Shown here: in pieces, positions 1-35,853 of the stretch | How positions within the stretch are numbered: position 1 is the first letter of the stretch | Layout: each line of letters starts with the position of its first letter | IMG/VR virus record: IMGVR_UViG_3300023296_000005 | Direction: 5' to 3' (one strand) | Source of the DNA: a virus | DNA: 35,853 nt | Position numbers and translations under genes: made by a program | The notes under the pieces: generated by a model | Told to the model about the DNA's origin: nothing | What the model saw: the letters and a program-made list of their open reading frames with translations, nothing else | The model's database searches: none

Positions 1-127
1 GTCATATTGCTATCCGTTACAACCCTGGTGTTATGCTAAACCAGAACTACGGCAACTCACTAAAGGTATCAATCAACGGCTTCTTTGCACCTGGATACCT
101 CGGTGCATTACGGCTCAAGGCTCCTGC
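1..127. repeat. Terminal direct repeat: 1-127 is identical to 35727-35853, the overlap of a circularly closed assembly
   Basis: Base-by-base comparison of the first and last 127 nt of the window. Confidence 0.95.
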
Positions 128-587
128 TACACCAGAAGTTAAAGTCAACGCAATCTACATGGACGTACTAGAACGCCCTGTTGATGCTGGTTCGCTTGCA
201 ATGCGCATGACACAAAGCGAAAGCAAGATACGTTCTGAGCTAAAACAGTCAGACGAATACAAGCGCTTACAAGCCTCTAAAGCCCTTGCAATCAAGAAAG
301 CCCAAAAAGCTCAAGCTATTGAAGCAGAACGTGCTAGAGTGGCTGCTGTAGAAGCACAGAGGCTTGCTGACATGGCTGCTGCGCTTGCAAAGACAGAAGA
401 AGTGGCAAAAGCAAAGCGACTAGCAGAAGCTAAGGCACTTGAGGCACAGAAACTAGCTGACGAAGCCGCTACACAGGCAAAGGTTGAGGCAGACGCTTCT
501 AAAGACCTTGCCACGCAAACCTGGTTCTTGAAACTACTTACCGCCATTTTTACGGCAATAACCAACTTCGTTAAAGGTGTCAAGTAG
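1..587 (+). CDS. Endolysin, 3' portion (continues the CDS that starts at 35453): DUF4214-like segment, Ala/Lys/Glu-rich coiled coil, C-terminal hydrophobic helix
   Basis: Once the 127-nt overlap is removed, ORF 33-587 is in frame with the ORF starting at 35453 (offset 306 nt). YMDVLERPVDAGSL...SDEY resembles DUF4214. The tail is TWFLKLLTAIFTAITNFV. Confidence 0.8.
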   Translation, partial: HIAIRYNPGVMLNQNYGNSLKVSINGFFAPGYLGALRLKAPATPEVKVNAIYMDVLERPVDAGSLAMRMTQSESKIRSELKQSDEYKRLQASKALAIKKAQKAQAIEAERARVAAVEAQRLADMAAALAKTEEVAKAKRLAEAKALEAQKLADEAATQAKVEADASKDLATQTWFLKLLTAIFTAITNFVKGVK

Positions 588-683
588 TATATGAAAAGTT
601 GAAGACAAAAAGACCTTACAAGGTTACAGGTATCAGTATTAAAAGATCTGCACAAGTGGCAGGAACAACGAAAGGCAAATAAG

Positions 684-953
684 ATGAGTAGTAAAATTAT
701 TGAAGCAATCAAAGACATAGACCTTAAAGATTTACTTATTCGTGCGTCCTGGACGTTCGTACAGGCGTTTCTAGCGGTTATACTAATTACATCCGAACAA
801 CTAGTTAATGCAATCTTTGCCGGCGATTGGGCAGGCTTAAAAGTAGCTGCTCTTGCAAGCGTACTTGGTGGTATTGCTGCTGGATTATCAGCGCTTAAAA
901 CACTTGTAATAAGTGTAATTAGCAAAATCAAAGCGAAAAGTGCTATACTATAA
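684..953 (+). CDS. Holin, phage r1t-like family, two predicted TM helices
   Basis: 89 aa. The LIRASWTFVQAFLAVIL...DWAGLKVAALASVLGGIAAGL pattern recalls r1t-type holins. It lies directly after the endolysin. Confidence 0.7.
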   Translation: MSSKIIEAIKDIDLKDLLIRASWTFVQAFLAVILITSEQLVNAIFAGDWAGLKVAALASVLGGIAAGLSALKTLVISVISKIKAKSAIL

Positions 954-958
954 GCATT

Positions 959-1276
959 ATGGAAGACACATTCATGGAGAAAGTTTCAACAGAAGAACTC
1001 AACAGGATCTCACAAGAGGCTGCTGAACTTCAGGCTGAGTACAGCATACGGCGCATTATTGTTAATCGTGAGCTTGCTCGTAGAGCAGCAATGATTGAGA
1101 TTATAGCACCAGAACAAGAAATCAAATCAGCACCGATCTACCCACCATCTAACCCACCGGTACACAACCACGGCTCAGAAGAAGGCAGGGGACTAGAGTG
1201 CGGCGAAAGAATCGTAGAGAACAAATTGCGAGGCTGGTGCATGGACGGCGTTACAGAGCCAAGAGGCAGTAAGTAA
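959..1276 (+). CDS. Hypothetical protein (start may be the ATG at 974)
   Basis: 105-aa ORF packed between neighbouring + strand genes. Confidence 0.6.
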   Translation: MEDTFMEKVSTEELNRISQEAAELQAEYSIRRIIVNRELARRAAMIEIIAPEQEIKSAPIYPPSNPPVHNHGSEEGRGLECGERIVENKLRGWCMDGVTEPRGSK

Positions 1277-1277
1277 C

Positions 1278-1685
1278 ATGAAAGAGGCATATCCAGTAGA
1301 CAACGCTGGTATGCCGCTACGCATAGACGAATTAGACTTACGCCCATCACGACTACAGCCAATCCGCACTAACCAATCAGAACACCATTACTTTCACAGT
1401 GAGGCAGACTACACTGACCTTTTGATACCCTACACATTACGCAACCTACGGGGCGAACAAGTACGCATGCAGAACGACCAACACAACCTTGGTAGGGCTG
1501 CACTCCACCACATATTTGACGCACCACCTAAGCCCAGTCTTGAACAGATGATGGACAGATTAGACATCGCCAAACAAAACGAGGAACAGATGCGAATACG
1601 GGCAGACGGCAGGTGGATACTCCAAAGAATATCTAACATCCACTGGTTGCAGATTGACCAAGAATATAACAGGGAGAAAGACTAA
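1278..1685 (+). CDS. Hypothetical protein
   Basis: 135-aa ORF. AAGAGG lies upstream, and the start is 2 nt after the previous stop. Confidence 0.7.
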   Translation: MKEAYPVDNAGMPLRIDELDLRPSRLQPIRTNQSEHHYFHSEADYTDLLIPYTLRNLRGEQVRMQNDQHNLGRAALHHIFDAPPKPSLEQMMDRLDIAKQNEEQMRIRADGRWILQRISNIHWLQIDQEYNREKD

Positions 1686-1686
1686 C

Positions 1687-2910
1687 ATGAAGAAGTTTTG
1701 GAAAGACGACCACTTAGACAATCTAATTATGGAACCGCTTGCAAATCTTGTAATAATGTACCCACACTTGAAACGAGAAAGCCTACGACGAAAAAAAATA
1801 ATGTACAAAGCAAAGGAACGCAATATGGAACGAGAGCCAACAAAGAGAGTGCTAAAAAAAGAGTGGGAAGTCTCGGCTTTTGACCGTGAAGCAAACGAGT
1901 GGACAACCACCATTAACCACGGCTACGAACACGAAAAGAACCCCGAAGATATAGCAGAAGTCTACAAACCCGTTGAAGCCGCTAAGATAAGCCCTACACG
2001 CCGCAAAGCCATACAGCGACTTGGCAAACGAGTCCTTATATACGGCGATGGTCAAGTTGGCTACAGGCGACGTATAGATGCCGTTACAGACGAACAAGAA
2101 CTAATCCCCACCCATAACATACCTATGCACAACATACTTCAACAGGTAAACGCTGTACATATGCCAGAGACAACCGTCAACCTCGGTGACTTTGCCGACT
2201 TCCCAGAGCTATCACGCTTTGACCCTGACTCTGACCACTTCCACAAGACTCTAGGTATGAGTATGCGCTACATCCACGACTTCTACGCACAGTTTGTTGC
2301 CGACAACCCTAAAGGGCATCACGTTGAGGTTGATTCTAACCACGCCATACGACCACGCAGACAGATACTTAAAAACATACCAGCCCTGTACGACTTTGTA
2401 CGCCCTGGCGAAGAAGACCCAAGTGCTATGCTTACCTACTACTACCTTGCTAATCTTGGCAAGCTAGGCATTGACTTCAAGTCAGGCTACGGTGGAGCAG
2501 AGTACGTGTACGGCACTGAGTACGACGCAGCACCCGTTATCTTCAAACACGGCAACCACTCGTCATCAGCCCCAGGCACAACAGTACGCAAGGAGTCACT
2601 ACAGAACCCCGAAGTACACGTTTTAAGAGGTCACGGACACAACGACGAGGAAATACGAGTTACCCGTCGTGATGGCTCAGTTCTTATATACAAGCAGTTC
2701 GGTAGCAGTTGCCTGAACGATGGACCTACACCTGGCTATGCTAACTCAATTGATGACGAAAACCGACCAGTTAAATATCACAACCAGAACCACCAGAACA
2801 CCTTTGGTATGCTTGACGATCACGAAGATGGAACGTACACGCTACACACCATTGATGTCGTAAACGGTAAAGCAAGGTTTGAGGGCAAAGAATATAATGG
2901 AAACATCTGA
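1687..2910 (+). CDS. Divergent calcineurin-like metallophosphoesterase-fold protein (tentative)
   Basis: The ATG at 1687 is preceded by GGGAGA, so I prefer it to the track start at 1654. Motif series: IYGDGQVG, LGDFADF, SNHA, KHGNHS, RGHGHND. Confidence 0.45.
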   Translation: MKKFWKDDHLDNLIMEPLANLVIMYPHLKRESLRRKKIMYKAKERNMEREPTKRVLKKEWEVSAFDREANEWTTTINHGYEHEKNPEDIAEVYKPVEAAKISPTRRKAIQRLGKRVLIYGDGQVGYRRRIDAVTDEQELIPTHNIPMHNILQQVNAVHMPETTVNLGDFADFPELSRFDPDSDHFHKTLGMSMRYIHDFYAQFVADNPKGHHVEVDSNHAIRPRRQILKNIPALYDFVRPGEEDPSAMLTYYYLANLGKLGIDFKSGYGGAEYVYGTEYDAAPVIFKHGNHSSSAPGTTVRKESLQNPEVHVLRGHGHNDEEIRVTRRDGSVLIYKQFGSSCLNDGPTPGYANSIDDENRPVKYHNQNHQNTFGMLDDHEDGTYTLHTIDVVNGKARFEGKEYNGNI

Positions 2911-3121
2911 ACCAACTGATTACAATATAAACGAACACGACCACGTTAACTGGCCAGATGAAAAGCTGGATAGGGAACTTGCAACATGCGACCTATTGCT
3001 AGACCGCTGGCAGGTATCAGAAGAACGACGCAAGCAGATAGGGCTTAGGGCTTTACTTGCCCGTGAGGAGTCCATACACCGCTATGCAGAGCGTTATCAG
3101 GATAAACACGAAAATGAGTGA
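2897..3121 (+). CDS. Hypothetical protein
   Basis: In-frame ATG at 2897 overlaps the upstream stop. About 74 aa. Confidence 0.55.
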   Translation: METSEPTDYNINEHDHVNWPDEKLDRELATCDLLLDRWQVSEERRKQIGLRALLAREESIHRYAERYQDKHENE

Positions 3122-3124
3122 ACG

Positions 3125-3133
3125 TGGTATAAT
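3125..3133 (+). promoter_or_regulatory. Extended -10 promoter element TGgTATAAT upstream of the methyltransferase
   Basis: TGGTATAAT is followed by the leader CATACAAAAGGGGA and the ATG at 3157. Confidence 0.45.
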
Positions 3134-3156
3134 GCTTACATACAAAAGGGGATTAT

Positions 3157-4995
3157 ATGATAATTAACGGCGACAGTATGGAAGTATTAAAAACACTGGA
3201 CGAAAACTCGGTAGACTCAATTGTTACCGATCCGCCCTATGGTTTATCATTTATGGGTAAAGCCTGGGATCACTCAGTACCTAGTGCTGAATTGTGGCAA
3301 GAAGCCCTTAGGGTGTTAAAGCCTGGTGGCTATCTACTAGCATTCGCAGGAACTCGCACCCAACACCGTATGGCTGTAAACATAGAGGACGCAGGCTTTG
3401 AGATAAGAGACATGATAGCTTGGGTGTATGGTTGTCTAAGCGAAGATACCGAAATACTAACTAAGGACGGGTGGAAACTGTACCATAAAAACATATTATC
3501 TGATAGCGTACTATGCTATAATATAGACAATGACACCTACGAATACAACCAACCAACTAAAAAATACTGGTACAGAAACGAACATACCGCCTACAGCATT
3601 AAGTCAGATACTACAGACCAAATCGTCAGTAGAAACCATCGTGTTATTGTTGAACGAAACGGAAGAAAAGAGTTTGCCTACGCCGAAACACTGGAACGCC
3701 AAGAGGGTGTACCCGTACTGGAAAGCCTGTCTAGTTTGCCAGACACCATTTATGACGTACACCAAAGAGCAAGCACAACGAAACAAGACTTGCTCAACCG
3801 AGTGTGCGAACAAGATGATAGGCAAAGCCAACAGTGGGAAGAAGCAGACAAAACAGAAGTGTCCAGTCTGCGAGCAGATGTTCTATCCAGCGAGCCAGAG
3901 CAAGAACAAGCCAAGAATAAACTGCTCAAGTATATGCAACGGTTACTTACGTGGCAAAGAGTGGGGTACACACGCCTACAAGGGCAGAGCCAACTGGACA
4001 CCAGAGAGCGAACTAGCACTCAAGCAACGAATGACGGGCGAAACGAATCCAAGCTGGAAGGGTGGAGTTACCTATCGCAACCGCAAGGGCAAATACGCCG
4101 AGCAAGCGATAAAATACGTCAGATGTCCAAAAGATTATTTAGCTATGGCGAGGACAGACGGCTATGTTATGGAACACCGACTATTAGTAGCTATGCAGAT
4201 GCAACGACCACTTACGAGAGCCGAGTGCGTACATCACATCAATCACGACGCAACGGACAACAGAATAGAGAACTTAATGCTATTCAAGACCAACGGGGAA
4301 CACAAGAGATACGAGTGGGGTCAAGCCATAGTACCACTTTGGCAACCGTAACACCAATTGAGTATAACGGTCATGTCTGGTGCGTTGAAGTGCCAACGGG
4401 TGCATTTGTAGCAAGGCGTAACGGTAAGGTATTTATTACAGGCAACTCAGGCTTCCCTAAAAGCCATAATATAGGCAAGGCTGTGGATAAGATGCAGGGT
4501 AATGAGAGGGAAGTAAGTGGTACTGGTACTGCTGGTGCTGGATTCAACAAGGTTAAAGGATTTGGTCAGAACACTACAAAAGGGGGAGAAGCTACTACTG
4601 AGTGGGATGAAACCAAAGGCACATCACCCCACGAAGGCTGGGGCACTGCACTTAAGCCTGCACTAGAACCTATAACAGTAGCTCGTAAACCATTCAAAGG
4701 TACAGTAGCAAACAACGTACTAGAGTGGGGTACAGGTGGTATCAATATAGATGGTTCGAGGGTAGGGACAGATATAATGCCAGCCGTAGAGATTAAACAT
4801 AGTTATGGTAATGGGAGCGATAATCATTTCGGCGGTGGAAAACCCAGAGGCAAAGTAACAACAACCCAAGAAGCACAAGGCAGATTCCCTGCTAACCTAA
4901 TACTGTCGTATCCAGAAGACGAGTACACACTAAAGGACAACGTAGCTCCTGATGAACTAAGAAAACTAGCGGAGTATTTAGATGCGAACGCCTAA
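3157..4995 (+). CDS. N6/N4 DNA methyltransferase, N-terminal gene fragment, containing an intein
   Basis: DPPYG catalytic motif. WVYG / SGFPKS is interrupted by a Hint element. Downstream motifs: ALKPALEPITVARKP, GGINIDGSRVG, GRFPANLIL. Confidence 0.85.
   Translation: MIINGDSMEVLKTLDENSVDSIVTDPPYGLSFMGKAWDHSVPSAELWQEALRVLKPGGYLLAFAGTRTQHRMAVNIEDAGFEIRDMIAWVYGCLSEDTEILTKDGWKLYHKNILSDSVLCYNIDNDTYEYNQPTKKYWYRNEHTAYSIKSDTTDQIVSRNHRVIVERNGRKEFAYAETLERQEGVPVLESLSSLPDTIYDVHQRASTTKQDLLNRVCEQDDRQSQQWEEADKTEVSSLRADVLSSEPEQEQAKNKLLKYMQRLLTWQRVGYTRLQGQSQLDTRERTSTQATNDGRNESKLEGWSYLSQPQGQIRRASDKIRQMSKRLFSYGEDRRLCYGTPTISSYADATTTYESRVRTSHQSRRNGQQNRELNAIQDQRGTQEIRVGSSHSTTLATVTPIEYNGHVWCVEVPTGAFVARRNGKVFITGNSGFPKSHNIGKAVDKMQGNEREVSGTGTAGAGFNKVKGFGQNTTKGGEATTEWDETKGTSPHEGWGTALKPALEPITVARKPFKGTVANNVLEWGTGGINIDGSRVGTDIMPAVEIKHSYGNGSDNHFGGGKPRGKVTTTQEAQGRFPANLILSYPEDEYTLKDNVAPDELRKLAEYLDANA
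3433..4446 (+). mobile_element. Intein (338 codons) inserted between WVYG and SGFPKS
   Basis: Starts CLSEDTEILTKDGW. Has a block-B-like VSRNHRVIV. Ends HVWCVEVPTGAFVARRNGKVFITGN with Ser at +1. Excision restores a contiguous conserved motif. Confidence 0.8.
3530..4351 (+). CDS. HNH homing endonuclease in the +1 frame inside the intein (true start uncertain; a GTG at 3707 is possible)
   Basis: Two CxxC...CSxxC zinc ribbons, NPSWKGG, and HHINHDATDNRIENL. The stop falls at the start of the C-terminal Hint block. Confidence 0.75.
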   Translation: MTPTNTTNQLKNTGTETNIPPTALSQILQTKSSVETIVLLLNETEEKSLPTPKHWNAKRVYPYWKACLVCQTPFMTYTKEQAQRNKTCSTECANKMIGKANSGKKQTKQKCPVCEQMFYPASQSKNKPRINCSSICNGYLRGKEWGTHAYKGRANWTPESELALKQRMTGETNPSWKGGVTYRNRKGKYAEQAIKYVRCPKDYLAMARTDGYVMEHRLLVAMQMQRPLTRAECVHHINHDATDNRIENLMLFKTNGEHKRYEWGQAIVPLWQP

Positions 4996-5575
4996 TACTA
5001 ATTGCGACGTGTGTAATGCCGAGTTATACAGGCGACCAGGCGACCAAGCTAAGTTTAATTCAGTTTGCTGTAGGGGTTGTCGGTCAGAGCTATACAAGAA
5101 CAGAGAGCCATCACCCAACCTATTACTTGGCAGAGTTAAGGGCAATAACCATTTAACTGGTATTCCTAAAACAGAATTACACCGCAACAAGATGAAAAAG
5201 ATAATGAGTGAATGGTGTTCTAACAACACAGATAAGGTAGCCGAAAGAGCAAAGAAAACACGCATGGAAAACCACTATCTATGGAATGGTGGCTCAACTA
5301 TACTAAACCAAAAAATACGCAGAATGATAAATATGCGAAACTGGCAAAAAAGTGTCAAAAAAAGAGATGGCTATGTTTGTTTGTGCGGCTCTACCGAGAA
5401 CCTTGAAGCCGACCATATAGTAGAACTTAGAACACTATTGGTTGAACATAATATAAAATCAACCGAAGAAGCTAGGGCCTGTGTGGAGCTATGGGATATA
5501 TCAAACGGACAGACACTATGCCGTAAATGCCACTATGCCAAAGACGGTAGACAATTTAGAAAGGTAACCGCATGA
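4982..5575 (+). CDS. Free-standing HNH endonuclease that splits the methyltransferase gene
   Basis: CDVC...CCRGC ribbon. CLCGSTENLEADHIVE...NGQTLCRKCHYAK HNH motif. The start overlaps the upstream stop by 14 nt, and the stop overlaps the downstream ATG (ATGA). Confidence 0.85.
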   Translation: MRTPNTNCDVCNAELYRRPGDQAKFNSVCCRGCRSELYKNREPSPNLLLGRVKGNNHLTGIPKTELHRNKMKKIMSEWCSNNTDKVAERAKKTRMENHYLWNGGSTILNQKIRRMINMRNWQKSVKKRDGYVCLCGSTENLEADHIVELRTLLVEHNIKSTEEARACVELWDISNGQTLCRKCHYAKDGRQFRKVTA

Positions 5576-6504
5576 ACATCGACAAGACAACATTTGATAA
5601 ACTGCCAGATGAAATAAAGAGGCTATTTGTTAAAGCGCCCAATCCTGGTAGTGATGAGGTAGTAGGGTTGTTTCCTGATACTAAGACAAACTCAACGGGC
5701 AAGAATAGCCCATCAGATTATAATACTAAAAGTGTTTTTGGTGCTGGAACGGGTAGTGGTGCTAAGCCTTACGGTGGCGACTCTGGCTCTGCTGCTCGCT
5801 TTTTTTATTGTGCGAAAAGTTCAAAAGCAGAACGCAATAAAGGGCTTAACAGGCTTAACTGTGCTATAATAGATATATGCAAAGACGAAAATACGGAACA
5901 GGTCACATCACTCCTAAGGGATATATTAGAATCAATACCCAATTTGAACATAGACGAGTCTGGATTGAGGCTAACGGTGCAATACCCAAAGGATACTATG
6001 TCCACCATATTAACCACGATAAATCAGATAACCGACTTGAAAACCTACAGCTTGTTGATGCAATCACCCACAAGAGAATCCATGAAGGATGTATTGTCAA
6101 AGATGATGAATGGCTTAAGCCCTGTGGAGTCTGTAAAGAGTTTAAGCGAATTGACGATGACAACTGGTACTTCTCAAGAGAAGGGTGGATTAGCTACGGA
6201 AGATGTAAGAAATGCCATGTATCAAAGGTTGTTGAAGCTAAAAGACGAAAGCGAATGGAAGCCAAGAACCTCGACACATCCAACGGTTAAGCCAGTCCGC
6301 CTGATGCAATACCTAGTCAAGCTAGTAACACCAGTGGGCGGTATTGTCCTCGATCCATTTAACGGCTCAGGCACTACAGGCATAGCTTGTAAGCTCGAGG
6401 GCTTTGAATACGTGGGTATTGAGCTAGACCCAGAATACTGCACCCTATCAGAGGCTCGTATAGAGGCATGGGCAATAGAAGCAGAACAGGTAAGTATGCT
6501 ATGA
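5572..6504 (+). CDS. N6/N4 DNA methyltransferase, C-terminal gene fragment, with an inserted segment of about 140 aa
   Basis: GSDEVVGLFP, GDSGSAARFFYCAKSSKAERNKG, HPTVKPVRLMQYLVKLVTP, and VLDPFNGSGTTGIA (SAM-binding motif). Confidence 0.85.
   Translation: MNIDKTTFDKLPDEIKRLFVKAPNPGSDEVVGLFPDTKTNSTGKNSPSDYNTKSVFGAGTGSGAKPYGGDSGSAARFFYCAKSSKAERNKGLNRLNCAIIDICKDENTEQVTSLLRDILESIPNLNIDESGLRLTVQYPKDTMSTILTTINQITDLKTYSLLMQSPTRESMKDVLSKMMNGLSPVESVKSLSELTMTTGTSQEKGGLATEDVRNAMYQRLLKLKDESEWKPRTSTHPTVKPVRLMQYLVKLVTPVGGIVLDPFNGSGTTGIACKLEGFEYVGIELDPEYCTLSEARIEAWAIEAEQVSML
5877..6290 (+). CDS. HNH homing endonuclease (HNH_3-like) in an alternate frame inside the methyltransferase C-fragment
   Basis: GYIRI...EHRRVWIEANGAIPKGYYVHHINHDKSDNRLENL plus a CGVC...CKKCH ribbon. 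The stop lies within the host HPTVKP codons. Confidence 0.8.
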   Translation: MQRRKYGTGHITPKGYIRINTQFEHRRVWIEANGAIPKGYYVHHINHDKSDNRLENLQLVDAITHKRIHEGCIVKDDEWLKPCGVCKEFKRIDDDNWYFSREGWISYGRCKKCHVSKVVEAKRRKRMEAKNLDTSNG

Positions 6505-6842
6505 GTGAAGAAGACCCAACTATACGCATGAGCATAGGCTCTCACGAGTTTGACCTTAAACGTACTAACTCTGAAATATTCCACTTTATGGGTGCGCTGG
6601 CAGTGTACAATCACCTGTTTATTCTTGAAGATGAAACAGAAGATGTCAAAACAGGCAGGTTCATACCGCAAGAGCTAATAGGCAAAGAACCGTTCGACCA
6701 GGTTATGGGGCTAATGATAGAAAACGGCTACCCTGTACGCCTTAATCAACTTGAGGTTTCAGAAACAGACGCAGCAAACATTGAGCGAATACTTAAAGGC
6801 AACGACGCAGACGAAATACCCAACTGGTTGCCAGAGGTTTAG
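6501..6842 (+). CDS. Hypothetical protein
   Basis: The ATG at 6501 overlaps the methyltransferase stop (ATGA). 113 aa. Confidence 0.7.
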   Translation: MSEEDPTIRMSIGSHEFDLKRTNSEIFHFMGALAVYNHLFILEDETEDVKTGRFIPQELIGKEPFDQVMGLMIENGYPVRLNQLEVSETDAANIERILKGNDADEIPNWLPEV

Positions 6843-6844
6843 CG

Positions 6845-6853
6845 TGCTACAAT
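6845..6853 (+). promoter_or_regulatory. Extended -10-like element TGcTACAAT
   Basis: Sequence match only. Lies directly after the stop at 6842. Confidence 0.3.
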
Positions 6854-6952
6854 AAACACAACTGGATTAGTCACCAGGCGTTACTGTACGAGCTTTGACC
6901 GTGAAGCCCTGACTACAATAGCGTAAGATACAATTGACCACTGGCTTACGGT

Positions 6953-6990
6953 AAGGAAGCGTCTCTCCACGGGCGCTTTCTTTCTATTCT
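6953..6990 (+). terminator. Candidate intrinsic terminator
   Basis: An imperfect stem of about 12 bp (6953-6964 / 6971-6982, three G-U pairs) followed by a T-rich tract. Confidence 0.4.
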
Positions 6991-7046
6991 GTTTATAATT
7001 ATTTTTTGGTACTTTAAGTAGACCTCCTTTTCCGACTGTAAGCAGC

Positions 7047-7271
7047 GGGGAGTTAAGTATTAAAGCATTCCCTGAGTAAAGGTTGCAGTTCGGTTGTTCA
7101 GGGATAGCTTCATTAGCAACTCCCCTTATTAAACTTGTTAGTATATTAAGGTATTAAAGGCATGGTGTTAGTAGCAAGATGTTAAGTACCTATGCCGTCA
7201 TCAATCAGGCTTGTCCTCGTATCTTACTTTTGAGGCTTTAGGGCTTACTACCAACACTACTACCTTTAATA
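7047..7271 (+). ncRNA. Candidate structured non-coding RNA (two nested-helix domains)
   Basis: Pairings: GGGGAGTT 7047-7054 with AACTCCCC 7128-7135; inner 7069-7076 with 7097-7104; TATTAAAGG 7152-7160 with CCTTTAATA 7263-7271; 7163-7174 with 7248-7259. No ORF. Confidence 0.3.
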
Positions 7272-7414
7272 TGAACTAATTGTTAAGGTACACGATGTTT
7301 TACTTTCATCAGTACAAAGCAGACTTTACGATAGTCTAAAACGTTGAGCAAGATATCCACTTCTTTGTTTATACTCGCTCAGTGACCTACCTTGTCAAAA
7401 GCTCCCCACGAGTG

Positions 7415-7443
7415 TTGCATAAATATAAGTTCTTTGTTATACT
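7415..7443 (+). promoter_or_regulatory. Sigma70-type promoter: TTGCAT, 17-nt spacer, TATACT
   Basis: -35 at 7415-7420 and -10 at 7438-7443. Confidence 0.5.
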
Positions 7444-7465
7444 AGAAGTATCGCAAGAGAGACAG

Positions 7466-7490
7466 CCACTTCGTAAGAGGTGGTTTTTCA
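7466..7490 (+). terminator. Intrinsic terminator: CCACTTC-GTAA-GAGGTGG followed by TTTTT
   Basis: 7-bp stem (7466-7472 / 7477-7483), GTAA tetraloop, T5 run. Confidence 0.6.
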
Positions 7491-7863
7491 TTTATACCGC
7501 CCTATTCGTATCTCGCAAAAGAGACAAATAGTTATTCTTATAATACCCCGTACTTAATAATATTGCAACAGCCATAAGTAGCATGTGTGTTGCCGGTGTA
7601 TAAAAATAGACCCTAGCAGAGTAGCGAAGGTCTATTAGTAGTATTCTATCCTGAGATAGTTTAGTTATGCGCTGGGTAATCCCCATAAGGTACGAGAGCA
7701 AACCGTAGTTTATCTTTACATAAGCATTATAGCACAAATAAAAACAACGTGTGCCGTCCAATTACAAAGGGATTACGATATAGTGGTGGACTATAAGATA
7801 ACACGACACACGCTGTATGGTATTAGTATACTAAATATAGTGGACAACTACAATACATCACAC

Positions 7864-7892
7864 TTGAATACCATTAGCGTATGTGCTATGAT
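7864..7892 (+). promoter_or_regulatory. Sigma70-type promoter: TTGAAT, 17-nt spacer, TGcTATGAT
   Basis: -35 at 7864-7869 and extended -10 at 7884-7892, followed by the leader AACCAATTACAAAGGGGA. Confidence 0.6.
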
Positions 7893-7925
7893 AGTTACAG
7901 TTAAACCAATTACAAAGGGGAACAT

Positions 7926-8057
7926 ATGAACAAAGACCAAGCAACCGTTATAGAATTACTAATCAGAAAGACTGCACTTAAAGATGTAGAAATCTGGCTT
8001 AACGAACAATACGTTATGATTGCAAAAGCAATAGAAGCAATTGAGGAAAAGTCATGA
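7926..8057 (+). CDS. Small hypothetical protein (43 aa), below the ORF-track cutoff
   Basis: AAAGGGGA lies 5 nt upstream of the ATG. The stop overlaps the next ATG (ATGA). Peptide: MNKDQATVIELLIRKTALKDVEIWLNEQYVMIAKAIEAIEEKS. Confidence 0.6.
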   Translation: MNKDQATVIELLIRKTALKDVEIWLNEQYVMIAKAIEAIEEKS

Positions 8058-8593
8058 CAGAAATACCAAAAGACGCAATCTTACGAGTAGAAACGGGATT
8101 GACCATAGAGCAGGTGCAGAAGTTTTTTACTAAGACACCAAGAGATAAAATTAAGCAACGTCCAGCAAAAGGCGGCGGTACTTGGGATTATGTGTCAGGG
8201 TCATACGTTACGCAAGTGTTAAACTCTTTGTTTGGTTTTTATTGGAGCTTTGAGGTAATAACCCCAATGGCAGATGCACTTGCAACTGCTCGCACAGGTA
8301 CAGTAGTTGTCCAGGGACGCTTAAAGGTTAAGATTGGCGACGACTGGATTACCAAAGAACAATACGGGCGTAAAGACGTTATGATGAAAAAAAACGGCGA
8401 CACACCACTAGACTTTGGCAATGACTTAAAAGCCGCTGCAACTGACGCTAAAAAGAAATGTGCTAGCGAGCTTGGACTATTTGCAGATGTTTACTCACAA
8501 GAAGATTTCTTTGAAGCACAAATTATTGACACCGCACCAACACCAGAAGAAAAAAAGCAAGCCATTAAGGACAAGTTAAATGAAAGTAATTAA
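8054..8593 (+). CDS. Rad52-family single-strand annealing protein (Sak-like)
   Basis: KGGGTWDYVSGSYVTQVLNSLFGFYWSFEV...DLKAAATDAKKKCASELGLFADVY. Confidence 0.7.
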   Translation: MTEIPKDAILRVETGLTIEQVQKFFTKTPRDKIKQRPAKGGGTWDYVSGSYVTQVLNSLFGFYWSFEVITPMADALATARTGTVVVQGRLKVKIGDDWITKEQYGRKDVMMKKNGDTPLDFGNDLKAAATDAKKKCASELGLFADVYSQEDFFEAQIIDTAPTPEEKKQAIKDKLNESN

Positions 8594-9260
8594 AGTATCA
8601 CAGCAAAACGACAGAGAAGCCTGGCTACAACTTCGTAGGGGTGTTATTACTGGCACAAAAGCAAAAACAACCGCACCGCCTAAACGTGGCAACGTAACGC
8701 CTCAAGGTATATTTGAGCTTCTTGCCGAGCATGTAGCTATTCAAAAAGATGGCGAGCCAGAACGTGATCGTGGTTTGCGATTAGAAAACGAAGCCCTGCA
8801 AGCAACTGCAAGCAAGTACAATTTAGACTTAGACTACGACCCTGGCATGTGGTTTTCAGATGACGGCAAACTAGGCGTAAGCCCAGATGCTTCAGAAAAA
8901 AGCGACAACCCAACCTTTGCAGCAGAAGCTAAATGTTTAGATAGTAAAAATCACTTGCAAGGTATACTCAACGATCAAGCCAACAAGAAGCTACCACAGT
9001 ATAACCCACTAGACAGCTTAAAGATTGCAACATCAGACTTTACTGCACAAGCCATACAATACTTTGTGCTTAATCAAAGCCTAAACATATTGTACTTTAC
9101 CCTATACGATGATCGCATTGCCTTAGACAACGTAGTACACTATGTTATAGAGATTAACCGCAAAGACGTTGCAGAATACATTGACGGTCAAGAAACATAT
9201 CAACGAGACGCACTGGCAAAAATTGATGGAATGATTAAAGTATTGAAAGGCATTAAATAA
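8580..9260 (+). CDS. YqaJ-like recombination exonuclease (PD-(D/E)XK)
   Basis: EAWLQLRRGVITGTKA, GVSPDAS, AEAKC. Adjacent to the annealase. Confidence 0.7.
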   Translation: MKVIKVSQQNDREAWLQLRRGVITGTKAKTTAPPKRGNVTPQGIFELLAEHVAIQKDGEPERDRGLRLENEALQATASKYNLDLDYDPGMWFSDDGKLGVSPDASEKSDNPTFAAEAKCLDSKNHLQGILNDQANKKLPQYNPLDSLKIATSDFTAQAIQYFVLNQSLNILYFTLYDDRIALDNVVHYVIEINRKDVAEYIDGQETYQRDALAKIDGMIKVLKGIK

Positions 9261-9568
9261 TGGGCGACCAAGACGAACGCAGAGAAGCAAGAGCAATAGT
9301 ACGAACCTACAAAGACGCAGACGGTAAAGATAAAAACGTTTATCAGACTTTAGGAACGGCGTGGGTAAGCCCTCACGCATCTACGATCACTATACAGCTT
9401 GAAACAATTCCAATAGGTAAAAACTGGAACGGCAAAGTATACATAAACAAACCTTATGAAAAAAGCGACAAAGAACTAACTCACACTTTTAACAAACAAG
9501 CTACTAAAGATGTAATATTAGAAGACATTGACGACAAACCCATTGACCTTAGCGTAATACCTTTCTAA
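9260..9568 (+). CDS. Small SSB-like protein with a C-terminal IPF tail (tentative)
   Basis: 102 aa ending DDKPIDLSVIPF. Sits in the recombination module. Confidence 0.4.
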   Translation: MGDQDERREARAIVRTYKDADGKDKNVYQTLGTAWVSPHASTITIQLETIPIGKNWNGKVYINKPYEKSDKELTHTFNKQATKDVILEDIDDKPIDLSVIPF

Positions 9569-9576
9569 TGTATAAT
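9569..9576 (+). promoter_or_regulatory. -10-like element TGTATAAT upstream of ninG
   Basis: Sequence match. Followed by an imperfect long hairpin at roughly 9617-9690. Confidence 0.35.
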
Positions 9577-9702
9577 AGTAATGTCTACCACAACAAGCCT
9601 ACTATCGGGCATCCTAGCCCACTCATCACGCACCTTTATTTCATACAAAATGAATGTCTGTTTAACATGGTGAGGGGACTAGGACGGATTACCGAATAAA
9701 TT

Positions 9703-10227
9703 ATGGCTCAAGATAATAAAACATGCCCTCATTGCAAAACTGTTGGTCACTCAGGCTTCTACTGCAAGTCACCCCTAAAGCCACGCAAACCCCTTAAGCG
9801 CGCTGCAATTAAAAAGACAGTAGCCAAAGCACCTGTTAAGAAAAAAGCTAAGAAGCGATCCTACTACGTTAAGAAGCTAGACAGCGTATTTAGCCAGTAC
9901 ATTCGTCAAAGCAAATCAGTAGACGGCATTGGTACGTGTGTTACTTGCGGCACCCCTAAGCCCTGGAAAGAAATGCAAAACGGACACTTCTACAGTCGTG
10001 GACGTTATGGCACACGATGGGATGAAACCAACTGTCATATCCAAGATGCTGCTTGCAACGTGTTCTTAAAAGGCAACTATATAAACTACACCAGGTACAT
10101 GATAGACAAGTATGGGCGTGAGTACGTAGACGAATTAGAAATTAAATCAAAGTTATCCACAAAGATTACTACTGTTGAGCTACAGGAAATGATAAACCAT
10201 TACCAAAACCTATTGACCGAAGCATAA
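9703..10227 (+). CDS. ninG: NinG/Rap-family recombination endonuclease
   Basis: LDSVFSQYIRQ...CVTCGT...QNGHFYSRGRYGTRWDETNCHIQDAACNVFLKGN. Confidence 0.75.
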   Translation: MAQDNKTCPHCKTVGHSGFYCKSPLKPRKPLKRAAIKKTVAKAPVKKKAKKRSYYVKKLDSVFSQYIRQSKSVDGIGTCVTCGTPKPWKEMQNGHFYSRGRYGTRWDETNCHIQDAACNVFLKGNYINYTRYMIDKYGREYVDELEIKSKLSTKITTVELQEMINHYQNLLTEA

Positions 10228-10241
10228 CCATATGCTATTAT
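10213..10241 (+). promoter_or_regulatory. Sigma70-type promoter: TTGACC, 17-nt spacer, TGcTATTAT
   Basis: -35 at 10213-10218 and extended -10 at 10233-10241, followed by AACCAATACAAGGGA. Confidence 0.6.
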
Positions 10242-10479
10242 GAATACATCGAACCAATACAAGGGATTCGTAGCAAGCTCAGGAGCATTCAAGTGAAGTT
10301 CGTCATAGACAACTTAACTCCTAGGCTGCACCACATTAACATCAACAGCCCCTACCAGGGCAACCAACCAAGCAGAACGTGAAACCCGTTCCAAGCTACA
10401 CACACTCTATACTTTTACACATAAGAGTAGCGAAATTGGTCAAGGTGCTTTGGTAAAGGCTGTTGATGAACATTAACAA

Positions 10480-10620
10480 TTAAGCGTAGTAGTGCTGAAA
10501 ATGAAAAAAACCCTAGAAGCTAGTGAATGAAGATCGTAAAAACTTAGTTAAAGCAGTATAGGTCACTAAGGGTCTGCATCGGATGTTATAACATCTCGTT
10601 TTCAGCATTACTACGCTTAA
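10480..10620 (+). ncRNA. Y-shaped structured element closed by a 22-bp stem (RNA leader or DNA-level site)
   Basis: 10480-10501 pairs with 10599-10620 (21 Watson-Crick pairs plus 1 G-U). Inner helices: 10510-10526 with 10563-10573, and the palindrome GATGTTATAACATC at 10582-10595. Confidence 0.4.
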
Positions 10621-10638
10621 CAAAAGAAAGGACATCCA

Positions 10639-10836
10639 ATGTCTGAAAAAGTAGAGGGTACACGAGTACAGAAACCAGCAAAGACAATCAAAGTAAGCAC
10701 CGTAATTATTAGCGTTGCAGTATTTGCCGCTCTTATTGGCGCACTTATGACCGGCTGGTTTATGCGATCAAGTTTTGACGCAACAATTCACGCAGAAGTT
10801 GTTACACAAGTAGAGAAGTTAAAAATAGAACAGTAG
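10639..10836 (+). CDS. Signal-anchor/TM N-terminal segment, probably the 5' part of the lysozyme-like gene
   Basis: RBS AAAGGA. TM helix VSTVIISVAVFAALIGALMTGWF. Ends at a TAG inside the open upstream extension of the next frame. Confidence 0.65.
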   Translation: MSEKVEGTRVQKPAKTIKVSTVIISVAVFAALIGALMTGWFMRSSFDATIHAEVVTQVEKLKIEQ

Positions 10837-11252
10837 CTACCACAGCCGTAGCTACTGAGCCAATCCAGGCTGTTGAAATCAAAGTACCTGAACAAGTTGC
10901 CGTACCAGCTCCAATAAGCCCACCTGTAGCCCCACAAGCGGTCACAGGGGGATGTGACATAGAGTTAAGCAAGTATGATTGGAACTTGTCAGACGCATAC
11001 AAGATTATGTTCAAAGAAAGCAGCAACAACCCACTTGCTATTAACAACAACCCAAAAACAGGAGACTACTCTGTAGGATGTTTTCAAATAAACCTTATTG
11101 GTAATATGCGAAACACTAGACCTGCAGAAAGTTGGCTACTAGTAGCAAAGAACAACGTACAGTACGCTTACCAAATGTACAGCAATCAGGGTCAAACCTT
11201 TTGCAAGACGTCCGGTTGGTATAATAGCTGTAAGGCTACGGGCGTAAGATAA
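10779..11252 (+). CDS. Lysozyme-like (SLT/transglycosylase) domain protein. The frame is open from 10779 with no ATG or GTG before the TTG at 10986, so it probably joins 10639-10836 by a -1 shift
   Basis: P/A/V-rich linker, then CDIELSKYDWN.SDAYKIMFKESSNNPLAINNNPKTGDYSVGCFQIN. Confidence 0.6.
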   Translation, partial: RNNSRRSCYTSREVKNRTVATTAVATEPIQAVEIKVPEQVAVPAPISPPVAPQAVTGGCDIELSKYDWNLSDAYKIMFKESSNNPLAINNNPKTGDYSVGCFQINLIGNMRNTRPAESWLLVAKNNVQYAYQMYSNQGQTFCKTSGWYNSCKATGVR

Positions 11253-11253
11253 T

Positions 11254-11322
11254 GTGCATTTGTTTGGAACTTTCGGCAGGTAGTTTTTAAGCTCCACCGC
11301 GGGAAGTTCCAAACAAATGCAC
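11254..11322. repeat. Perfect 19-bp inverted repeat with a 31-nt spacer, a possible terminator or binding site
   Basis: GTGCATTTGTTTGGAACTT at 11254-11272 and AAGTTCCAAACAAATGCAC at 11304-11322. Confidence 0.8.
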
Positions 11323-11535
11323 GTTGTGGATGTTTTGAGACGTGGCATGCAAATAACTTAACAATTCGAGTGTGTAGTGTTGGTAGTAAATGTACGGCTG
11401 TGACAGCTGAAAGTAAGCCCTGATTTATCAGCTCCTGCTAAGAAGGCGAAACTGTCCCATATATAACTAGTAATTGTCACATGGGCGTTTTATTATCAAC
11501 ATCACACACTTGAATAACTAATAAGGAGAACAACA

Positions 11536-11835
11536 ATGAACGAAAAACTTAAACATTTACTAATACTTGCAGCATCTTTTGCATTTGCATGGGGAGGTTA
11601 CTTCGCAGTAACATCAATAATCCGAACAAATGAAATCAATTCTTATAGCGCGGAGTTTCGCACAGGATTTATGCAAGGTTGCGAAGAAGAAGGAACAAAA
11701 GCCGTATGCAAGTGTATCTATGACGATTTAGAAAAGCGCCTTGGTAATGTAGGCATTTACAACTTAGCACTTGAATACGAAGAGACAGGCGTAGTCAACG
11801 ACAAAGCTTTTCTTTCAGTATGGGTTTGCATGTAA
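11536..11835 (+). CDS. Hypothetical membrane or secreted protein
   Basis: Strong RBS AAGGAGA. N-terminal hydrophobic helix. Cys-containing C-terminal part. Confidence 0.75.
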   Translation: MNEKLKHLLILAASFAFAWGGYFAVTSIIRTNEINSYSAEFRTGFMQGCEEEGTKAVCKCIYDDLEKRLGNVGIYNLALEYEETGVVNDKAFLSVWVCM

Positions 11836-11880
11836 TGTTTGACAGCTACACATCAGACTTAATGAGCGAGGAGGAGCCTA

Positions 11881-12651
11881 ATGACTAACACACTAGATGA
11901 GATATTTAACGAAGACTGCCTAGAGACTATGAAGCGTATGCAAGATAGCTCTATAGACCTAACTGTTACCTCACCACCATACGATAACCTCAGAACATAT
12001 AATGGCTTTGAGTTTGACTGGCACAAGACCATAGAGGAGTTGTACCGAGTCACAAAAGAAGGCGGTGTAGTTGTCTGGGTAGTAGGTGATGCAACTATCA
12101 AGGGTTCTGAGACAGGAACGAGTTTCAAACAGGCTCTTTATGCTATGGAGTGCGGATTTAACTTGCATGACACAATGATATATGAAAAAGCTCAAGCCTG
12201 TTTTGGGTCAAACAATTGTTATTTACAAGCCTTTGAGTATATGTTTATATTTGCAAAAGGGAAGCCGACCCGATTGAACTTTATCAGAGACCGTGAAAAC
12301 GTCAGAAGTGGAGTGGAATCAATGGGCAATGGTGGTATATCAAAAGATGGCGTTAAACCAAAACGTATAAAAAAAGAGATGAATAAGTTAGGCAAAAGAA
12401 AGAATATATGGAGGTTTGGTGTGGGCGGAGGAAATACGGGGCATCCAGCTATATTCCCCGAAAGACTAGCTCACGACCACATAATCTCTTGGAGCAACAA
12501 AGGCGATACGGTTTACGACCCATTTATGGGTAGTGGCACAACAGCAAAACTCGCCAAACAACTAAATCGTAAGTACATAGGCAGTGAGATAAGCAAAGAA
12601 TACTGCGATATAGCAAATGACCGCCTAACCCAACTAAAGGAGAATAAGTAA
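11881..12651 (+). CDS. DNA methyltransferase, beta-class N4-C/N6-A (SPPY)
   Basis: TSPPYDNLRTY, HPAIFPERLA, DPFMGSGTTAKLA. RBS GAGGAGGAG. Confidence 0.85.
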   Translation: MTNTLDEIFNEDCLETMKRMQDSSIDLTVTSPPYDNLRTYNGFEFDWHKTIEELYRVTKEGGVVVWVVGDATIKGSETGTSFKQALYAMECGFNLHDTMIYEKAQACFGSNNCYLQAFEYMFIFAKGKPTRLNFIRDRENVRSGVESMGNGGISKDGVKPKRIKKEMNKLGKRKNIWRFGVGGGNTGHPAIFPERLAHDHIISWSNKGDTVYDPFMGSGTTAKLAKQLNRKYIGSEISKEYCDIANDRLTQLKENK

Positions 12652-12764
12652 TGAGTAACTGGCTAGACACAGCTCTGCTTGACTACTACATCTTTGGACT
12701 AAGGCTAGTTGGCCGCAAACACTTAACACAAGAGCAGATATGGAGCAGGTGGCTAGACTCATAG
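12651..12764 (+). CDS. Small hypothetical protein (37 aa)
   Basis: TAATG overlap, with the AAGGAGA RBS lying within the upstream gene. Peptide: MSNWLDTALLDYYIFGLRLVGRKHLTQEQIWSRWLDS. Confidence 0.4.
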   Translation: MSNWLDTALLDYYIFGLRLVGRKHLTQEQIWSRWLDS

Positions 12765-12774
12765 CATTAGCCTA

Positions 12775-12803
12775 TTGCATTTACAGAACCATTAGCGTAC
12801 AAT
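12775..12803 (+). promoter_or_regulatory. Sigma70-type promoter: TTGCAT, 17-nt spacer, TACAAT
   Basis: -35 at 12775-12780 and -10 at 12798-12803, followed by AACCAATTACAAAGGGGA. Confidence 0.6.
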
Positions 12804-12835
12804 AAGAGTATCAACCAATTACAAAGGGGACAGAT

Positions 12836-13015
12836 ATGGACATCCAAGTATACACAGACAAAGCAATTATAGAATCAGAAGCAAACGCATCATTAGTAAC
12901 ATTATCAAACGTAGACCTTAGCGAGATTGTTAGCCAAGTGCCTGTAGGTGATCTATTAGAACACATGGAATACTCAGACGTTATGGACTACTACGCTGTG
13001 AACGGAGACGAATAA
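12836..13015 (+). CDS. Small acidic hypothetical protein (59 aa), below the ORF-track cutoff
   Basis: AAAGGGGA RBS. The stop overlaps the next ATG (TAATG). Confidence 0.6.
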   Translation: MDIQVYTDKAIIESEANASLVTLSNVDLSEIVSQVPVGDLLEHMEYSDVMDYYAVNGDE

Positions 13016-13227
13016 TGTCTCAATCAGCCCGACTACTAAAGATGCTACAAAAAGCTGGCAAAAAAGGTATAGAAAACCATAAGTTTCCAAAACACGGGAT
13101 CTTGCGCTACTCAGCAAGGATTGCAGACTTACGCAAAGAGGGGCACGACATTCGCCCTGACCGTGTATACAACTGGCGTGGTAAAGCAACTGGAACCTAC
13201 AAGTACATATTGAGAGATGCTACATGA
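13015..13227 (+). CDS. Putative winged-helix DNA-binding protein
   Basis: LLKMLQKAGKKGI...YSARIADLRKEGHDI pattern. Confidence 0.4.
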   Translation: MSQSARLLKMLQKAGKKGIENHKFPKHGILRYSARIADLRKEGHDIRPDRVYNWRGKATGTYKYILRDAT

Positions 13228-13376
13228 CTGGTGCTTACGATGACGAGGAAGAACGCAACTTGCGAAGACGAATGCGAACATGGGACAAGCGAGTTAGAAC
13301 GCTAAAAGACGAAATGCTGGTATATATTATCCAAGCAGCAACATACGAATTAAATAAACGTGGAGAGAAACGATGA
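13224..13376 (+). CDS. Small hypothetical protein (50 aa)
   Basis: ATGA overlaps at both ends. Basic and acidic helical sequence. Confidence 0.5.
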   Translation: MTGAYDDEEERNLRRRMRTWDKRVRTLKDEMLVYIIQAATYELNKRGEKR

Positions 13377-13588
13377 CAAAGAAACCAAACTACAAATCAG
13401 CCTGGTGGGTTTCACGGATTGCCAAACACGGTTCAGTTAAAGAAGTAAAGCGCTACATGCGTGAGATTGCTACCACGGGTGGACGCAATGGCAAAGGTCA
13501 CAAGTTCGGACACGGGTTAGTAGACCCAGGCACAGTTGGCAAGATCGGTGGCGTTGCATCTGGCGTGTCTAAGAGGAGCAGGTTATGA
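13373..13588 (+). CDS. Small Gly/Lys-rich protein, KGG-repeat-like (tentative)
   Basis: GGRNGKGHKFGHGLVDPGTVGKIGGVASG. Confidence 0.4.
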   Translation: MTKKPNYKSAWWVSRIAKHGSVKEVKRYMREIATTGGRNGKGHKFGHGLVDPGTVGKIGGVASGVSKRSRL

Positions 13589-13640
13589 CCACCCCCACCT
13601 ACGCAGACACTATTTGTACGTATTGATTAAAGGAGGAACT

Positions 13641-13940
13641 ATGAGTAAAGCATCAGCCAGATTACAGTGGAAAGGAACCGACGCTTGTGCGGACATAGTC
13701 TGCATATGTGGAGCAACGGGTCATTTTGACGGGGACTTTATGTATAACCTTGAGTGTTACGAGTGCCACAGAGTCTACGATGTATTTTCAGATATTGTCC
13801 TAAAGCTAACGAAGAACAAAAAAGACGAATCACGCTATGCTCTATTCGGAGAGAATGAAAACCATGAAGTAATGGTTGGGAATCTGCAAACAGACGAGAT
13901 AGAGATAGAAAATGAAAAAAGAGGATTTACTCATGGATAA
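13641..13940 (+). CDS. Cys-rich hypothetical protein
   Basis: RBS AAAGGAGGA lies 4 nt upstream of the ATG at 13641, which I prefer to the track start at 13536. Confidence 0.7.
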   Translation: MSKASARLQWKGTDACADIVCICGATGHFDGDFMYNLECYECHRVYDVFSDIVLKLTKNKKDESRYALFGENENHEVMVGNLQTDEIEIENEKRGFTHG

Positions 13941-14238
13941 ACCTATGACTACACCAGAAGATACAGAGCTACGAGAGAAAGTAGCGGACATTTGCCGAGA
14001 GGGTCACAGTGCCGTTGCTGAAACAAGAGTAATCAATAAGCTGATGAAACTCATCAACCTACACACCGAGCAGGCCGCCAGACGCGTTGCGCTTGGCGAG
14101 GCCTTTACAGCAGACCGAAACTTAGGTATGTACCCAGATTACCATAAAATGAAAGTTGCGAGCCTTGGTAGGATAAATTACTTAGAATCAAAGGAACCCT
14201 TAATGCGACTCATTAACCCCACAGAAAGAGAAAAGTAA
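13933..14238 (+). CDS. Hypothetical protein (alternative start at 13912)
   Basis: AGAGGA lies upstream of 13933. The ORF runs to 14238. Confidence 0.6.
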   Translation: MDKPMTTPEDTELREKVADICREGHSAVAETRVINKLMKLINLHTEQAARRVALGEAFTADRNLGMYPDYHKMKVASLGRINYLESKEPLMRLINPTEREK

Positions 14239-14333
14239 TGGATGACTTCACACAAGGGTACCTAGTCGGCTCAATCGTAGCTATTGTGATACTAGCTATA
14301 GTGGCAATTCTGTCTGTAAGGAGACTACGATGA
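14238..14333 (+). CDS. 31-aa single-TM peptide
   Basis: TAATG and ATGA overlaps. Peptide: MDDFTQGYLVGSIVAIVILAIVAILSVRRLR. Confidence 0.45.
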   Translation: MDDFTQGYLVGSIVAIVILAIVAILSVRRLR

Positions 14334-14431
14334 ACGAAAAACTAGCCATGTTCCTATTCTTTGCAATTACTATTGTAGGTACGGCATTGCTGCTGTTGCC
14401 ATTTGTATACTTAATCGGAGGGATGTTGTAA
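14330..14431 (+). CDS. 33-aa single-TM peptide
   Basis: AAGGAGA RBS. Peptide: MNEKLAMFLFFAITIVGTALLLLPFVYLIGGML. TAATG overlap with the next gene. Confidence 0.5.
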   Translation: MNEKLAMFLFFAITIVGTALLLLPFVYLIGGML

Positions 14432-14817
14432 TGCGTGATATTAAGTTTAGAGCGTGGGACACAGTAGATAATAATTACTGGCAAGGTATTTACTTGCAGT
14501 CCGTACCTGCTATGTATTTGCCGCCAAAGTTCAAGCAAAACGAACACGCACTTGTTTGGCAACAATACACAGGAATTAAAGATAAAAATGGCGTAGAGAT
14601 ATACGAGGGAGATATAATTTCTTTAATTCGCTGTTTAGACAAACACTTTATTTGTATGTGCAATAAACTGCCAGACAAAGATTTTACTGACGTAGTTATA
14701 TTTGAAAACGGTGCGTTTACCTGTAATGAATTGGGTAATATACCTGATTATTACGAAGTCATAGGCAACATATATGAGCACGGTTATTTACTGGAAAACG
14801 AAAGCAAAAAGGTGTAA
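14431..14817 (+). CDS. YopX-family protein
   Basis: MRDIKFRAWD...QQYTGIKDKNGVEIYEGDII...EVIGNIYEH. Confidence 0.8.
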   Translation: MRDIKFRAWDTVDNNYWQGIYLQSVPAMYLPPKFKQNEHALVWQQYTGIKDKNGVEIYEGDIISLIRCLDKHFICMCNKLPDKDFTDVVIFENGAFTCNELGNIPDYYEVIGNIYEHGYLLENESKKV

Positions 14818-14826
14818 AATGATAGT

Positions 14827-15318
14827 ATGCACTCAAAAGAAACTCGAAAAAAAATTGGCGACGCACTCAGAAAAGAAAAAAAGTTCAACTGTGATTACTG
14901 TAAAAAAGAATCTGTTACAAAACCATCCCATTATGCCAGAAAGAAAAAGCATTACTGCTCAAGGCTGTGCTACTCAAATGACAGGGAATATAACTATAAG
15001 TCCCACGAACAAAACTCTTGGAAGGGTGGGATTAGCAGCTATGAGTCTCATAAAAAATGGGTGTCAAAGAATAAAGAACGTATGTCGCACCTCAAGGCAA
15101 GACGCTACGCAAGAGAAAAGGGGGCTGAGGGTTTTCACACTCTTGAAGAATGGCAAAGACTTAAAAGCATTTATAATGATAGGTGCGCTTTTTGCAAAGA
15201 AAGTAAGTTACTCACAAAAGACCATGTTATGCCACTATCAAAAGGCGGCTCAGACTATATTACTAACATACAGCCACTATGCAGAAATTGTAATAGTAAA
15301 AAGTCGGCTAAGTTTTGA
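14827..15318 (+). CDS. HNH endonuclease, the fourth in this genome
   Basis: CDYC...CSRLC ribbon, NSWKGG, CAFC...DHVMPLSKGGSD...NIQPLCRNCNSKK. Confidence 0.85.
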   Translation: MHSKETRKKIGDALRKEKKFNCDYCKKESVTKPSHYARKKKHYCSRLCYSNDREYNYKSHEQNSWKGGISSYESHKKWVSKNKERMSHLKARRYAREKGAEGFHTLEEWQRLKSIYNDRCAFCKESKLLTKDHVMPLSKGGSDYITNIQPLCRNCNSKKSAKF

Positions 15319-15357
15319 CATATACGAAACCCCTGAACTATTAAAGGAGGCAGCGTA

Positions 15358-15624
15358 ATGGACATAAACAAACTAATGGAACGCTATAACATATCCCACG
15401 GTATTGAAAACGACCAGGTGGACATAGACATGTTTAAGGCAGAACTTGCGGAGACAATTGCAACCGAGAAACTAGACACCGCTTACGAGATCACGCTAAA
15501 GTACGCCTGTATGAGCAAATGGCAACTACTACGCACAGACTTTAACCACGACTTAGATCGCATGGAAGATGAACTTGGAGAGCGCATGGAAGATGAACTT
15601 TGTATATGGGAGTGCAAGCTATGA
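15358..15624 (+). CDS. Hypothetical protein containing a 24-nt tandem duplication (RMEDELGE/RMEDELCI)
   Basis: RBS AAGGAGG. Repeat copies at 15559-15576 and 15583-15600. Confidence 0.7.
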   Translation: MDINKLMERYNISHGIENDQVDIDMFKAELAETIATEKLDTAYEITLKYACMSKWQLLRTDFNHDLDRMEDELGERMEDELCIWECKL

Positions 15625-15878
15625 GTAATACACTAGATGAGATACTAAACGATGCAACATTCCATCCTAGCGACATAGAGATGGACAATGAACGCAAAGA
15701 ATACGCCAAAGCTGACATCCAAGCCCTCATAACAGAAGCAAGGGTTAAATTAGCTAACTTGTACGGTGAGCCTAGATGTGAAAACCTACACCATGCCAAA
15801 AAGAACCAACATACATCTACAGAAGACTGCCCTGTAGAAAAAGCAATAACAGCCCAACTAAAGGAGAACAAGCTATGA
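15621..15878 (+). CDS. Hypothetical protein, MSNTLDE... paralog 1
   Basis: The ATG at 15621 overlaps the upstream stop (ATGA). The N-terminus is shared with 15875 and 11881, and the C-terminus is QLKENKL. Confidence 0.7.
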   Translation: MSNTLDEILNDATFHPSDIEMDNERKEYAKADIQALITEARVKLANLYGEPRCENLHHAKKNQHTSTEDCPVEKAITAQLKENKL

Positions 15879-16123
15879 GTAATACACTAGATGAGACTAT
15901 TAAAGAAAAACTGGGTCAAGTTATAGATGACTTATGCAACATGGAAATGCCAGGTCGTTATCATAATCAAGACTGGGCAGGATACGCCCTTCTACAGCTC
16001 ATAAGAGAAGCAAGGATATCTCAAATAAGAAAAATGGATAGGCACATTAAAGATGTATGGGGAGTCAACAACAACAACGATTATTTTATTGCTGAGATAA
16101 AACTAATAAAGGAGAATAAGTAA
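15875..16123 (+). CDS. Hypothetical protein, MSNTLDE... paralog 2
   Basis: AAGGAGAA RBS, ATGA overlap, ends IKENK. Confidence 0.7.
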   Translation: MSNTLDETIKEKLGQVIDDLCNMEMPGRYHNQDWAGYALLQLIREARISQIRKMDRHIKDVWGVNNNNDYFIAEIKLIKENK

Positions 16124-16272
16124 TGAGTAACCAAATCAACCAATCAACTAAAGGAGAAACAATTATGACCACAATACTATTCGCAGTAAAAGCTATATCA
16201 CTACTAATCGCAGCAACACTAATTATCGCATCAGGCGTTGGACTTGCATTGATCGCACTCGGAGTTGTCTAA
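16123..16272 (+). CDS. Small TM protein (49 aa; the alternative start at 16165 gives 35 aa)
   Basis: Both ATGs have an AAGGAGA-type RBS. TM segment: ILFAVKAISLLIAATLIIASGVGLALIALGVV. Confidence 0.55.
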   Translation: MSNQINQSTKGETIMTTILFAVKAISLLIAATLIIASGVGLALIALGVV

Positions 16273-16364
16273 TGGGTAAATCTAAATTGTCGGCATTTGC
16301 ACTGCACTTTGAGTATGACCGGACACTAAAAGATATCAAGAAAAAACACAGGGGGACGGCATGA
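16272..16364 (+). CDS. Possible 30-aa basic peptide
   Basis: TAATG and ATGA overlaps only. No other support. Confidence 0.3.
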   Translation: MGKSKLSAFALHFEYDRTLKDIKKKHRGTA

Positions 16365-16654
16365 AAATTATACTTATATTGTTAGTGTTAGCAACTACAG
16401 TTATATTTACCGGTATGTTTATACGCACAACGATGTCATCTGTTGGGGCAGCAGCACCAGCCTTTGATTACTCAAATTGTCAATATCCTAATCGCGAAAG
16501 CAACCCGCCAAACGGGTGTGACAACACAGACCCTGCTCGCCCTGAGTGCATGAAAAGCGGAAAAGAAAATTGTGACTTGCCATCTAACCCATCAGTCATT
16601 GTTGAACAGCCAGTAAAGTCAAACACAGTAAAACATAAAACTTGCAAACTATGA
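16361..16654 (+). CDS. Secreted or membrane Cys-rich hypothetical protein
   Basis: N-terminal signal-like helix MKIILILLVLATTVIFTGMF and 6 Cys residues. Confidence 0.7.
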   Translation: MKIILILLVLATTVIFTGMFIRTTMSSVGAAAPAFDYSNCQYPNRESNPPNGCDNTDPARPECMKSGKENCDLPSNPSVIVEQPVKSNTVKHKTCKL

Positions 16655-16660
16655 TATAAT
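16652..16660 (+). promoter_or_regulatory. Extended -10 element TGaTATAAT ahead of the glycosyltransferase operon
   Basis: Canonical TGnTATAAT overlapping the upstream stop codon. Confidence 0.45.
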
Positions 16661-16673
16661 CATAAACATGATA

Positions 16674-16741
16674 AGAACCGCACTCAAATCTAGCACTCCC
16701 GACCTTGTTCTTTGCGGTTCTAGGGTCGGGGGTTTTGTATT
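16674..16741 (+). promoter_or_regulatory. Structured leader with a terminator-like hairpin (candidate attenuator)
   Basis: Stem A pairs 16674-16682 with 16713-16721 (9 bp). Stem B pairs 16695-16706 with 16722-16733 (about 12 bp) and is followed by TTTGTATT. Confidence 0.4.
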
Positions 16742-16750
16742 GGAGCAATC

Positions 16751-17023
16751 ATGCAACCACTTGAAATAGCAAAAGACCTTAAAAAACTTGTTGATAAAGA
16801 CATAAAGATTATTTATCGTAAAAACTTAGTTAAAGCCTACAGAGACTTGTATGATATCGAGATACCAGTAAAATCATTTGTTATTGTGTTGCAAAAAGAT
16901 GATATCGACGGTGTGCGACATAGCATGAAAATGATTATAGACGCTAATATTACCGATACAAAGTACGAAAAAACTATTGACAAGATAGTAAAAAAGATAA
17001 ATAAAGCAGGGGCAAAGGTATGA
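16751..17023 (+). CDS. Hypothetical protein, first gene of the glycosyltransferase operon
   Basis: 90-aa ORF whose stop overlaps the next ATG (ATGA). Confidence 0.7.
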   Translation: MQPLEIAKDLKKLVDKDIKIIYRKNLVKAYRDLYDIEIPVKSFVIVLQKDDIDGVRHSMKMIIDANITDTKYEKTIDKIVKKINKAGAKV

Positions 17024-17961
17024 AAATTACATTTGTTGGTAACTTTGATGTTGACTATTCCTCAGAAAGCCATCACGCAAAAACTCTTGAGTCGCTTGGT
17101 CACGAAGTTGTGCGTCTGCGAGAAGGCAAAACAACAGGTGAGGTAATACTTGACGCTGCTTTAGACTCTGAACTTCTTATATTTGTACACACTCATGGCT
17201 GGGAAACCCCTGGGCTTTCAATGAACATGGTGTTTAAGACGCTTAAAAAAGTTAATATACCATCGATAACCTATCATTTAGATTTATGGCTTGGGATCGA
17301 ACGACAAAAAGACCTAGAGCAAGACCCGTTCTATAAAACCATTGAGCATTTTTTTACTGTTGACAAACTTATGGCTGATTGGTTTAACAACAACACCGAG
17401 GTTAAGGGTCATTATATACATGCCGGTGTTTACGACGGCGAGTGTGTCCCCGATGTAACAGCAGGTTTATTAAACGAAGTTATTTTTGTTGGTTCAAAGG
17501 GGTATCACCCAGAGTGGGCTTACCGTCCACATCTTATTAACCAACTAACCGAGCATTACGGTAATAAGTTTAAGCATTTTGGCGGCGATGGCCTTGGCGT
17601 GGTACGTGGTCAAGCCTTAAACCAGTTGTATGGATCTACTAAGATTGCAATTGGCGACTCACTCTGTATCAACTTTGACTATCCACACTATTGGAGTGAT
17701 CGTGTTTACGAAACTATGGGTCGTGGTGGCTTCATTATTCATCCCTACATCAAGGGTATGGAAGATGACTTTATAGACGGCAAGCACCTTGTATTTTACG
17801 AGTTCGGTAACTTTGAAGATTTGTATTCAAAGATTGACTATTACCTAGAACACGATGATAAGCGTGAAGCTATCAGGAAGGCTGGCCATGAACACGTAAA
17901 GGCCAACCACACATACAAAAACAGATGGCAGTCAATTATAGATACGGTAGTTAATCAATAA
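17020..17961 (+). CDS. CgeB-like / GT1-type glycosyltransferase
   Basis: The C-terminal pattern RVYETMGRGGFIIHP...FYEFGNFEDLYSKIDYYLEHDDKREAIRKAGHEHVKANHTYKNRW resembles the Glyco_trans_1_2/CgeB family. Confidence 0.6.
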   Translation: MKITFVGNFDVDYSSESHHAKTLESLGHEVVRLREGKTTGEVILDAALDSELLIFVHTHGWETPGLSMNMVFKTLKKVNIPSITYHLDLWLGIERQKDLEQDPFYKTIEHFFTVDKLMADWFNNNTEVKGHYIHAGVYDGECVPDVTAGLLNEVIFVGSKGYHPEWAYRPHLINQLTEHYGNKFKHFGGDGLGVVRGQALNQLYGSTKIAIGDSLCINFDYPHYWSDRVYETMGRGGFIIHPYIKGMEDDFIDGKHLVFYEFGNFEDLYSKIDYYLEHDDKREAIRKAGHEHVKANHTYKNRWQSIIDTVVNQ

Positions 17962-19556
17962 TGATTTACTACTTATCATTAAGACATGATATACCTTGCC
18001 GTGATTATTGGGATTATGGCATTTTAGAGTGCCTTAATATGGACGGAAAAGAAGTACGCACGCTGCCTGTTTTAGATAGCGGTGTTGTTGTATTACCTGC
18101 ACGAAGTCACGCTGGGTATGAGGATAAGCTTAACGCGCAGCTAAGTGGTATCAAGAACGTTGTTTTGTTTCTCATGGGCGACGAAGAAGCTCAATTTGAC
18201 GTAGATAAAATCAAACATGACTCAATCAATATCTGGGTTCAAAACCCACACATGGGCAAGCACGACGCATATCACAAAATAGGTACTGGCTACACTCCAC
18301 AATCACAAATAATCTTGCCCACTATCAAGCCTATGAATAAGCGTGGTGTCTTTTTTGCCGGTCAAATAACGCACCAACGACGAGAAGAACTGCAAAGAGT
18401 TCTTGAACATTATAAAAATACTATGAACGGCGATGTTGACTTTCACCCGTCTGCTGGCTTTACACAGGGATTAAAGCCCCAGGAGTATTACGTTGGCATG
18501 GTCAAGGCTATTGTTGCTCCTGCGCCGTCTGGTGCAGTCATACCAGACTCGTTCCGCCTATTCGAGGCGCTAGAAAGCATGACAATACCAATTGCAGACC
18601 AAAGATGTGCAAACGGCAATGTAATGGAATACTGGGATTGGTTGTTTAATGATGAGACACCCTTTCATAAAGTTGTTGATTGGGATAGGCTGCCGACATT
18701 GTTTGATCAAATAACCGCTGAATACCCAAGTAACTTGCATAGGCAAAGCGCTTGGTGGTTAATGTGGAAACGCAACTTTAGAAACAAAGTCAAGGATCAA
18801 CTTGGATTAGAGCAAGATAAAATTACAGTTATTATACCAACCTCTGTGCTACCCTCACACCCGTCTACTGCAATTATTGATCAAACGATTAACGATATAC
18901 GAACGCACCTGCCAACAAGTGAAATCATCTTACAGGTTGACGGTTTACGAGATGAGCAAACTGACAGGAAAGTAGAGTACAATGAATATAAAAACACAAT
19001 ACTTTGGAAGTGCTTGCACGAGTGGGACAATGTATTGCCCGTTGTCTTTGGAACACTACATCATCAAAGCGGAATGCTTAGGGAAACTATAGACTTAGTA
19101 CGATCACCCTTGGTTCTTTATGTTGAAGGCGATGCGCCGCTTACGCCAGACAGGGAAATTGATTGGGACAAATGCATTAACTTTATTCTTGACGGAAAAG
19201 CAAATACAATTAGATTTCACCACGAAAATGTTATCCCCGTAGACCACTTGCCTCTAATTATTGGCGAAGTGGATGGGGGATTCTTAAAAACAATACAGTG
19301 GAGCCAACGCCCCAATCTTTCAACAAAGATGTACTACAAAGAAGTTGTTTTACCTACTCTACCAAAGGCAAACTTTATTGAAGACACATTCCACGGAGTT
19401 GTACAAGATGATTTTAATCTGTACGGAATGCCAGGTTGGAATAAACACCGATTATGGATATATCACCCAGATGACGGAATACAACGCAGCTACACCACCG
19501 ATGGGCGTGCTGGCGGTAAAAAATATACATCTGATGACGAAACATGGGGGCTATAA
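17961..19556 (+). CDS. Two-domain glycosyltransferase: exostosin-like N-terminal half and GT-A (GT2-like) C-terminal half
   Basis: FFAGQITHQRREEL...PAPSGAVIPDSFRLFEALESMTIPI, then ITVIIPTSVLPSHPS...LYVEGDAPL. Confidence 0.5.
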   Translation: MIYYLSLRHDIPCRDYWDYGILECLNMDGKEVRTLPVLDSGVVVLPARSHAGYEDKLNAQLSGIKNVVLFLMGDEEAQFDVDKIKHDSINIWVQNPHMGKHDAYHKIGTGYTPQSQIILPTIKPMNKRGVFFAGQITHQRREELQRVLEHYKNTMNGDVDFHPSAGFTQGLKPQEYYVGMVKAIVAPAPSGAVIPDSFRLFEALESMTIPIADQRCANGNVMEYWDWLFNDETPFHKVVDWDRLPTLFDQITAEYPSNLHRQSAWWLMWKRNFRNKVKDQLGLEQDKITVIIPTSVLPSHPSTAIIDQTINDIRTHLPTSEIILQVDGLRDEQTDRKVEYNEYKNTILWKCLHEWDNVLPVVFGTLHHQSGMLRETIDLVRSPLVLYVEGDAPLTPDREIDWDKCINFILDGKANTIRFHHENVIPVDHLPLIIGEVDGGFLKTIQWSQRPNLSTKMYYKEVVLPTLPKANFIEDTFHGVVQDDFNLYGMPGWNKHRLWIYHPDDGIQRSYTTDGRAGGKKYTSDDETWGL

Positions 19557-20557
19557 TGCGTTTAGGTTTAATTGCAAGAGCAGATAAAACAGGATTAGGG
19601 TATCAAACCCATGACTATTACAAGTTCTTAAAACCAGATAAAACTGTTGTTATTGATTTATCGCCGCTAAACGGCAACCCACAACATACACAGTGGTATC
19701 AAGACTACAATTTGATAAAAGGCATACCAGACGATGACCAGGTACGCAACATGCTATCTGGCTTGGATGTTATCCTTACCGCAGAGACACCATACAACCT
19801 TAACCTTTACAAAATAGCAAGGGAAATGGGAGTAAAAACTATATGCGTTGAAAACCCCGAGTTTTACGACCATGTTAAATACCCTCAATATGAAATGCCT
19901 GACATGATAATCCTACCAAGCACCTGGAAAGAGGACTACATACGGGAACATGCAGAGTCTCGTGGCACAAAAGTAGTACAGCTACACCATCCAGTAGACC
20001 GAGATACCTATGAGTACCGTGAACGAACAACTACAAAAACTATGCACATTGCCGGGAAGCCAGCAGAAAACGACAGAAACGGCACGTGGTTGTATATGAA
20101 CTCACAGCCAAAAGGTATTGTTACAACCCAGAGCAGCGACTTTGCTTGGCACATAAGGCGTAAATACCGACACTCAAACGTATTTGACAATGTACAGAAC
20201 CAACTACAGCTTTATTCGTTCGGTGATATATTAGTATTACCTAGAAAATACGGTGGTAATTGCTTACCCTTAAACGAAGCATTGTCAAGCGGTATGCCAG
20301 TTATTATGCCAAACATATCACCGAACAATCATTTGTTACCTAAAGAGTGGCTGGTTGACGCTAGGGTAGTTGGTTACTTTGAACCTCGCGGCAGAGTTGA
20401 TATATATGAGGTAGACCCAGACGACTTACATCGTAAAATTACATACGTTCAAGAAAACATTAAAGCCGAAAGCCAAAGGGCAAACGCCATTGCTGATTCA
20501 ATTAGCTGGACTACTCTATTACCTAGGTGGCAAGAAGCTATAAAGAGCTTACTATGA
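19556..20557 (+). CDS. GT-B-type glycosyltransferase
   Basis: The ATG at 19556 overlaps the upstream stop (TAATG). LVLPRKYGGNCLPLNEALSSGMPVIMP. Confidence 0.55.
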   Translation: MRLGLIARADKTGLGYQTHDYYKFLKPDKTVVIDLSPLNGNPQHTQWYQDYNLIKGIPDDDQVRNMLSGLDVILTAETPYNLNLYKIAREMGVKTICVENPEFYDHVKYPQYEMPDMIILPSTWKEDYIREHAESRGTKVVQLHHPVDRDTYEYRERTTTKTMHIAGKPAENDRNGTWLYMNSQPKGIVTTQSSDFAWHIRRKYRHSNVFDNVQNQLQLYSFGDILVLPRKYGGNCLPLNEALSSGMPVIMPNISPNNHLLPKEWLVDARVVGYFEPRGRVDIYEVDPDDLHRKITYVQENIKAESQRANAIADSISWTTLLPRWQEAIKSLL

Positions 20558-21216
20558 ATATACTTTGTATAGCGATGGTTGAGGATAGAGCTAACCTTGA
20601 TAAACAAATACTAAAGCAGACTGTGCAGCCTGACAGGACTATATTTTACGTTGATGAATCACCGGCTATTCTGCTAGAAGAACGCAGACAGCGTATTGCC
20701 GAAAACCACAAAAAGCTACAAGAGATTGTTAAAGCATATAACCCAGACCTAGTGTGGCAAGTAGAGGGAGATGGAGACTACCCAGCAGACACTCTTGAAA
20801 GGCTTGTCATTCATTATGAAGTGCTAAAGGGTAAAGACTTTGGCTATGTCTCTGGCATACAAGTAGGGCGACACGGATTGTACCACATAGGAGCTTGGAA
20901 GAACTTTACCAAAACATCATTTGAAAGCATTGACTTTAACCTTAAAGGTATACAAGAAGTAGATGCCACAGGATTCTATTGCTTGCTTGCTCCAACAGAG
21001 GTATGGCTTAATGGTTTGTGTAAGTGGACTGATGAGCCTTACGGTCCTGATGTTGTATGGGGTTTAAGCATAAACAAAAAGAAATACGTTGATATGGATC
21101 TTAGCATAGGGCATATTGTCAAGAACGGAATTATCTTACCTAAGCATATTAGCACTTGCAACGTAAGGTTCGATAAAGGGGAAAACGGAACATGGAAGTT
21201 CAAGCAATTAGATTAA
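20554..21216 (+). CDS. Putative GT-A-like glycosyltransferase
   Basis: The ATG at 20554 overlaps the upstream stop (ATGA). ILCIAMVEDR..., and VEGDGDYP as a DXD-like motif. Confidence 0.35.
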   Translation: MNILCIAMVEDRANLDKQILKQTVQPDRTIFYVDESPAILLEERRQRIAENHKKLQEIVKAYNPDLVWQVEGDGDYPADTLERLVIHYEVLKGKDFGYVSGIQVGRHGLYHIGAWKNFTKTSFESIDFNLKGIQEVDATGFYCLLAPTEVWLNGLCKWTDEPYGPDVVWGLSINKKKYVDMDLSIGHIVKNGIILPKHISTCNVRFDKGENGTWKFKQLD

Positions 21217-21217
21217 G

Positions 21218-21226
21218 TGATATAAT
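21218..21226 (+). promoter_or_regulatory. Canonical extended -10 TGaTATAAT, 6 nt upstream of the terS ATG
   Basis: The predicted +1 position coincides with A of the ATG at 21233. No SD sequence is present. Confidence 0.4.
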
Positions 21227-21232
21227 ACGGTT

Positions 21233-21610
21233 ATGACAACTACAAAGCAAGTTAGAGACTACATTCCCAACCCAGAAGGCAAGGGTGGCTTTCAGGATCG
21301 TCCTCAAGACCGCTCTGATGGTCGTTGGGATAAAGCTGACTCTATTAGCTACCAGTACAGCAAGCTCCTTAGAATGGGCGAGAAAGAGTTTGAAGACTTC
21401 GTTCCAGAAACAGTTGCACAAAGGATTGCTCTTGTCAGGCTTAACCAATCTATTAAGGCAGACGGACTTGCTGACACTAGAGAAGTAACAGACCGCACAG
21501 AAGGCAAAGCACCACAGTTTATTGGCTTGGGCGACAAGGAAGATTACAACATAGCATTGGTGGAGTTTATAAATGGCGACGACAAAGATACAGATACCCC
21601 AGGAGTTTAA
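21233..21610 (+). CDS. terS: Terminase small subunit (putative)
   Basis: Lies immediately upstream of TerL and overlaps it. NPEGKGGFQDRPQDRSDGRW-type N-terminus. Confidence 0.55.
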   Translation: MTTTKQVRDYIPNPEGKGGFQDRPQDRSDGRWDKADSISYQYSKLLRMGEKEFEDFVPETVAQRIALVRLNQSIKADGLADTREVTDRTEGKAPQFIGLGDKEDYNIALVEFINGDDKDTDTPGV

Positions 21611-22820
21611 GGAGTTATTTAATCCTTACTGGCGTTACTTCCTTGTCTACGGTGGACGAGGTAGCTTAAAGTCACACACTGTAGCAAGAAGGCTAGTTAT
21701 TGTTGCACGTGAACGCAAGGTGCGTATTCTTTGCACCCGTGAGTTGCAAAAGTCAATCAAGGATTCAGTACATAAGCTTATTGCTGACATTATTAGCGAG
21801 TACGGCTTTACTGACTTCGAGGTGCAAAAAGATGCAATACGCAACACTGTGACTGGATCAGAGTTTATCTTTACTGGTATACGAAACAATACAAACGAAA
21901 TCAAATCAATGGAAGGTATTGACTTTTGTTGGTGTGAAGAAGCACACGCACTGACCGAAGCATCTATTGACATCCTTACACCTACCATACGCAAGCCAGG
22001 TTCACAAATTATATTCACGTACAACAGGCTTAATGAACTTGACCCAATACACAGCAAGTTTGTTATAAACAAGAAAGCAAAGACATGTGTTATCAACGTC
22101 AATTATGAAGTAGCAATTAAGTACGGTTGGTTTCCTGATGTGCTACAGCAAGAAATGGAGCTTGACAAACTAGAAAACCCAAGCTTGTACGCACACAAGT
22201 GGCTCGGTGAACCGCTTAGTCAGACCGACACTGCAATTATTAGCAGAGATGCAATTATAAACGCTATGCAGCGCACTATAAAGCCAGAGGGAGCTATTGA
22301 GATTGGCGTTGACGTTGCGCGCATGGGCGGAGACCGCACCGTATTCTTTAAGCGCAAGGGTTTGCGACAAGAGAACAAACGCATTTACAGCAAGCTACGA
22401 ACTACAGAAGTGTGCGATAAACTTGAGATGTTTGCAGACTTTGACAAAGAAGTGTTGATAAAGGTTGATGATACTGGTGTTGGCGGAGGTGTTACTGACG
22501 AGATGATGGAGCGTGGTTACAATGTTATGCCAATTAACTTTGGTGCTAAAGCAAGCGACCCCGACAAATACACTAATCTTATCAGCGAAGCATGGTTCTA
22601 TATTCAATCACACATCAATGAAATGCAATTAGACATGGACACTGATTTAATTATGGAGCTATCCTCAAGGCAGTGGAAAATGGACGCAAAAGGCCGTAGG
22701 GCGGTTGAGAGCAAAGACGACTACAAAAAGCGCGGTTTTCGCTCACCCGACATTGCCGATGCCTTAATACTTTGTTATTATTCTGGTAATACACTTGACA
22801 TGGATGATATTTATCTTTAA
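21573..22820 (+). CDS. terL: Terminase large subunit, PBSX/Terminase_3-like
   Basis: Walker A YGGRGSLKSH, and CWCEEAH as Walker B/C-like. C-terminal nuclease region includes IGVDVARMGGDRTV. Confidence 0.85.
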   Translation: MATTKIQIPQEFKELFNPYWRYFLVYGGRGSLKSHTVARRLVIVARERKVRILCTRELQKSIKDSVHKLIADIISEYGFTDFEVQKDAIRNTVTGSEFIFTGIRNNTNEIKSMEGIDFCWCEEAHALTEASIDILTPTIRKPGSQIIFTYNRLNELDPIHSKFVINKKAKTCVINVNYEVAIKYGWFPDVLQQEMELDKLENPSLYAHKWLGEPLSQTDTAIISRDAIINAMQRTIKPEGAIEIGVDVARMGGDRTVFFKRKGLRQENKRIYSKLRTTEVCDKLEMFADFDKEVLIKVDDTGVGGGVTDEMMERGYNVMPINFGAKASDPDKYTNLISEAWFYIQSHINEMQLDMDTDLIMELSSRQWKMDAKGRRAVESKDDYKKRGFRSPDIADALILCYYSGNTLDMDDIYL

Positions 22821-22878
22821 GAGCATAAGTGGTACTATATAAACAGAGTCCTTTGAGACCTTAAATGGGAAAACATAA

Positions 22879-24861
22879 ATGAAGTTTACTGATAGAGCAA
22901 AAGCAGCACTAAGTGTTCTTACACAAAAACAACTTGGTAATTCACTCGGTACCGTTATTAGGAACCTTTCAAATGCCTCAACCTTTGATCCACAAAATCA
23001 AGTAAGGGGAATCACCTTTAAGGCTATTGACAAAATTGGTATGTCTACTAGTGTCTACGAACCCAAAGCCGTAAGAGGCAATGGCGATGTATACGTCAAT
23101 CACCCAATTATCACACTTGCTAAAAATCCAAACCCCTTAACAAACTCGTCAGACTTTATTCACCTATGGGCTATGATTTACGAAATATACGGTGAGACAT
23201 TCTGGTACTTAGCACGAGGCGAAAGCACTCGCAGGGTTAAAGAAGTCTATTTGCTTAACCCAATGCAGGTTGAGCTAAAGTTAAGCGATGGCGAAGTAGT
23301 TGGTTATATCTTGCACAAGAGTAATGGAACACAAGTACCACTTATGCTAGATGAAATCGTACACGACAAACGACCAAATCCGTTTAACGAGTTTCGTGGC
23401 ATGTCGGTACTTGAGCGTGCATCTGTATATGTTGACACCGAGATCACAACATCTGTATTCACCTTGAACTACATGCGAAACAACGCAAGCCCAAGCGGTA
23501 TTGTAACGCTGCCTAACATGGACAAGGAAGTATTTAAGCAGTTTGCTCAACAATGGCGCGAAGGTTATGAAGGACCACACAACGCTGGTAAGACAGCATT
23601 TATTCGTGGTGATGGCGTAGACTTCAAAGCTGTTGGCGCAACACTTAAAGACGTTGACCAAAAAGTTACAAGAGACATGGCTAAAGAAGATGTACTTATG
23701 ATGCTCGAAGTTCCAAAGGCTTTGCTTGGTATTGCAGATGGTTCTGGTCAGGCACGAGCAAACGTTGAGGCTGTTCACTACATCTACAACAAAGAAAAGA
23801 TTGACCCAATCATGGAGCGCCTTGACCGTATCTGGGAAAAGATTGCAAAGATTGGTGGCTTTGCTGAAATCATGGACATACAGCACACTTCGCCTATTCC
23901 AGAAGATAAAGAGTTTAGACTAAAACGCCAAAAAGATGGTGTTAACGTATGGCTTACAGTTAATGAAGCACGAGAGATGGACGGACTTGGACCAATCGAC
24001 GGCGGTAACATTTTAATGCCACGCAATGCAATTCCACAAGCAGCACCAATCGCAAACGCTTTTACAGCAAAAAAGATAACCATGAAGCGTGAATTATCAA
24101 GTACAGAAAAGGTACTAGCGCTTAATGCAGAACAAGAGTCATTCCGCAAAGACCTTGTTGCTATCAACGACATCTACGCCACTAAGCTAAAGACAGAGAT
24201 TGACAAGTTTTCAAAGAAACAAGAGGCTATTGTAATTGGTAAGATTGACGCAACCAACAAGAGCTTTGAAGAGTATTTGTTTAGCATTAAAGAGGATAGC
24301 ATTGCACTTTCACTTTTGCTTGTACCTATTGTTATCGAGTTGATGGAAACACAAACCGAGGGTGTCGCAAACTTTATTAGCGGTGAACTTCTGACAATCA
24401 GCCCAGAGATTAGAGAAGGCGTAAACCAAAACATGTTACGGATTGCTGGCCTGTACAACCAAGACACTATTAAGGCACTAGAGCAGACACTTGCTGCTGG
24501 ACAAGGTGCTGGCGAAAGCCTAGTTAAGTTAAAGAAACGAGTCGAACAGACCTTTGGAGACGCTCAGGGCTACCGAGCCGAACGTATTGCACGAACAGAA
24601 AGCTTGCGTGCCAGTAACTCAACAGCAGAGCTTACATACAAGCAAAGTGGCTTTACAACAGTTAAATGGTTTACAAACCCAGGAGCTTGTTCATTTTGCC
24701 TAACGTTTGAAGGACAGACAAAAACAATTGGTAGCAGCTTTGCTAACATAGGTGACGTTGTTACAACCGCACAAGGCGACCAGATGCAGGTTGAATACTC
24801 TGACATCGGAACACCACCATTACACCCTAATTGCACCTGCTCATTAGTGCCGGAGAATTAA
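22879..24861 (+). CDS. Portal protein fused to a MuF/SPP1 gp7-like head morphogenesis domain
   Basis: The N-terminal ~400 aa are portal-like. The C-terminal part reads YRAERIARTESLRASN...CSFCLTFEG...PPLHPNCTCSLVPE. Confidence 0.75.
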   Translation: MKFTDRAKAALSVLTQKQLGNSLGTVIRNLSNASTFDPQNQVRGITFKAIDKIGMSTSVYEPKAVRGNGDVYVNHPIITLAKNPNPLTNSSDFIHLWAMIYEIYGETFWYLARGESTRRVKEVYLLNPMQVELKLSDGEVVGYILHKSNGTQVPLMLDEIVHDKRPNPFNEFRGMSVLERASVYVDTEITTSVFTLNYMRNNASPSGIVTLPNMDKEVFKQFAQQWREGYEGPHNAGKTAFIRGDGVDFKAVGATLKDVDQKVTRDMAKEDVLMMLEVPKALLGIADGSGQARANVEAVHYIYNKEKIDPIMERLDRIWEKIAKIGGFAEIMDIQHTSPIPEDKEFRLKRQKDGVNVWLTVNEAREMDGLGPIDGGNILMPRNAIPQAAPIANAFTAKKITMKRELSSTEKVLALNAEQESFRKDLVAINDIYATKLKTEIDKFSKKQEAIVIGKIDATNKSFEEYLFSIKEDSIALSLLLVPIVIELMETQTEGVANFISGELLTISPEIREGVNQNMLRIAGLYNQDTIKALEQTLAAGQGAGESLVKLKKRVEQTFGDAQGYRAERIARTESLRASNSTAELTYKQSGFTTVKWFTNPGACSFCLTFEGQTKTIGSSFANIGDVVTTAQGDQMQVEYSDIGTPPLHPNCTCSLVPEN

Positions 24862-24902
24862 AATGACCACAGGAAACGCTAAGCAATAGGTACTTGTATA
24901 AT

Positions 24903-25112
24903 ATGGTAGATGTCAAATGTAAGAATTGTAATAGACTACTAGCAAAAGCAGAGTCTATGAACGCAGCAATTAAATGCCCACGGTGCAAGATGATATTTGA
25001 ATATAAACTCTATTCTAATCTGTTTTTAACAACTGAATATAATAGTACTTTACAAAATAACCATAAACATAGTATAATGCCCACAGAGTCCACTGAGACC
25101 ATGCTCGAATAA
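24903..25112 (+). CDS. Com-like zinc-ribbon protein
   Basis: MVDVKCKNCNRLLAKAES...IKCPRCK matches my recollection of phage Mu Com (CKNCNKLL.KA...I.CPRCK). Confidence 0.5.
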   Translation: MVDVKCKNCNRLLAKAESMNAAIKCPRCKMIFEYKLYSNLFLTTEYNSTLQNNHKHSIMPTESTETMLE

Positions 25113-25176
25113 CGGGCAACCACCTCTGTAAAGAGTAGGTAGGTTTATCAGGGGTCTTTTTTATTAGGAGAAATAA

Positions 25177-25884
25177 ATGCACATTAAATCAGAAGCGTAC
25201 ATTGAAAAAGCAACAAAGCTCCAAGAGGGAGAAGTTGAGTTTGTCGTATCAACTAATGATATGGACTCACACGGCGAAAGAATAGACGTAAACGGAATTG
25301 ATTTAACTGAGTTTAAGAAAAACCCAGTTGTCTTATGGGGCCACGATGGCTTCAACCTACCTATTGCTAAAGCAGTAAAGGTTTGGAAAGATAACGGGAA
25401 ACTTATGGCTCGTGCTAAGTTCTATATGAAAGACGACTTTGCCCGTAAGGTCTATGACTACATTATGGACGGTTACCTAAACGCTGTATCTATTGGCGGC
25501 ATGGTAAAGCAATGGGGAACAGACGGCATGACAATTGCTGAGATGATGATGAAAGAGTTTAGTGTGGTATCGGTACCTGCAAACCAAAACGCACTAGTAT
25601 CTAATAAGTCACTTGACGGCAACCAGAAGGCAGAGCTTAAAGCACTTGCTAACGGTTACGCACGTAAAATGCTTTCTACTGGCGATAATGAACTAAACAA
25701 GAACATCGAGACCCTAGAGACACTCGTTGCCACCTTAAAGGAAGTAGCCCACGGCAAAACCCATGAGGATTCGGCTGACGGTACATTAACTCGACGAGTG
25801 GTTTTGCGCCAAGCGCAAGTGGTCGATCAGCAAATCGAAACTGTCATCCGACAGATTAAACTAAAAGGAGACTCAAATGAGTAA
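25177..25884 (+). CDS. Prohead serine protease, HK97 family (S78)
   Basis: VVSTNDMDSHGERID...KNPVVLWGHD...VSIGG...FSVVSVPANQNA. Confidence 0.8.
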   Translation: MHIKSEAYIEKATKLQEGEVEFVVSTNDMDSHGERIDVNGIDLTEFKKNPVVLWGHDGFNLPIAKAVKVWKDNGKLMARAKFYMKDDFARKVYDYIMDGYLNAVSIGGMVKQWGTDGMTIAEMMMKEFSVVSVPANQNALVSNKSLDGNQKAELKALANGYARKMLSTGDNELNKNIETLETLVATLKEVAHGKTHEDSADGTLTRRVVLRQAQVVDQQIETVIRQIKLKGDSNE

Positions 25885-27112
25885 AGAAAACATTGAGATT
25901 GACGCAGAAGTAATCAAGGCTGTTGCCGATGAAGCTGCTAAATCCGTAAAAGAAGGTCTTGTTATGCCAACGGCATCAGACATTGCAAAAGAAATGGTTG
26001 CACTAACAGAAAAAACAGAAAAAAAGAACGTAACATCAGAAGTTGAAAAAACGGAAGTAAAAAGCACTATGGATAACCTATCAAAAGAAATGCGATTTGC
26101 TAAGGGTGTTTTTGCATTCAAAAACGGCAACGCTGCACAAATTGCAGAATACAACACATATGTTGACAAAGCATGGTTCGATGTAAACAAAGCTGACTAC
26201 CAGAACGTTGCTACAACAGCTGACGGTGGCGCACTTGTTCCCGACCCAGAGTTTGTTGCAGAAGTAGACCGTCTTACTGACGAATACGGTGTTGTTTCAC
26301 GACTAGCTACTATTCGACGTACAGACCGAGACTCAGTAACACTATTAAGTGGTACAAACGAGATCAGCTTTACTAAGACTGGTGAAGCAGTTGCTAAAAA
26401 CTCACAGAAGCTAACTTACGCTGCATCAACCGCTGCTCTTGACAAGTACATCGCAACATTGGTAATGACAAGTGAAATCGTAGAAGATTCCGCTATCAAC
26501 CTTTTCAACGATGCTGCTAACGAAATTGCACGCGCACGAGCTAAATTGTTTGACGAGCTAGTATTTACAGACGCTACCTACGGTCTATTAAGTGCATCAG
26601 CTGGTGATACTTACAAGACTATTAGTGTTGGTGCTGCTATTACTGACTTTAGCGCTGATGACGCAATGAATGGCCGATACAAGGTTGTTTCAAGCGCTCG
26701 CCGCAATGGTCGTTACTTCATGCACCCAACAGTATGGAACGCCCTACGCCAGACAAAATCTGGTGATGGAACTGACTCAGCAGCCAACTACCTATTCGGT
26801 GGTCCTGGACAGAGTGTCGCACAAAATATCGACGGCGTGCCTGTCGAATTAGTAGACATCCTACCAGAAATTGGTGATATCACAGCGAACGAAGCATTTG
26901 CAGTATTTGGCGACCTTGCGCGTATTCAGTTACACGTTAAGCGATTGCTAGAAACTAAAATCTTTGATAGCGGTGTTGTTAAAGACTCAGGCGGAGCTGA
27001 CATTAACTTAATTACACAAGATTCATTTGCAATCCGTGCTACATTGCGCGTTGTTCCTCAAACTCGTTTTGAAGGTGCATTCGTTATATTTGGTACAGGC
27101 ACAGTTTCTTAG
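25877..27112 (+). CDS. Major capsid protein, HK97 fold, with an N-terminal delta/scaffold region
   Basis: Position after the protease. TTADGGALVPDPEF. 411 aa. Confidence 0.8.
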   Translation: MSKENIEIDAEVIKAVADEAAKSVKEGLVMPTASDIAKEMVALTEKTEKKNVTSEVEKTEVKSTMDNLSKEMRFAKGVFAFKNGNAAQIAEYNTYVDKAWFDVNKADYQNVATTADGGALVPDPEFVAEVDRLTDEYGVVSRLATIRRTDRDSVTLLSGTNEISFTKTGEAVAKNSQKLTYAASTAALDKYIATLVMTSEIVEDSAINLFNDAANEIARARAKLFDELVFTDATYGLLSASAGDTYKTISVGAAITDFSADDAMNGRYKVVSSARRNGRYFMHPTVWNALRQTKSGDGTDSAANYLFGGPGQSVAQNIDGVPVELVDILPEIGDITANEAFAVFGDLARIQLHVKRLLETKIFDSGVVKDSGGADINLITQDSFAIRATLRVVPQTRFEGAFVIFGTGTVS

Positions 27113-27142
27113 TAAAAGTAATAAAGTTCTTGGAGGACTAAA

Positions 27143-27670
27143 ATGGCAAACTTAAATAACCTATATGTAGCCGGCGGAAGCCTTGTTACCTTTGGTGGTG
27201 TTGATCTCGGTCACACTGTTGATGGTACTGAGGTTCAAGTTGAGCGTTCGTTAACAATGGTCAAAACCGATTTATACGGTGAGACCCCTGTTGACTACGT
27301 TGTAACTGGTCAAACCGCTACAGTAACGTTGAAGTTGGCCGAAATTACTCCCGATGTACTATCATATGTTTTACCTGAGTCAGATTATGACAACGGTTCA
27401 TCAGATGATCACTTGCACTTCGGGACTAAAGCTGGATACAGTCTACGTGCCGACGCATTAGAGCTTGTTATTACCCCTCAAGGTCGTAACAGCGATAATG
27501 GTCGTACCGTAACACTGTTCAAGGCTATCTCAACCGGTAACGTTTCATTTGCGTATAAGATTGATGAGCAAAGCGTTTACGAAGTGACCTTTACGGCACT
27601 TGTAGACGAATCACGATCTGCTACTGATGGACGCTTACTAGGTCGTGTCGGCCCGGTAGCTATTAGCTAG
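27143..27670 (+). CDS. Abundant structural protein, tail-tube-like (putative major tail protein in a non-canonical position)
   Basis: Strong RBS GGAGGA and beta-rich sequence, followed by a strong terminator. No other tube candidate lies before the chaperones. Confidence 0.4.
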   Translation: MANLNNLYVAGGSLVTFGGVDLGHTVDGTEVQVERSLTMVKTDLYGETPVDYVVTGQTATVTLKLAEITPDVLSYVLPESDYDNGSSDDHLHFGTKAGYSLRADALELVITPQGRNSDNGRTVTLFKAISTGNVSFAYKIDEQSVYEVTFTALVDESRSATDGRLLGRVGPVAIS

Positions 27671-27690
27671 ACTAATTAGTGACCAAGTTA

Positions 27691-27725
27691 AGAGAGCCAA
27701 TAAACTGGCTCTCTTTTCTGTTTTT
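27691..27725 (+). terminator. Intrinsic terminator: AGAGAGCCA-ATAAAC-TGGCTCTCT followed by a T-rich run
   Basis: Perfect 9-bp stem (27691-27699 / 27706-27714) followed by TTTTCTGTTTTT. Confidence 0.8.
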
Positions 27726-27734
27726 GTGGTACAA
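27726..27734 (+). promoter_or_regulatory. Extended -10 element TGgTACAAT
   Basis: Sequence match directly after the terminator. Confidence 0.4.
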
Positions 27735-27793
27735 TACACTTATGTTAAAGAACTATTACAATGGTGCAATATTAACAGTAAGGGAGCATATAA

Positions 27794-28351
27794 ATGGCAT
27801 TGATAAGTCAGAGCGAATTGGAATCGAGACTCGGGAGGACTTTAACGAGCGCCGAGAGTACCGCCTTCGCGCTAATAAACGGCGCAAATCAAGCATACGT
27901 CGAGAAAATGATCGGATCGAGCGTAGAAGCCGCAACCGAGGTAACTAGATATTACGACGGCGGATTGCAAAACTTACCCATAGATCCTTGTACTGATATT
28001 ACAGCCTTGAAGTTCGTAGATGAAGATCAAGTTGTTATAGAAACCATAGACGCTTCCGACTACATCAAGGAACCAGGAAACCGCACCCTAAAGACAATGA
28101 TACGCGCACGATACGGCAAGCTTTATAACGGCTACGCAAATATTGGTGTTACTGCCAAGTTTTCAGTCTTTGGAGACACAGACACGCTTAACATTATTAA
28201 AAATGCAATGCTAGAAGCGCTTGTTGGTGAGGTAGATAGTTCATCGAACCTCATTAAAGAATCTATTGAGGGCTACTCAGTGGAATACGCAAAGACACAA
28301 ACACGGGACTTGCTTGATACAATCAAGTTTATTATACCTGGAATTATCTAA
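27794..28351 (+). CDS. Head-tail connector (gp6-like adaptor)
   Basis: The N-terminus ISQSELESRLGRTLT..., and its position. Confidence 0.55.
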   Translation: MALISQSELESRLGRTLTSAESTAFALINGANQAYVEKMIGSSVEAATEVTRYYDGGLQNLPIDPCTDITALKFVDEDQVVIETIDASDYIKEPGNRTLKTMIRARYGKLYNGYANIGVTAKFSVFGDTDTLNIIKNAMLEALVGEVDSSSNLIKESIEGYSVEYAKTQTRDLLDTIKFIIPGII

Positions 28352-28671
28352 TGAAACCTCCTATGCGAGAAACTGCAATAAAGATTACTAGGTCACTTAA
28401 TGGCTACGGTGACTTTACTGAGATTTCACGCGCCAACCTACCTTGCCACTTTAGGAACATTACATCACAAGTTGCTGGCGGTGGTGATGAAACTGTTGAA
28501 TCAGATGCTTTAGCATGGTTTGAAGCTGGGTCAGGAGTTGTACGCAACGATATACTTATTATTGACGGTGAAGGCTGGAGAGTCGAAAGGCTTACAAAAG
28601 CACGCAGATTACGCGACAACTCTGTACAGTTTATCAAGACCGAGCTACTGCGGTACGGAGTTATCTCATGA
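28351..28671 (+). CDS. Head closure / head-tail joining protein
   Basis: Size, position and TAATG coupling. Confidence 0.5.
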   Translation: MKPPMRETAIKITRSLNGYGDFTEISRANLPCHFRNITSQVAGGGDETVESDALAWFEAGSGVVRNDILIIDGEGWRVERLTKARRLRDNSVQFIKTELLRYGVIS

Positions 28672-29024
28672 GTAGGCCAGTAGTAATAAACAACATGCCA
28701 GCGTTTACTGCTCAGTCACGCAATGTTCTGGGCGATGCCCTAAAAGACGCTGCAAGAGACGGACTTATAAATGCTGTTAAGTCTGCACCATTTAAGAAGG
28801 GTCAGCTTCGGTCTGACTCTGGTATTACAAAAGTCAATCAGCTTAAATACCGTATATCCTTTTGGAAAGAATATGCACGCTTCCAAGAGTTTGGCGGAGA
28901 CTCAAAGCGCAATGTTCGCAACTACAGCACAGCAAGCACTGGCGCTCACTTTTTGCGTAATGCCGGAGATGAGCAAGCACAGCGAATATCGTATAAGTTT
29001 AAGAAACACTCAGGGAGAATCTAA
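28668..29024 (+). CDS. HK97 gp10-like neck/tail-completion protein
   Basis: EYARFQEFGG motif, and its position. Confidence 0.55.
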   Translation: MSRPVVINNMPAFTAQSRNVLGDALKDAARDGLINAVKSAPFKKGQLRSDSGITKVNQLKYRISFWKEYARFQEFGGDSKRNVRNYSTASTGAHFLRNAGDEQAQRISYKFKKHSGRI

Positions 29025-29026
29025 CT

Positions 29027-29416
29027 ATGTCAGACTTAACACGCAACGTTGCAGCGTACCTAGAAACGGCTGGCTTTGGCACGTTTGGTACAGATATATT
29101 TGTTGGTCAAATACCTTCAGACACTAACGGGATATATATTGTTGATGCTGGCGGAAGTCTGAACAACTATGTGCCAATAGTAGAAACTGTGCTTGACATT
29201 TTCGTTAAGGACATAAAGGCTGAAACTGGCAAAGCAAAGTTAAATAACATCAAGAACTTTATGCACAGGATGCACAATACCACAATTGACGATTCGTACA
29301 TATATACATTTCTTGTAATTGGTGATATAGAGGACATACAAAGAGACGTAGAATATGGTAAGATATATAAGATAACGCTTCAGGTTGTCCACAGAGACAC
29401 AACACTAATAAGTTAA
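29027..29416 (+). CDS. Tail terminator / minor capsid 2-like protein
   Basis: The N-terminus NVAAYLETAGFGTFGTDIFVGQIP, and its position. Confidence 0.5.
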   Translation: MSDLTRNVAAYLETAGFGTFGTDIFVGQIPSDTNGIYIVDAGGSLNNYVPIVETVLDIFVKDIKAETGKAKLNNIKNFMHRMHNTTIDDSYIYTFLVIGDIEDIQRDVEYGKIYKITLQVVHRDTTLIS

Positions 29417-29427
29417 GGGAGAATCAC

Positions 29428-29796
29428 ATGGCACTAACAATAGATGATCTAAAACCAAAAAACTTTACAATAGCAATAAAGGGCGTTGAGATTGAGTGTT
29501 TACCACTTAAAGTATCTCACATTATGCTTCTGCAAAAGGTTGGCTCAATTTTTTCAGACATTAAAAACGCAACAACGCAACAAATTAAAGATGCAGAAAC
29601 AGATTTATATGCAATCATTGAGGAAGTTTCACCTACACTAAAAGACGCACAACTTGACTTTAACAGCGTTTTTGAATACATCGAGCAACTTATGGCTGGT
29701 GTTGAAACAAGCGAAACCAAAGAAATTAAAACCAGTGGGGTCACGTTTACGAAAAACCCAAAAGCGGAAAAACCAGCGGAGACGGTGGTTGGCTAA
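29428..29796 (+). CDS. Tail assembly chaperone (gpG-like)
   Basis: Lies immediately upstream of the tape measure. Acidic protein of 122 aa. Confidence 0.55.
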   Translation: MALTIDDLKPKNFTIAIKGVEIECLPLKVSHIMLLQKVGSIFSDIKNATTQQIKDAETDLYAIIEEVSPTLKDAQLDFNSVFEYIEQLMAGVETSETKEIKTSGVTFTKNPKAEKPAETVVG

Positions 29797-30059
29797 TGTC
29801 CATTCCTTCTTTCATTTCATATTACGGCTATACTAATAGTCAAGTCCTTGATGAGTTTGCAAGGGTATACTTTGCGCTTACTGCTGAAATGAAAAAGGGT
29901 CGTGCTGCAGCAAGACTTGAAAGAATCCAAGATAACGCCATACCAAACGGCGGAGGTGAAGAAGCAAAAAGTATTGTTAATGACCTTATAAAAGATGCCG
30001 AGGGCTATGACCAGATTATTCAACAGGCTAAAAACCTGAGGAGTATTAGAAATGGCTAG
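29796..30059 (+). CDS. Tail assembly chaperone, second ORF (gpT-like), in the -1 frame relative to 29428-29796
   Basis: TAATG overlap. The -1 frame is open from 29730. Confidence 0.5.
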   Translation: MSIPSFISYYGYTNSQVLDEFARVYFALTAEMKKGRAAARLERIQDNAIPNGGGEEAKSIVNDLIKDAEGYDQIIQQAKNLRSIRNG

Positions 30060-31881
30060 TACCAATGTTGGCTCAATCCATTATGAACTTGGCTTAAATA
30101 CAGGTAAGTTTGACGCAGCTTCTAATAGTCTTGGCAAAAAGCTAGACGGCATTGGCAAAAAGATGCAAGACACTGGCAAAAAAATGACCATGTTTGTAAC
30201 CGTTCCTGTCGTTTTGGGCTTTGTCGGAATGGTGAAAGCCGCATCTGACCTTGATGAAACTATGAACAAAATGGAAGTTTCATTTAAGGATCAATCAGAA
30301 GTTGTAAAGAAATGGTCAAAAACATCAATTGACAGTATGGGACTTGCACAACAAAGCGCCCTTGATGCCGCTGCACTGTTCGGTGATATGTCCACAGCAA
30401 TGGGGCTATCAACCGTTGAGGCTGCAGACATGTCTACTAGCCTTGTGGGTCTAGGAGCTGATATGGCTTCGTTTAAGAACGTTTCCTTTGAAAGAGCGCA
30501 AACAGCGCTTGCTGGTGTGTTTACGGGCGAGACAGAAGCTCTAAAAGGGCTTGGTGTTATTATGACAGAAACAAACCTGTTAGCATTTGCTCAAGCTCAA
30601 GGCATTGAAAAAACCGTCAAAGAAATGAATCAAGCCGAAAAGGTACAGCTTAGGTATGAATACTTGATGTCAGTTACAACAAACGCTCAAGGTGACTTTA
30701 TACGTACAGCCGATGGGACAGCTAACCGTACACGAAAGATGATGGAACAGTTCAAAGAACTTTCGGCAGAGCTTGGAACAATTTTGCTACCAATAGCCGA
30801 CAGGGTGCTTGCGTTCGCATCTAACATGATTGCAAAGTTTTCTGCTTTGTCAAGAGAACAGCAGACTCAAATACTTATGTGGGCTGGCGTTGCCGCTGCT
30901 ATCGGGCCAAGCATTCTTATATTAGGAGCTACCGCAAGAAGTGTTAGCACTTTAATAGTTGCGTTTGGCGCACTAACACGAGGACTTGTTGCGGTACGAA
31001 TAGCCGTACTTGCTATGTCTGCGGCACTTACTATCACACCACTTGGTCTTATGCTTACTGCAGCCACGCTACTCGGCGCTGCTATCTTTGGCATAGCAAC
31101 AAGTAGTAACCGAGCTGACAATGCGTTGAACAGGCTTACGGCTGCACAGAACACCCTAAAAGAATCAACAAATAATCTAAAAAATGCTCAAGATGCGCTT
31201 AGTGGCGCTCAGCTTCAAGTTGAAGGAGCAGCATTGCGCGCGGAACAAGCACAGCTTAATTACAATCAAACTGTTAAAAACTTTGGAAGAGATTCTTTGG
31301 AAGCTCGCATTGCGTTGCACGACCTTAAAGTTTCAAATCAGGGGTTGGCAGATGCTACAAAATTAGTGGCAGATCGAACCAGGGAATCACAAGAAGAACA
31401 AAATAAGATTGTAAAAGCCAAACAGGCAATTATCAATGCAAACAACCAGATAGCTGCATCTGCAGCAAATATGTCTAATCAATTAAGAAACGTTGCGGCA
31501 AATGCAAATACAGCACGTAACGAGATTACACGCGCTCAAGCAGCCGGCAGAGCAGTACCAGCAGCAACTCAACTACAAGCGGCAGGACTACCAAGCATGA
31601 ATATTCCCCGACGAGCTTCTGGTGGTCCAGTATCAGCCGGGCAACCTTACTGGGTTGGCGATAACGCAAACGGAAGTCTGAACAAAACAAGTGAGTTATT
31701 TGTACCTAAACAATCAGGAACAATTATGAACCAAGACCAACTTAGCCCAGGTGGTAGCGACTTTAAGATGTACGGCAACATTAACATTGGCAATAAATCA
31801 GACGCAGATTATTTCTTTGAAAGATTAAACCGTAACCAGTCACTTAGTTTAATGGGCGTAGCAGAAAGAGGCATGGCATGA
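30052..31881 (+). CDS. Tape measure protein
   Basis: 609 aa. TP901-type core (FGDMSTAMGL...ALKGLGVIMTETNLLAFAQAQGI), internal TM helices and coiled coil. Confidence 0.85.
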   Translation: MASTNVGSIHYELGLNTGKFDAASNSLGKKLDGIGKKMQDTGKKMTMFVTVPVVLGFVGMVKAASDLDETMNKMEVSFKDQSEVVKKWSKTSIDSMGLAQQSALDAAALFGDMSTAMGLSTVEAADMSTSLVGLGADMASFKNVSFERAQTALAGVFTGETEALKGLGVIMTETNLLAFAQAQGIEKTVKEMNQAEKVQLRYEYLMSVTTNAQGDFIRTADGTANRTRKMMEQFKELSAELGTILLPIADRVLAFASNMIAKFSALSREQQTQILMWAGVAAAIGPSILILGATARSVSTLIVAFGALTRGLVAVRIAVLAMSAALTITPLGLMLTAATLLGAAIFGIATSSNRADNALNRLTAAQNTLKESTNNLKNAQDALSGAQLQVEGAALRAEQAQLNYNQTVKNFGRDSLEARIALHDLKVSNQGLADATKLVADRTRESQEEQNKIVKAKQAIINANNQIAASAANMSNQLRNVAANANTARNEITRAQAAGRAVPAATQLQAAGLPSMNIPRRASGGPVSAGQPYWVGDNANGSLNKTSELFVPKQSGTIMNQDQLSPGGSDFKMYGNINIGNKSDADYFFERLNRNQSLSLMGVAERGMA

Positions 31882-32666
31882 GTATAATAAAACTATCTGA
31901 TTCTATTAAGTTTAACGGCGTTGATATTACGTCTGTTAACGGGTGGACTACGACTGCAACAAACCCGAATAGATTTGGCAACGATGTGCAAAACTATGGC
32001 TTGTCTTATTCGGACGACACAACAACAACCTCTGCATTTTTGACACGTAAAAATATTAACATTAACGGGGTTATTGCCGTTAGTGGTCGTGAGTTGCTTG
32101 AGACATCAATTAGTGATTTGAAAAGAATAGTCAAGGGTGTTAACAAAGACTTAATCATACCAGTATCAGGAGAACAAAGGTTGTATCGTCGCGCAACAAT
32201 TGCAAACATTTCAATCATGAAAATTGCTGGCGGCTACGCAGAAATAGAACTTGAGTTTACTGTTGGCGACCCCTACAACTATAGTCAGACAAACACCGAG
32301 GTGTTAAACAGAGTCAACGCTACCAGCGGCAATCAATCTTACCCCGTAATATTTGCTGGCACTGCTAACCAATTGCCAGTCTTTACCTACACAGTTGATG
32401 CCCTTAACCCAACGCTGTCTCAGGTAGATGTAACGATTTCTAACCCAACTACTGGGGATTACATTACAATTTCACGAGCCTGGGCTGTGGCAGACGTAGC
32501 CGTTATTGATACATTAAATAGAACGGTTACTGTTAACGATGAGGCGTTTGACTTTGCCGGCAGGTTTCCAGCCTGGGAACAGGGAGCTGGGTTTATAAAC
32601 TATACTGATCAGTTTACCTCGCGTCAGTTTGACTTGAACGTGGTGTATGCAAAAAGGTATGAATAA
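31878..32666 (+). CDS. Distal tail protein (Dit)
   Basis: Position after the tape measure, and size. Confidence 0.6.
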   Translation: MSIIKLSDSIKFNGVDITSVNGWTTTATNPNRFGNDVQNYGLSYSDDTTTTSAFLTRKNININGVIAVSGRELLETSISDLKRIVKGVNKDLIIPVSGEQRLYRRATIANISIMKIAGGYAEIELEFTVGDPYNYSQTNTEVLNRVNATSGNQSYPVIFAGTANQLPVFTYTVDALNPTLSQVDVTISNPTTGDYITISRAWAVADVAVIDTLNRTVTVNDEAFDFAGRFPAWEQGAGFINYTDQFTSRQFDLNVVYAKRYE

Positions 32667-34384
32667 TGACCCTGTTCGCTCAAAACAAAACCTATATTTA
32701 TAAGCACTACTCGCAAGGTGTTTTTATAGGGTTACTAGAGCCATATAACCCTCTTTTCTTTTCAACCGCTATTAACACGGCTGCATCAGAACTTATATTG
32801 GATTTGCCCATTGACATTGAGGCAATTAACGCAACTATTGAAACGGACAATCTTATTACAGACGATGACGAGGAGATTGTAACCAAAACAGGTGATGCAA
32901 TTATCTTTGATTCAACAAACATTATAACTGGCGTGCCCGGCCTAAGCGATGACATAGAGGTGTGGGAATACTCAACCGACTACCCCAACGGTATAAGAAT
33001 ATATAACGGGCTTGTCTCTGGCTGGTCTGCTGACTATTCCGACAACACCGTATCTATAACTGCCCTGAGTTATGGCATACAGCTAGACAACTACCTTGTA
33101 CAAATCTTACCGCAGTCTGTTGTCGCAGAACAGTTGCTAGAAGATGCGGAATACACTGTTTACGGTCCTGCTAAGCCTTTATACGATAGGCTTACAGCCG
33201 TCAATCAAACTTTTACCGTAGGCGTAGACACAGACGTAGAGGGGGTGTACTTAAACATACGCAGAAAGCCCGGCGGTCCAAGTGGCAGTATCACAGCGCG
33301 CTTGAGCATTATTGAGGGTTTACCAACTAGCCCTAGCGCAACCCTTGTAACAAGAGATGTAGTTGTTTCTGACGAAGATCTTGGACTTGTGTTTTTTCAA
33401 TTTACATCAGCAGTTGATTTAATAGGTGGTGCAAATTATCACATTAGTATAACAAGCCCTAACGGCAGTAACTACAGCGCAACCAACCTTTTGGGCGTTG
33501 CCTATAACTCAACTTTAAACTATCCAGACGGACAAGTATACTTAGAAAACGAAACAAGTGGGTTCACAACACCTGGCACAGACATATACTTTCAGATCGT
33601 AAGCCTTAGTGGTGCAGCTGGTAACAATTTCACGTCAGTAGATCCGAGCGCTATAGTTAGGGATTTATTAGATACTCTTACGGCACTTGGTGGCAAACTA
33701 ACATATACAGAAACATCAATAGCAAACACTGGACTAACGGTAAGCTATAAGTTTAAGTTCAATACCTTGTATGAGGCACTAAATAAATGCGTAGAACTTG
33801 CGCCAGCCAACTGGTATTTTTACATTGACCCAGGAACTAACGTTGTGTACTTTCAACCAAAACCCAGCGCAAAAACTCTTAGCTTTACACGTGGTAAGGT
33901 AATTGGTCCTGTAATTGGGCAAACACTTGAAAACTTAAAAAATAAAGTATATTTTAGCGGTGGTATTACTGAAGGTGGTACAAACTTACTTGTAAATAAT
34001 TCAAAAGAAAACAGTATTGCTAAGTATGGTCAATGGCTGCAATTGCCAACTGATAACAGGGTAACTGTTCTTGACACAGCAAACAGCGTGGTTAGCGCAA
34101 TATTAAACGAAAAGAGCCGACCTCGCTTTGCGGCTAAAAAGGTTACTGTAGTAGATAATCAGTACGACTTAAACGCATTTGTGCCTGGCAACCTAGTAGG
34201 CTTTAACGGGTACAATGATATTGTTAATAACCTAGAACTGCAAATAATGTCAAAAAACAGGTTTGACAACAGAGCATTTGTTATGCTCGAGGTGTTGCCG
34301 CCGACACCAGCTAAAAGGGTTGAAGAATTAAAACGCAACCTTTTGCAACAACAAACAGAAAATAATCCAGATCTTGGAACATAA
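32666..34384 (+). CDS. Tail-associated protein (Tal-like / baseplate hub)
   Basis: Position after Dit. 572 aa. Confidence 0.55.
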   Translation: MTLFAQNKTYIYKHYSQGVFIGLLEPYNPLFFSTAINTAASELILDLPIDIEAINATIETDNLITDDDEEIVTKTGDAIIFDSTNIITGVPGLSDDIEVWEYSTDYPNGIRIYNGLVSGWSADYSDNTVSITALSYGIQLDNYLVQILPQSVVAEQLLEDAEYTVYGPAKPLYDRLTAVNQTFTVGVDTDVEGVYLNIRRKPGGPSGSITARLSIIEGLPTSPSATLVTRDVVVSDEDLGLVFFQFTSAVDLIGGANYHISITSPNGSNYSATNLLGVAYNSTLNYPDGQVYLENETSGFTTPGTDIYFQIVSLSGAAGNNFTSVDPSAIVRDLLDTLTALGGKLTYTETSIANTGLTVSYKFKFNTLYEALNKCVELAPANWYFYIDPGTNVVYFQPKPSAKTLSFTRGKVIGPVIGQTLENLKNKVYFSGGITEGGTNLLVNNSKENSIAKYGQWLQLPTDNRVTVLDTANSVVSAILNEKSRPRFAAKKVTVVDNQYDLNAFVPGNLVGFNGYNDIVNNLELQIMSKNRFDNRAFVMLEVLPPTPAKRVEELKRNLLQQQTENNPDLGT

Positions 34385-34404
34385 GTGTTATAATAAGGAG
34401 CATC

Positions 34405-35013
34405 ATGGCAGATAAAGAAATTAAGCAATTAACAGAAGAAACAACACCAGAAACCGGTGATTTCTACATAATGCAAAAAGTATCCAATGATGACACCGTG
34501 AAAGTTGATGCAGATAACGTATTGCCAGTTAACAGCGTAACCACGGCTAAGATTTTAGATGCAAACGTGACCACTGCTAAACTAGCAGACGGTTCAGTCA
34601 CAACAGACAAAACATATGTAAAAACAGTATATGCAACCTGGACTCCGTCGGGGAACAGCGATGCTACAAGTGGTGGTTTTGCTGATTATGGTTCTGGAAC
34701 TGTATCGGTTACTGTACCGACATGGGCAACAAAAGTTATTGTTTCTACATCTATTTTTGGTACATACCAAATTACTAGTACATCAGAAACAGATTTGAAA
34801 ATTGTCTTTGGTAGTGTTAGTGGCGTAACAGTACACAAGTATTCACTTGTAGCTTCGCAAGCCAACGACTGCGCATGGAGTGAAGAACTTACATTAAGCG
34901 GCACAGGTTCACAGACATTAAAGGTTCAGGCTCGCAGGACTTCTGGTACTGGCGCTATGCGTACGCCAACAAACGCCTTATTCAGTTTTGTAATAACATT
35001 TGCCGCAGTATAA
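34405..35013 (+). CDS. Tail fibre / receptor-binding protein (putative)
   Basis: IKQLTEETTPETGDFYIM...VTTAKILDANVTTAKLADGSVTTDK N-terminal motif. Confidence 0.55.
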   Translation: MADKEIKQLTEETTPETGDFYIMQKVSNDDTVKVDADNVLPVNSVTTAKILDANVTTAKLADGSVTTDKTYVKTVYATWTPSGNSDATSGGFADYGSGTVSVTVPTWATKVIVSTSIFGTYQITSTSETDLKIVFGSVSGVTVHKYSLVASQANDCAWSEELTLSGTGSQTLKVQARRTSGTGAMRTPTNALFSFVITFAAV

Positions 35014-35018
35014 ATATT

Positions 35019-35435
35019 ATGGAAGACAAAGACAACAAACCCCTAACAGCCACTACAGTTCGAGAACTTGGGATTGAGATTGCTGGCTTTATCAAACTTG
35101 TTAATCACCAATTCCAAGAGTTGAACAAGACCATACGAGACCTCACCGCTGCCCATGTCGCCACTAATAACAACAAAGCCAACAAAGAAGACCTGAACGC
35201 GCTTGCCAGTGTTGTTGCAGACAAAGCTGATAAAGATGACCTCAACGCACTTGCTAAACTTGTTGCCGACAAAGCCGACAAAGAAAAAACGGCTGAACTC
35301 TTGGCCACACACAGTAGCAACATCAAGAAACTGCAAAACTCTAACACCCTCAAAATAGTCTTTATGTGGATTGTACTTGTCGCATCTGCTATTATAAATA
35401 TAGTATTAGTCTACAACCTATTTTCTGGAAGATAA
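35019..35435 (+). CDS. XhlA-like coiled-coil protein with a C-terminal TM helix (lysis accessory)
   Basis: A 48-nt tandem repeat at 35184-35279 encodes K(E/D)DLNALA..VADKAD. TM segment: IVFMWIVLVASAIINIVLVYNLF. Adjacent to the endolysin. Confidence 0.5.
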   Translation: MEDKDNKPLTATTVRELGIEIAGFIKLVNHQFQELNKTIRDLTAAHVATNNNKANKEDLNALASVVADKADKDDLNALAKLVADKADKEKTAELLATHSSNIKKLQNSNTLKIVFMWIVLVASAIINIVLVYNLFSGR

Positions 35436-35452
35436 TAAATCAAGGAGACAAT

Positions 35453-35853
35453 ATGTCACTATCACTTGAACAGTTCAAGAACAAAACAATGGGTGGCTCA
35501 TACGGCAACCCTGGTACTGGCACCTATAAAGGGCAGTGTGTATCATACGTTCGCATGTACATGGAAGAAGTGCAGGGTGTAAAAACTCGCATTGCTGGCA
35601 ACGCAGTAGACTACTGGTACAACTCTTGGGTGTTAAGCCTGTATGACCGTGTACCAAAGGGTCAAGAGCGTAACGGTGACATATTAGTATGGGGCAACGA
35701 CAACGGCAACTGGACTGGCTCGGCTGGTCATATTGCTATCCGTTACAACCCTGGTGTTATGCTAAACCAGAACTACGGCAACTCACTAAAGGTATCAATC
35801 AACGGCTTCTTTGCACCTGGATACCTCGGTGCATTACGGCTCAAGGCTCCTGC
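35453..35853 (+). CDS. Endolysin, 5' portion: CHAP amidase/peptidase domain. The CDS wraps to 587 and is 286 aa in total
   Basis: RBS AAGGAGA. GQCVSYVRMY (catalytic Cys) and GHIAIRY (His). Runs off the window end into the 127-nt overlap. Confidence 0.85.
   Translation, partial: MSLSLEQFKNKTMGGSYGNPGTGTYKGQCVSYVRMYMEEVQGVKTRIAGNAVDYWYNSWVLSLYDRVPKGQERNGDILVWGNDNGNWTGSAGHIAIRYNPGVMLNQNYGNSLKVSINGFFAPGYLGALRLKAP
35727..35853. repeat. Second copy of the terminal overlap (identical to 1-127)
   Basis: Direct comparison. Confidence 0.95.

Follow-up and report, generated by a model that had tools for sequence, protein, structure and literature searches.

How can a DNA methylase gene stay open across an entire endonuclease gene that is read in another frame? 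The question is raised by a viral sequence of 35 853 nt (IMG/VR record IMGVR_UViG_3300023296_000005, hereafter the window; a near-identical contig is deposited as ENA ERZ27315896 k141_109155), in which a host open reading frame (ORF) of 612 aa (3157–4995; this and all features below are on the plus strand) encodes an N6/N4 DNA methylase interrupted at WVYG|SGFPKS. The N-extein (3157–3432) is the N-terminal part of the methyltransferase, with its DPPY motif and the ending ...IAWVYG; it matches Pfam N6_N4_Mtase (E 1.4e-8) and PHROG phrog_67 (E 4e-33), and its alignment to homologues agrees. On the far side, alignment to homologues shows the C-extein (4447–4995) continuing as SGFPKS...GWGTALKPA...GRFPANLI before a 30-aa tail and a stop. 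The insert between them (3433–4446; 1014 nt, 338 codons) follows the host's reading frame (frame 0), with junctions ...IAWVYG|CLSEDTEILT... and ...KVFITGN|SGFPKS, and is overlapped by an ORF of 273 aa (3530–4351) in frame +1, as (3530 − 3433) mod 3 = 1. An earlier note, made from the letters alone, had described this arrangement as an intein with an HNH endonuclease in the +1 frame and an intein frame that stays open; its coordinates and sequences are correct, and the Hint model, the invariant residues, the HNH profile match and the codon shuffles presented here all agree with it. We favour, at a probability of about 0.8, the reading that the methylase carries a composite selfish element, i.e. 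an intein (3433–4446) with a +1-frame HNH gene (3530–4351) in the slot of the endonuclease domain.

Inserts occupy the WVYG|SGFPKS site in 118 of the 120 best host methylase homologues (more than 8000 in total), and all 118 start with C[LI][SD], end with GN and are followed by S. Excision restores Y-G-SGFPKS, matching the Y[GAF]SGFPKS that is contiguous in uninterrupted homologues (loci L009–L012, L039, L041–L043 and L045; Mycobacterium phage Mantra gp64 reads WLYGSGFPKS), so that the motif named in the earlier note does exist as one piece. The inserts are 35–68% identical overall, and C1, S66, H69, C317, T336, G337, N338 and S+1 are invariant among the homologues examined. The N-terminal Hint lobe (residues 1–116; 3433–3780), supported by an all-beta AF2 model, Foldseek, phmmer and codon-position variability, contains block A with Cys1 (3433–3435) and block B with S66-R-N-H69 (3628–3639), which aligns to block B of PDB 6zgq; the C-terminal lobe (residues 300–338; 4330–4446; pLDDT 91–96) contains block F, with Cys317 at F:4 (4381–4383), and block G, Thr336-Gly337-Asn338 (4438–4446), directly before Ser+1 (4447–4449).

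In the AF2 model of the frame-0 insert, pLDDT exceeds 90 at residues 1–140 and 300–338. Its best Foldseek matches in the PDB are inteins, Hedgehog Hint and BIL domains (probability 1.00), led by 6zgq, the AceL NrdHF intein (E 6.5e-6), which phmmer also retrieved with the N-terminal lobe (E 1.5e-5), and the PHROG intein-bearing families point the same way. Between the lobes, AF2, Pfam and pairwise identity define a linker in place of the endonuclease domain (3781–4329), comprising a predicted helical hairpin (residues 117–174) and a disordered Q/R/S/T/E-rich stretch (residues 176–296, pLDDT < 50). The insert is supported as an intein, its ends being modelled as a Hint fold. In the profile check proposed in the earlier note, HNH_3 scored above threshold on the +1 frame; the intein models did not on frame 0, where TIGR01445 (intein_Nterm, NCBIfam) reached 14.2 bits against a cut-off of 24.5 and Pfam returned no match over the insert, linker included. 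The family is divergent from the curated intein profiles.

Its assignment to a class is less straightforward. The earlier note had proposed class 1, which fits Cys1, the SRNH of block B and the terminal Asn followed by Ser+1, but is not established given Cys at F:4, Thr at G:5 and Gly337. Among class 1 traits, Cys1 is invariant, whereas F:4 is Cys317 instead of the usual Asp and the penultimate residue is Gly337 instead of His. Within the WCT triplet of class 3, Cys F:4 and Thr G:5 are invariant and B:12 is Val instead of Trp, a position at which the proven class 3 AceL NrdHF intein has Met (PMC7891396); class 3 inteins are, however, expected to have no nucleophile at position 1, where the window intein has Cys1. 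The catalytic pattern (Cys F:4, Thr G:5, no penultimate His) resembles that of the class 3 AceL NrdHF intein, and the invariant Cys1 argues otherwise. A penultimate Gly rather than His would mean an atypical chemistry of Asn cyclisation, a feature common to the AceL NrdHF intein (PMC7891396).

That class 3 split intein (PDB 6zgq; PMC7891396) is the closest solved structure and sequence, sharing with the window an S-x-N-H-R block B, Cys F:4, Thr G:5, a non-His penultimate residue, the terminal Asn and Ser+1. It is likewise phage-associated and colonised by a homing-endonuclease gene. Its first residue is Ala, against the invariant Cys1 of the window intein, and a free-standing GIY-YIG gene divides it physically (a ‘fractured gene’), whereas the window intein is contiguous because the alternative frame of the invading gene has been kept open.

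Purifying selection acts on the +1 product, an HNH endonuclease for which the context predicts a homing role. As the earlier note had read it, ORF 3530–4351 encodes an HNH enzyme: it matches Pfam HNH_3 (PF13392) at 27.8 bits (gathering threshold 24.8) and PHROG HNH families (best E 5e-13), and has 646 homologues, those listed being 47–76% identical. Its N-terminal helical segment is followed by two CxxC...CxxxC zinc ribbons (approximately 3728–3805 and 3860–3937), NPSWKGG (from 4046) and the HNH core VHHINHDATDNRIENL...EHK (approximately 4229–4306). The residues H235, H236, H239, N244, N255 and H258 are invariant in homologues and all kept in the window copy, and at least 90% of sequences keep the ribbon cysteines (C67, C70, C88, C92, C111, C114, C132 and C136). 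The AF2 model (mean pLDDT 88.7) found its best BFVD matches in phage HNH and homing endonucleases (E values down to 3e-12). Foldseek against the PDB was uninformative for this multi-domain model (pTM 0.46; I-HmuI ranked only 29th), and a PDB profile search with the HNH alignment returned weak zinc-ribbon matches only. The ORF had been described as stopping exactly where the C-terminal Hint block begins; instead, its stop (4349–4351) lies approximately seven codons inside the first strand of that lobe (~4330), and in relatives the ORF ends 8 to 95 nt before the intein does.

In 18 of 19 loci, an ATG in the HNH frame precedes the conserved IPPT by 1–29 codons. In six of them it lies four codons upstream, in five of these six with a GGAG/GAGG Shine–Dalgarno-like motif a few nucleotides before it. 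The window copy lacks this ATG, and its own start (ATG 3530) has no Shine–Dalgarno motif; for these reasons it may be poorly expressed. We considered TGCTATAAT (3514–3522), which ends 7 nt before ATG 3530, as an internal promoter for a leaderless HNH mRNA and rejected it, as the motif merely encodes L-C-Y-N of the Hint lobe, relatives differ at this position (TGCTATGAT, TGCTACAAC) and a promoter scan gave no enrichment.

The host frame is open far beyond chance. Across the HNH ORF it contains no stop, against 29 in the third frame. The synonymous shuffling suggested in the earlier note was run as 20 000 permutations of the HNH codons, which left a mean of 11.4 host-frame stops (minimum 2, never 0), and resampling codons from the window's own usage left a mean of 20.1 (minimum 6), i.e. 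a stop-free outcome in 0 of 40 000 shuffles. In 18 related loci the host frame is likewise open against 3–21 stops expected, the 19 loci used for statistics having been chosen by a pattern that requires an open frame.

Codon-position variability shows that the Hint ends are under purifying selection in frame 0, and the centre in frame +1. Frame-0 wobble is the most variable position in the Hint ends (entropy 1.5–1.7 vs 0.24–0.65 at positions 1 and 2 in the best-conserved bins), including the N-terminal lobe upstream of 3580, and the C-terminal lobe differs from the closest relative by 6/3/19 substitutions at codon positions 1/2/3. From 3730 to 4330 the most variable is host codon position 1, i.e. 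the HNH wobble, and pairwise amino-acid identity is 0.21–0.87 in frame +1 vs 0.11–0.45 in frame 0; in the HNH core the substitutions relative to the closest relative (55/28/18 by codon position) are concentrated at HNH wobble. Between these regions, some 40 codons (3583–3702) appear constrained in both frames, encoding the block B region of the Hint lobe in frame 0 and the N-terminal HNH helices (IPPT...ILQTKSS.ETIV.LLNE.E) in frame +1. Entropy is low here at every codon position (0.29–1.06), with frame-0 wobble falling from ~1.6 to 0.77–1.06; only 10 of 120 sites differ from the closest relative, vs ~20–30% elsewhere, and pLDDT exceeds 90 in the AF2 models of both frames.

The out-of-frame layout is genuine and under selection, and it is common among metagenomes. 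Both frames are open, in the same register, in 18 of the 20 relatives with Hint blocks; these 18 come from independent assemblies of 35–66% GC and comprise eight viral contigs and 10 contigs of metagenome-assembled genomes (MAGs) labelled Methanospirillum, Kiritimatiellae, Chloroflexota, Acidobacteriaceae, Spirochaetes, Bacteroidetes, Gallionella and others; the two that failed are L028, whose C-terminal part diverges, and L036, which changes frame. In one locus (L049) the same Hint lobes and +1 HNH lie inside a DnaC/DnaA-like ATPase (...CYRYA|CLSEDTE...LTGN|SEFP), and this second host gene supports the view that intein and HNH gene move as a unit. A mini-intein of 190 aa that has lost the HNH (P0236) and a decayed copy (P0190) are read as relics of the homing cycle. 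Megablast of 3157–6504 against 50 697 phage records found nothing, and sensitive blastn with the intein found only a 72-nt match, in the methylase of Mycobacterium phages Dorothy and RedBird. The intein-only protein search, limited by its word index to 931 candidates, under-counts the family. Within the window, a degenerate search for an empty site found no unoccupied target, and a second methylase (11881–12651) belongs to another subgroup that lacks the motif.

Most probably, a free-standing HNH homing-endonuclease gene colonised the intein, is translated separately and moves with it as one unit, as in the model proposed for other inteins with out-of-frame homing endonucleases (HENs), i.e. 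that of a free-standing HEN invading an intein (bioRxiv 10.1101/2025.01.02.630785). Ribosomes on the methylase would stay in frame 0 throughout, giving a precursor with two Hint lobes and a linker of ~180 residues, partly helical and mostly disordered, that would be the alternative reading of the HNH gene held free of stops by selection. The Hint domain would then splice, joining ...WVYG to SGFPKS..., and the HNH protein would be made apart from it by internal initiation at its own ATG. This enzyme presumably cuts intein-less methylase alleles, and repair would copy intein and HNH gene together; the presumed target is the uninterrupted (intein-less) allele, ...TGGGTNTAYGGN|WSNGGNTTYCC... or ...ATAGCTTGGGTGTATGGT|TCAGGCTTCCCTAAAAGC....

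Could the two frames instead be an error, or be joined by the ribosome? We give almost no credence to an assembly or sequencing artefact, in which a canonical in-frame HNH intein would have been shifted by two compensating indel errors. Indel variants or errors do exist, as seen in an 801-aa variant with the HNH frame fused to the C-terminal Hint lobe (P0244) and in the frame change of L036, but errors would not leave a run of 273 out-of-frame codons without a stop, and 18 independent assemblies, differing in sample and GC content, show the same register with both frames open. Among the homologues listed, moreover, P0244 is the only in-frame Hint-HNH-Hint protein, the stand-alone HNH calls being of 130–320 aa. 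Programmed +1 ribosomal frameshifting from the methylase frame, yielding an N-extein-HintN-HNH fusion, is very improbable in our judgement. The dual-constraint zone could in principle hide a recoding signal and ATG 3530 has no Shine–Dalgarno motif; against this, 18 of 19 loci offer an in-frame ATG soon after the last upstream stop of the +1 frame, often with a GGAG-type motif, and neither a slippery site nor a conserved stimulatory structure was observed, with Rfam negative across the window.

The fate of the frame-0 product is a separate matter. It would be surprising, though less so, if the insert did not splice and its polypeptide stayed in the methylase as a tolerated loop, its Hint-like ends being relics (cf. 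the ShiLan domain). The same HNH family does occur in methylases without Hint blocks whose host frame is open (the uninterrupted loci listed above), insertions of the ShiLan type are thought not to splice (PMC11855218) and the curated intein models scored below threshold. Those Hint-less insertions, however, sit elsewhere, approximately 15 residues downstream of YG-SGFPKS in a variable loop, whereas the window insert interrupts the invariant motif itself, which is unlikely to accommodate a loop of 338 residues; the residues that splicing alone requires (C1, H69, C317, T336, N338 and S+1) are invariant across sequences of 35–68% overall identity, and the Hint lobes keep the classic frame-0 wobble pattern of purifying selection. 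Unlikely, finally, is that the window copy is past its active phase, with an intein that splices, an HNH barely or no longer expressed or active, and vertical inheritance. The start codon features described above and the existence of decayed and mini-intein relatives are compatible with this, and targets may be scarce, as nearly all close homologues already carry the intein; the HNH ORF is nonetheless intact, with every invariant Cys, His and Asn of the family, and its substitutions, mostly at HNH wobble, indicate continuing purifying selection.

The earlier note knew of no intein organised in this way, but out-of-frame endonucleases in inteins are already published, with similar layouts described in 2025–2026. 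Papers of those years trace non-canonical inteins with an endonuclease in another frame or strand back to Gorbalenya 1998, and report actinophage inteins with an EndoVII-like HEN out of frame (bioRxiv 10.1101/2025.01.02.630785) and a cyanobacterial dnaX intein with an out-of-frame LAGLIDADG (bioRxiv 10.64898/2026.09.14.751524). As in those cases, the splicing lobes are intact, the region of the endonuclease slot is unstructured in the intein frame, and the endonuclease has an ORF of its own, in a different frame of the same strand, with the intein frame kept free of stops; our codon-position result places purifying selection on the endonuclease frame, like the dN/dS result of the dnaX study. 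The window element differs in having a zinc-ribbon HNH, a type that those papers list only as in-frame, in its N6/N4 methylase host, and in belonging to a family found across bacterial, archaeal and phage metagenomic contigs rather than in one clade. Canonical HNH inteins (Dalgaard et al. 1997, as cited in bioRxiv 10.1101/2025.01.02.630785) also combine an intein with an HNH-type homing endonuclease, but there the HNH is an in-frame domain of the intein polypeptide, whereas in the window it is a separate ORF in frame +1.

The ShiLan domain, a hidden out-of-frame HNH in a mycobacteriophage DNA methylase (PMC11855218; PMC9957025), is likewise prior art. It lies in the same family of host enzymes (WLYGSGFPKS and GWGTALKP both occur in Mantra gp64), and in it, too, an HNH flanked by zinc ribbons is read out of frame with the methylase frame open; its HNH is a distant homologue of ours (29% identity, tblastn E 2e-9). 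Splicing motifs are absent from ShiLan, which is presumed to remain in the protein, whereas Hint lobes with a full set of catalytic residues flank the window HNH; ShiLan lies after EPVVVARKP in Mantra gp64 with its HNH at +2, whereas the window insert lies at YG|SGFPKS with its HNH at +1. The window element is not a ShiLan-type insertion and is related to it by HNH homology only.

More tentatively, in a reading that is less likely than not, the out-of-frame layout would be no passing accident before an in-frame HNH intein but a stable and highly successful design; some 40–100 codons (~3583–3850) would encode two folded modules together, in frame 0 the Hint beta-strands with catalytic block B and in frame +1 the N-terminal helical and zinc-ribbon DNA-binding module of the HNH; separate translation would decouple endonuclease dosage from the expression of methylase and intein; the chemistry would be a hybrid of Cys1 with class-3-type Cys F:4 and Thr G:5 and no penultimate His; and the family could be the largest among non-canonical inteins, with an HNH lineage that has reached methylase genes by several routes: within an intein, as a loop insertion that leaves the frame open and, in the case of a distant ShiLan homologue, at a third site. 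Gene callers miss or garble overlapping genes of this type, with the result that such inteins are catalogued as decaying or as mini-inteins; for L048, the closest relative, the HNH was called and the methylase was fragmented. The family offers a means to measure how strongly selection purges stops from an alternative frame and a test of whether two folded domains can share codons. Protein engineers may also be interested in its compact natural intein, whose catalytic residues are unusual (Cys1 plus Cys F:4, no penultimate His), and its HNH enzymes presumably recognize long sites within a conserved methylase motif.

Downstream, the methylase is interrupted again. After the 30-aa C-extein tail (LSYPEDEY...YLDANA; 4903–4992), a free-standing HNH gene (4982–5575; PHROG HNH families, E values down to 5e-9) separates it from a C-terminal fragment (5572–6504) that opens with MNIDKTTFDKLPDEIKRLF... 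and continues with GSDEVVGLFP ... DPFNGSGTTG. The HNH gene has an overlap of 14 nt with the upstream stop and one of 4 nt (ATGA) with the downstream start, and its alternative frames hold 12 and 20 stops. A split intein at this position was considered and rejected, the tails being merely ~30 and ~25 residues long with no Cys/Ser...Asn|Ser junctions; Rfam matched no family over the whole window, i.e. no recognizable group I or II intron around either HNH, and a tRNA search of the window found none. Free-standing endonuclease genes that invaded a gene or an intein are known from fractured genes and genes-in-pieces, such as split inteins with a free-standing HEN between their halves (PMC2677866) and a split nrdA (PMC3045599), which both HNH genes of the window resemble. 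The invasion of the intein left the reading frame unbroken, and no trans-splicing or subunit assembly is therefore needed there, while the second cut (3157–4995 and 5572–6504 on either side of 4982–5575) is of the fractured-gene kind. The fragment at 5572–6504 matches Pfam N6_N4_Mtase (E 1e-21) at profile positions 140–219 of 221 and aligns with unsplit homologues, and a related locus (L046) carries a 44%-identical HNH gene at the same place.

The outer ORF at 3157-4995 (612 aa) encodes the N-terminal part of an N6/N4 DNA methyltransferase (Pfam N6_N4_Mtase; PHROG phrog_67) and holds a nested ORF in frame +1 (3530-4351, 273 aa), exactly as an earlier note based on the sequence had described. 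The 338-codon insert around this nested ORF (3433-4446) gave no Pfam match in frame 0, the frame of the methylase. Of the two domains that the note had proposed to confirm with profile HMMs, the HNH_3 endonuclease was recovered from the nested ORF, while curated intein models stayed below threshold on frame 0 (TIGR01445, 14.2 bits against a cut-off of 24.5); the window intein belongs to a divergent intein family. Outer-protein residues 90-167 and 403-431 did match PHROG families (ribonucleotide reductase, PhoH) that owe those segments to inteins. An insert of 190-356 aa occupied the identical site in 118 of the 120 best outer-protein homologues, always starting with C[LI][SD] and ending in GN with Ser as the next residue. 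Uninterrupted homologues read Y-[GAF]-SGFPKS unbroken, so that excising precisely 3433-4446 rejoins a conserved motif, which is contiguous as the note had stated.

An AlphaFold2 model of the frame 0 product, built on 41 aligned sequences (members only 35-68% identical overall to the window), was confident at both ends (residues 1-140 and 300-338, pLDDT > 90) and not in the centre (176-296, < 50), with an N-terminal stretch that is beta-rich to about residue 116 and then helical. Top Foldseek matches in the PDB were only inteins and other Hint domains, led by the AceL NrdHF intein (6zgq, E 6.5e-6) and followed by a DnaX mini-intein, Hedgehog and others; the N-lobe matched 6zgq by sequence alone (E 1.5e-5), and the Npu DnaE intein weakly. 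Residues C1, S66, H69, C317, T336, G337 and N338 were invariant in the 41-sequence alignment. Frame 0 of the insert is thus predicted to be an intein, on both sequence and model.

The earlier note assigned this intein to class 1 and remarked on its unusual penultimate Gly. An invariant Cys1 fits class 1, but Cys at F:4, Thr at G:5 and a penultimate residue other than His resemble the class 3 AceL NrdHF intein, its closest characterized relative. AceL NrdHF is an experimentally proven class 3 intein with Ala1, no penultimate His and an 'MCT' triplet of Met B:12, Cys124 F:4 and Thr144 G:5 (PMC7891396). The window intein shares this pattern with Val B:12, Cys317 F:4 and Thr336 G:5, followed by Gly337-Asn338 (Cys-to-Thr spacing of 19 residues versus 20 in AceL NrdHF), but differs in its invariant Cys1. 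The first thioester would form at either Cys1 or Cys317, the sequence alone being compatible with both. The penultimate Gly characterizes the family as a whole and is not a flaw of this copy; all 118 inserts end in GN.

The nested ORF passed the Pfam HNH_3 gathering threshold and matched about ten PHROG HNH families. A word-indexed search returned 646 homologues, with 47-76% identity among the 120 matches listed, nearly all of them called as stand-alone proteins of 225-311 aa; an exhaustive search of 50%-identity representatives gave 51 clusters at E <= 1e-30 and 632 at E <= 1e-10. Their alignment keeps an N-terminal segment (M.T.IPPT....I.QTKSSPETIV.LLNE), two CxxC...CxxxC zinc ribbons, NP[AS]WKGG and an HNH core in which His and Asn are invariant. 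The AlphaFold2 model (mean pLDDT 88.7) matched phage HNH proteins and homing endonucleases in BFVD, down to E 3e-12. Frame +1 is accordingly predicted to encode a conserved HNH endonuclease.

The host frame contains no stops across the HNH ORF, and the third frame contains 29. Permuting synonymous codons within the HNH ORF 20 000 times gave a mean of 11.4 host-frame stops (minimum 2), and resampling its codons from the codon usage of the window a mean of 20.1 (minimum 6); zero was never reached, so selection keeps the host frame open, and the refuting outcome named in the note, an overlapping frame that is commonly open, did not arise. A pair of compensating sequencing errors could in principle have put an in-frame HNH domain out of frame, but such errors cannot explain the layout, as they do not account for the stop-free out-of-frame run and the layout is repeated in independent assemblies. 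HNH at +1 with both frames open was found in eight viral and 10 MAG contigs with a GC content of 35-66% (the latter labelled Methanospirillum, Kiritimatiellae, Chloroflexota, Acidobacteriaceae, Aestuariivirga, Spirochaetes, Bacteroidetes, Giesbergeria, Armatimonadota and Gallionella), and synonymous shuffling predicts 3-21 stops in each. These 18 loci were chosen by a pattern demanding an open frame, which 18 of the 20 candidates with Hint blocks passed; the C-terminal end diverges in L028 and L036 has a frame change.

Positional entropy in codon alignments of 19 loci separated the insert into zones. Frame 0 wobble positions were by far the most variable at 3433-3580 and 4363-4446 (about 1.5-1.7 bits, with 0.24-0.65 at positions 1 and 2 in the best-conserved bins), whereas at about 3730-4330 host codon position 1, the HNH wobble, varied most, and pairwise identity was 0.21-0.87 for the HNH protein versus 0.11-0.45 for the frame 0 translation. 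Raw substitution counts against the closest relative, L048 (carrying P0001, with 76% HNH identity, and P0122), agree: 6/3/19 at host positions 1/2/3 in the C-terminal Hint lobe and 55/28/18 in the HNH core. The centre of the insert is therefore the HNH gene, the alternative reading of which only needs to avoid stops there, and the ends are Hint coding sequence. Between them, 3583-3702 showed low entropy at all three positions (0.29-1.06; frame 0 wobble down to 0.77-1.06) and 2/1/7 substitutions in L048 at 40 sites each; some 40 codons over Hint block B and the HNH N-terminal helices seem to be constrained by both products. Both models are confident in this stretch, although part of that confidence may stem from conservation that the other frame enforces. 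L048 is a JGI contig (3300016717, 2601 nt) with a run of N directly after SGFPK, and its automatic gene calls exemplify how the architecture gets mis-annotated: the HNH was called, the surrounding methylase-intein frame was not, and a short separate ORF was called further downstream.

An HNH-frame ATG lies 1-29 codons upstream of the conserved IPPT in 18 of the 19 loci, usually just past the last upstream stop in that frame. In six loci it lies four codons upstream, and five of these have GGAG/GAGG a few nucleotides before it, embedded in Hint codons; these features favour independent internal initiation over frameshifting as the probable route to the HNH protein. The window lacks the ATG four codons before IPPT, and its sole canonical start, ATG 3530, has no Shine-Dalgarno motif, so this copy may be poorly expressed. 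The stretch TGCTATAAT just upstream of ATG 3530 was considered as a signal and dismissed, being merely the unconserved codons L-C-Y-N.

The same Hint lobes with the same +1 HNH also occur inside a DnaC/DnaA-like AAA+ ATPase gene (L049 2501-4222, HNH frame from 2907; junctions ...CYRYA/CLSEDTEVLT...FLTGN/SEFP), which suggests that intein and HNH travel between host genes as a pair. The L049 contig also holds a separate HNH_3 gene and an N6_N4 methylase nearby. A 190-aa mini-intein with the HNH deleted (P0236) and a scrambled copy with a 276-aa insert and part of the HNH peptide shifted into the host frame (P0190) would represent stages expected of a homing cycle. In P0244 (801 aa), the HNH frame runs on into the C-terminal Hint lobe and C-extein as the result of an indel.

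The earlier note knew of no intein organized in this way, but the kind of arrangement is already published. An actinobacteriophage survey (bioRxiv 10.1101/2025.01.02.630785) reports in-frame HNH, antisense LAGLIDADG, antisense VSR-like and 'frame 3' EndoVII-like endonucleases in inteins, proposes that free-standing endonuclease genes invade inteins, and expects inteins of this kind to be missed on a wide scale. A dnaX study (bioRxiv 10.64898/2026.09.14.751524) describes an out-of-frame LAGLIDADG under purifying selection and credits the idea to Gorbalenya 1998. The mycobacteriophage methylase of the ShiLan paper (PMC11855218) conceals an HNH in another frame and has no splicing motifs; the HNH in gp64 of Mantra, a phage with this domain, is a 29%-identical homologue of the window HNH, but follows EPVVVARKP in frame +2, and its YG-SGFPKS site is empty. 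Neither a bona fide intein with an out-of-frame HNH nor this methylase intein family was described in the literature searched. HNH type, overlap into the splicing domain, hybrid catalytic pattern and broad distribution distinguish the present case.

The window is a portion of a tailed-phage genome (terminase, 21573-22820; portal, 22879-24861; tape measure, 30052-31881), and ENA ERZ27315896 k141_109155 is a near-identical contig. A free-standing HNH gene (4982-5575), overlapping its neighbours by 14 nt and 4 nt, cuts the window methylase again at GRFPANLI/(HD)GSDEVV. Conserved extensions lie on both sides of the cut: a 30-aa tail on the N-fragment (4903-4992; LSYPEDEY.L.D....L...YL.ANA-stop) and a 25-aa head on the C-fragment (5572-5646; M.I.K..FDKLPDEIK.LF). 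L046 (4829-5473), a 48%-identical relative, has counterparts of the tail, the head and the HNH (the last at 44% identity), and at least six database homologues terminate at the same ...WLNENA. Neither intein junction residues nor an Rfam intron was found at this cut, which looks like that of a genes-in-pieces enzyme possibly rejoined via the added peptides; a methylase in such pieces is comparable to a fragmented ribonucleotide reductase (PMC3045599). The C-fragment is 310 aa long versus 204 aa in L046; its additional stretch of some 100 residues or longer, from ...KAERNKGL to THPTVKP (5840-6300; residues about 90-245), has no family match and may be a variable/target-recognition region or another insertion. 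A second, uninterrupted methyltransferase (11881-12651, 256 aa; SPPY motif; phrog_67, E 8e-57) belongs to another subgroup without the YGSGFPKS target motif, and no empty target site was found elsewhere in the window.

Methylases without Hint blocks (L009-L012, L039, L041-L043 and L045; e.g. L009 235-735 and L039 2689-3648) carry shorter relatives of this HNH (about 167-190 aa in most) directly in the variable loop that links SGFPKS... to ...GLGTALKPA. These too are read at +1, and the methylase frame stays open; L044 resembles them without the exact motif. These insertions are similar in kind to ShiLan, but differ from it in site and frame. A third window HNH (HNH_5/HNH; 14827-15318, 163 aa) lies downstream of a complete YopX gene (14431-17) in the region 14431-15358 and is nested in a 194-codon ORF in another frame (14774-15358), for which no homologues were found. 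The final residues of that ORF, IYETPELLKEAA before the stop, nearly duplicate the YopX C-terminus (IYEHGYLLENE...); the two copies lie 550 nt apart, not a multiple of 3. The frame overlapping this HNH has no stops versus 3.6 expected from synonymous shuffling (P about 0.002). This may be what remains of a further open-frame HNH insertion, or it may be due to chance.

What the first reader, a model, noticed from the sequence alone, without database searches (positions are those of the whole stretch)
3157..6504. Three homing-endonuclease genes in one 3.3-kb host gene, two hidden as stop-free overprints
One gene carries an intein, a gene-splitting HEG and a nested HEG. Both out-of-frame HNH genes (+1 and +2 phase, about 270 and 138 codons) leave the host frame uninterrupted. 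At a rough one stop per 20-25 codons in non-coding frames, each would be rare by chance and both together very rare. That points to selection to keep the methylase translatable through embedded selfish genes. Such an arrangement would let an HEG invade without an intein or intron of its own. This interpretation is hypothesis only.
Basis: inference. Interest (0 to 1): 0.8.

Follow-up and report, generated by a model that had tools for sequence, protein, structure and literature searches.

The report
Phage methylase carrying three homing endonucleases
One phage DNA-methylase gene holds three selfish HNH endonuclease genes, two of them written in a second reading frame while the methylase frame stays stop-free; the layout is real and under selection, but the same kind of hidden endonuclease was published in 2025, so this is a rich new example and not a new principle.

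Summary
The host is a beta-class N6/N4 DNA methylase, present as 3157-4995 plus 5572-6504. It carries a 338-codon intein (3433-4446) with a 273-codon HNH gene in the +1 frame (3530-4351). A free-standing HNH gene (4982-5575) splits the methylase. A 137-codon HNH gene in the +2 frame (5877-6290) lies inside a read-through insertion.

The host frame has 0 stops over the two hidden genes, against about 20 and 6 expected. The third frame has 19 and 23.

The layout is conserved. In 82 of 86 loci with an HNH1 relative, and in all HNH3-family loci found, the methylase frame is stop-free at the same site. Variability by codon position and dN/dS show selection on the HNH frame inside each overlap and on the host frame outside it.

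A close relative (L088) lacks the intein and the split. The intein is 90-96% identical to one sitting in exteins only 40-69% identical. Both point to a mobile element.

Precedents are the ShiLan hidden HNH in the same methylase family (2025) and inteins with out-of-frame endonucleases (1998, 2025, 2026).

New here are the out-of-frame HNH methylase intein, more insertion sites, and a TGCTATAAT box 6-7 nt before both hidden ATGs. That box suggests leaderless expression, which is inferred and untested.

The parts
3125..3133 (+). TGGTATAAT extended -10 box, 23 nt upstream of the methylase ATG (putative promoter of the host gene)
   Evidence: TGNTATAAT occurs 10 times in the window against 2.0 expected. 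A GGGG Shine-Dalgarno lies before the ATG at 3157. Function is inferred.
3157..3432 (+). Methylase N-extein (aa 1-92), with the DPPY catalytic motif at 3229-3240; ends in AWVYG
   Evidence: Pfam N6_N4_Mtase. The predicted structure matches CcrM, M1.HpyAVI and RsrI. L088 reads AWVYG|SGFPKS with no intein, which gives the empty site.
3433..4446 (+). Intein, 338 codons in the host frame: Cys1 (CLSEDTEIL), block B TDQIVSRNHRVIV (3613-3651), C-terminal VWCVEVPTGAFVARRNGKVFITGN followed by Ser+1
   Evidence: Sequence match to the AceL NrdHF intein 6zgq (9e-5). Fold match to inteins (6zgq 1e-6, 9hth, 7cfv). The C-terminal block is 89% identical to the ShiLan gp65 intein at the same site. Exactly this segment is absent from L088. 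dN/dS in the host frame is 0.12 and 0.05 in the two splicing regions.
3835..4302 (+). Host-frame read of the HNH1 core (intein residues about 227-382 of the precursor): stop-free, polar, predicted disordered linker between the two halves of the HINT fold
   Evidence: AF2 pLDDT is 22-36 here, against 71-86 for the flanking splicing domains, with a 48-sequence alignment. Variability peaks at host codon position 1, so there is no amino-acid constraint in this frame.
3514..3522 (+). TGCTATAAT extended -10 box, 7 nt before the HNH1 ATG (putative internal promoter giving a leaderless mRNA); the same bases encode the intein's Cys-Tyr-Asn
   Evidence: It is conserved with the ATG in L004, L005 and L073. 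Function is inferred.
3530..4351 (+). HNH1: 273-codon HNH (HNH_3-type) endonuclease gene in the +1 frame, with two CxxC...C zinc ribbons and a C-terminal HNH core (HH at residue 235)
   Evidence: Pfam and PHROG matches. AF2 mean pLDDT 87.6. dN/dS 0.27-0.28 in this frame. 646 database relatives at E<=1e-10. Most relatives have a conserved ATG with a GGAG Shine-Dalgarno.
3568..3660 (+). Segment constrained in both frames: intein block B in the host frame and the HNH1 N-terminal helices in the +1 frame
   Evidence: Entropy is low at all three codon positions. The host-frame strands are well predicted, and HNH1 residues 21-60 have pLDDT 96-97.
4447..4903 (+). Methylase middle extein (SGFPKS ... 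ALKPALEPITVARKP ... GRFPANLI)
   Evidence: It aligns with L088 at 83-88% nt identity apart from variable loops.
4904..5641 (+). HNH2 cassette, absent from L088. It contains a conserved 30-aa C-terminal tail of the N-part (SYPEDEYTLKDNVAPDELRKLAEYLDANA*), the HNH2 gene, and a 23-aa leader of the C-part (MNIDKTTFDKLPDEIKRLFVKAP)
   Evidence: Alignment gap against L088. The same tail is found in 13 of 120 top N-part homologues. The same split with an HNH2 homologue occurs in L075, and the split without any endonuclease gene in L018.
4982..5575 (+). HNH2: free-standing 197-codon HNH gene that splits the methylase. It has a GGAG Shine-Dalgarno, its start overlaps the last 14 nt of the N-part, and its stop overlaps the C-part start (ATGA)
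   Evidence: There are 20 host-frame stops across it.
5572..6504 (+). Methylase C-part (310 aa): SAARFFYCAK (5788-5817), HPTVKP (6277-6294), SAM-binding motif DPFNGSGTT (6352-6378)
   Evidence: Pfam N6_N4_Mtase 1e-21; motif positions.
5848..6276 (+). Read-through insertion of about 143 host-frame codons between ERNKGL and HPTVKP that carries HNH3. It has no intein motifs and no intron match
   Evidence: Insertion-free alleles are seen in L001, L008, L011 and L075. No Rfam match. The homologous insertion lies at the same site in L013 and L088-L098.
5862..5870 (+). TGCTATAAT extended -10 box, 6 nt before the HNH3 ATG. It is read as Ala-Ile-Ile in the host frame, a different phase from the box at 3514
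   Evidence: L013 and L094 have TATAAT plus GGAGG/GGGGG before their start codons. Function is inferred.
5877..6290 (+). HNH3: 137-codon HNH_3 endonuclease gene in the +2 frame. Its TAA stop lies inside the host's conserved HPTVKP codons (GTT AAG)
   Evidence: Variability peaks at host position 2, which is HNH position 3, over 5881-6240. It is 96% identical in protein to L088, with 100% nt identity in the core.

Best explanation
A non-essential phage DNA methylase (beta-class, CcrM-like) acts as a landing pad for homing endonuclease genes. In this 35.8-kb siphovirus-like genome it is occupied three times.

(1) Intein with HNH1. An intein sits at the family's standard intein site (AWVYG|SGFPKS). 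Its usual in-frame endonuclease domain is replaced by a stand-alone HNH gene written in the +1 frame. In the methylase frame the same DNA encodes a stop-free, disordered linker of about 155 residues. That linker joins the two halves of the HINT splicing fold and leaves with the intein when it splices.

(2) HNH2. A free-standing HNH gene splits the methylase into two genes that appear to be translationally coupled. Conserved tail and leader peptides, brought in with the cassette, presumably let the two halves reassemble.

(3) HNH3. A small HNH gene in the +2 frame sits in a variable surface loop just before the HPTVKP motif. It has no splicing element. The methylase is translated straight through it and keeps an extra loop of about 143 residues.

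Selection therefore acts in two layers. The endonuclease frames are under ordinary purifying selection, which serves homing. The methylase frame over them is selected only to contain no stop codon. That costs the endonuclease little, because most potential stops (xxT|AA, xxT|AG, xxT|GA) can be removed by a synonymous third-position change.

The hidden genes are most likely expressed on their own. In most relatives there is an embedded Shine-Dalgarno plus ATG. In this phage a TGCTATAAT extended -10 box lies 6-7 nt before each ATG, which would give leaderless mRNAs.

What is shown: the anatomy, the non-random open frames, their conservation, the frame-specific selection, the presence/absence polymorphism and the signature of horizontal transfer. 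What is inferred: protein splicing, reassembly of the two halves, tolerance of the extra loop, cleavage specificity and the mode of expression. The confidence given applies to the architecture and the two-layer selection; the leaderless-expression step alone I would put at about 0.4.
For: Anatomy and family matches.

Non-randomness: one search gives 0 stops observed against 20.2 and 6.4 expected. One search gives 19 and 23 stops in the third frame.

Conservation:
- In 82 of 86 loci with an HNH1 relative the host frame has 0 stops. The free-standing homologue L002 has 31.
- The host is the same methylase and the same site in every locus where the junctions could be read.
- All HNH3-family loci have a stop-free host frame at one site.
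- ShiLan-type elements in L017, L021, L078 and L087 behave the same way.

Frame-specific selection:
- Maximal variability switches from host position 3 to host position 1 across 3660-4290 and back again.
- It switches to host position 2 across 5881-6240.
- dN/dS in the HNH1 core is 0.28 in the HNH frame, 0.56-0.61 in the host frame and 1.55 in the third frame. In the splicing blocks it is 0.05-0.12 in the host frame.

Folds:
- The HNH frame gives pLDDT 87.6.
- The host frame of the same DNA gives pLDDT 22-36, flanked by a confident HINT fold.
- That model matches inteins and CcrM-type methylases. There is also a sequence match to intein 6zgq and 89% identity of the C-terminal block to the ShiLan intein.

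Mobility:
- The intein is 90-96% identical in nucleotides to L004/L005, while their exteins are 40-69% identical.
- L088 has exteins 83-91% identical to the window, lacks the intein and the HNH2 cassette precisely, and carries HNH3 at 100% core identity.
- The phage encodes Rad52- and YqaJ-like recombination proteins that could repair the breaks.

Expression:
- A conserved ATG with GGAG 8-10 nt upstream is present in most relatives.
- The exact 10-mer TGCTATAATA occurs only twice in 35.8 kb, both times 6-7 nt before a hidden ATG.
- TGNTATAAT occurs 10 times against 2.0 expected.
- TATAAT-N6-7-ATG occurs 6 times against 0.77 expected.

Precedent for the same logic: PMC11855218 and preprint 10.1101/2025.01.02.630785.
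Against: - Nothing functional has been tested: splicing, methylation, reassembly of the two halves and endonuclease cleavage are all unverified.
- The intein lacks the penultimate His (it ends GN|S). So does the ShiLan intein.
- HNH1 gave no significant whole-chain match to solved structures and no sequence match to the PDB. Its HNH assignment rests on Pfam and PHROG profiles and on the motif.
- The -10 box at 3514 coincides with conserved intein residues (L-C-Y-N). It could therefore be a by-product of the host frame. It has no good -35 element, and the simple promoter scan did not list it.
- Some relatives are decaying while the frame over the HNH gene is still open. In L068/L086 the methylase is truncated after the intein, in L072 the N-terminus is degenerate, and L009 has one stop. 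Openness alone does not prove that a given copy is functional.
- How a stop-free overprint arises in the first place is unexplained.
Confidence: 0.85

Rival explanations
1. The open host frames are chance or a by-product of base composition or codon usage of these HNH genes.
For: The window is A-rich on the + strand. After shuffling synonymous codons within the ORF, HNH3's open frame is only moderately unlikely (P = 0.027).
Against: For HNH1, none of 5000 resamples was stop-free, and about 20 stops are expected. The third frames carry 19 and 23 stops. The free-standing homologue L002 has 31 stops in the equivalent frame. The open frame is conserved in 82 of 86 HNH1 loci and in all HNH3-family loci, down to 48-50% protein identity.
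Confidence: 0.01
2. The out-of-frame layout is a sequencing or assembly frameshift artefact of an ordinary in-frame HNH intein, or the methylase is a decaying pseudogene.
For: In-frame HNH inteins exist (preprint 10.1101/2025.01.02.630785). A few relatives are visibly degenerate: L068/L086, L072 and L009. PGAP annotates only a truncated methylase in the Azotobacter vinelandii prophage.
Against: The same frame relation is found in more than 80 independent assemblies. The identical protein is on record in 41 blocks of the collection. The host frame is open and selected in the splicing blocks and exteins, with dN/dS of 0.05-0.14. All catalytic motifs are intact: DPPY, SGFPKS, HPTVKP and DPFNGSGTT. 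The conserved ATG and ribosome-binding site fit an independent gene.
Confidence: 0.03
3. HNH1 and/or HNH3 are not made from their own start codons. Instead, programmed ribosomal frameshifting on the methylase mRNA yields N-extein/intein-HNH or methylase-HNH fusion proteins.
For: In this phage neither hidden ATG has a Shine-Dalgarno. About 100 nt are constrained in both frames. Phages use frameshifting elsewhere, which is general knowledge.
Against: An ATG is conserved at the head of the HNH frame in nearly all relatives. It usually has GGAG 8-10 nt upstream, or a TATAAT box 6-7 nt upstream. The first 13 residues of HNH1 are predicted disordered, as expected for a free N-terminus. HNH1 would need a +1 shift and HNH3 a +2/-1 shift. 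I did not look for a slippery site or a stimulator structure.
Confidence: 0.07
4. The HNH3 insertion is removed after all, either as an unrecognised self-splicing intron or as an atypical protein-splicing element. In that case the open frame would not reflect translation through it.
For: HNH_3-type endonucleases such as I-HmuI are typically intron-encoded (general knowledge; also discussed in PMC11855218). The insertion begins at a Cys (CAIIDI) and is followed shortly by Thr/His.
Against: There is no Rfam match at E<=1 anywhere in 2900-6900, which includes all group I and group II models. An intron would not need an open host frame, yet the frame is open in all 8 distinct family members. The host-frame peptide has no HINT blocks and no terminal Asn. 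Its amino-acid sequence is unconstrained, since variability peaks at host position 2. The authors of the ShiLan study reached the same negative result for their element.
Confidence: 0.08

Closest known systems
ShiLan domain: hidden out-of-frame HNH endonuclease in actinobacteriophage DNA methylases (Arsenault, Gosselin & Gogarten 2025, PMC11855218; earlier PMC9957025)
   Same: It is in the same methylase family (PF01555). ShiLan gp65 aligns with the window's methylase and has its intein at the same site. An HNH gene lies in the +2 ('third') frame, and the host frame is stop-free. There are no intron or intein signatures, and the endonuclease stop codon lies at the very end of the insertion. 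Distribution is patchy. HNH3 is this kind of element. True ShiLan-type copies also occur in the relatives L017, L021 and L078.
   Different: HNH3 sits at a different site: the loop before HPTVKP, not inside ALKP..EP|..ARKP. It is a shorter and only distantly related HNH (137 vs 195 aa). It starts at ATG with a TATAAT box rather than at GTG. It comes from a non-actinophage genome of about 42% GC. Its stop codon uses the host's own HPTVKP codons.
Non-canonical inteins with the homing endonuclease in another frame or strand: the cyanobacterial DnaX intein (Gorbalenya 1998, as cited in the preprints; 10.64898/2026.09.14.751524) and actinophage inteins with an out-of-frame EndoVII-like or antisense LAGLIDADG/VSR endonuclease (10.1101/2025.01.02.630785)
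   Same: The intein splicing domain is in the host frame, and the endonuclease is a separate overlapping ORF. The host-frame read of the endonuclease region is unstructured. Purifying selection falls on the endonuclease frame. The proposed origin is secondary invasion of a mini-intein.
   Different: Here the endonuclease is an HNH_3-type enzyme with two zinc ribbons, in the +1 frame, in an N6/N4 methylase intein. The preprint lists HNH only as in-frame, and finds its non-canonical cases in DNA polymerase, minor capsid, terminase and thymidylate synthase. The family is large and is found at this one site wherever the junctions could be read. About 100 nt are constrained in both frames.
Canonical LAGLIDADG intein of actinophage methylases (ShiLan gp65 and relatives; PMC9957025)
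   Same: It has the same insertion site (W[VL]YG|C...VFITGN|SGFPKS). The C-terminal splicing block is 89% identical and the N-terminal block is recognisably homologous.
   Different: In ShiLan the central region is an in-frame LAGLIDADG domain. Here it is a disordered host-frame linker over an out-of-frame HNH gene. This looks like an endonuclease swap on a shared splicing scaffold.
Genes split by free-standing homing endonuclease genes (e.g. the Aeromonas phage Aeh1 nrdA split by mobE; 'fractured genes' with split inteins, Dassa 2009). Both are cited from my own knowledge and from the introduction of preprint 10.1101/2025.01.02.630785
   Same: HNH2 lies between two halves of one enzyme gene. 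The start and stop codons overlap its neighbours. An unsplit allele exists in a close relative (L088).
   Different: No split-intein halves flank HNH2: the tail and leader total about 53 aa and have no nucleophile or Asn. Instead, a conserved 30-aa tail and a 23-aa leader accompany the split. They persist even where the endonuclease gene is gone (L018).

Membership tests
Intein (HINT protein-splicing domain) | N-terminal nucleophile (Cys/Ser), and a C-terminal Asn followed by Cys/Ser/Thr at +1 | tested here: met
   Cys at 3433-3435, Asn at 4444-4446 and Ser at 4447-4449. These residues are invariant in the 48-sequence alignment: C93, N430 and S431.
Intein (HINT protein-splicing domain) | HINT fold, or sequence similarity to characterised inteins | tested here: met
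   phmmer match to the AceL NrdHF intein 6zgq at 9.3e-5. The AF2 model matches 6zgq (1.1e-6), 9hth, 7cfv, 1mi8 and others at probability 1.00.
Intein (HINT protein-splicing domain) | Block B (T/S)xxH and the penultimate His of block G | tested here: inconclusive
   Block B reads S-R-N-H, and S158, N160 and H161 are invariant. The penultimate residue is Gly rather than His (..TGN|S), as in the ShiLan intein. I did not determine whether the intein is class 1 or class 3. The best structural match is a class 3 intein, and a block-F Cys is conserved (VWC).
Intein (HINT protein-splicing domain) | Precise presence/absence at a conserved extein site | tested here: met
   L088 reads AWVYG|SGFPKS. The missing segment is 3436-4449 as aligned, which equals 3433-4446 allowing for alignment slack.
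Intein (HINT protein-splicing domain) | Protein splicing activity | not testable with these tools
   This needs expression and mass spectrometry. Indirect support comes from dN/dS of 0.05-0.12 in the splicing blocks.
Non-canonical intein with out-of-frame homing endonuclease | An endonuclease ORF lies wholly within the intein in another frame, while the intein frame stays open | tested here: met
   HNH1 (3530-4351) lies inside the intein (3433-4446) in the +1 frame, with 0 host-frame stops. The same holds in 82 of 86 loci.
Non-canonical intein with out-of-frame homing endonuclease | Purifying selection on the endonuclease frame, with a relaxed host frame over the overlap | tested here: met
ShiLan-type hidden HNH insertion | An insertion in a methylase with no stop in the host frame, carrying an out-of-frame HNH ORF | tested here: met
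   HNH3 (5877-6290) is in the +2 frame with 0 host-frame stops. The same holds in 8 distinct loci.
ShiLan-type hidden HNH insertion | No recognisable intron or intein splicing element | tested here: met
   Rfam gives no match at E<=1. The host-frame peptide has no HINT motifs and its amino-acid sequence is unconstrained. Absence of splicing was not tested experimentally.
ShiLan-type hidden HNH insertion | Homology to the ShiLan element itself, and the same insertion site | tested here: not met
   HNH3 matches the ShiLan-site elements only weakly, over the HNH core: 31-37% identity at E of about 1e-4 to 1e-5 in L017, L021 and L078. It also inserts about 140 codons further downstream in the methylase. 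It is analogous to ShiLan, not the same element.
HNH (His-Me finger) endonuclease | Profile match and an H-N-H core motif | tested here: met
   HNH3 matches Pfam HNH_3 at 2.6e-15. HNH1 matches HNH_3 at 1.9e-6 (above the cut-off) and PHROG HNH families at 5e-13. HNH2 matches PHROG HNH families at 5e-9, but its Pfam HNH score of 20.1 bits is below the 21.4 cut-off. The motifs are VHHINHD..N..ENL..H (HNH1, HNH3) and DHI..N..CH (HNH2).
HNH (His-Me finger) endonuclease | Site-specific cleavage of the insertion-free allele (homing) | not testable with these tools
   The evidence is indirect only: the transfer signature and the empty sites in L088.
Group I / group II intron | Match to a covariance model of a catalytic RNA core | tested here: not met
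   No Rfam hit in 2900-6900 on either strand at E<=1.
Split intein ('fractured gene') at the HNH2 split | Int-N after the N-extein and Int-C before the C-extein, with nucleophile and Asn, together about 130 aa or more | tested here: not met
   The tail is 29-30 aa and the leader 23 aa. There is no Cys1 and no terminal Asn followed by Ser/Thr/Cys.

The most novel reading that the evidence does not exclude
Overprinted homing endonucleases may be a general and under-annotated lifestyle with its own expression device. On this reading, the endonuclease cassettes carry an extended -10 promoter embedded in host coding sequence and are made from leaderless or very short-leader transcripts. In other lineages they use an embedded Shine-Dalgarno instead.

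This methylase family offers at least five distinct landing sites: the intein site, the ALKP|ARKP site, the ANLI split, SAARFF|YCAKAS and the pre-HPTVKP loop.

The out-of-frame HNH methylase intein would be a large, actively homing class that is missing from intein catalogues. It has at least 170 metagenomic loci and 646 protein clusters. Gene callers report only one of the two overlapping genes.

A fourth endonuclease in this same phage, the HNH_5 gene next to YopX, is also covered by a conserved stop-free frame. That hints that the stop-free property travels with the cassette rather than being acquired at each site.
Probability: 0.35. Interest if true: 0.6.

Novelty: new member of a known kind. 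Interest (0 to 1): 0.45.

Why it matters
- It shows that homing endonuclease genes can colonise a protein-coding gene in three different ways at once without destroying it. The 'hidden HNH' phenomenon reported for mycobacteriophages in 2025 is widespread in environmental phages and prophages, and it extends to inteins.
- Standard annotation misses these genes, or truncates the host gene instead. PGAP does this in the Azotobacter vinelandii prophage. Intein and endonuclease censuses are therefore biased.
- The locus comes with natural controls. L088 provides empty sites, L002 is a free-standing homologue, and the A. vinelandii lysogen is culturable. Together they make three questions directly testable: how overlapping genes of this kind are expressed, how they move, and how they arise.
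- A long, disordered, freely evolving linker tolerated inside a functional intein is also of practical interest for intein engineering.

Tried and rejected
- Near-identity DNA search of the phage collection found no match.
- A profile of the HNH1 family against PDB sequences found no match.
- Foldseek of the whole HNH1 model against the PDB gave nothing significant. There were only weak zinc-ribbon (YacG) and I-PpoI echoes, probably because the model is several small domains on flexible linkers, with pTM 0.47.
- Rfam at a permissive threshold found nothing, so the intron reading was set aside.
- The generic sigma-70 scan did not flag the TGCTATAAT boxes, because they lack a -35 element. Its hit count was no higher than in shuffled sequence. 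The promoter idea therefore rests on the enrichment of the extended -10 box and of its spacing to ATG, not on that scan.
- A search for HNH2 relatives in viral contigs found none. Only L075 carries a homologue, at 45% identity.
- I considered a split intein at the HNH2 junction and rejected it: the flanking peptides are too short and have no catalytic residues.
- I considered chance, sequencing error and a pseudogene, and rejected them (see the rival explanations).

Full report
**1. What is in the sequence**

- 3157-4995 is a 612-aa ORF. It starts as an N6/N4 DNA methylase with a DPPY motif (Pfam PF01555).
- 5572-6504 is a 310-aa ORF in the same frame. It carries the C-terminal half of the same Pfam domain (1e-21).
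- Three further ORFs lie between and inside them: HNH1 at 3530-4351 (273 aa, +1 relative to the host), HNH2 at 4982-5575 (197 aa) and HNH3 at 5877-6290 (137 aa, +2).
- All three match HNH endonuclease families.
- The host protein contains an intein from Cys93 (CLSEDTEIL) to Asn430, followed by Ser (..VFITGN|SGFPKS), at 3433-4446.

The window is a complete-length contig of 35,853 bases (Ga0222634_1000201). It is a siphovirus-like phage with terminase, portal, HK97-type capsid, tape measure and a Rad52/YqaJ recombination module. The identical C-part protein is on record in 41 blocks of the collection, mostly on contigs of 20-50 kb; the three shown are 35.3-35.9 kb. The layout is therefore not an assembly error.

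**2. Is it more than chance?**

- Over HNH1 the host frame has 0 stops and the remaining frame 19.
- Over HNH3 the counts are 0 and 23.
- Over HNH2 the host frame has 20 stops, so that is a genuine split.

I kept each HNH protein fixed and redrew its codons from this phage's codon usage. This gives 20.2 expected host-frame stops for HNH1 (0 of 5000 draws stop-free) and 6.4 for HNH3 (P = 8e-4). Shuffling each gene's own synonymous codons still gives 11.4 and 2.0. In 21 other genes of the window, alternative frames hit a stop every 11.5-15.7 codons.

**3. Relatives**

*HNH1 family.* A profile of HNH1 relatives retrieved 2 viral, 80 metagenomic (of 170 found) and 3 genomic loci.
- In 82 of 86 loci the frame that corresponds to the host frame has no stop over about 260 codons. 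The third frame has 5-28 stops.
- The exceptions are informative. L002/L081/L083 are one free-standing copy of the gene with 31 stops in that frame. L009 has a single stop.
- In every locus where the junctions could be read, the host is the same methylase at the same site: W[VL]YG|C...GN|SGFPKS.
- The protein database holds 646 clusters related to HNH1 at E<=1e-10. One is annotated 'HNH endonuclease' in an Azotobacter vinelandii chromosome.
- There it lies inside an 860-codon methylase ORF in a prophage. PGAP calls only a truncated 402-aa methylase.

*HNH3 family.* It was found in 12 viral loci plus L013, which makes 8 distinct sequences including the window.
- It always lies between ERNxG(L) and xH(P/S)TVKP of the methylase.
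- It is always +2 relative to the host.
- The host frame always has 0 stops, and the third frame 10-23.

*HNH2.* A 45% identical homologue lies between the same two methylase halves in L075. L018 has the same split with no endonuclease gene left. Of the 120 best N-part homologues, 13 end at the same point with a conserved 30-residue tail.

**4. Which frame is under selection?**

Across 63 distinct inteins, the codon position with the highest variability changes along the element.
- From 3433 to about 3650 it is host position 3.
- From about 3660 to 4290 it is host position 1, which is the third position of HNH1.
- After about 4290 it is host position 3 again.
- Between 3568 and 3660 all three positions are conserved. 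Here intein block B and the N-terminal helices of HNH1 are both constrained.

For HNH3 the peak moves to host position 2, which is HNH3's third position, over 5881-6240. It sits at host position 3 in the flanks.

Pairwise dN/dS against L004/L005 agrees:

| Region | Host frame | HNH frame | Third frame |
|---|---|---|---|
| HNH1 core (3661-4290) | 0.56-0.61 | 0.27-0.28 | 1.55-1.60 |
| Intein N-splicing region | 0.12 | 0.98 | 3.87 |
| Intein C-splicing region | 0.05 | 1.16 | not defined |

Structure prediction gives the same picture.
- The HNH frame folds with mean pLDDT 87.6.
- The host-frame read of the same DNA (residues 227-382) has pLDDT 22-36, even with 48 aligned homologues.
- The flanking splicing halves score 71-86.
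- The host-frame model matches solved inteins (6zgq, 1e-6) and CcrM-type methylases.

**5. Mobility**

- The intein with its HNH gene is 90-96% identical in nucleotides between the window and L004/L005. The surrounding exteins are only 40-69% identical, and the boundaries are sharp.
- L088 is the closest relative by extein (83-91% identity) and by gene order. It has no intein (AWVYG|SGFPKS) and no HNH2 cassette (..ANLIHDGSDEVV..).
- L088 does carry HNH3, at 96% protein identity and 100% nucleotide identity in the core.
- This combination of presence/absence polymorphism and intein-extein discordance is the classical signature of homing.

**6. Expression (inferred)**

- In most relatives the HNH1 frame opens with a conserved ATG (M-K/T-T-N/A-I-P-P-T), preceded by GGAG at 8-10 nt.
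- In the window's clade the ATG lies 16 codons further upstream and has no Shine-Dalgarno.
- The 10-mer TGCTATAATA occurs exactly twice in the 35.8-kb genome. One copy ends 7 nt before the HNH1 ATG and the other 6 nt before the HNH3 ATG.
- TGNTATAAT is five-fold enriched: 10 occurrences against 2.0 expected. One copy lies upstream of the methylase itself.
- TATAAT-N6-7-ATG occurs 6 times against 0.77 expected.
- The two boxes are read in different host-frame phases: Cys-Tyr-Asn at 3514 and Ala-Ile-Ile at 5862. HNH3 relatives carry TATAAT plus GGAGG before their starts.
- The most economical reading is an internal extended -10 promoter that gives leaderless or very short-leader mRNAs. This echoes the leaderless-translation speculation made for ShiLan.
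- It is untested, and the box at 3514 may partly reflect conserved intein residues.
- HNH2 and both methylase parts have ordinary Shine-Dalgarno sequences and overlapping start/stop codons.

**7. Comparison with the literature**

- Arsenault, Gosselin and Gogarten (2025, PMC11855218) described the ShiLan domain. It is an insertion in the same methylase family that adds no stop to the host frame and hides a 195-aa HNH gene in the third frame. It has no intron or intein signature.
- I re-examined ShiLan gp65 (L087). Its hidden HNH is at the ALKP..|..ARKP site, and its intein is at the same site as the window's, but with an in-frame LAGLIDADG domain.
- Gosselin et al. (preprint 10.1101/2025.01.02.630785) list inteins with in-frame HNH, antisense LAGLIDADG or VSR, and out-of-frame EndoVII-like endonucleases. 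None of these is in methylases.
- Phillips et al. (preprint 10.64898/2026.09.14.751524) describe the DnaX intein with an out-of-frame LAGLIDADG gene. They trace the idea to Gorbalenya 1998 and call it a rarity.

Both kinds of overprint therefore have precedent.

Not reported in the papers I could search:
- an HNH gene in the +1 frame of a methylase intein, as a very large single-site family;
- the HNH3 site, and a further site at SAARFF|YCAKAS (L017, L018, L102);
- triple occupancy of one gene;
- the promoter and Shine-Dalgarno features.

**8. Verdict**

I classify the finding as a new member of a known kind, and a particularly complete natural example that comes with built-in controls.

Open points:
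- how a stop-free overprint originates;
- whether the split, loop-bearing methylase is active;
- how the hidden genes are expressed.

Noticed in passing
window 14431-15358 (and L103 2015-2978): A fourth endonuclease gene (HNH_5/EndoVII-like, 14827-15318) follows a complete YopX gene (14431-14817). A stop-free 194-codon ORF in the +1 frame (14774-15358) covers it entirely and ends in a second copy of the YopX C-terminal motif (..IYETPELLKEAA). L103 has the same layout at 57% HNH identity. It is unclear why this frame stays open.
   Followed up: partly
window 3125, 3514, 5862, 11217, 16652, 21218, 34386 (+); 1100, 7726, 18831 (-): The extended -10 box TGNTATAAT is five-fold enriched (10 against 2.0 expected). 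TATAAT-N6-7-ATG is eight-fold enriched (6 against 0.77), including sites at 16655, 21221 (a 125-codon ORF) and 24897. This suggests the phage makes several leaderless transcripts.
   Followed up: partly
L102 (Azotobacter vinelandii CP092752.2, prophage), 3466-6048: A cultured bacterium carries the same methylase, with the intein and out-of-frame HNH (4001-4930) and a second hidden HNH (5343-5759) at the SAARFF|YCAKAS site. The public annotation calls the HNH gene and only a truncated 402-aa methylase.
   Followed up: partly
L018 5756-6187; L017; L102 5343-5759: There is a further hidden-HNH landing site inside the conserved SAARFFYCAKAS motif. The motif is partly duplicated on both sides of the insertion, and the host frame is open.
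   Followed up: partly
window 4904-4995 and 5572-5641; P0140-P0247; L018 5400-5560: The split methylase halves carry a conserved 30-aa tail (..YPEDEY.L.D.VT..Q...LA.W..ENA*) and a conserved leader (M.ID..T[FY]K.[LM]P..[IL]..LF...PNP). Both persist in L018, where no endonuclease gene separates the halves. They may be docking peptides for reassembly.
   Followed up: partly
L068/L086 (Candidatus Liptonbacteria MAG) 3547-5049; L072 3910-4857; L009: These are decaying copies. The methylase is truncated after the intein (L068/L086) or lacks its N-terminus (L072), or has one host-frame stop (L009). The frame over the HNH gene is still largely open in all of them.
   Followed up: no
window 8054-9260: Rad52-like and YqaJ-like recombination genes lie 1.5 kb downstream of the methylase. 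They could repair endonuclease-made breaks during homing.
   Followed up: no
window 6288-6290: The TAA stop of HNH3 is formed by the host's conserved Val-Lys codons (GTT AAG) of the HPTVKP motif. The endonuclease ORF therefore ends in native host sequence.
   Followed up: yes

Follow-up and report, generated by a model that had tools for sequence, protein, structure and literature searches.

The split methylase gene and its nested reading frame

The window, by which is meant the whole 35,853-nucleotide stretch of IMG/VR virus record IMGVR_UViG_3300023296_000005 that was analyzed, carries a DNA methylase gene that lies in three pieces, being interrupted by an intein and also split by an HNH gene at 4982-5575. 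Within the C-terminal piece of this gene, and in another reading frame, lies a further HNH gene that is the subject of this report. The features of the region are as follows, in window positions:

3433-4446, canonical-looking intein in the same methylase gene, with CLSEDTEIL...FITGN/S boundaries
3530-4351, out-of-frame HNH_3 ORF inside that intein
5572-6504, plus strand, host methylase C-fragment ORF of 310 aa, read through the insert with no stop
5797-5847, plus strand, RFFYCAKSSKAERNKGL, conserved host motif, the last stretch that alignments show in common with insertion-free alleles
5848-6270, plus strand, inserted cassette of about 425 nt, as delimited by DNA alignment with the insertion-free alleles L141 and L142
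5860-5870, plus strand, TGTGCTATAAT, extended -10 pattern TGnTATAAT, a candidate internal promoter ending 6 nt before the HNH ATG at 5877
5877-6290, plus strand, nested HNH_3 endonuclease gene of 137 aa, wholly within ORF 5572-6504
6277-6294, plus strand, host motif X (HPTVKP), whose GTT-AAG codons supply the HNH stop
6352-6378, plus strand, host motif I (DPFNGSGTT, AdoMet-binding), intact and downstream of the insert

Residues 217-293 of the C-fragment match N6_N4_Mtase (PF01555) in Pfam with E=1e-21, and the Foldseek matches of its last ~65 aa are M.BceJIV, M1.HpyAVI, CcrM and M.RsrI. The motif order is that of the beta class, namely IV (DPPY) ... X (HPTxKP) - I (DPFxGSGTT), with a matching fold; DPPYG is found in the N-fragment, and HPTVKP and DPFNGSGTT are found in the C-fragment. 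By these features the gene is assigned as a split beta-class N6/N4 DNA methyltransferase, with ORF 5572-6504 as its C-terminal piece and with a predicted enzyme activity. The start of the C-fragment and the end of the upstream HNH ORF 4982-5575 share bases, ATG and TGA being merged as ATGA. A second, intact methylase is encoded at 11881-12651, and given this second enzyme and the three-piece structure of the first, the copy at 5572-6504 could be dispensable or already inactive. A megablast search of positions 3000-7000 against 50,697 phage records did not find a near-identical phage genome.

The first-pass annotation of this DNA described the inner ORF as an HNH_3 gene overprinted 2 nt out of phase with its host, a description that the analysis upholds. 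The offset between the two starts, (5877-5572) mod 3, is 2, placing the HNH frame at +2 relative to the host and the host frame at +1 relative to the HNH gene. Residues 25-60 of the product match HNH_3 (PF13392) with E=2.6e-15 and 56.2 bits, against a cutoff of 24.8, and the protein has an HNH core with, C-terminal to it, a CxxC...CxxC zinc ribbon. The window protein possesses H43, H44, N52, N56, H65, H69, C83xxC86 and C110xxC113; in an alignment of six members the His and Cys residues are invariant, and N52 and N56 were not flagged as such. Across relatives, the dN/dS of the HNH gene is 0.13 (95% CI 0.10-0.18), and the HNH frame is thus under strong purifying selection. The methylase flanks, with dN/dS values of 0.17 and 0.35, are also under purifying selection.

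The end of the nested gene is provided by its host. The TAA at 6288-6290 spans the GTT and AAG codons for V-K of HPTVKP, where the first reading of the sequence had placed it, and the last five HNH codons together with the TAA are native host sequence. The same GTTAAG is also present in insertion-free alleles, and in relatives the HNH stop always lies in the HPTVKP motif or within about 5 codons of it.

Limits and mobility of the cassette

The insertion site lies between FFYCAK...ERNxGL and motif X of the methylase. The distance from ERNKGL to HPTVKP is 143 aa in the window, close to the earlier estimate of ~150 aa, whereas it is about 30 aa in L141 and L142, the insertion-free alleles that lie closest; the methylase of Rhizobium phage RHph_X2_25 also lacks the insertion. 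The earlier statement that homologs have only a short loop here is correct for insertion-free homologs, but many others carry the same insertion of roughly 140 aa. Alignment of the DNA indicates that the cassette stands where the native gene has a loop of some 30 codons (about 87-90 nt), a replacement rather than a simple insertion. The end of RFFYCAKSSKAERNKGL marks the 5' boundary of the cassette, the true junction falling somewhere from about 5847 to 5860. All but about 30 nt of the cassette belongs to the HNH ORF.

In 28 pairs of sequences the inserts are at least 95% identical and the flanks only 74-76% identical, and the converse was found in 0 pairs. The insert of the window is 97% identical to that of relative L002, with flanks that are 77% and 88% identical, and the insertion-free L141 is equally close to L002 (flanks 82-85% and 90%). 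Presence or absence of the insertion varies among alleles that are 82-90% identical. Near-identical inserts in diverged flanks, together with the existence of insertion-free alleles, thus show that the cassette is mobile.

The open host frame

The host frame contains 0 stops across all 138 HNH codons, in agreement with the first-pass annotation, and the third frame contains 23. The synonymous-codon shuffle proposed at that stage gave a mean of 2.0 host-frame stops, with 2.7% of shuffles reaching 0 (P=0.027), a result that is weak as a single test because the HNH amino-acid sequence is already depleted of stop-prone codon pairs. Twenty-two other ORFs of the window have 6.3 stops per 100 codons in the +1 frame, and the longest stop-free alternative-frame run among them is 89 codons. 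At that rate about 8.7 stops would be expected in the nested gene versus the 0 seen (Poisson P about 2e-4). For comparison, the two alternative frames of the free-standing HNH gene at 4982-5575 contain 12 and 20 stops.

Relatives were gathered with the HNH protein, rather than the host, as the query; matching stretches numbered 219 in metagenomes and 36 in viral contigs, and 87 relatives were unique. All but three of these (84/87) lie at the same methylase site, and every one of the 84 has zero host-frame stops, with a third-frame mean of 14, so that the interrupted host frames that would have spoken against the overprinting proposal do not occur among relatives with the same insertion. The host frames of L024, L053-L059, L087 and L124 are open. 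Two free-standing relatives that lie outside methylase genes, L033 and L127, have 1 and 7 host-frame stops, and it follows that the open frame is no intrinsic property of the HNH sequence. The host frame is open by more than chance.

These observations bear on whether the C-fragment is simply a dead remnant whose open frame was inherited or arose by accident, as might be suspected from a gene in three pieces, from the second methylase in the window, and from a shuffle P of only 0.027. Such a history is highly improbable, because the methylase flanks are under purifying selection family-wide, motifs X and I are intact, the ATGA overlap couples the C-fragment ATG to the upstream ORF, and free-standing HNH relatives accumulate host-frame stops.

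It is also possible to imagine that the insert is removed, by an unrecognized intron, a non-canonical intein or translational bypassing, and that the open frame is secondary. Introns or inteins are the usual carriers of homing endonuclease genes, and the same gene has the canonical-looking intein at 3433-4446. No intron family was found, however, by Rfam at E≤1 on both strands of 2800-7200, and the roughly 30 nt outside the HNH ORF leave no room for an intron core. The first-pass annotation had seen no intein hallmarks, and none emerged: the host-frame insert peptide has no Hint or intein match in Pfam at E≤1, and it runs from ...GLNRLNCAII... to ...KPRTST/HPTVKP, where the Cys/Ser/Thr...His-Asn boundaries and the C-extein nucleophile context are absent. 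Moreover, splicing or bypassing needs no open host frame, yet 84/84 nested copies have one, and a search for splicing of the related element of phage ShiLan, discussed below, was also negative (PMC11855218). Removal of the insert is therefore very unlikely.

Candidate signals for internal expression

The position of TGTGCTATAAT suggests that it may act as a promoter for a leaderless or near-leaderless HNH mRNA, and no Shine-Dalgarno sequence was found between it and the HNH ATG at 5877. The closest subfamily conserves the box in the form TGTGCTAnAAT. More broadly, 49 of 78 relatives have TATAAT in the 50 nt that precede the HNH start, and in 46 of the 78 a Shine-Dalgarno core is found 6-7 nt upstream of the HNH ATG. 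Where host K-Y-N codons spell TATAAT, Tyr is encoded by TAT in 46/51 cases and Asn by AAT in 51/51, with P values that take no account of the relatedness among these sequences; elsewhere in the same genes TAT makes up 58% of Tyr codons and AAT 55% of Asn codons. A scan for the sigma-70 -35/-10 consensus did not call the TGnTATAAT box, which is without a -35 element, and the number of matches was no better than in shuffled sequence. Because the consensus scan is negative, it is solely the conservation of the box that points to a promoter. The nested genes were not called by gene callers in the four contigs checked.

Since the nuclease is encoded in the -1 frame relative to its host, it might instead be made as a fusion to the N-terminal part of the methylase through a programmed -1 ribosomal frameshift. 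A stop closes the HNH frame only 6 codons upstream of the ATG, however, and that 6-codon stretch contains no X-XXY-YYZ slippery heptamer. In addition, an ATG lies near the expected start in 78/78 relatives with enough upstream sequence (the script chose the nearest ATG), and a Shine-Dalgarno sequence is present in most of them. Little if any credence can be given to a frameshifted fusion.

The read-through peptide

The conserved open frame suggests that the mature methylase retains the insert. The added peptide has no Pfam match at E≤1 and no PDB fold match by Foldseek. AlphaFold2 nevertheless predicts a beta-alpha-beta-beta-alpha unit at residues ~92-160 of the window C-fragment, with pLDDT 80-90, and the matching region of the full-length homolog P0013 has pLDDT 65-80. 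The central ~50 residues of the insert are of low confidence (pLDDT 37-57). The original view of the peptide as a large loop is thus apt for this low-confidence stretch, but less so for the moderately confident unit that precedes it.

A more far-reaching reading is that the peptide now serves the methylase as a folded module under selection, in which case the region would be a true dual-function overlap. In its favor, the beta-alpha-beta-beta-alpha unit is predicted in both the window C-fragment and P0013, and a naive OLGenie-style overlapping-gene estimator gives a host-frame dN/dS of 0.50 (CI 0.45-0.57), compared with 0.99-1.04 from the same estimator in the control, the methylase flanks read in their non-coding +1 frame. 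Yet a null simulation with selection only on per-column HNH residues and stop avoidance already yields 0.52-0.62, and the value of 0.50 was therefore rejected as proof of selection on the peptide. The host-frame signal, moreover, is spread evenly over the insert and shows no correspondence with AlphaFold2 confidence, the center of the insert is poorly predicted, fold and family matches are lacking, and insertion-free alleles are common. (A dSN/dSS estimator was disregarded, having only 88 sites of a peculiar class, the first positions of Leu and Arg codons.) A selected module is for these reasons unlikely. It would mean that a domain had been born by overprinting from the alternative frame of a selfish HNH gene, repeatedly, at several sites of one methylase family, and that the function or regulation of the methylase was affected by a module under its own selection where the target-recognition region meets motif X.

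A model for the nested cassette

We consider it likely that the element is a homing HNH cassette across which host-frame translation continues, the HNH protein being expressed from internal signals. A mobile cassette of ~425 bp would have taken the place of a short variable loop of a beta-class methyltransferase. Translation of the HNH gene would begin at its own ATG, in the +2 frame, and end at the TAA created by host GTT-AAG, and ribosomes translating the methylase would pass through the same DNA in the host frame; as that frame is kept stop-free, neither RNA nor protein splicing would be needed. The methylase product would gain about 113 residues at a permissive position and presumably remain active. 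Where a copy acquired a host-frame stop, the methylase would be inactivated and the copy lost, which would explain why every nested copy is open.

Translation of the nuclease would depend on signals that lie within the methylase coding sequence. Most relatives have a TATAAT box and then, 6-7 nt ahead of the ATG, a GGAGG ribosome-binding site; the subfamily of the window has TGnTATAAT 6 nt before the ATG and lacks a ribosome-binding site, an arrangement that fits a leaderless mRNA. Cleavage by the nuclease presumably falls near the conserved motifs of insertion-free alleles, after which the cassette would be copied in by recombinational repair, that is, by homing.

Distribution and significance

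Out-of-frame HNH genes inside an open methylase frame are confirmed as real and widespread. Other HNH lineages are nested at other sites of the same methylase family, with up to three HNH ORFs per gene, and the nested arrangement occurs at four or more sites of this one family, including inside an intein. In the classical view, homing endonuclease genes survive in essential genes by means of self-splicing introns or inteins, or they reside between genes. The ShiLan report (PMC11855218) proposed, from a few mycobacteriophages, a third route: the host simply keeps translating across the element in another frame. The present findings would extend this read-through route beyond actinophages and to several HNH lineages, with an open host frame that is kept without exception in 84 independent-looking copies and that decays in free-standing ones.

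If the failure of gene callers is general, nested nucleases would be largely missing from protein databases, and their host methylases would be annotated with unexplained "domains". The system also offers a clean natural test-bed for the arbitrary sequence that a protein loop will tolerate.

Comparison with known systems

The closest counterpart is the ShiLan domain, a hidden out-of-frame HNH insertion in the gp65 DNA methylase of mycobacteriophage ShiLan (Arsenault, Gosselin & Gogarten 2025, Genes 16:178, PMC11855218) that was first noted in PMC9957025. Judged by sequence, the element at 5877-6290 is of the same kind but at a new site, and is not the same element. The hosts belong to the same methylase family, with 49.6% identity between gp65 and the window N-fragment, and the WxYG/C...FITGN/SGFPKS site is occupied by an intein in each. 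In both cases the host frame is without a stop, the HNH gene lies in the third frame (+2) with its own stop at the extreme 3' end of the insert, intron and intein signatures are absent, and a disjunct distribution implies homing. The AlphaFold2 models of the read-through peptides are likewise partly structured and mostly of low confidence, and both nucleases belong to HNH_3.

The two elements also differ. ShiLan is inserted inside GWGTALKPxxEP...ARKP, whereas the window element lies between FFYCAK...ERNxGL and HPTVKP. The ShiLan HNH is 195 aa long with a zinc finger on each side, versus 137 aa and one zinc ribbon in the window, and the two align over the HNH_3 core only, with 35% identity over 62 aa. 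ShiLan starts at a GTG with no detectable ribosome-binding site, whereas the family of the window uses an ATG, mostly with a clear Shine-Dalgarno sequence. The window-type element, moreover, comes from contigs of uncultured, non-actinobacterial phages; among cellular genomes it is nearly missing, with 1 match in 185,579 species, on a 1.2-kb MAG contig. Copies at the ShiLan site also occur in this metagenomic methylase family (L046 and L078). KSSJEB gp67, examined as a carrier of the ShiLan type, was rejected as a compact methylase.

Other phage genes bear more distant likenesses. The Pacc40 gp60 methylase has an out-of-frame HNH-like insertion with an open host frame (PMC11855218), and free-standing relatives are found beside methylase genes, as is L127 here, immediately upstream of a methylase gene. 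By its description the Pacc40 element is set apart, as methylase family, insertion site and endonuclease lineage all differ. The group I intron HNH enzyme I-HmuI (PDB 1U3E), used as a comparator in PMC11855218, is similarly an HNH homing endonuclease within a conserved phage gene, but no intron RNA was found in the window, where the flanking non-ORF sequence is too short.

Overprinting is also known from inteins whose homing endonuclease is out of frame or antisense, as described by Gorbalenya 1998 according to the preprints that cite it, and a cyanobacterial dnaX intein (bioRxiv 10.64898/2026.09.14.751524) and actinophage inteins (bioRxiv 10.1101/2025.01.02.630785) fall in the same class. There, too, an endonuclease gene lies on host-frame sequence that must stay open, and purifying selection is concentrated in the endonuclease frame. 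The peptide of those elements is removed by protein splicing, however, whereas no splicing domain flanks the window insert. A comparable case adjoins it in the same window, where ORF 3530-4351 lies in the intein at 3433-4446.

Free-standing homing endonuclease genes can also invade coding sequence, as where mobE splits nrdA in phage Aeh1 and in the mobA/bypass cassette of T4 gene 60. In these systems, as in the one described here, a selfish nuclease invades a conserved gene and some device preserves host function; the HNH gene at 4982-5575 splits the window methylase in this very manner. The fractured genes of Dassa et al. 2009, as presented in a paper that cites them, belong to the same group. 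Such insertions break the host frame, leaving two polypeptides or a need for bypass, whereas the nested element keeps one continuous frame.

A nested HNH gene in the methylase C-fragment

The C-fragment of the methylase encloses a complete homing endonuclease-type gene in another reading frame:

5572-6504, + strand: methylase C-fragment ORF, 310 aa
5877-6290, + strand: nested HNH ORF, 137 aa, entirely within ORF 5572-6504

The inner ORF, offset from the outer by 2 nt, matches Pfam HNH_3 (E=2.6e-15) and possesses the catalytic His/Asn/His residues and two CxxC pairs, while the outer ORF matches N6_N4_Mtase (E=1e-21). The HNH stop codon (TAA, 6288-6290) is formed by host codons GTT-AAG within the conserved HPTVKP motif, and because insertion-free alleles carry the same GTTAAG in the DNA alignment, the HNH gene takes its final five codons, as well as its stop, from the host. 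Across the nested gene the host frame contains no stops and the third frame contains 23. The first-pass annotation had described the out-of-phase HNH gene, its stop within the HPTVKP codons and the uninterrupted host frame; these observations are confirmed, and its interpretation is supported apart from an implied novelty. Read-through overprinting is the probable explanation, whereby a homing HNH cassette would have been overprinted on the methylase and the host frame would be translated straight through. We infer that both products are translated and that the insert is retained in the methylase.

Alignment with insertion-free alleles (loci L141 and L142, encoding proteins P0019 and P0023, and the Rhizobium phage RHph_X2_25 methylase) places the 5' boundary of the insert just past ...ERNKGL (~5847-5860) and the 3' boundary just ahead of ...THPTVKP (~6270). 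About 425 nt stand in place of a native loop of ~30 codons, a net gain of ~113 residues; the short loop that the annotation ascribed to homologues holds for those lacking the insertion. All but ~30 nt of the cassette belong to the HNH ORF, Rfam gave no match at E<=1 to any RNA family, introns included, and the host-frame insert peptide matched no Pfam domain, Hint or other, and no PDB fold, in agreement with the reported lack of intein hallmarks. Judged by these searches, no known splicing element explains the insert. Production of the HNH protein as a frameshift fusion is unlikely, because its frame is closed 6 codons upstream of the ATG and no slippery heptamer occurs between that stop and the ATG.

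Constraint on the open host frame

Only 2.7% of synonymous shuffles of the nested HNH gene leave the host frame without a stop. The mean per shuffle is just 2.0 stops, and stop-prone codon pairs are therefore already scarce in the HNH amino-acid sequence, which makes the shuffle test proposed in the annotation weak by itself. In the corresponding frame of other window ORFs the density is 6.3 stops per 100 codons, and their longest open alternative-frame run is 89 codons. Within the window, evidence that the host frame is not open by chance is moderate.

To avoid ascertainment via the host frame, relatives were sought with an HNH protein alignment (A2), which matched 219 confirmed metagenome stretches, 80 of which were taken, and 36 in viral contigs. 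Removal of duplicates left 87 unique HNH regions, each sharing 49-100% identity with its closest match among six HNH queries. Of the 87, 84 are placed in a methylase by a motif X or I that follows in the +1 frame, and host-frame stops, which the annotation had regarded as counter-evidence if present in related genomes, are absent from all 84. Two relatives outside a methylase, at loci L033 and L127, have 1 and 7 stops. At the level of sequence, the comparative evidence on the open host frame is decisive. The L127 relative (2498-2896) lies directly upstream of a different methylase gene, and that of L033 (317-826) is bordered by what seems to be the read-through frame in decay; these two may be the cassette in a free-standing form, either its source or a state after escape.

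Selection, putative expression signals and predicted structure

An OLGenie-style count on 36 independent pairs from 79 unique sequences gave a dN/dS of 0.13 for the HNH frame, and the HNH is therefore a functional gene; the methylase flanks are constrained too (0.17 and 0.35). For the host frame within the insert the naive dNN/dNS is 0.50, as against 0.99-1.04 in the non-coding +1 frame of the flanks; of five segments compared, four have values of 0.37-0.54, and the first 20 codons reach 1.43. A null simulation with selection on HNH residues and stop avoidance only gives 0.52-0.62, and the ratio along the insert does not follow AlphaFold2 confidence, so that selection on the peptide is unproven. 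The peptide may be neutral filler or, less probably, a new module that is itself under selection.

Putative signals for expression of the nested gene are encoded within the host frame. A GGAG-type Shine-Dalgarno core, read as Gly-Gly by the host, lies 6-7 nt 5' of the HNH ATG in 46 of 78 relatives, and TATAAT, read as K-Y-N, occurs within 50 nt upstream in 49 of 78, mostly 20-29 nt before the ATG. At K-Y-N, Tyr is encoded by TAT in 46/51 cases (58% elsewhere in the same genes) and Asn by AAT in 51/51 (55% elsewhere), counts that are not phylogenetically independent; this skewed codon choice suggests selection at the nucleotide level. The window's subfamily has TGTGCTATAAT ending 6 nt before the ATG, without a Shine-Dalgarno sequence, which would fit a leaderless HNH mRNA; a consensus promoter scan did not call TGTGCTATAAT.

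AlphaFold2 modelling of the C-fragment (50-sequence alignment, mean pLDDT 72.5) predicts the methylase core confidently. In its first half the insert is modelled at pLDDT 80-90 as a beta-alpha-beta-beta-alpha unit, after which come ~50 residues at pLDDT ~53; the large loop envisaged in the annotation is therefore a partly apt description. The model of the full-length homologue P0013 has the same topology (pLDDT 65-80 for the unit, 37-46 for the centre). In Foldseek only the last ~65 C-fragment residues match, to the beta-class methyltransferases M.BceJIV, M1.HpyAVI, CcrM and M.RsrI.

Mobility of the cassette

Several results point to a mobile cassette, as judged from sequence divergence and distribution. 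In 28 pairs with inserts at least 95% identical, the flanks are only 74-76% identical on both sides, and no pair shows the reverse pattern. The window and locus L002 share an insert 97% identical between flanks of 77% and 88% identity, and L002 is equally close to the window and to L141, which lacks the insertion. Among 185,579 cellular genomes the family is almost wholly lacking.

Other interruptions of the methylase and related genes

The methylase is in pieces in the window, which holds further HNH genes:

3157-4995: methylase N-fragment
3433-4446: intein in the N-fragment, CLSEDTEIL...VFITGN/SGFPKS
3530-4351: out-of-frame HNH_3 ORF, 273 aa, the intein's endonuclease
4982-5575: free-standing HNH gene, 197 aa, between the N- and C-fragments
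11881-12651: second N6_N4 DNA methyltransferase, uninterrupted, 256 aa (Pfam E=1.4e-42)
14827-15318: fourth HNH gene, HNH_5 (E=3e-12)

The intein frame has no stops over 274 codons, a state reached by none of 20,000 synonymous shuffles (mean 11.5 stops). Inteins with an out-of-frame HNH also occur at loci L056, L084 and L085, and L078 and mycobacteriophage ShiLan gp65 have an in-frame LAGLIDADG at this site. The out-of-frame intein endonucleases described in the preprints consulted are not HNH enzymes but endonuclease VII-like or LAGLIDADG. In an uncultured phage record of 484 kb (LR756508.1, 299887-301716), a single match with 39% identity covers 97% of the N-fragment, including the intein and its read-through region, and so the same arrangement may exist in a jumbo phage.

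The free-standing HNH gene interrupts the methylase between GRFPANLI and GSDEVVGLFP, its ATG overlapping the N-fragment end and its TGA the C-fragment ATG (ATGA); no relative was found in 50,697 phage records. The two termini created by the split bear a similar motif (N-fragment tail, ...APDELRKLAEYL; C-fragment head, ...LPDEIKRLFVKA), which could be a target that was duplicated or two helices that associate. The same start position is found in several C-fragments from metagenomes (P0004, P0006-P0008, P0012).

An alternative frame without stops (14765-15358; synonymous-shuffle P=0.0016) spans the whole HNH_5 gene. The adjacent upstream ORF 14431-14817, which by eye we take to be YopX-like, ends ...VIGNIYEHGYLLE; the alternative frame has the ending ...DIYETPELLKEAA, apparently a repeat of the same C-terminus read in a different frame.

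Comparison with known nested endonucleases

Out-of-frame or antisense endonucleases inside inteins are already on record, and the class of arrangement described here was published in 2025, contrary to the novelty implied by the annotation. The 'ShiLan domain' of mycobacteriophage ShiLan gp65 is a 202-aa insertion that stays open in the host frame and, in the third frame, conceals a 195-aa HNH; the domain is neither intron nor intein, is predicted to form a protruding hairpin, and has a homing-like distribution, with leaderless translation proposed by its authors (Arsenault, Gosselin & Gogarten 2025, PMC11855218). ShiLan gp65 is homologous to the window methylase (49.6% identity over the N-fragment) and has an intein at the same site, but its hidden HNH lies elsewhere, inside GWGTALKPxxEP...ARKP, and has only the HNH_3 core in common with the window's (35% over 62 aa). 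In ShiLan (L140, 1168-4441), gp65 ends shortly past its RFF...AK...ER motif and gp67, a separate 83-aa ORF annotated 'methyltransferase', begins after a gap of ~140 nt; apparently, then, the split in the ShiLan methylase lies exactly where the window carries its nested HNH.

Some single methylase ORFs, 640-1040 aa long (L003 1208-3667, L046 570-3095, L085 30-3116, L029, L107 and others), each contain two or three nested out-of-frame ORFs with HNH-like motifs. These nested ORFs represent different lineages, occupy different sites and fall in both of the alternative frames, the host frame being open throughout; the first of L003, the only one of this set checked by Pfam, matches HNH/HNH_2. In the source assemblies of L017, L018, L019 and L021 the methylase is called as one long gene and the nested HNH never; if such miscalling is general, nested nucleases are largely absent from protein databases.

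Beyond the published ShiLan case, the present analysis demonstrates without bias that the host frame is constrained to stay open, supplies natural controls in the free-standing relatives, quantifies mobility, reveals putative ribosome-binding sites within the host frame, and documents that two or three nested HNH-type genes can share one methylase gene. The window's element thus follows a known strategy in a known host enzyme family; its site and its HNH lineage are new.

Follow-up and report, generated by a model that had tools for sequence, protein, structure and literature searches.

A phage glycosyltransferase cassette upstream of the terminase and its candidate role in virion glycosylation

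The window, a 35,853-nt stretch of viral DNA, carries four consecutive genes (g2–g5) whose products are all glycosyltransferases, with five catalytic domains among them. We show that these genes encode predicted soluble enzymes of one pathway, are translationally coupled and continue transcriptionally into the terminase and structural genes. The cassette is widespread but undescribed. We give about an even chance (roughly 0.5) to the reading that it glycosylates a virion protein in the cytoplasm.

Genome context and operon layout

The genome is complete, with 35.7 kb of unique sequence and a terminal repeat of 127 bp, and all of it is coded on one strand. The glycosyltransferase block at 16751-21216 consists of five co-directional ORFs spanning 4466 nt. 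The block and its flanks are as follows.

16650..16658, + strand: extended -10-like element TGATATAAT
16695..16741, + strand: intrinsic-terminator-like hairpin ACUCCCGACC...GGGUCGGGGGU followed by UUUUGUAUU
16751-17023, + strand: g1, 90 aa
17020-17961, + strand: g2, 313 aa
17961-19556, + strand: g3, 531 aa
17961..18806, + strand: g3 N-domain (aa 1-282), minimal exostosin/GT47- or A075L/GT114-like GT-B
18822..19526, + strand: g3 C-domain (aa 288-522), GT-A fold with the YVEGDAP (E389-x-D391) metal/donor motif
19556-20557 (alternative start 19544), + strand: g4, 333 aa (337 aa from 19544)
20554 (ATG)-21216 (alternative start 20527, GTG), + strand: g5, 220 aa (229 aa from 20527)
21233-21610, + strand: probable TerS, a 125-aa ORF assigned by position
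21573-22820, + strand: TerL, the large terminase (PF04466, 1.7e-32; phrog_3717, 5.6e-60)

Reading the junctions directly gives ATGA at g1/g2 and g4/g5 (start 20554) and TAATG at g2/g3 and g3/g4 (start 19556). The coupled starts of g4 and g5 are also those of the public gene calls (333 and 220 aa). The ORF coordinates and overlaps of the original prediction are thus confirmed, and its estimate that the block takes up about 12% of the genome just before the terminase agrees with the computed 12.5% of the unique genome and with the TerL family match downstream. The probable TerS lies 16 nt after g5 and has no family match, and its equivalent in the relative L008 is GP3_package. No terminator was found between g5 and the terminase genes.

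The genes are real rather than chance ORFs, as a word-indexed search returned 976 homologs of g3 and 201 of g5. No transmembrane segment is predicted in any of g1–g5, by which all the cassette enzymes appear soluble. The closest TerL matches are from Bifidobacterium phages at 39% identity, the capsid matches are weak, and megablast of the 14–25 kb region against cultured phages found no close relative. Neither tRNAs nor Rfam matches were found in the window.

The first gene stands apart. By its sequence, g1 appears to lie outside the conserved cassette, yet it is ATGA-coupled to g2. It has no Pfam, PHROG or NCBIfam match, and tblastn retrieves it only from identical or near-identical phage contigs. 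Hence the proposed five-gene operon holds as to the coupling, but the conserved unit is g2–g5.

The hairpin upstream ends about 10 nt 5′ of g1 and folds as RNA with a dG of -25.4 kcal/mol (z -2.29), equalled in 3 of 200 shuffles. It was spotted by eye and then by folding, and an inverted repeat was also detected, while a consensus terminator scan missed this long-loop structure. As its proximity to g1 leaves a promoter no space, the operon would be reached by read-through. The -10-like element was read from the sequence about 35 nt before the hairpin with TTGCAA just upstream, and is a candidate promoter element. A consensus scan did not report it and gave fewer promoter matches than in shuffled sequence.

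The enzymes and their folds

Profile and structure searches place g2–g5 among the glycosyltransferases, much as had been predicted. The expected CgeB/GT1-like g2 is borne out by a PF13524 (CgeB-type Glyco_trans_1_2) match over residues 171-308 (6.6e-24, above threshold) and by a full-length match to the phrog_28745 glycosyltransferase (1.5e-30). On these profiles g2 is assigned as a CgeB-type GT-B enzyme. Its profile search against the PDB was uninformative, and among cultured phages it matches only Streptomyces phages at 23–28% identity.

The GT-B assignment of g4 likewise stands, and the profiles make it a GT4-like enzyme. It matches the phrog_2170 glycosyltransferase at 5.4e-18 and Glycos_transf_1 weakly, and its profile finds MshA (2.4e-4), Gtf1 (8.3e-4) and TarM (0.013) in the PDB. 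The GG..L..NEA motif is invariant in its homologs.

The g5 protein of the window matches nothing in Pfam, PHROG or NCBIfam, and Glyco_tranf_2_3 is weakly matched by 7 of 39 homologs. Its AF2 model (pLDDT 95.5) and Foldseek agree with the predicted GT-A-like fold: the PDB matches are STIV A197 (6.8e-7), Mimivirus R699, ColGalT1, SpsA and GnT-I, and those in BFVD are GT-A domains of uncultured phages, topped by an FkbM-fused one (1.1e-11). The predicted EGDGD motif is present (WQVEGDGDY), with its E and second D invariant in the 39 homologs. From the model, g5 is thus taken as a GT-A-fold glycosyltransferase with an ExD motif. A paralogous relation of g5 to the g3 C-domain was rejected, as the alignment is limited to a strand plus the ExD motif and is not significant.

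The 531-aa g3 is the fusion of an exostosin-like and a GT-A domain that had been proposed, by profiles, the AF2 model (pLDDT 90.9, from which the domain boundaries were taken) and Foldseek alike. Its N-domain reaches PF24785 RXYLT1_C at 1.5e-5 (24.9 bits, below the gathering score of 27), and precomputed matches to PF03016 Exostosin and PF24785 exist for many homologs. Against the PDB, the N-domain profile finds chlorovirus A075L and exostosin structures at a marginal E-value of 1.3e-3, over about 110 residues of the donor-binding half only. The C-domain resembles TarS, TarP, RmlT, B4GALNT1, GalNAc-T2 and also GtrB in Foldseek.

Both g3 domains look catalytically intact from their conserved residues. 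Among 46 homologs of 40–68% identity, D74, E75, R140, R141, G191, D196, R199 and E202 are invariant in the N-domain, and D327, E389, D391 and QWSQRP in the C-domain. A075L has phosphate-binding Arg158 and Arg208 and the catalytic base Asp73 (PMC11571054). The invariant DSFRLFEAL of g3 aligns with DTHRLWESL of A075L, by which R199 would be the counterpart of Arg208, in the numbering that we infer from PMC11571054. It is plausible that R140/R141 and D74/E75 are the equivalents of Arg158 and Asp73, the N-terminal half itself being not alignable.

A075L of chlorovirus PBCV-1 belongs to the capsid N-glycan machinery and founded CAZy GT114 (PMC11571054). Like the g3 N-domain, it is a virus-encoded, cytosolic, minimal GT-B that was once annotated as an exostosin, but it comes from a eukaryotic virus and has a single domain, with no counterpart to the extra GT-A domain of g3. 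The chlorovirus system has multidomain glycosyltransferases and sugar methyltransferases, a feature common to the g3 cassette.

Over its full length, g3 shows the exostosin-type layout of a GT47-like GT-B followed by a GT-A in one chain. Its top Foldseek matches are EXT1, EXT2 and EXTL3 (7scj_B, 7zay_B, 8og4_A; 7.7e-9 to 2.1e-8 over 556–667 aligned columns), heparan sulfate polymerases with a GT47 GT-B and a GT64 GT-A in the same order. The identity is 9–10% and the TM-score about 0.3, as the domain orientation differs. Moreover, g3 has 531 aa and is predicted soluble, while the exostosin chains have 568–710 residues, a membrane anchor and a stem. The likeness is thus an architectural resemblance on the model and not an established membership.

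Distribution and known phage systems

At E-values of at most 1e-30, the g3 profile finds 696 representatives of 50% identity clusters. The g2-g3-g4 array, with or without g5 and an FkbM methyltransferase, is syntenic in hundreds of uncultured phages, and the g2..g3-g4 order is kept in every full-length locus. Isolate genomes of Nocardia and Mycolicibacterium also carry the cassette in phage elements, among them prophages of N. pulmonis CDC141 and N. asiatica NBRC 100129 and an element of M. moriokaense DSM 44221. By tblastn, g3 and g4 match nothing in 50,697 GenBank phage records and so appear absent from cultured phages. A full-text literature search found no paper joining exostosin, bacteriophage, glycosyltransferase and terminase.

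Natural fusions of g2 with g3 (P0332), of g3 with g4 (four proteins) and of an FkbM methyltransferase with g3 place the genes in one pathway. FkbM/SAM methyltransferases and an NDP-sugar epimerase/dehydratase accompany the cassette in relatives, which points to methylated or deoxy sugars. In two lineages a Fic-domain gene is inserted in the cassette.

The cassette lies immediately upstream of TerS/TerL/portal or in the lysis-packaging interval on unrelated backbones (the window, L003, L008 and L064). It follows the holin in Nocardia pulmonis L020, and the portal is 1.4–4 kb downstream of it in L010, L015 and L034. Seven loci were fetched as terminase relatives, and the cassette is present in every one that reaches far enough upstream. 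In the larger phages L001, L062 and L063, it sits amid non-structural genes.

Mycobacteriophage virion glycosylation blunts antibody recognition and, to our knowledge, only a few mycobacteriophages have so far been shown to encode such glycosylation. Two papers (PMC12363180, PMC12619734, citing Freeman 2023) place it on capsid and tail-tube proteins and name Che8 gp108-110, Corndog gp38 and Myrna as its genes. Che8 resembles the present case in its run of soluble phage glycosyltransferases, in the O-methyltransferase domain that gp108 carries beside a GT2 domain, comparable to the FkbM genes of the cassette relatives, and in its host, as some of these relatives also have Mycobacteriales hosts. 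Its glycosyltransferases are at the genome end beside an HNH gene, and presumably adjoin the terminase on the concatemer.

The cassette itself appears non-homologous to the Che8 genes. Comparing g5 with gp110 and gp109 and g3 with gp108, hhalign detected no homology, at probabilities of 0.4%, 0.06% and 0.13%, and g5 was accordingly rejected as a homolog of the GT25-family gp110. The families also differ: GT2 and GT25 in Che8 versus a CgeB-type, an exostosin-like plus GT-A, a GT4-like and an orphan GT-A enzyme in the window.

Candidate acceptors of the glycan

If the virion is the target, g2–g5 would act as a single late-expressed cytoplasmic pathway running on host nucleotide-sugars. A multi-sugar glycan would be assembled during particle assembly on a phage-borne acceptor, most likely a virion structural protein. 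A single-domain enzyme, g5, g2 or g4, may put the first sugar on the protein, and g3, with its inverting-type exostosin-like GT-B and metal-dependent GT-A, may add two more sugars or polymerise a disaccharide repeat. The FkbM methyltransferases of relatives may add caps or decorations to the chain. The resulting glycan coat would protect the virion or give it different surface properties, an outcome known from mycobacteriophages and chloroviruses that would be reached here with unrelated enzymes.

Several observations count for a virion target: the link to late packaging genes with no terminator after g5, the bona fide hosts of relatives in the Mycobacteriales, a group with virion-glycosylating phages, and A075L, a capsid-glycan enzyme, as the top sequence match of the g3 N-domain. 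The cassette keeps 35–45% identity across phages whose bins point to very different hosts, which agrees with an acceptor that the phage itself brings. The MAG bin labels are inconsistent. Other observations count against it. Mycobacteriophage acceptors are reported to have S/T-rich C-terminal tails, whereas none convincing is seen on the capsid, Ig-like and tail proteins of the window. Its virion proteins include the MCP at 25877-27112, the Ig-like protein at 27143-27670 and p202 at 34405-35013. The cassette also has no detected homology to Che8 gp108-110, which counts on the same side. The lysis-packaging interval is a classic moron site, and this slot and the non-structural surroundings in L001, L062 and L063 also weigh against a structural target. 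The fold matches (TarS/TarP/TarM, ColGalT1, EXT) go no deeper than family or fold and carry no information on the acceptor.

The same moron-type position suits a cassette that remodels a host wall or LPS-precursor glycan (wall teichoic acid, arabinogalactan-type or other) on the cytoplasmic face, for example to block superinfection or to keep progeny from re-adsorbing to debris. We consider this unlikely. The g3 C-domain and g4 do look like TarS, TarP, RmlT and TarM, which glycosylate wall teichoic acid in the cytoplasm and of which TarP is soluble and prophage-encoded, and Nocardia prophages harbour cassette relatives; but the likeness is at the fold level with 10–17% identity, and one cassette across hosts of very different envelopes is hard to square with a host-specific acceptor. 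The Gtr module comprises the GtrA flippase, GtrB and the membrane protein GtrC in a temperate phage. The GT-A fold of the g3 C-domain is like TarP, TarS and GtrB, but the window genome does not provide the rest: it has no integrase or repressor among ORFs of at least 80 aa, and no flippase, GtrA/GtrC-like or other membrane glycan component, exporter or membrane synthase was found. Lysogenic-conversion genes are also independently expressed, whereas the operon here runs on into late packaging genes. Hence, of the two roles originally proposed, serotype conversion is disfavoured, there being no lysogeny module and no membrane parts in the enzymes, and the evidence leans to virion glycosylation.

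Linkage to packaging is not peculiar to a protein target. On DNA, phage glycosyltransferases acting in sequence are known to assemble di- and oligosaccharides (Pyle et al. preprint 10.1101/2023.12.21.572611; PMC13326640). Such hypermodification occurs late, before packaging (PMC13326640), and the DNA glycosyltransferase genes sometimes adjoin the terminase (Pyle et al.), so the position alone has no discriminating power. The cassette might thus build an oligosaccharide on a hydroxylated DNA base, with several sequential GT-A and GT-B enzymes acting late as in those clusters, and in the relative L063 a C5 DNA methylase lies about 8 kb from it. Such a role is nonetheless very improbable, as the known clusters (Pyle et al.; RB69/DLP3 arabinosylation, PMC13326640) have a hydroxylating partner and the complete genome here does not. 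No ThyS homolog, 5mYOX/TET, C5-MT, dNMP kinase or DNA polymerase is found in its ORFs of at least 80 aa, so that the original statement of no genes for hypermodified bases holds, and the same is true of the post-replicative C5-MT/TET route, which that statement had left aside. A weak PHROG match to thymidylate synthase (residues 83-230 of a 612-aa methyltransferase) falls inside the intein of that protein. The DNA methyltransferases of the window are of the N6/N4 type only, a sign that its bases are probably ordinary and shielded by methylation. In L001, L003, L008, L062 and L064, the fetched flanks show no base-modification partner either, whereas known pathways are clustered (Pyle et al.), and the fold matches listed for g3 and g5 include no T4 beta-GT and no JGT-type enzyme. 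We know of no FkbM sugar methylation on DNA glycans.

A free or non-virion product is distinctly unlikely, be it a small-molecule glycoside, a polysaccharide in soluble or secreted form, or a non-structural protein of phage or host that becomes glycosylated. It would agree with the undetected acceptor motif on virion proteins, the non-structural surroundings in large phages, the Fic-domain insertions and the full-length likeness of g3 to polymerases, as PmHS2 matches it over most of its length like EXT1/2 and these two-domain enzymes polymerise. However, a secreted product would lack an exporter or a membrane synthase, five conserved glycosyltransferase domains plus methyltransferases imply a defined and anchored glycan, and the small phages consistently have the cassette beside their packaging module.

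If virion glycosylation is indeed the role, tailed phages with glycan coats would be frequent in nature, with consequences for phage stability, adsorption, visibility to the immune system and the design of phage therapy. The cassette differs from the mycobacteriophage system, is non-homologous to it and far more widespread, and the Nocardia and Mycolicibacterium isolates make it experimentally reachable. A further reading, which we hold as rather doubtful, is that g3 is an exostosin-type co-polymerase whose alternating sites make a repeating heteropolysaccharide (glycosaminoglycan- or matriglycan-like) on a primer from g2, g4 and g5. The virion would then wear a polysaccharide coat made wholly in the bacterial cytoplasm and, in relatives, capped by FkbM. 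This ability would be common to many uncultured phages, apparently of freshwater origin, and to those infecting Mycobacteriales. In the exostosin-like g3, a bacterial virus would have a compact, soluble counterpart of an architecture known chiefly from work on animals, of interest for glycoengineering.

Genome and operon layout

The first 127 bases of the window recur at its end as an exact direct repeat (1–127 and 35727–35853), and it is therefore a complete genome of ~35.7 kb, either circularly assembled or terminally redundant. All of its substantial ORFs are on the + strand. ORF calls confirm the five genes of the predicted cassette, which is followed by packaging and structural genes.

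Cassette and downstream genes
16751–17023, + strand: g1, small protein
17020–17961, + strand: g2, CgeB-type glycosyltransferase (GT)
17961–19556, + strand: g3, two-domain exostosin-like GT
19556–20557, + strand: g4, GT4-like enzyme
20554–21216, + strand: g5, GT-A-fold enzyme
16 bases 3′ of g5: 125-aa ORF, probable small terminase by its position
after the 125-aa ORF: TerL (PF04466, 1.7e-32)
downstream of TerL, in order: portal-MuF fusion, protease, HK97-type capsid protein, Ig-like protein, tape measure protein and Dit (Pfam, PHROG)

The overlaps foreseen in the original prediction are read in the sequence as ATGA at g1/g2 and g4/g5 and as TAATG at g2/g3 and g3/g4, with g4 starting at 19556 and g5 at 20554. 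In public annotations of identical contigs, g4 and g5 have these same coupled starts and encode 333 and 220 aa, respectively. The block lies just before the terminase genes as predicted and takes up 12.5% of the unique genome, close to the predicted ~12%. Its GC content (0.408) does not differ from that of the remaining genome (0.423).

A stable hairpin with a U-run ends ~10 nt before g1, with a folding dG of -25.4 kcal/mol and a z of -2.3, and an extended -10-like element, TGATATAAT, lies ~35 nt upstream of the hairpin (within 16642–16741). The gap from the hairpin to g1 leaves no room for a promoter, and a scan found no terminator between g5 and the terminase genes. Therefore, we infer that the cassette is reached by read-through and co-transcribed with the packaging and structural genes. 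With its -10-like element and then a strong hairpin and U-run immediately before the late genes, the layout is reminiscent of lambda P_R'-t_R', and by this analogy it suggests control by antitermination, although no gene for an antiterminator was recognised.

Among loci of relatives, the cassette is directly upstream of packaging genes in L003, L008 and L064 as in the window, and after a holin gene in L020. Small membrane proteins are encoded in the window at 684–953, 16123–16272, 16361–16654 and 35019–35435. Two of them are encoded just upstream of the cassette, one holin-like (49 aa, two TM segments) and one Cys-rich (97 aa, TM segment at the N-terminus). Neither an endolysin nor a major tail-tube gene is recognisable in the window by Pfam or PHROGs.

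Cassette enzymes

Family, profile and model matches of g2, g3, g4 and g5 bear out the predicted four transferases, which contain five catalytic domains. Structures were predicted for g3 and g5, while g2 and g4 were assigned by sequence and profile matches. The g2 product matches Glyco_trans_1_2, a CgeB-type family, above the Pfam threshold (6.6e-24) and, along its entire length, a PHROG glycosyltransferase family. That of g4 also matches a PHROG glycosyltransferase family (5.4e-18), and a profile of g4 hits MshA, Gtf1 and TarM, which are GT4 enzymes, with their usual G-G...NEA motif invariant.

No match to g5 was found in Pfam, PHROGs or NCBIfam. Its very confident model (pLDDT 95.5) has a GT-A fold and best matches STIV A197, Mimivirus R699, human ColGalT1, SpsA and GnT-I. 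The viral models that match it best are GT-A domains from uncultured tailed phages, of which the highest-ranking is fused to an FkbM methyltransferase. Its VEGDGD motif corresponds to an invariant ExD among homologs. For g1, no Pfam, PHROG or NCBIfam match was obtained, and its occurrence is limited to near-identical phages. The products of g1 to g5 all lack predicted TM segments.

The sequence of g3 itself has only sub-threshold Pfam matches (RXYLT1_C, 1.5e-5); for many of its 976 homologs, Exostosin_GT47 and RXYLT1_C matches have been precomputed. Its confident AlphaFold model from 46 homologs (pLDDT 90.9) best matches human EXT1-EXT2 and EXTL3 in the PDB, with 556–667 aligned columns and E of 7.7e-9 to 2.1e-8, and a long series of GT-A enzymes matching the C-terminal half ranks below them. 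The structural comparison finds the domain order of exostosins, but the TM-score is low at ~0.3 and the identity ~10%, and thus the two share a two-domain architecture rather than close kinship. It is improbable that g3 is a true co-polymerase building a polysaccharide coat.

As a sequence profile against the PDB, the g3 N-domain best matches chlorovirus A075L and exostosin structures (E 1.3e-3). Its invariant DSFRLFEAL aligns to DTHRLWESL of A075L, a capsid-glycan enzyme of PBCV-1, and we take the arginine of the latter motif as the putative phosphate-binding Arg208 (PMC11571054). The g3 N-domain is a candidate member of GT114/GT47. Across 46 sequences of 40–68% identity, either half of g3 has invariant acidic and basic residues, namely D74, E75, R140, R141, D196, R199 and E202 N-terminally and D327, E389-x-D391 and QWSQRP C-terminally.

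Distribution and variants

A search of 1.84 billion proteins with the g3 profile gives 696 cluster representatives (50% identity; E<=1e-30), nearly all being full-length two-domain proteins. By tblastn, every locus with full-length g3 has g2 upstream and g4 immediately downstream, and a subset has detectable g5. An FkbM-type methyltransferase gene is often between g2 and g3. Natural fusions join g2 and g3 (P0332), FkbM and g3 (P0356), or g3 and g4 (P0260, P0261, P0340 and P0374), and thus tie the cassette genes into one pathway.

Larger phages have extra FkbM and SAM methyltransferase genes in their cassettes. The expanded cassettes of two 72–85-kb phages (L062 9045–10013 and 13145–13630; L063 4913–5731) include an NDP-sugar epimerase/dehydratase gene, up to three methyltransferase genes and a Fic-domain gene between g3 and g4. 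Fic enzymes modify proteins, so the last may hint at a protein substrate.

Inteins are frequent in the phage group carrying the cassette. In the g3 homolog P0305, an intein-like insertion of ~257 aa falls at g3 residues 192–194, within the invariant donor motif. In L003 (15584–20812), the portal and the ORF at the terminase position contain intein domains (PT-HINT, Intein_splicing).

Cellular genomes have only partial matches, to the g3 N-domain, and the full-length relatives are on phage-like or short contigs. Two loci from isolate genomes were examined. In L020 (Nocardia pulmonis), whose GC of 69% is host-like, g2-g3-g4 and a g5-like GT-A gene follow the genes for a MuF-domain protein and for an r1t-type holin. 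L008 (Mycolicibacterium moriokaense DSM 44221 scaffold_14, 38462–59991; GC ~50%) has g2, FkbM, g3, g4, a g5-like gene, TerS, TerL, portal and capsid genes in order, and carries Replic_Relax and ArdC-like genes. The genus is expected to have a GC content well above ~50%. Instead of being an ordinary prophage, L008 may represent a plasmid-like phage or a contaminant contig.

No cultured phage in the GenBank collection of August 2025 has g3 or g4. Only 23–28% relatives of g2 occur in cultured phages, namely Streptomyces phages, with a methyltransferase gene and after the tail and lysis genes. The closest relatives are from lake MAG bins, e.g. Erken and ELA, which is only suggestive as to the host and habitat of the window phage. 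A full-text literature search found no paper joining exostosin, bacteriophage, glycosyltransferase and terminase. Phage-encoded glycosylation cassettes are already known, and what is new here is the widespread composition and the distinctive hallmark enzyme.

Target of the cassette

The best-fitting target is a virion protein, with a probability of about 0.5 on circumstantial evidence. Soluble cytoplasmic enzymes, co-expressed late with the assembly genes, would glycosylate an acceptor that travels with the phage, and the cassette relatives would use methyl-sugar chemistry as in mycobacteriophage Che8 gp108. By sequence, the g3 N-domain is nearest to a capsid-glycan enzyme, and virion glycosylation is documented for the host group to which the relatives' hosts belong (PMC12363180, PMC12619734). 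No convincing S/T-rich tail was found as a glycan acceptor in the window virion proteins, and no acceptor was identified. Comparison with Che8 gp108-110 found no homology, so the cassette is outside the Che8-type family; functionally, it would resemble the systems that glycosylate virions in mycobacteriophages and chloroviruses.

The phage DNA was tested first as the target, since glycans can be assembled on DNA by phage GTs. This takes place post-replication, following a C5-methyltransferase and a TET-like dioxygenase (Pyle preprint), and DNA glycosylation also occurs late (PMC13326640). However, ThyS homologs, TET/5mYOX, C5-methyltransferases and polymerases are all absent from the complete genome, whose methyltransferases are of N6/N4 type. 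This upholds the predicted lack of genes for hypermodified bases. Known DNA glycan pathways are clustered (Pyle preprint), and the flanks retrieved for L001, L003, L008, L062 and L064 contain none of these partner genes. One relative, L063, carries a C5 methylase gene 8 kb from the cassette, with no dioxygenase in view. DNA glycosylation is thus very unlikely.

Remodelling of a host envelope glycan is consistent with the fold-level likeness of the g3 C-domain and g4 to TarS, TarP, RmlT and TarM. It appears unlikely, as the genome lacks lysogeny genes, the cassette lacks membrane components and is fused to the late genes, and it is kept in phages binned with very different hosts, although the bins are unreliable. 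A free polymer as the product, or modification of a non-virion acceptor, is quite unlikely as well.

Apart from the cassette, an N6/N4 DNA methyltransferase gene at 3157–6504 appears doubly interrupted. Rfam found no group I intron. An intein in ORF 3157–4995 extends from C93 (CLSEDTEILT...) to ...FITGN|S at ~residue 430, and a free-standing HNH endonuclease ORF (4982–5575) splits the N-terminal methyltransferase part from ORF 5572–6504, which carries the AdoMet motif DPFNGSGTT.
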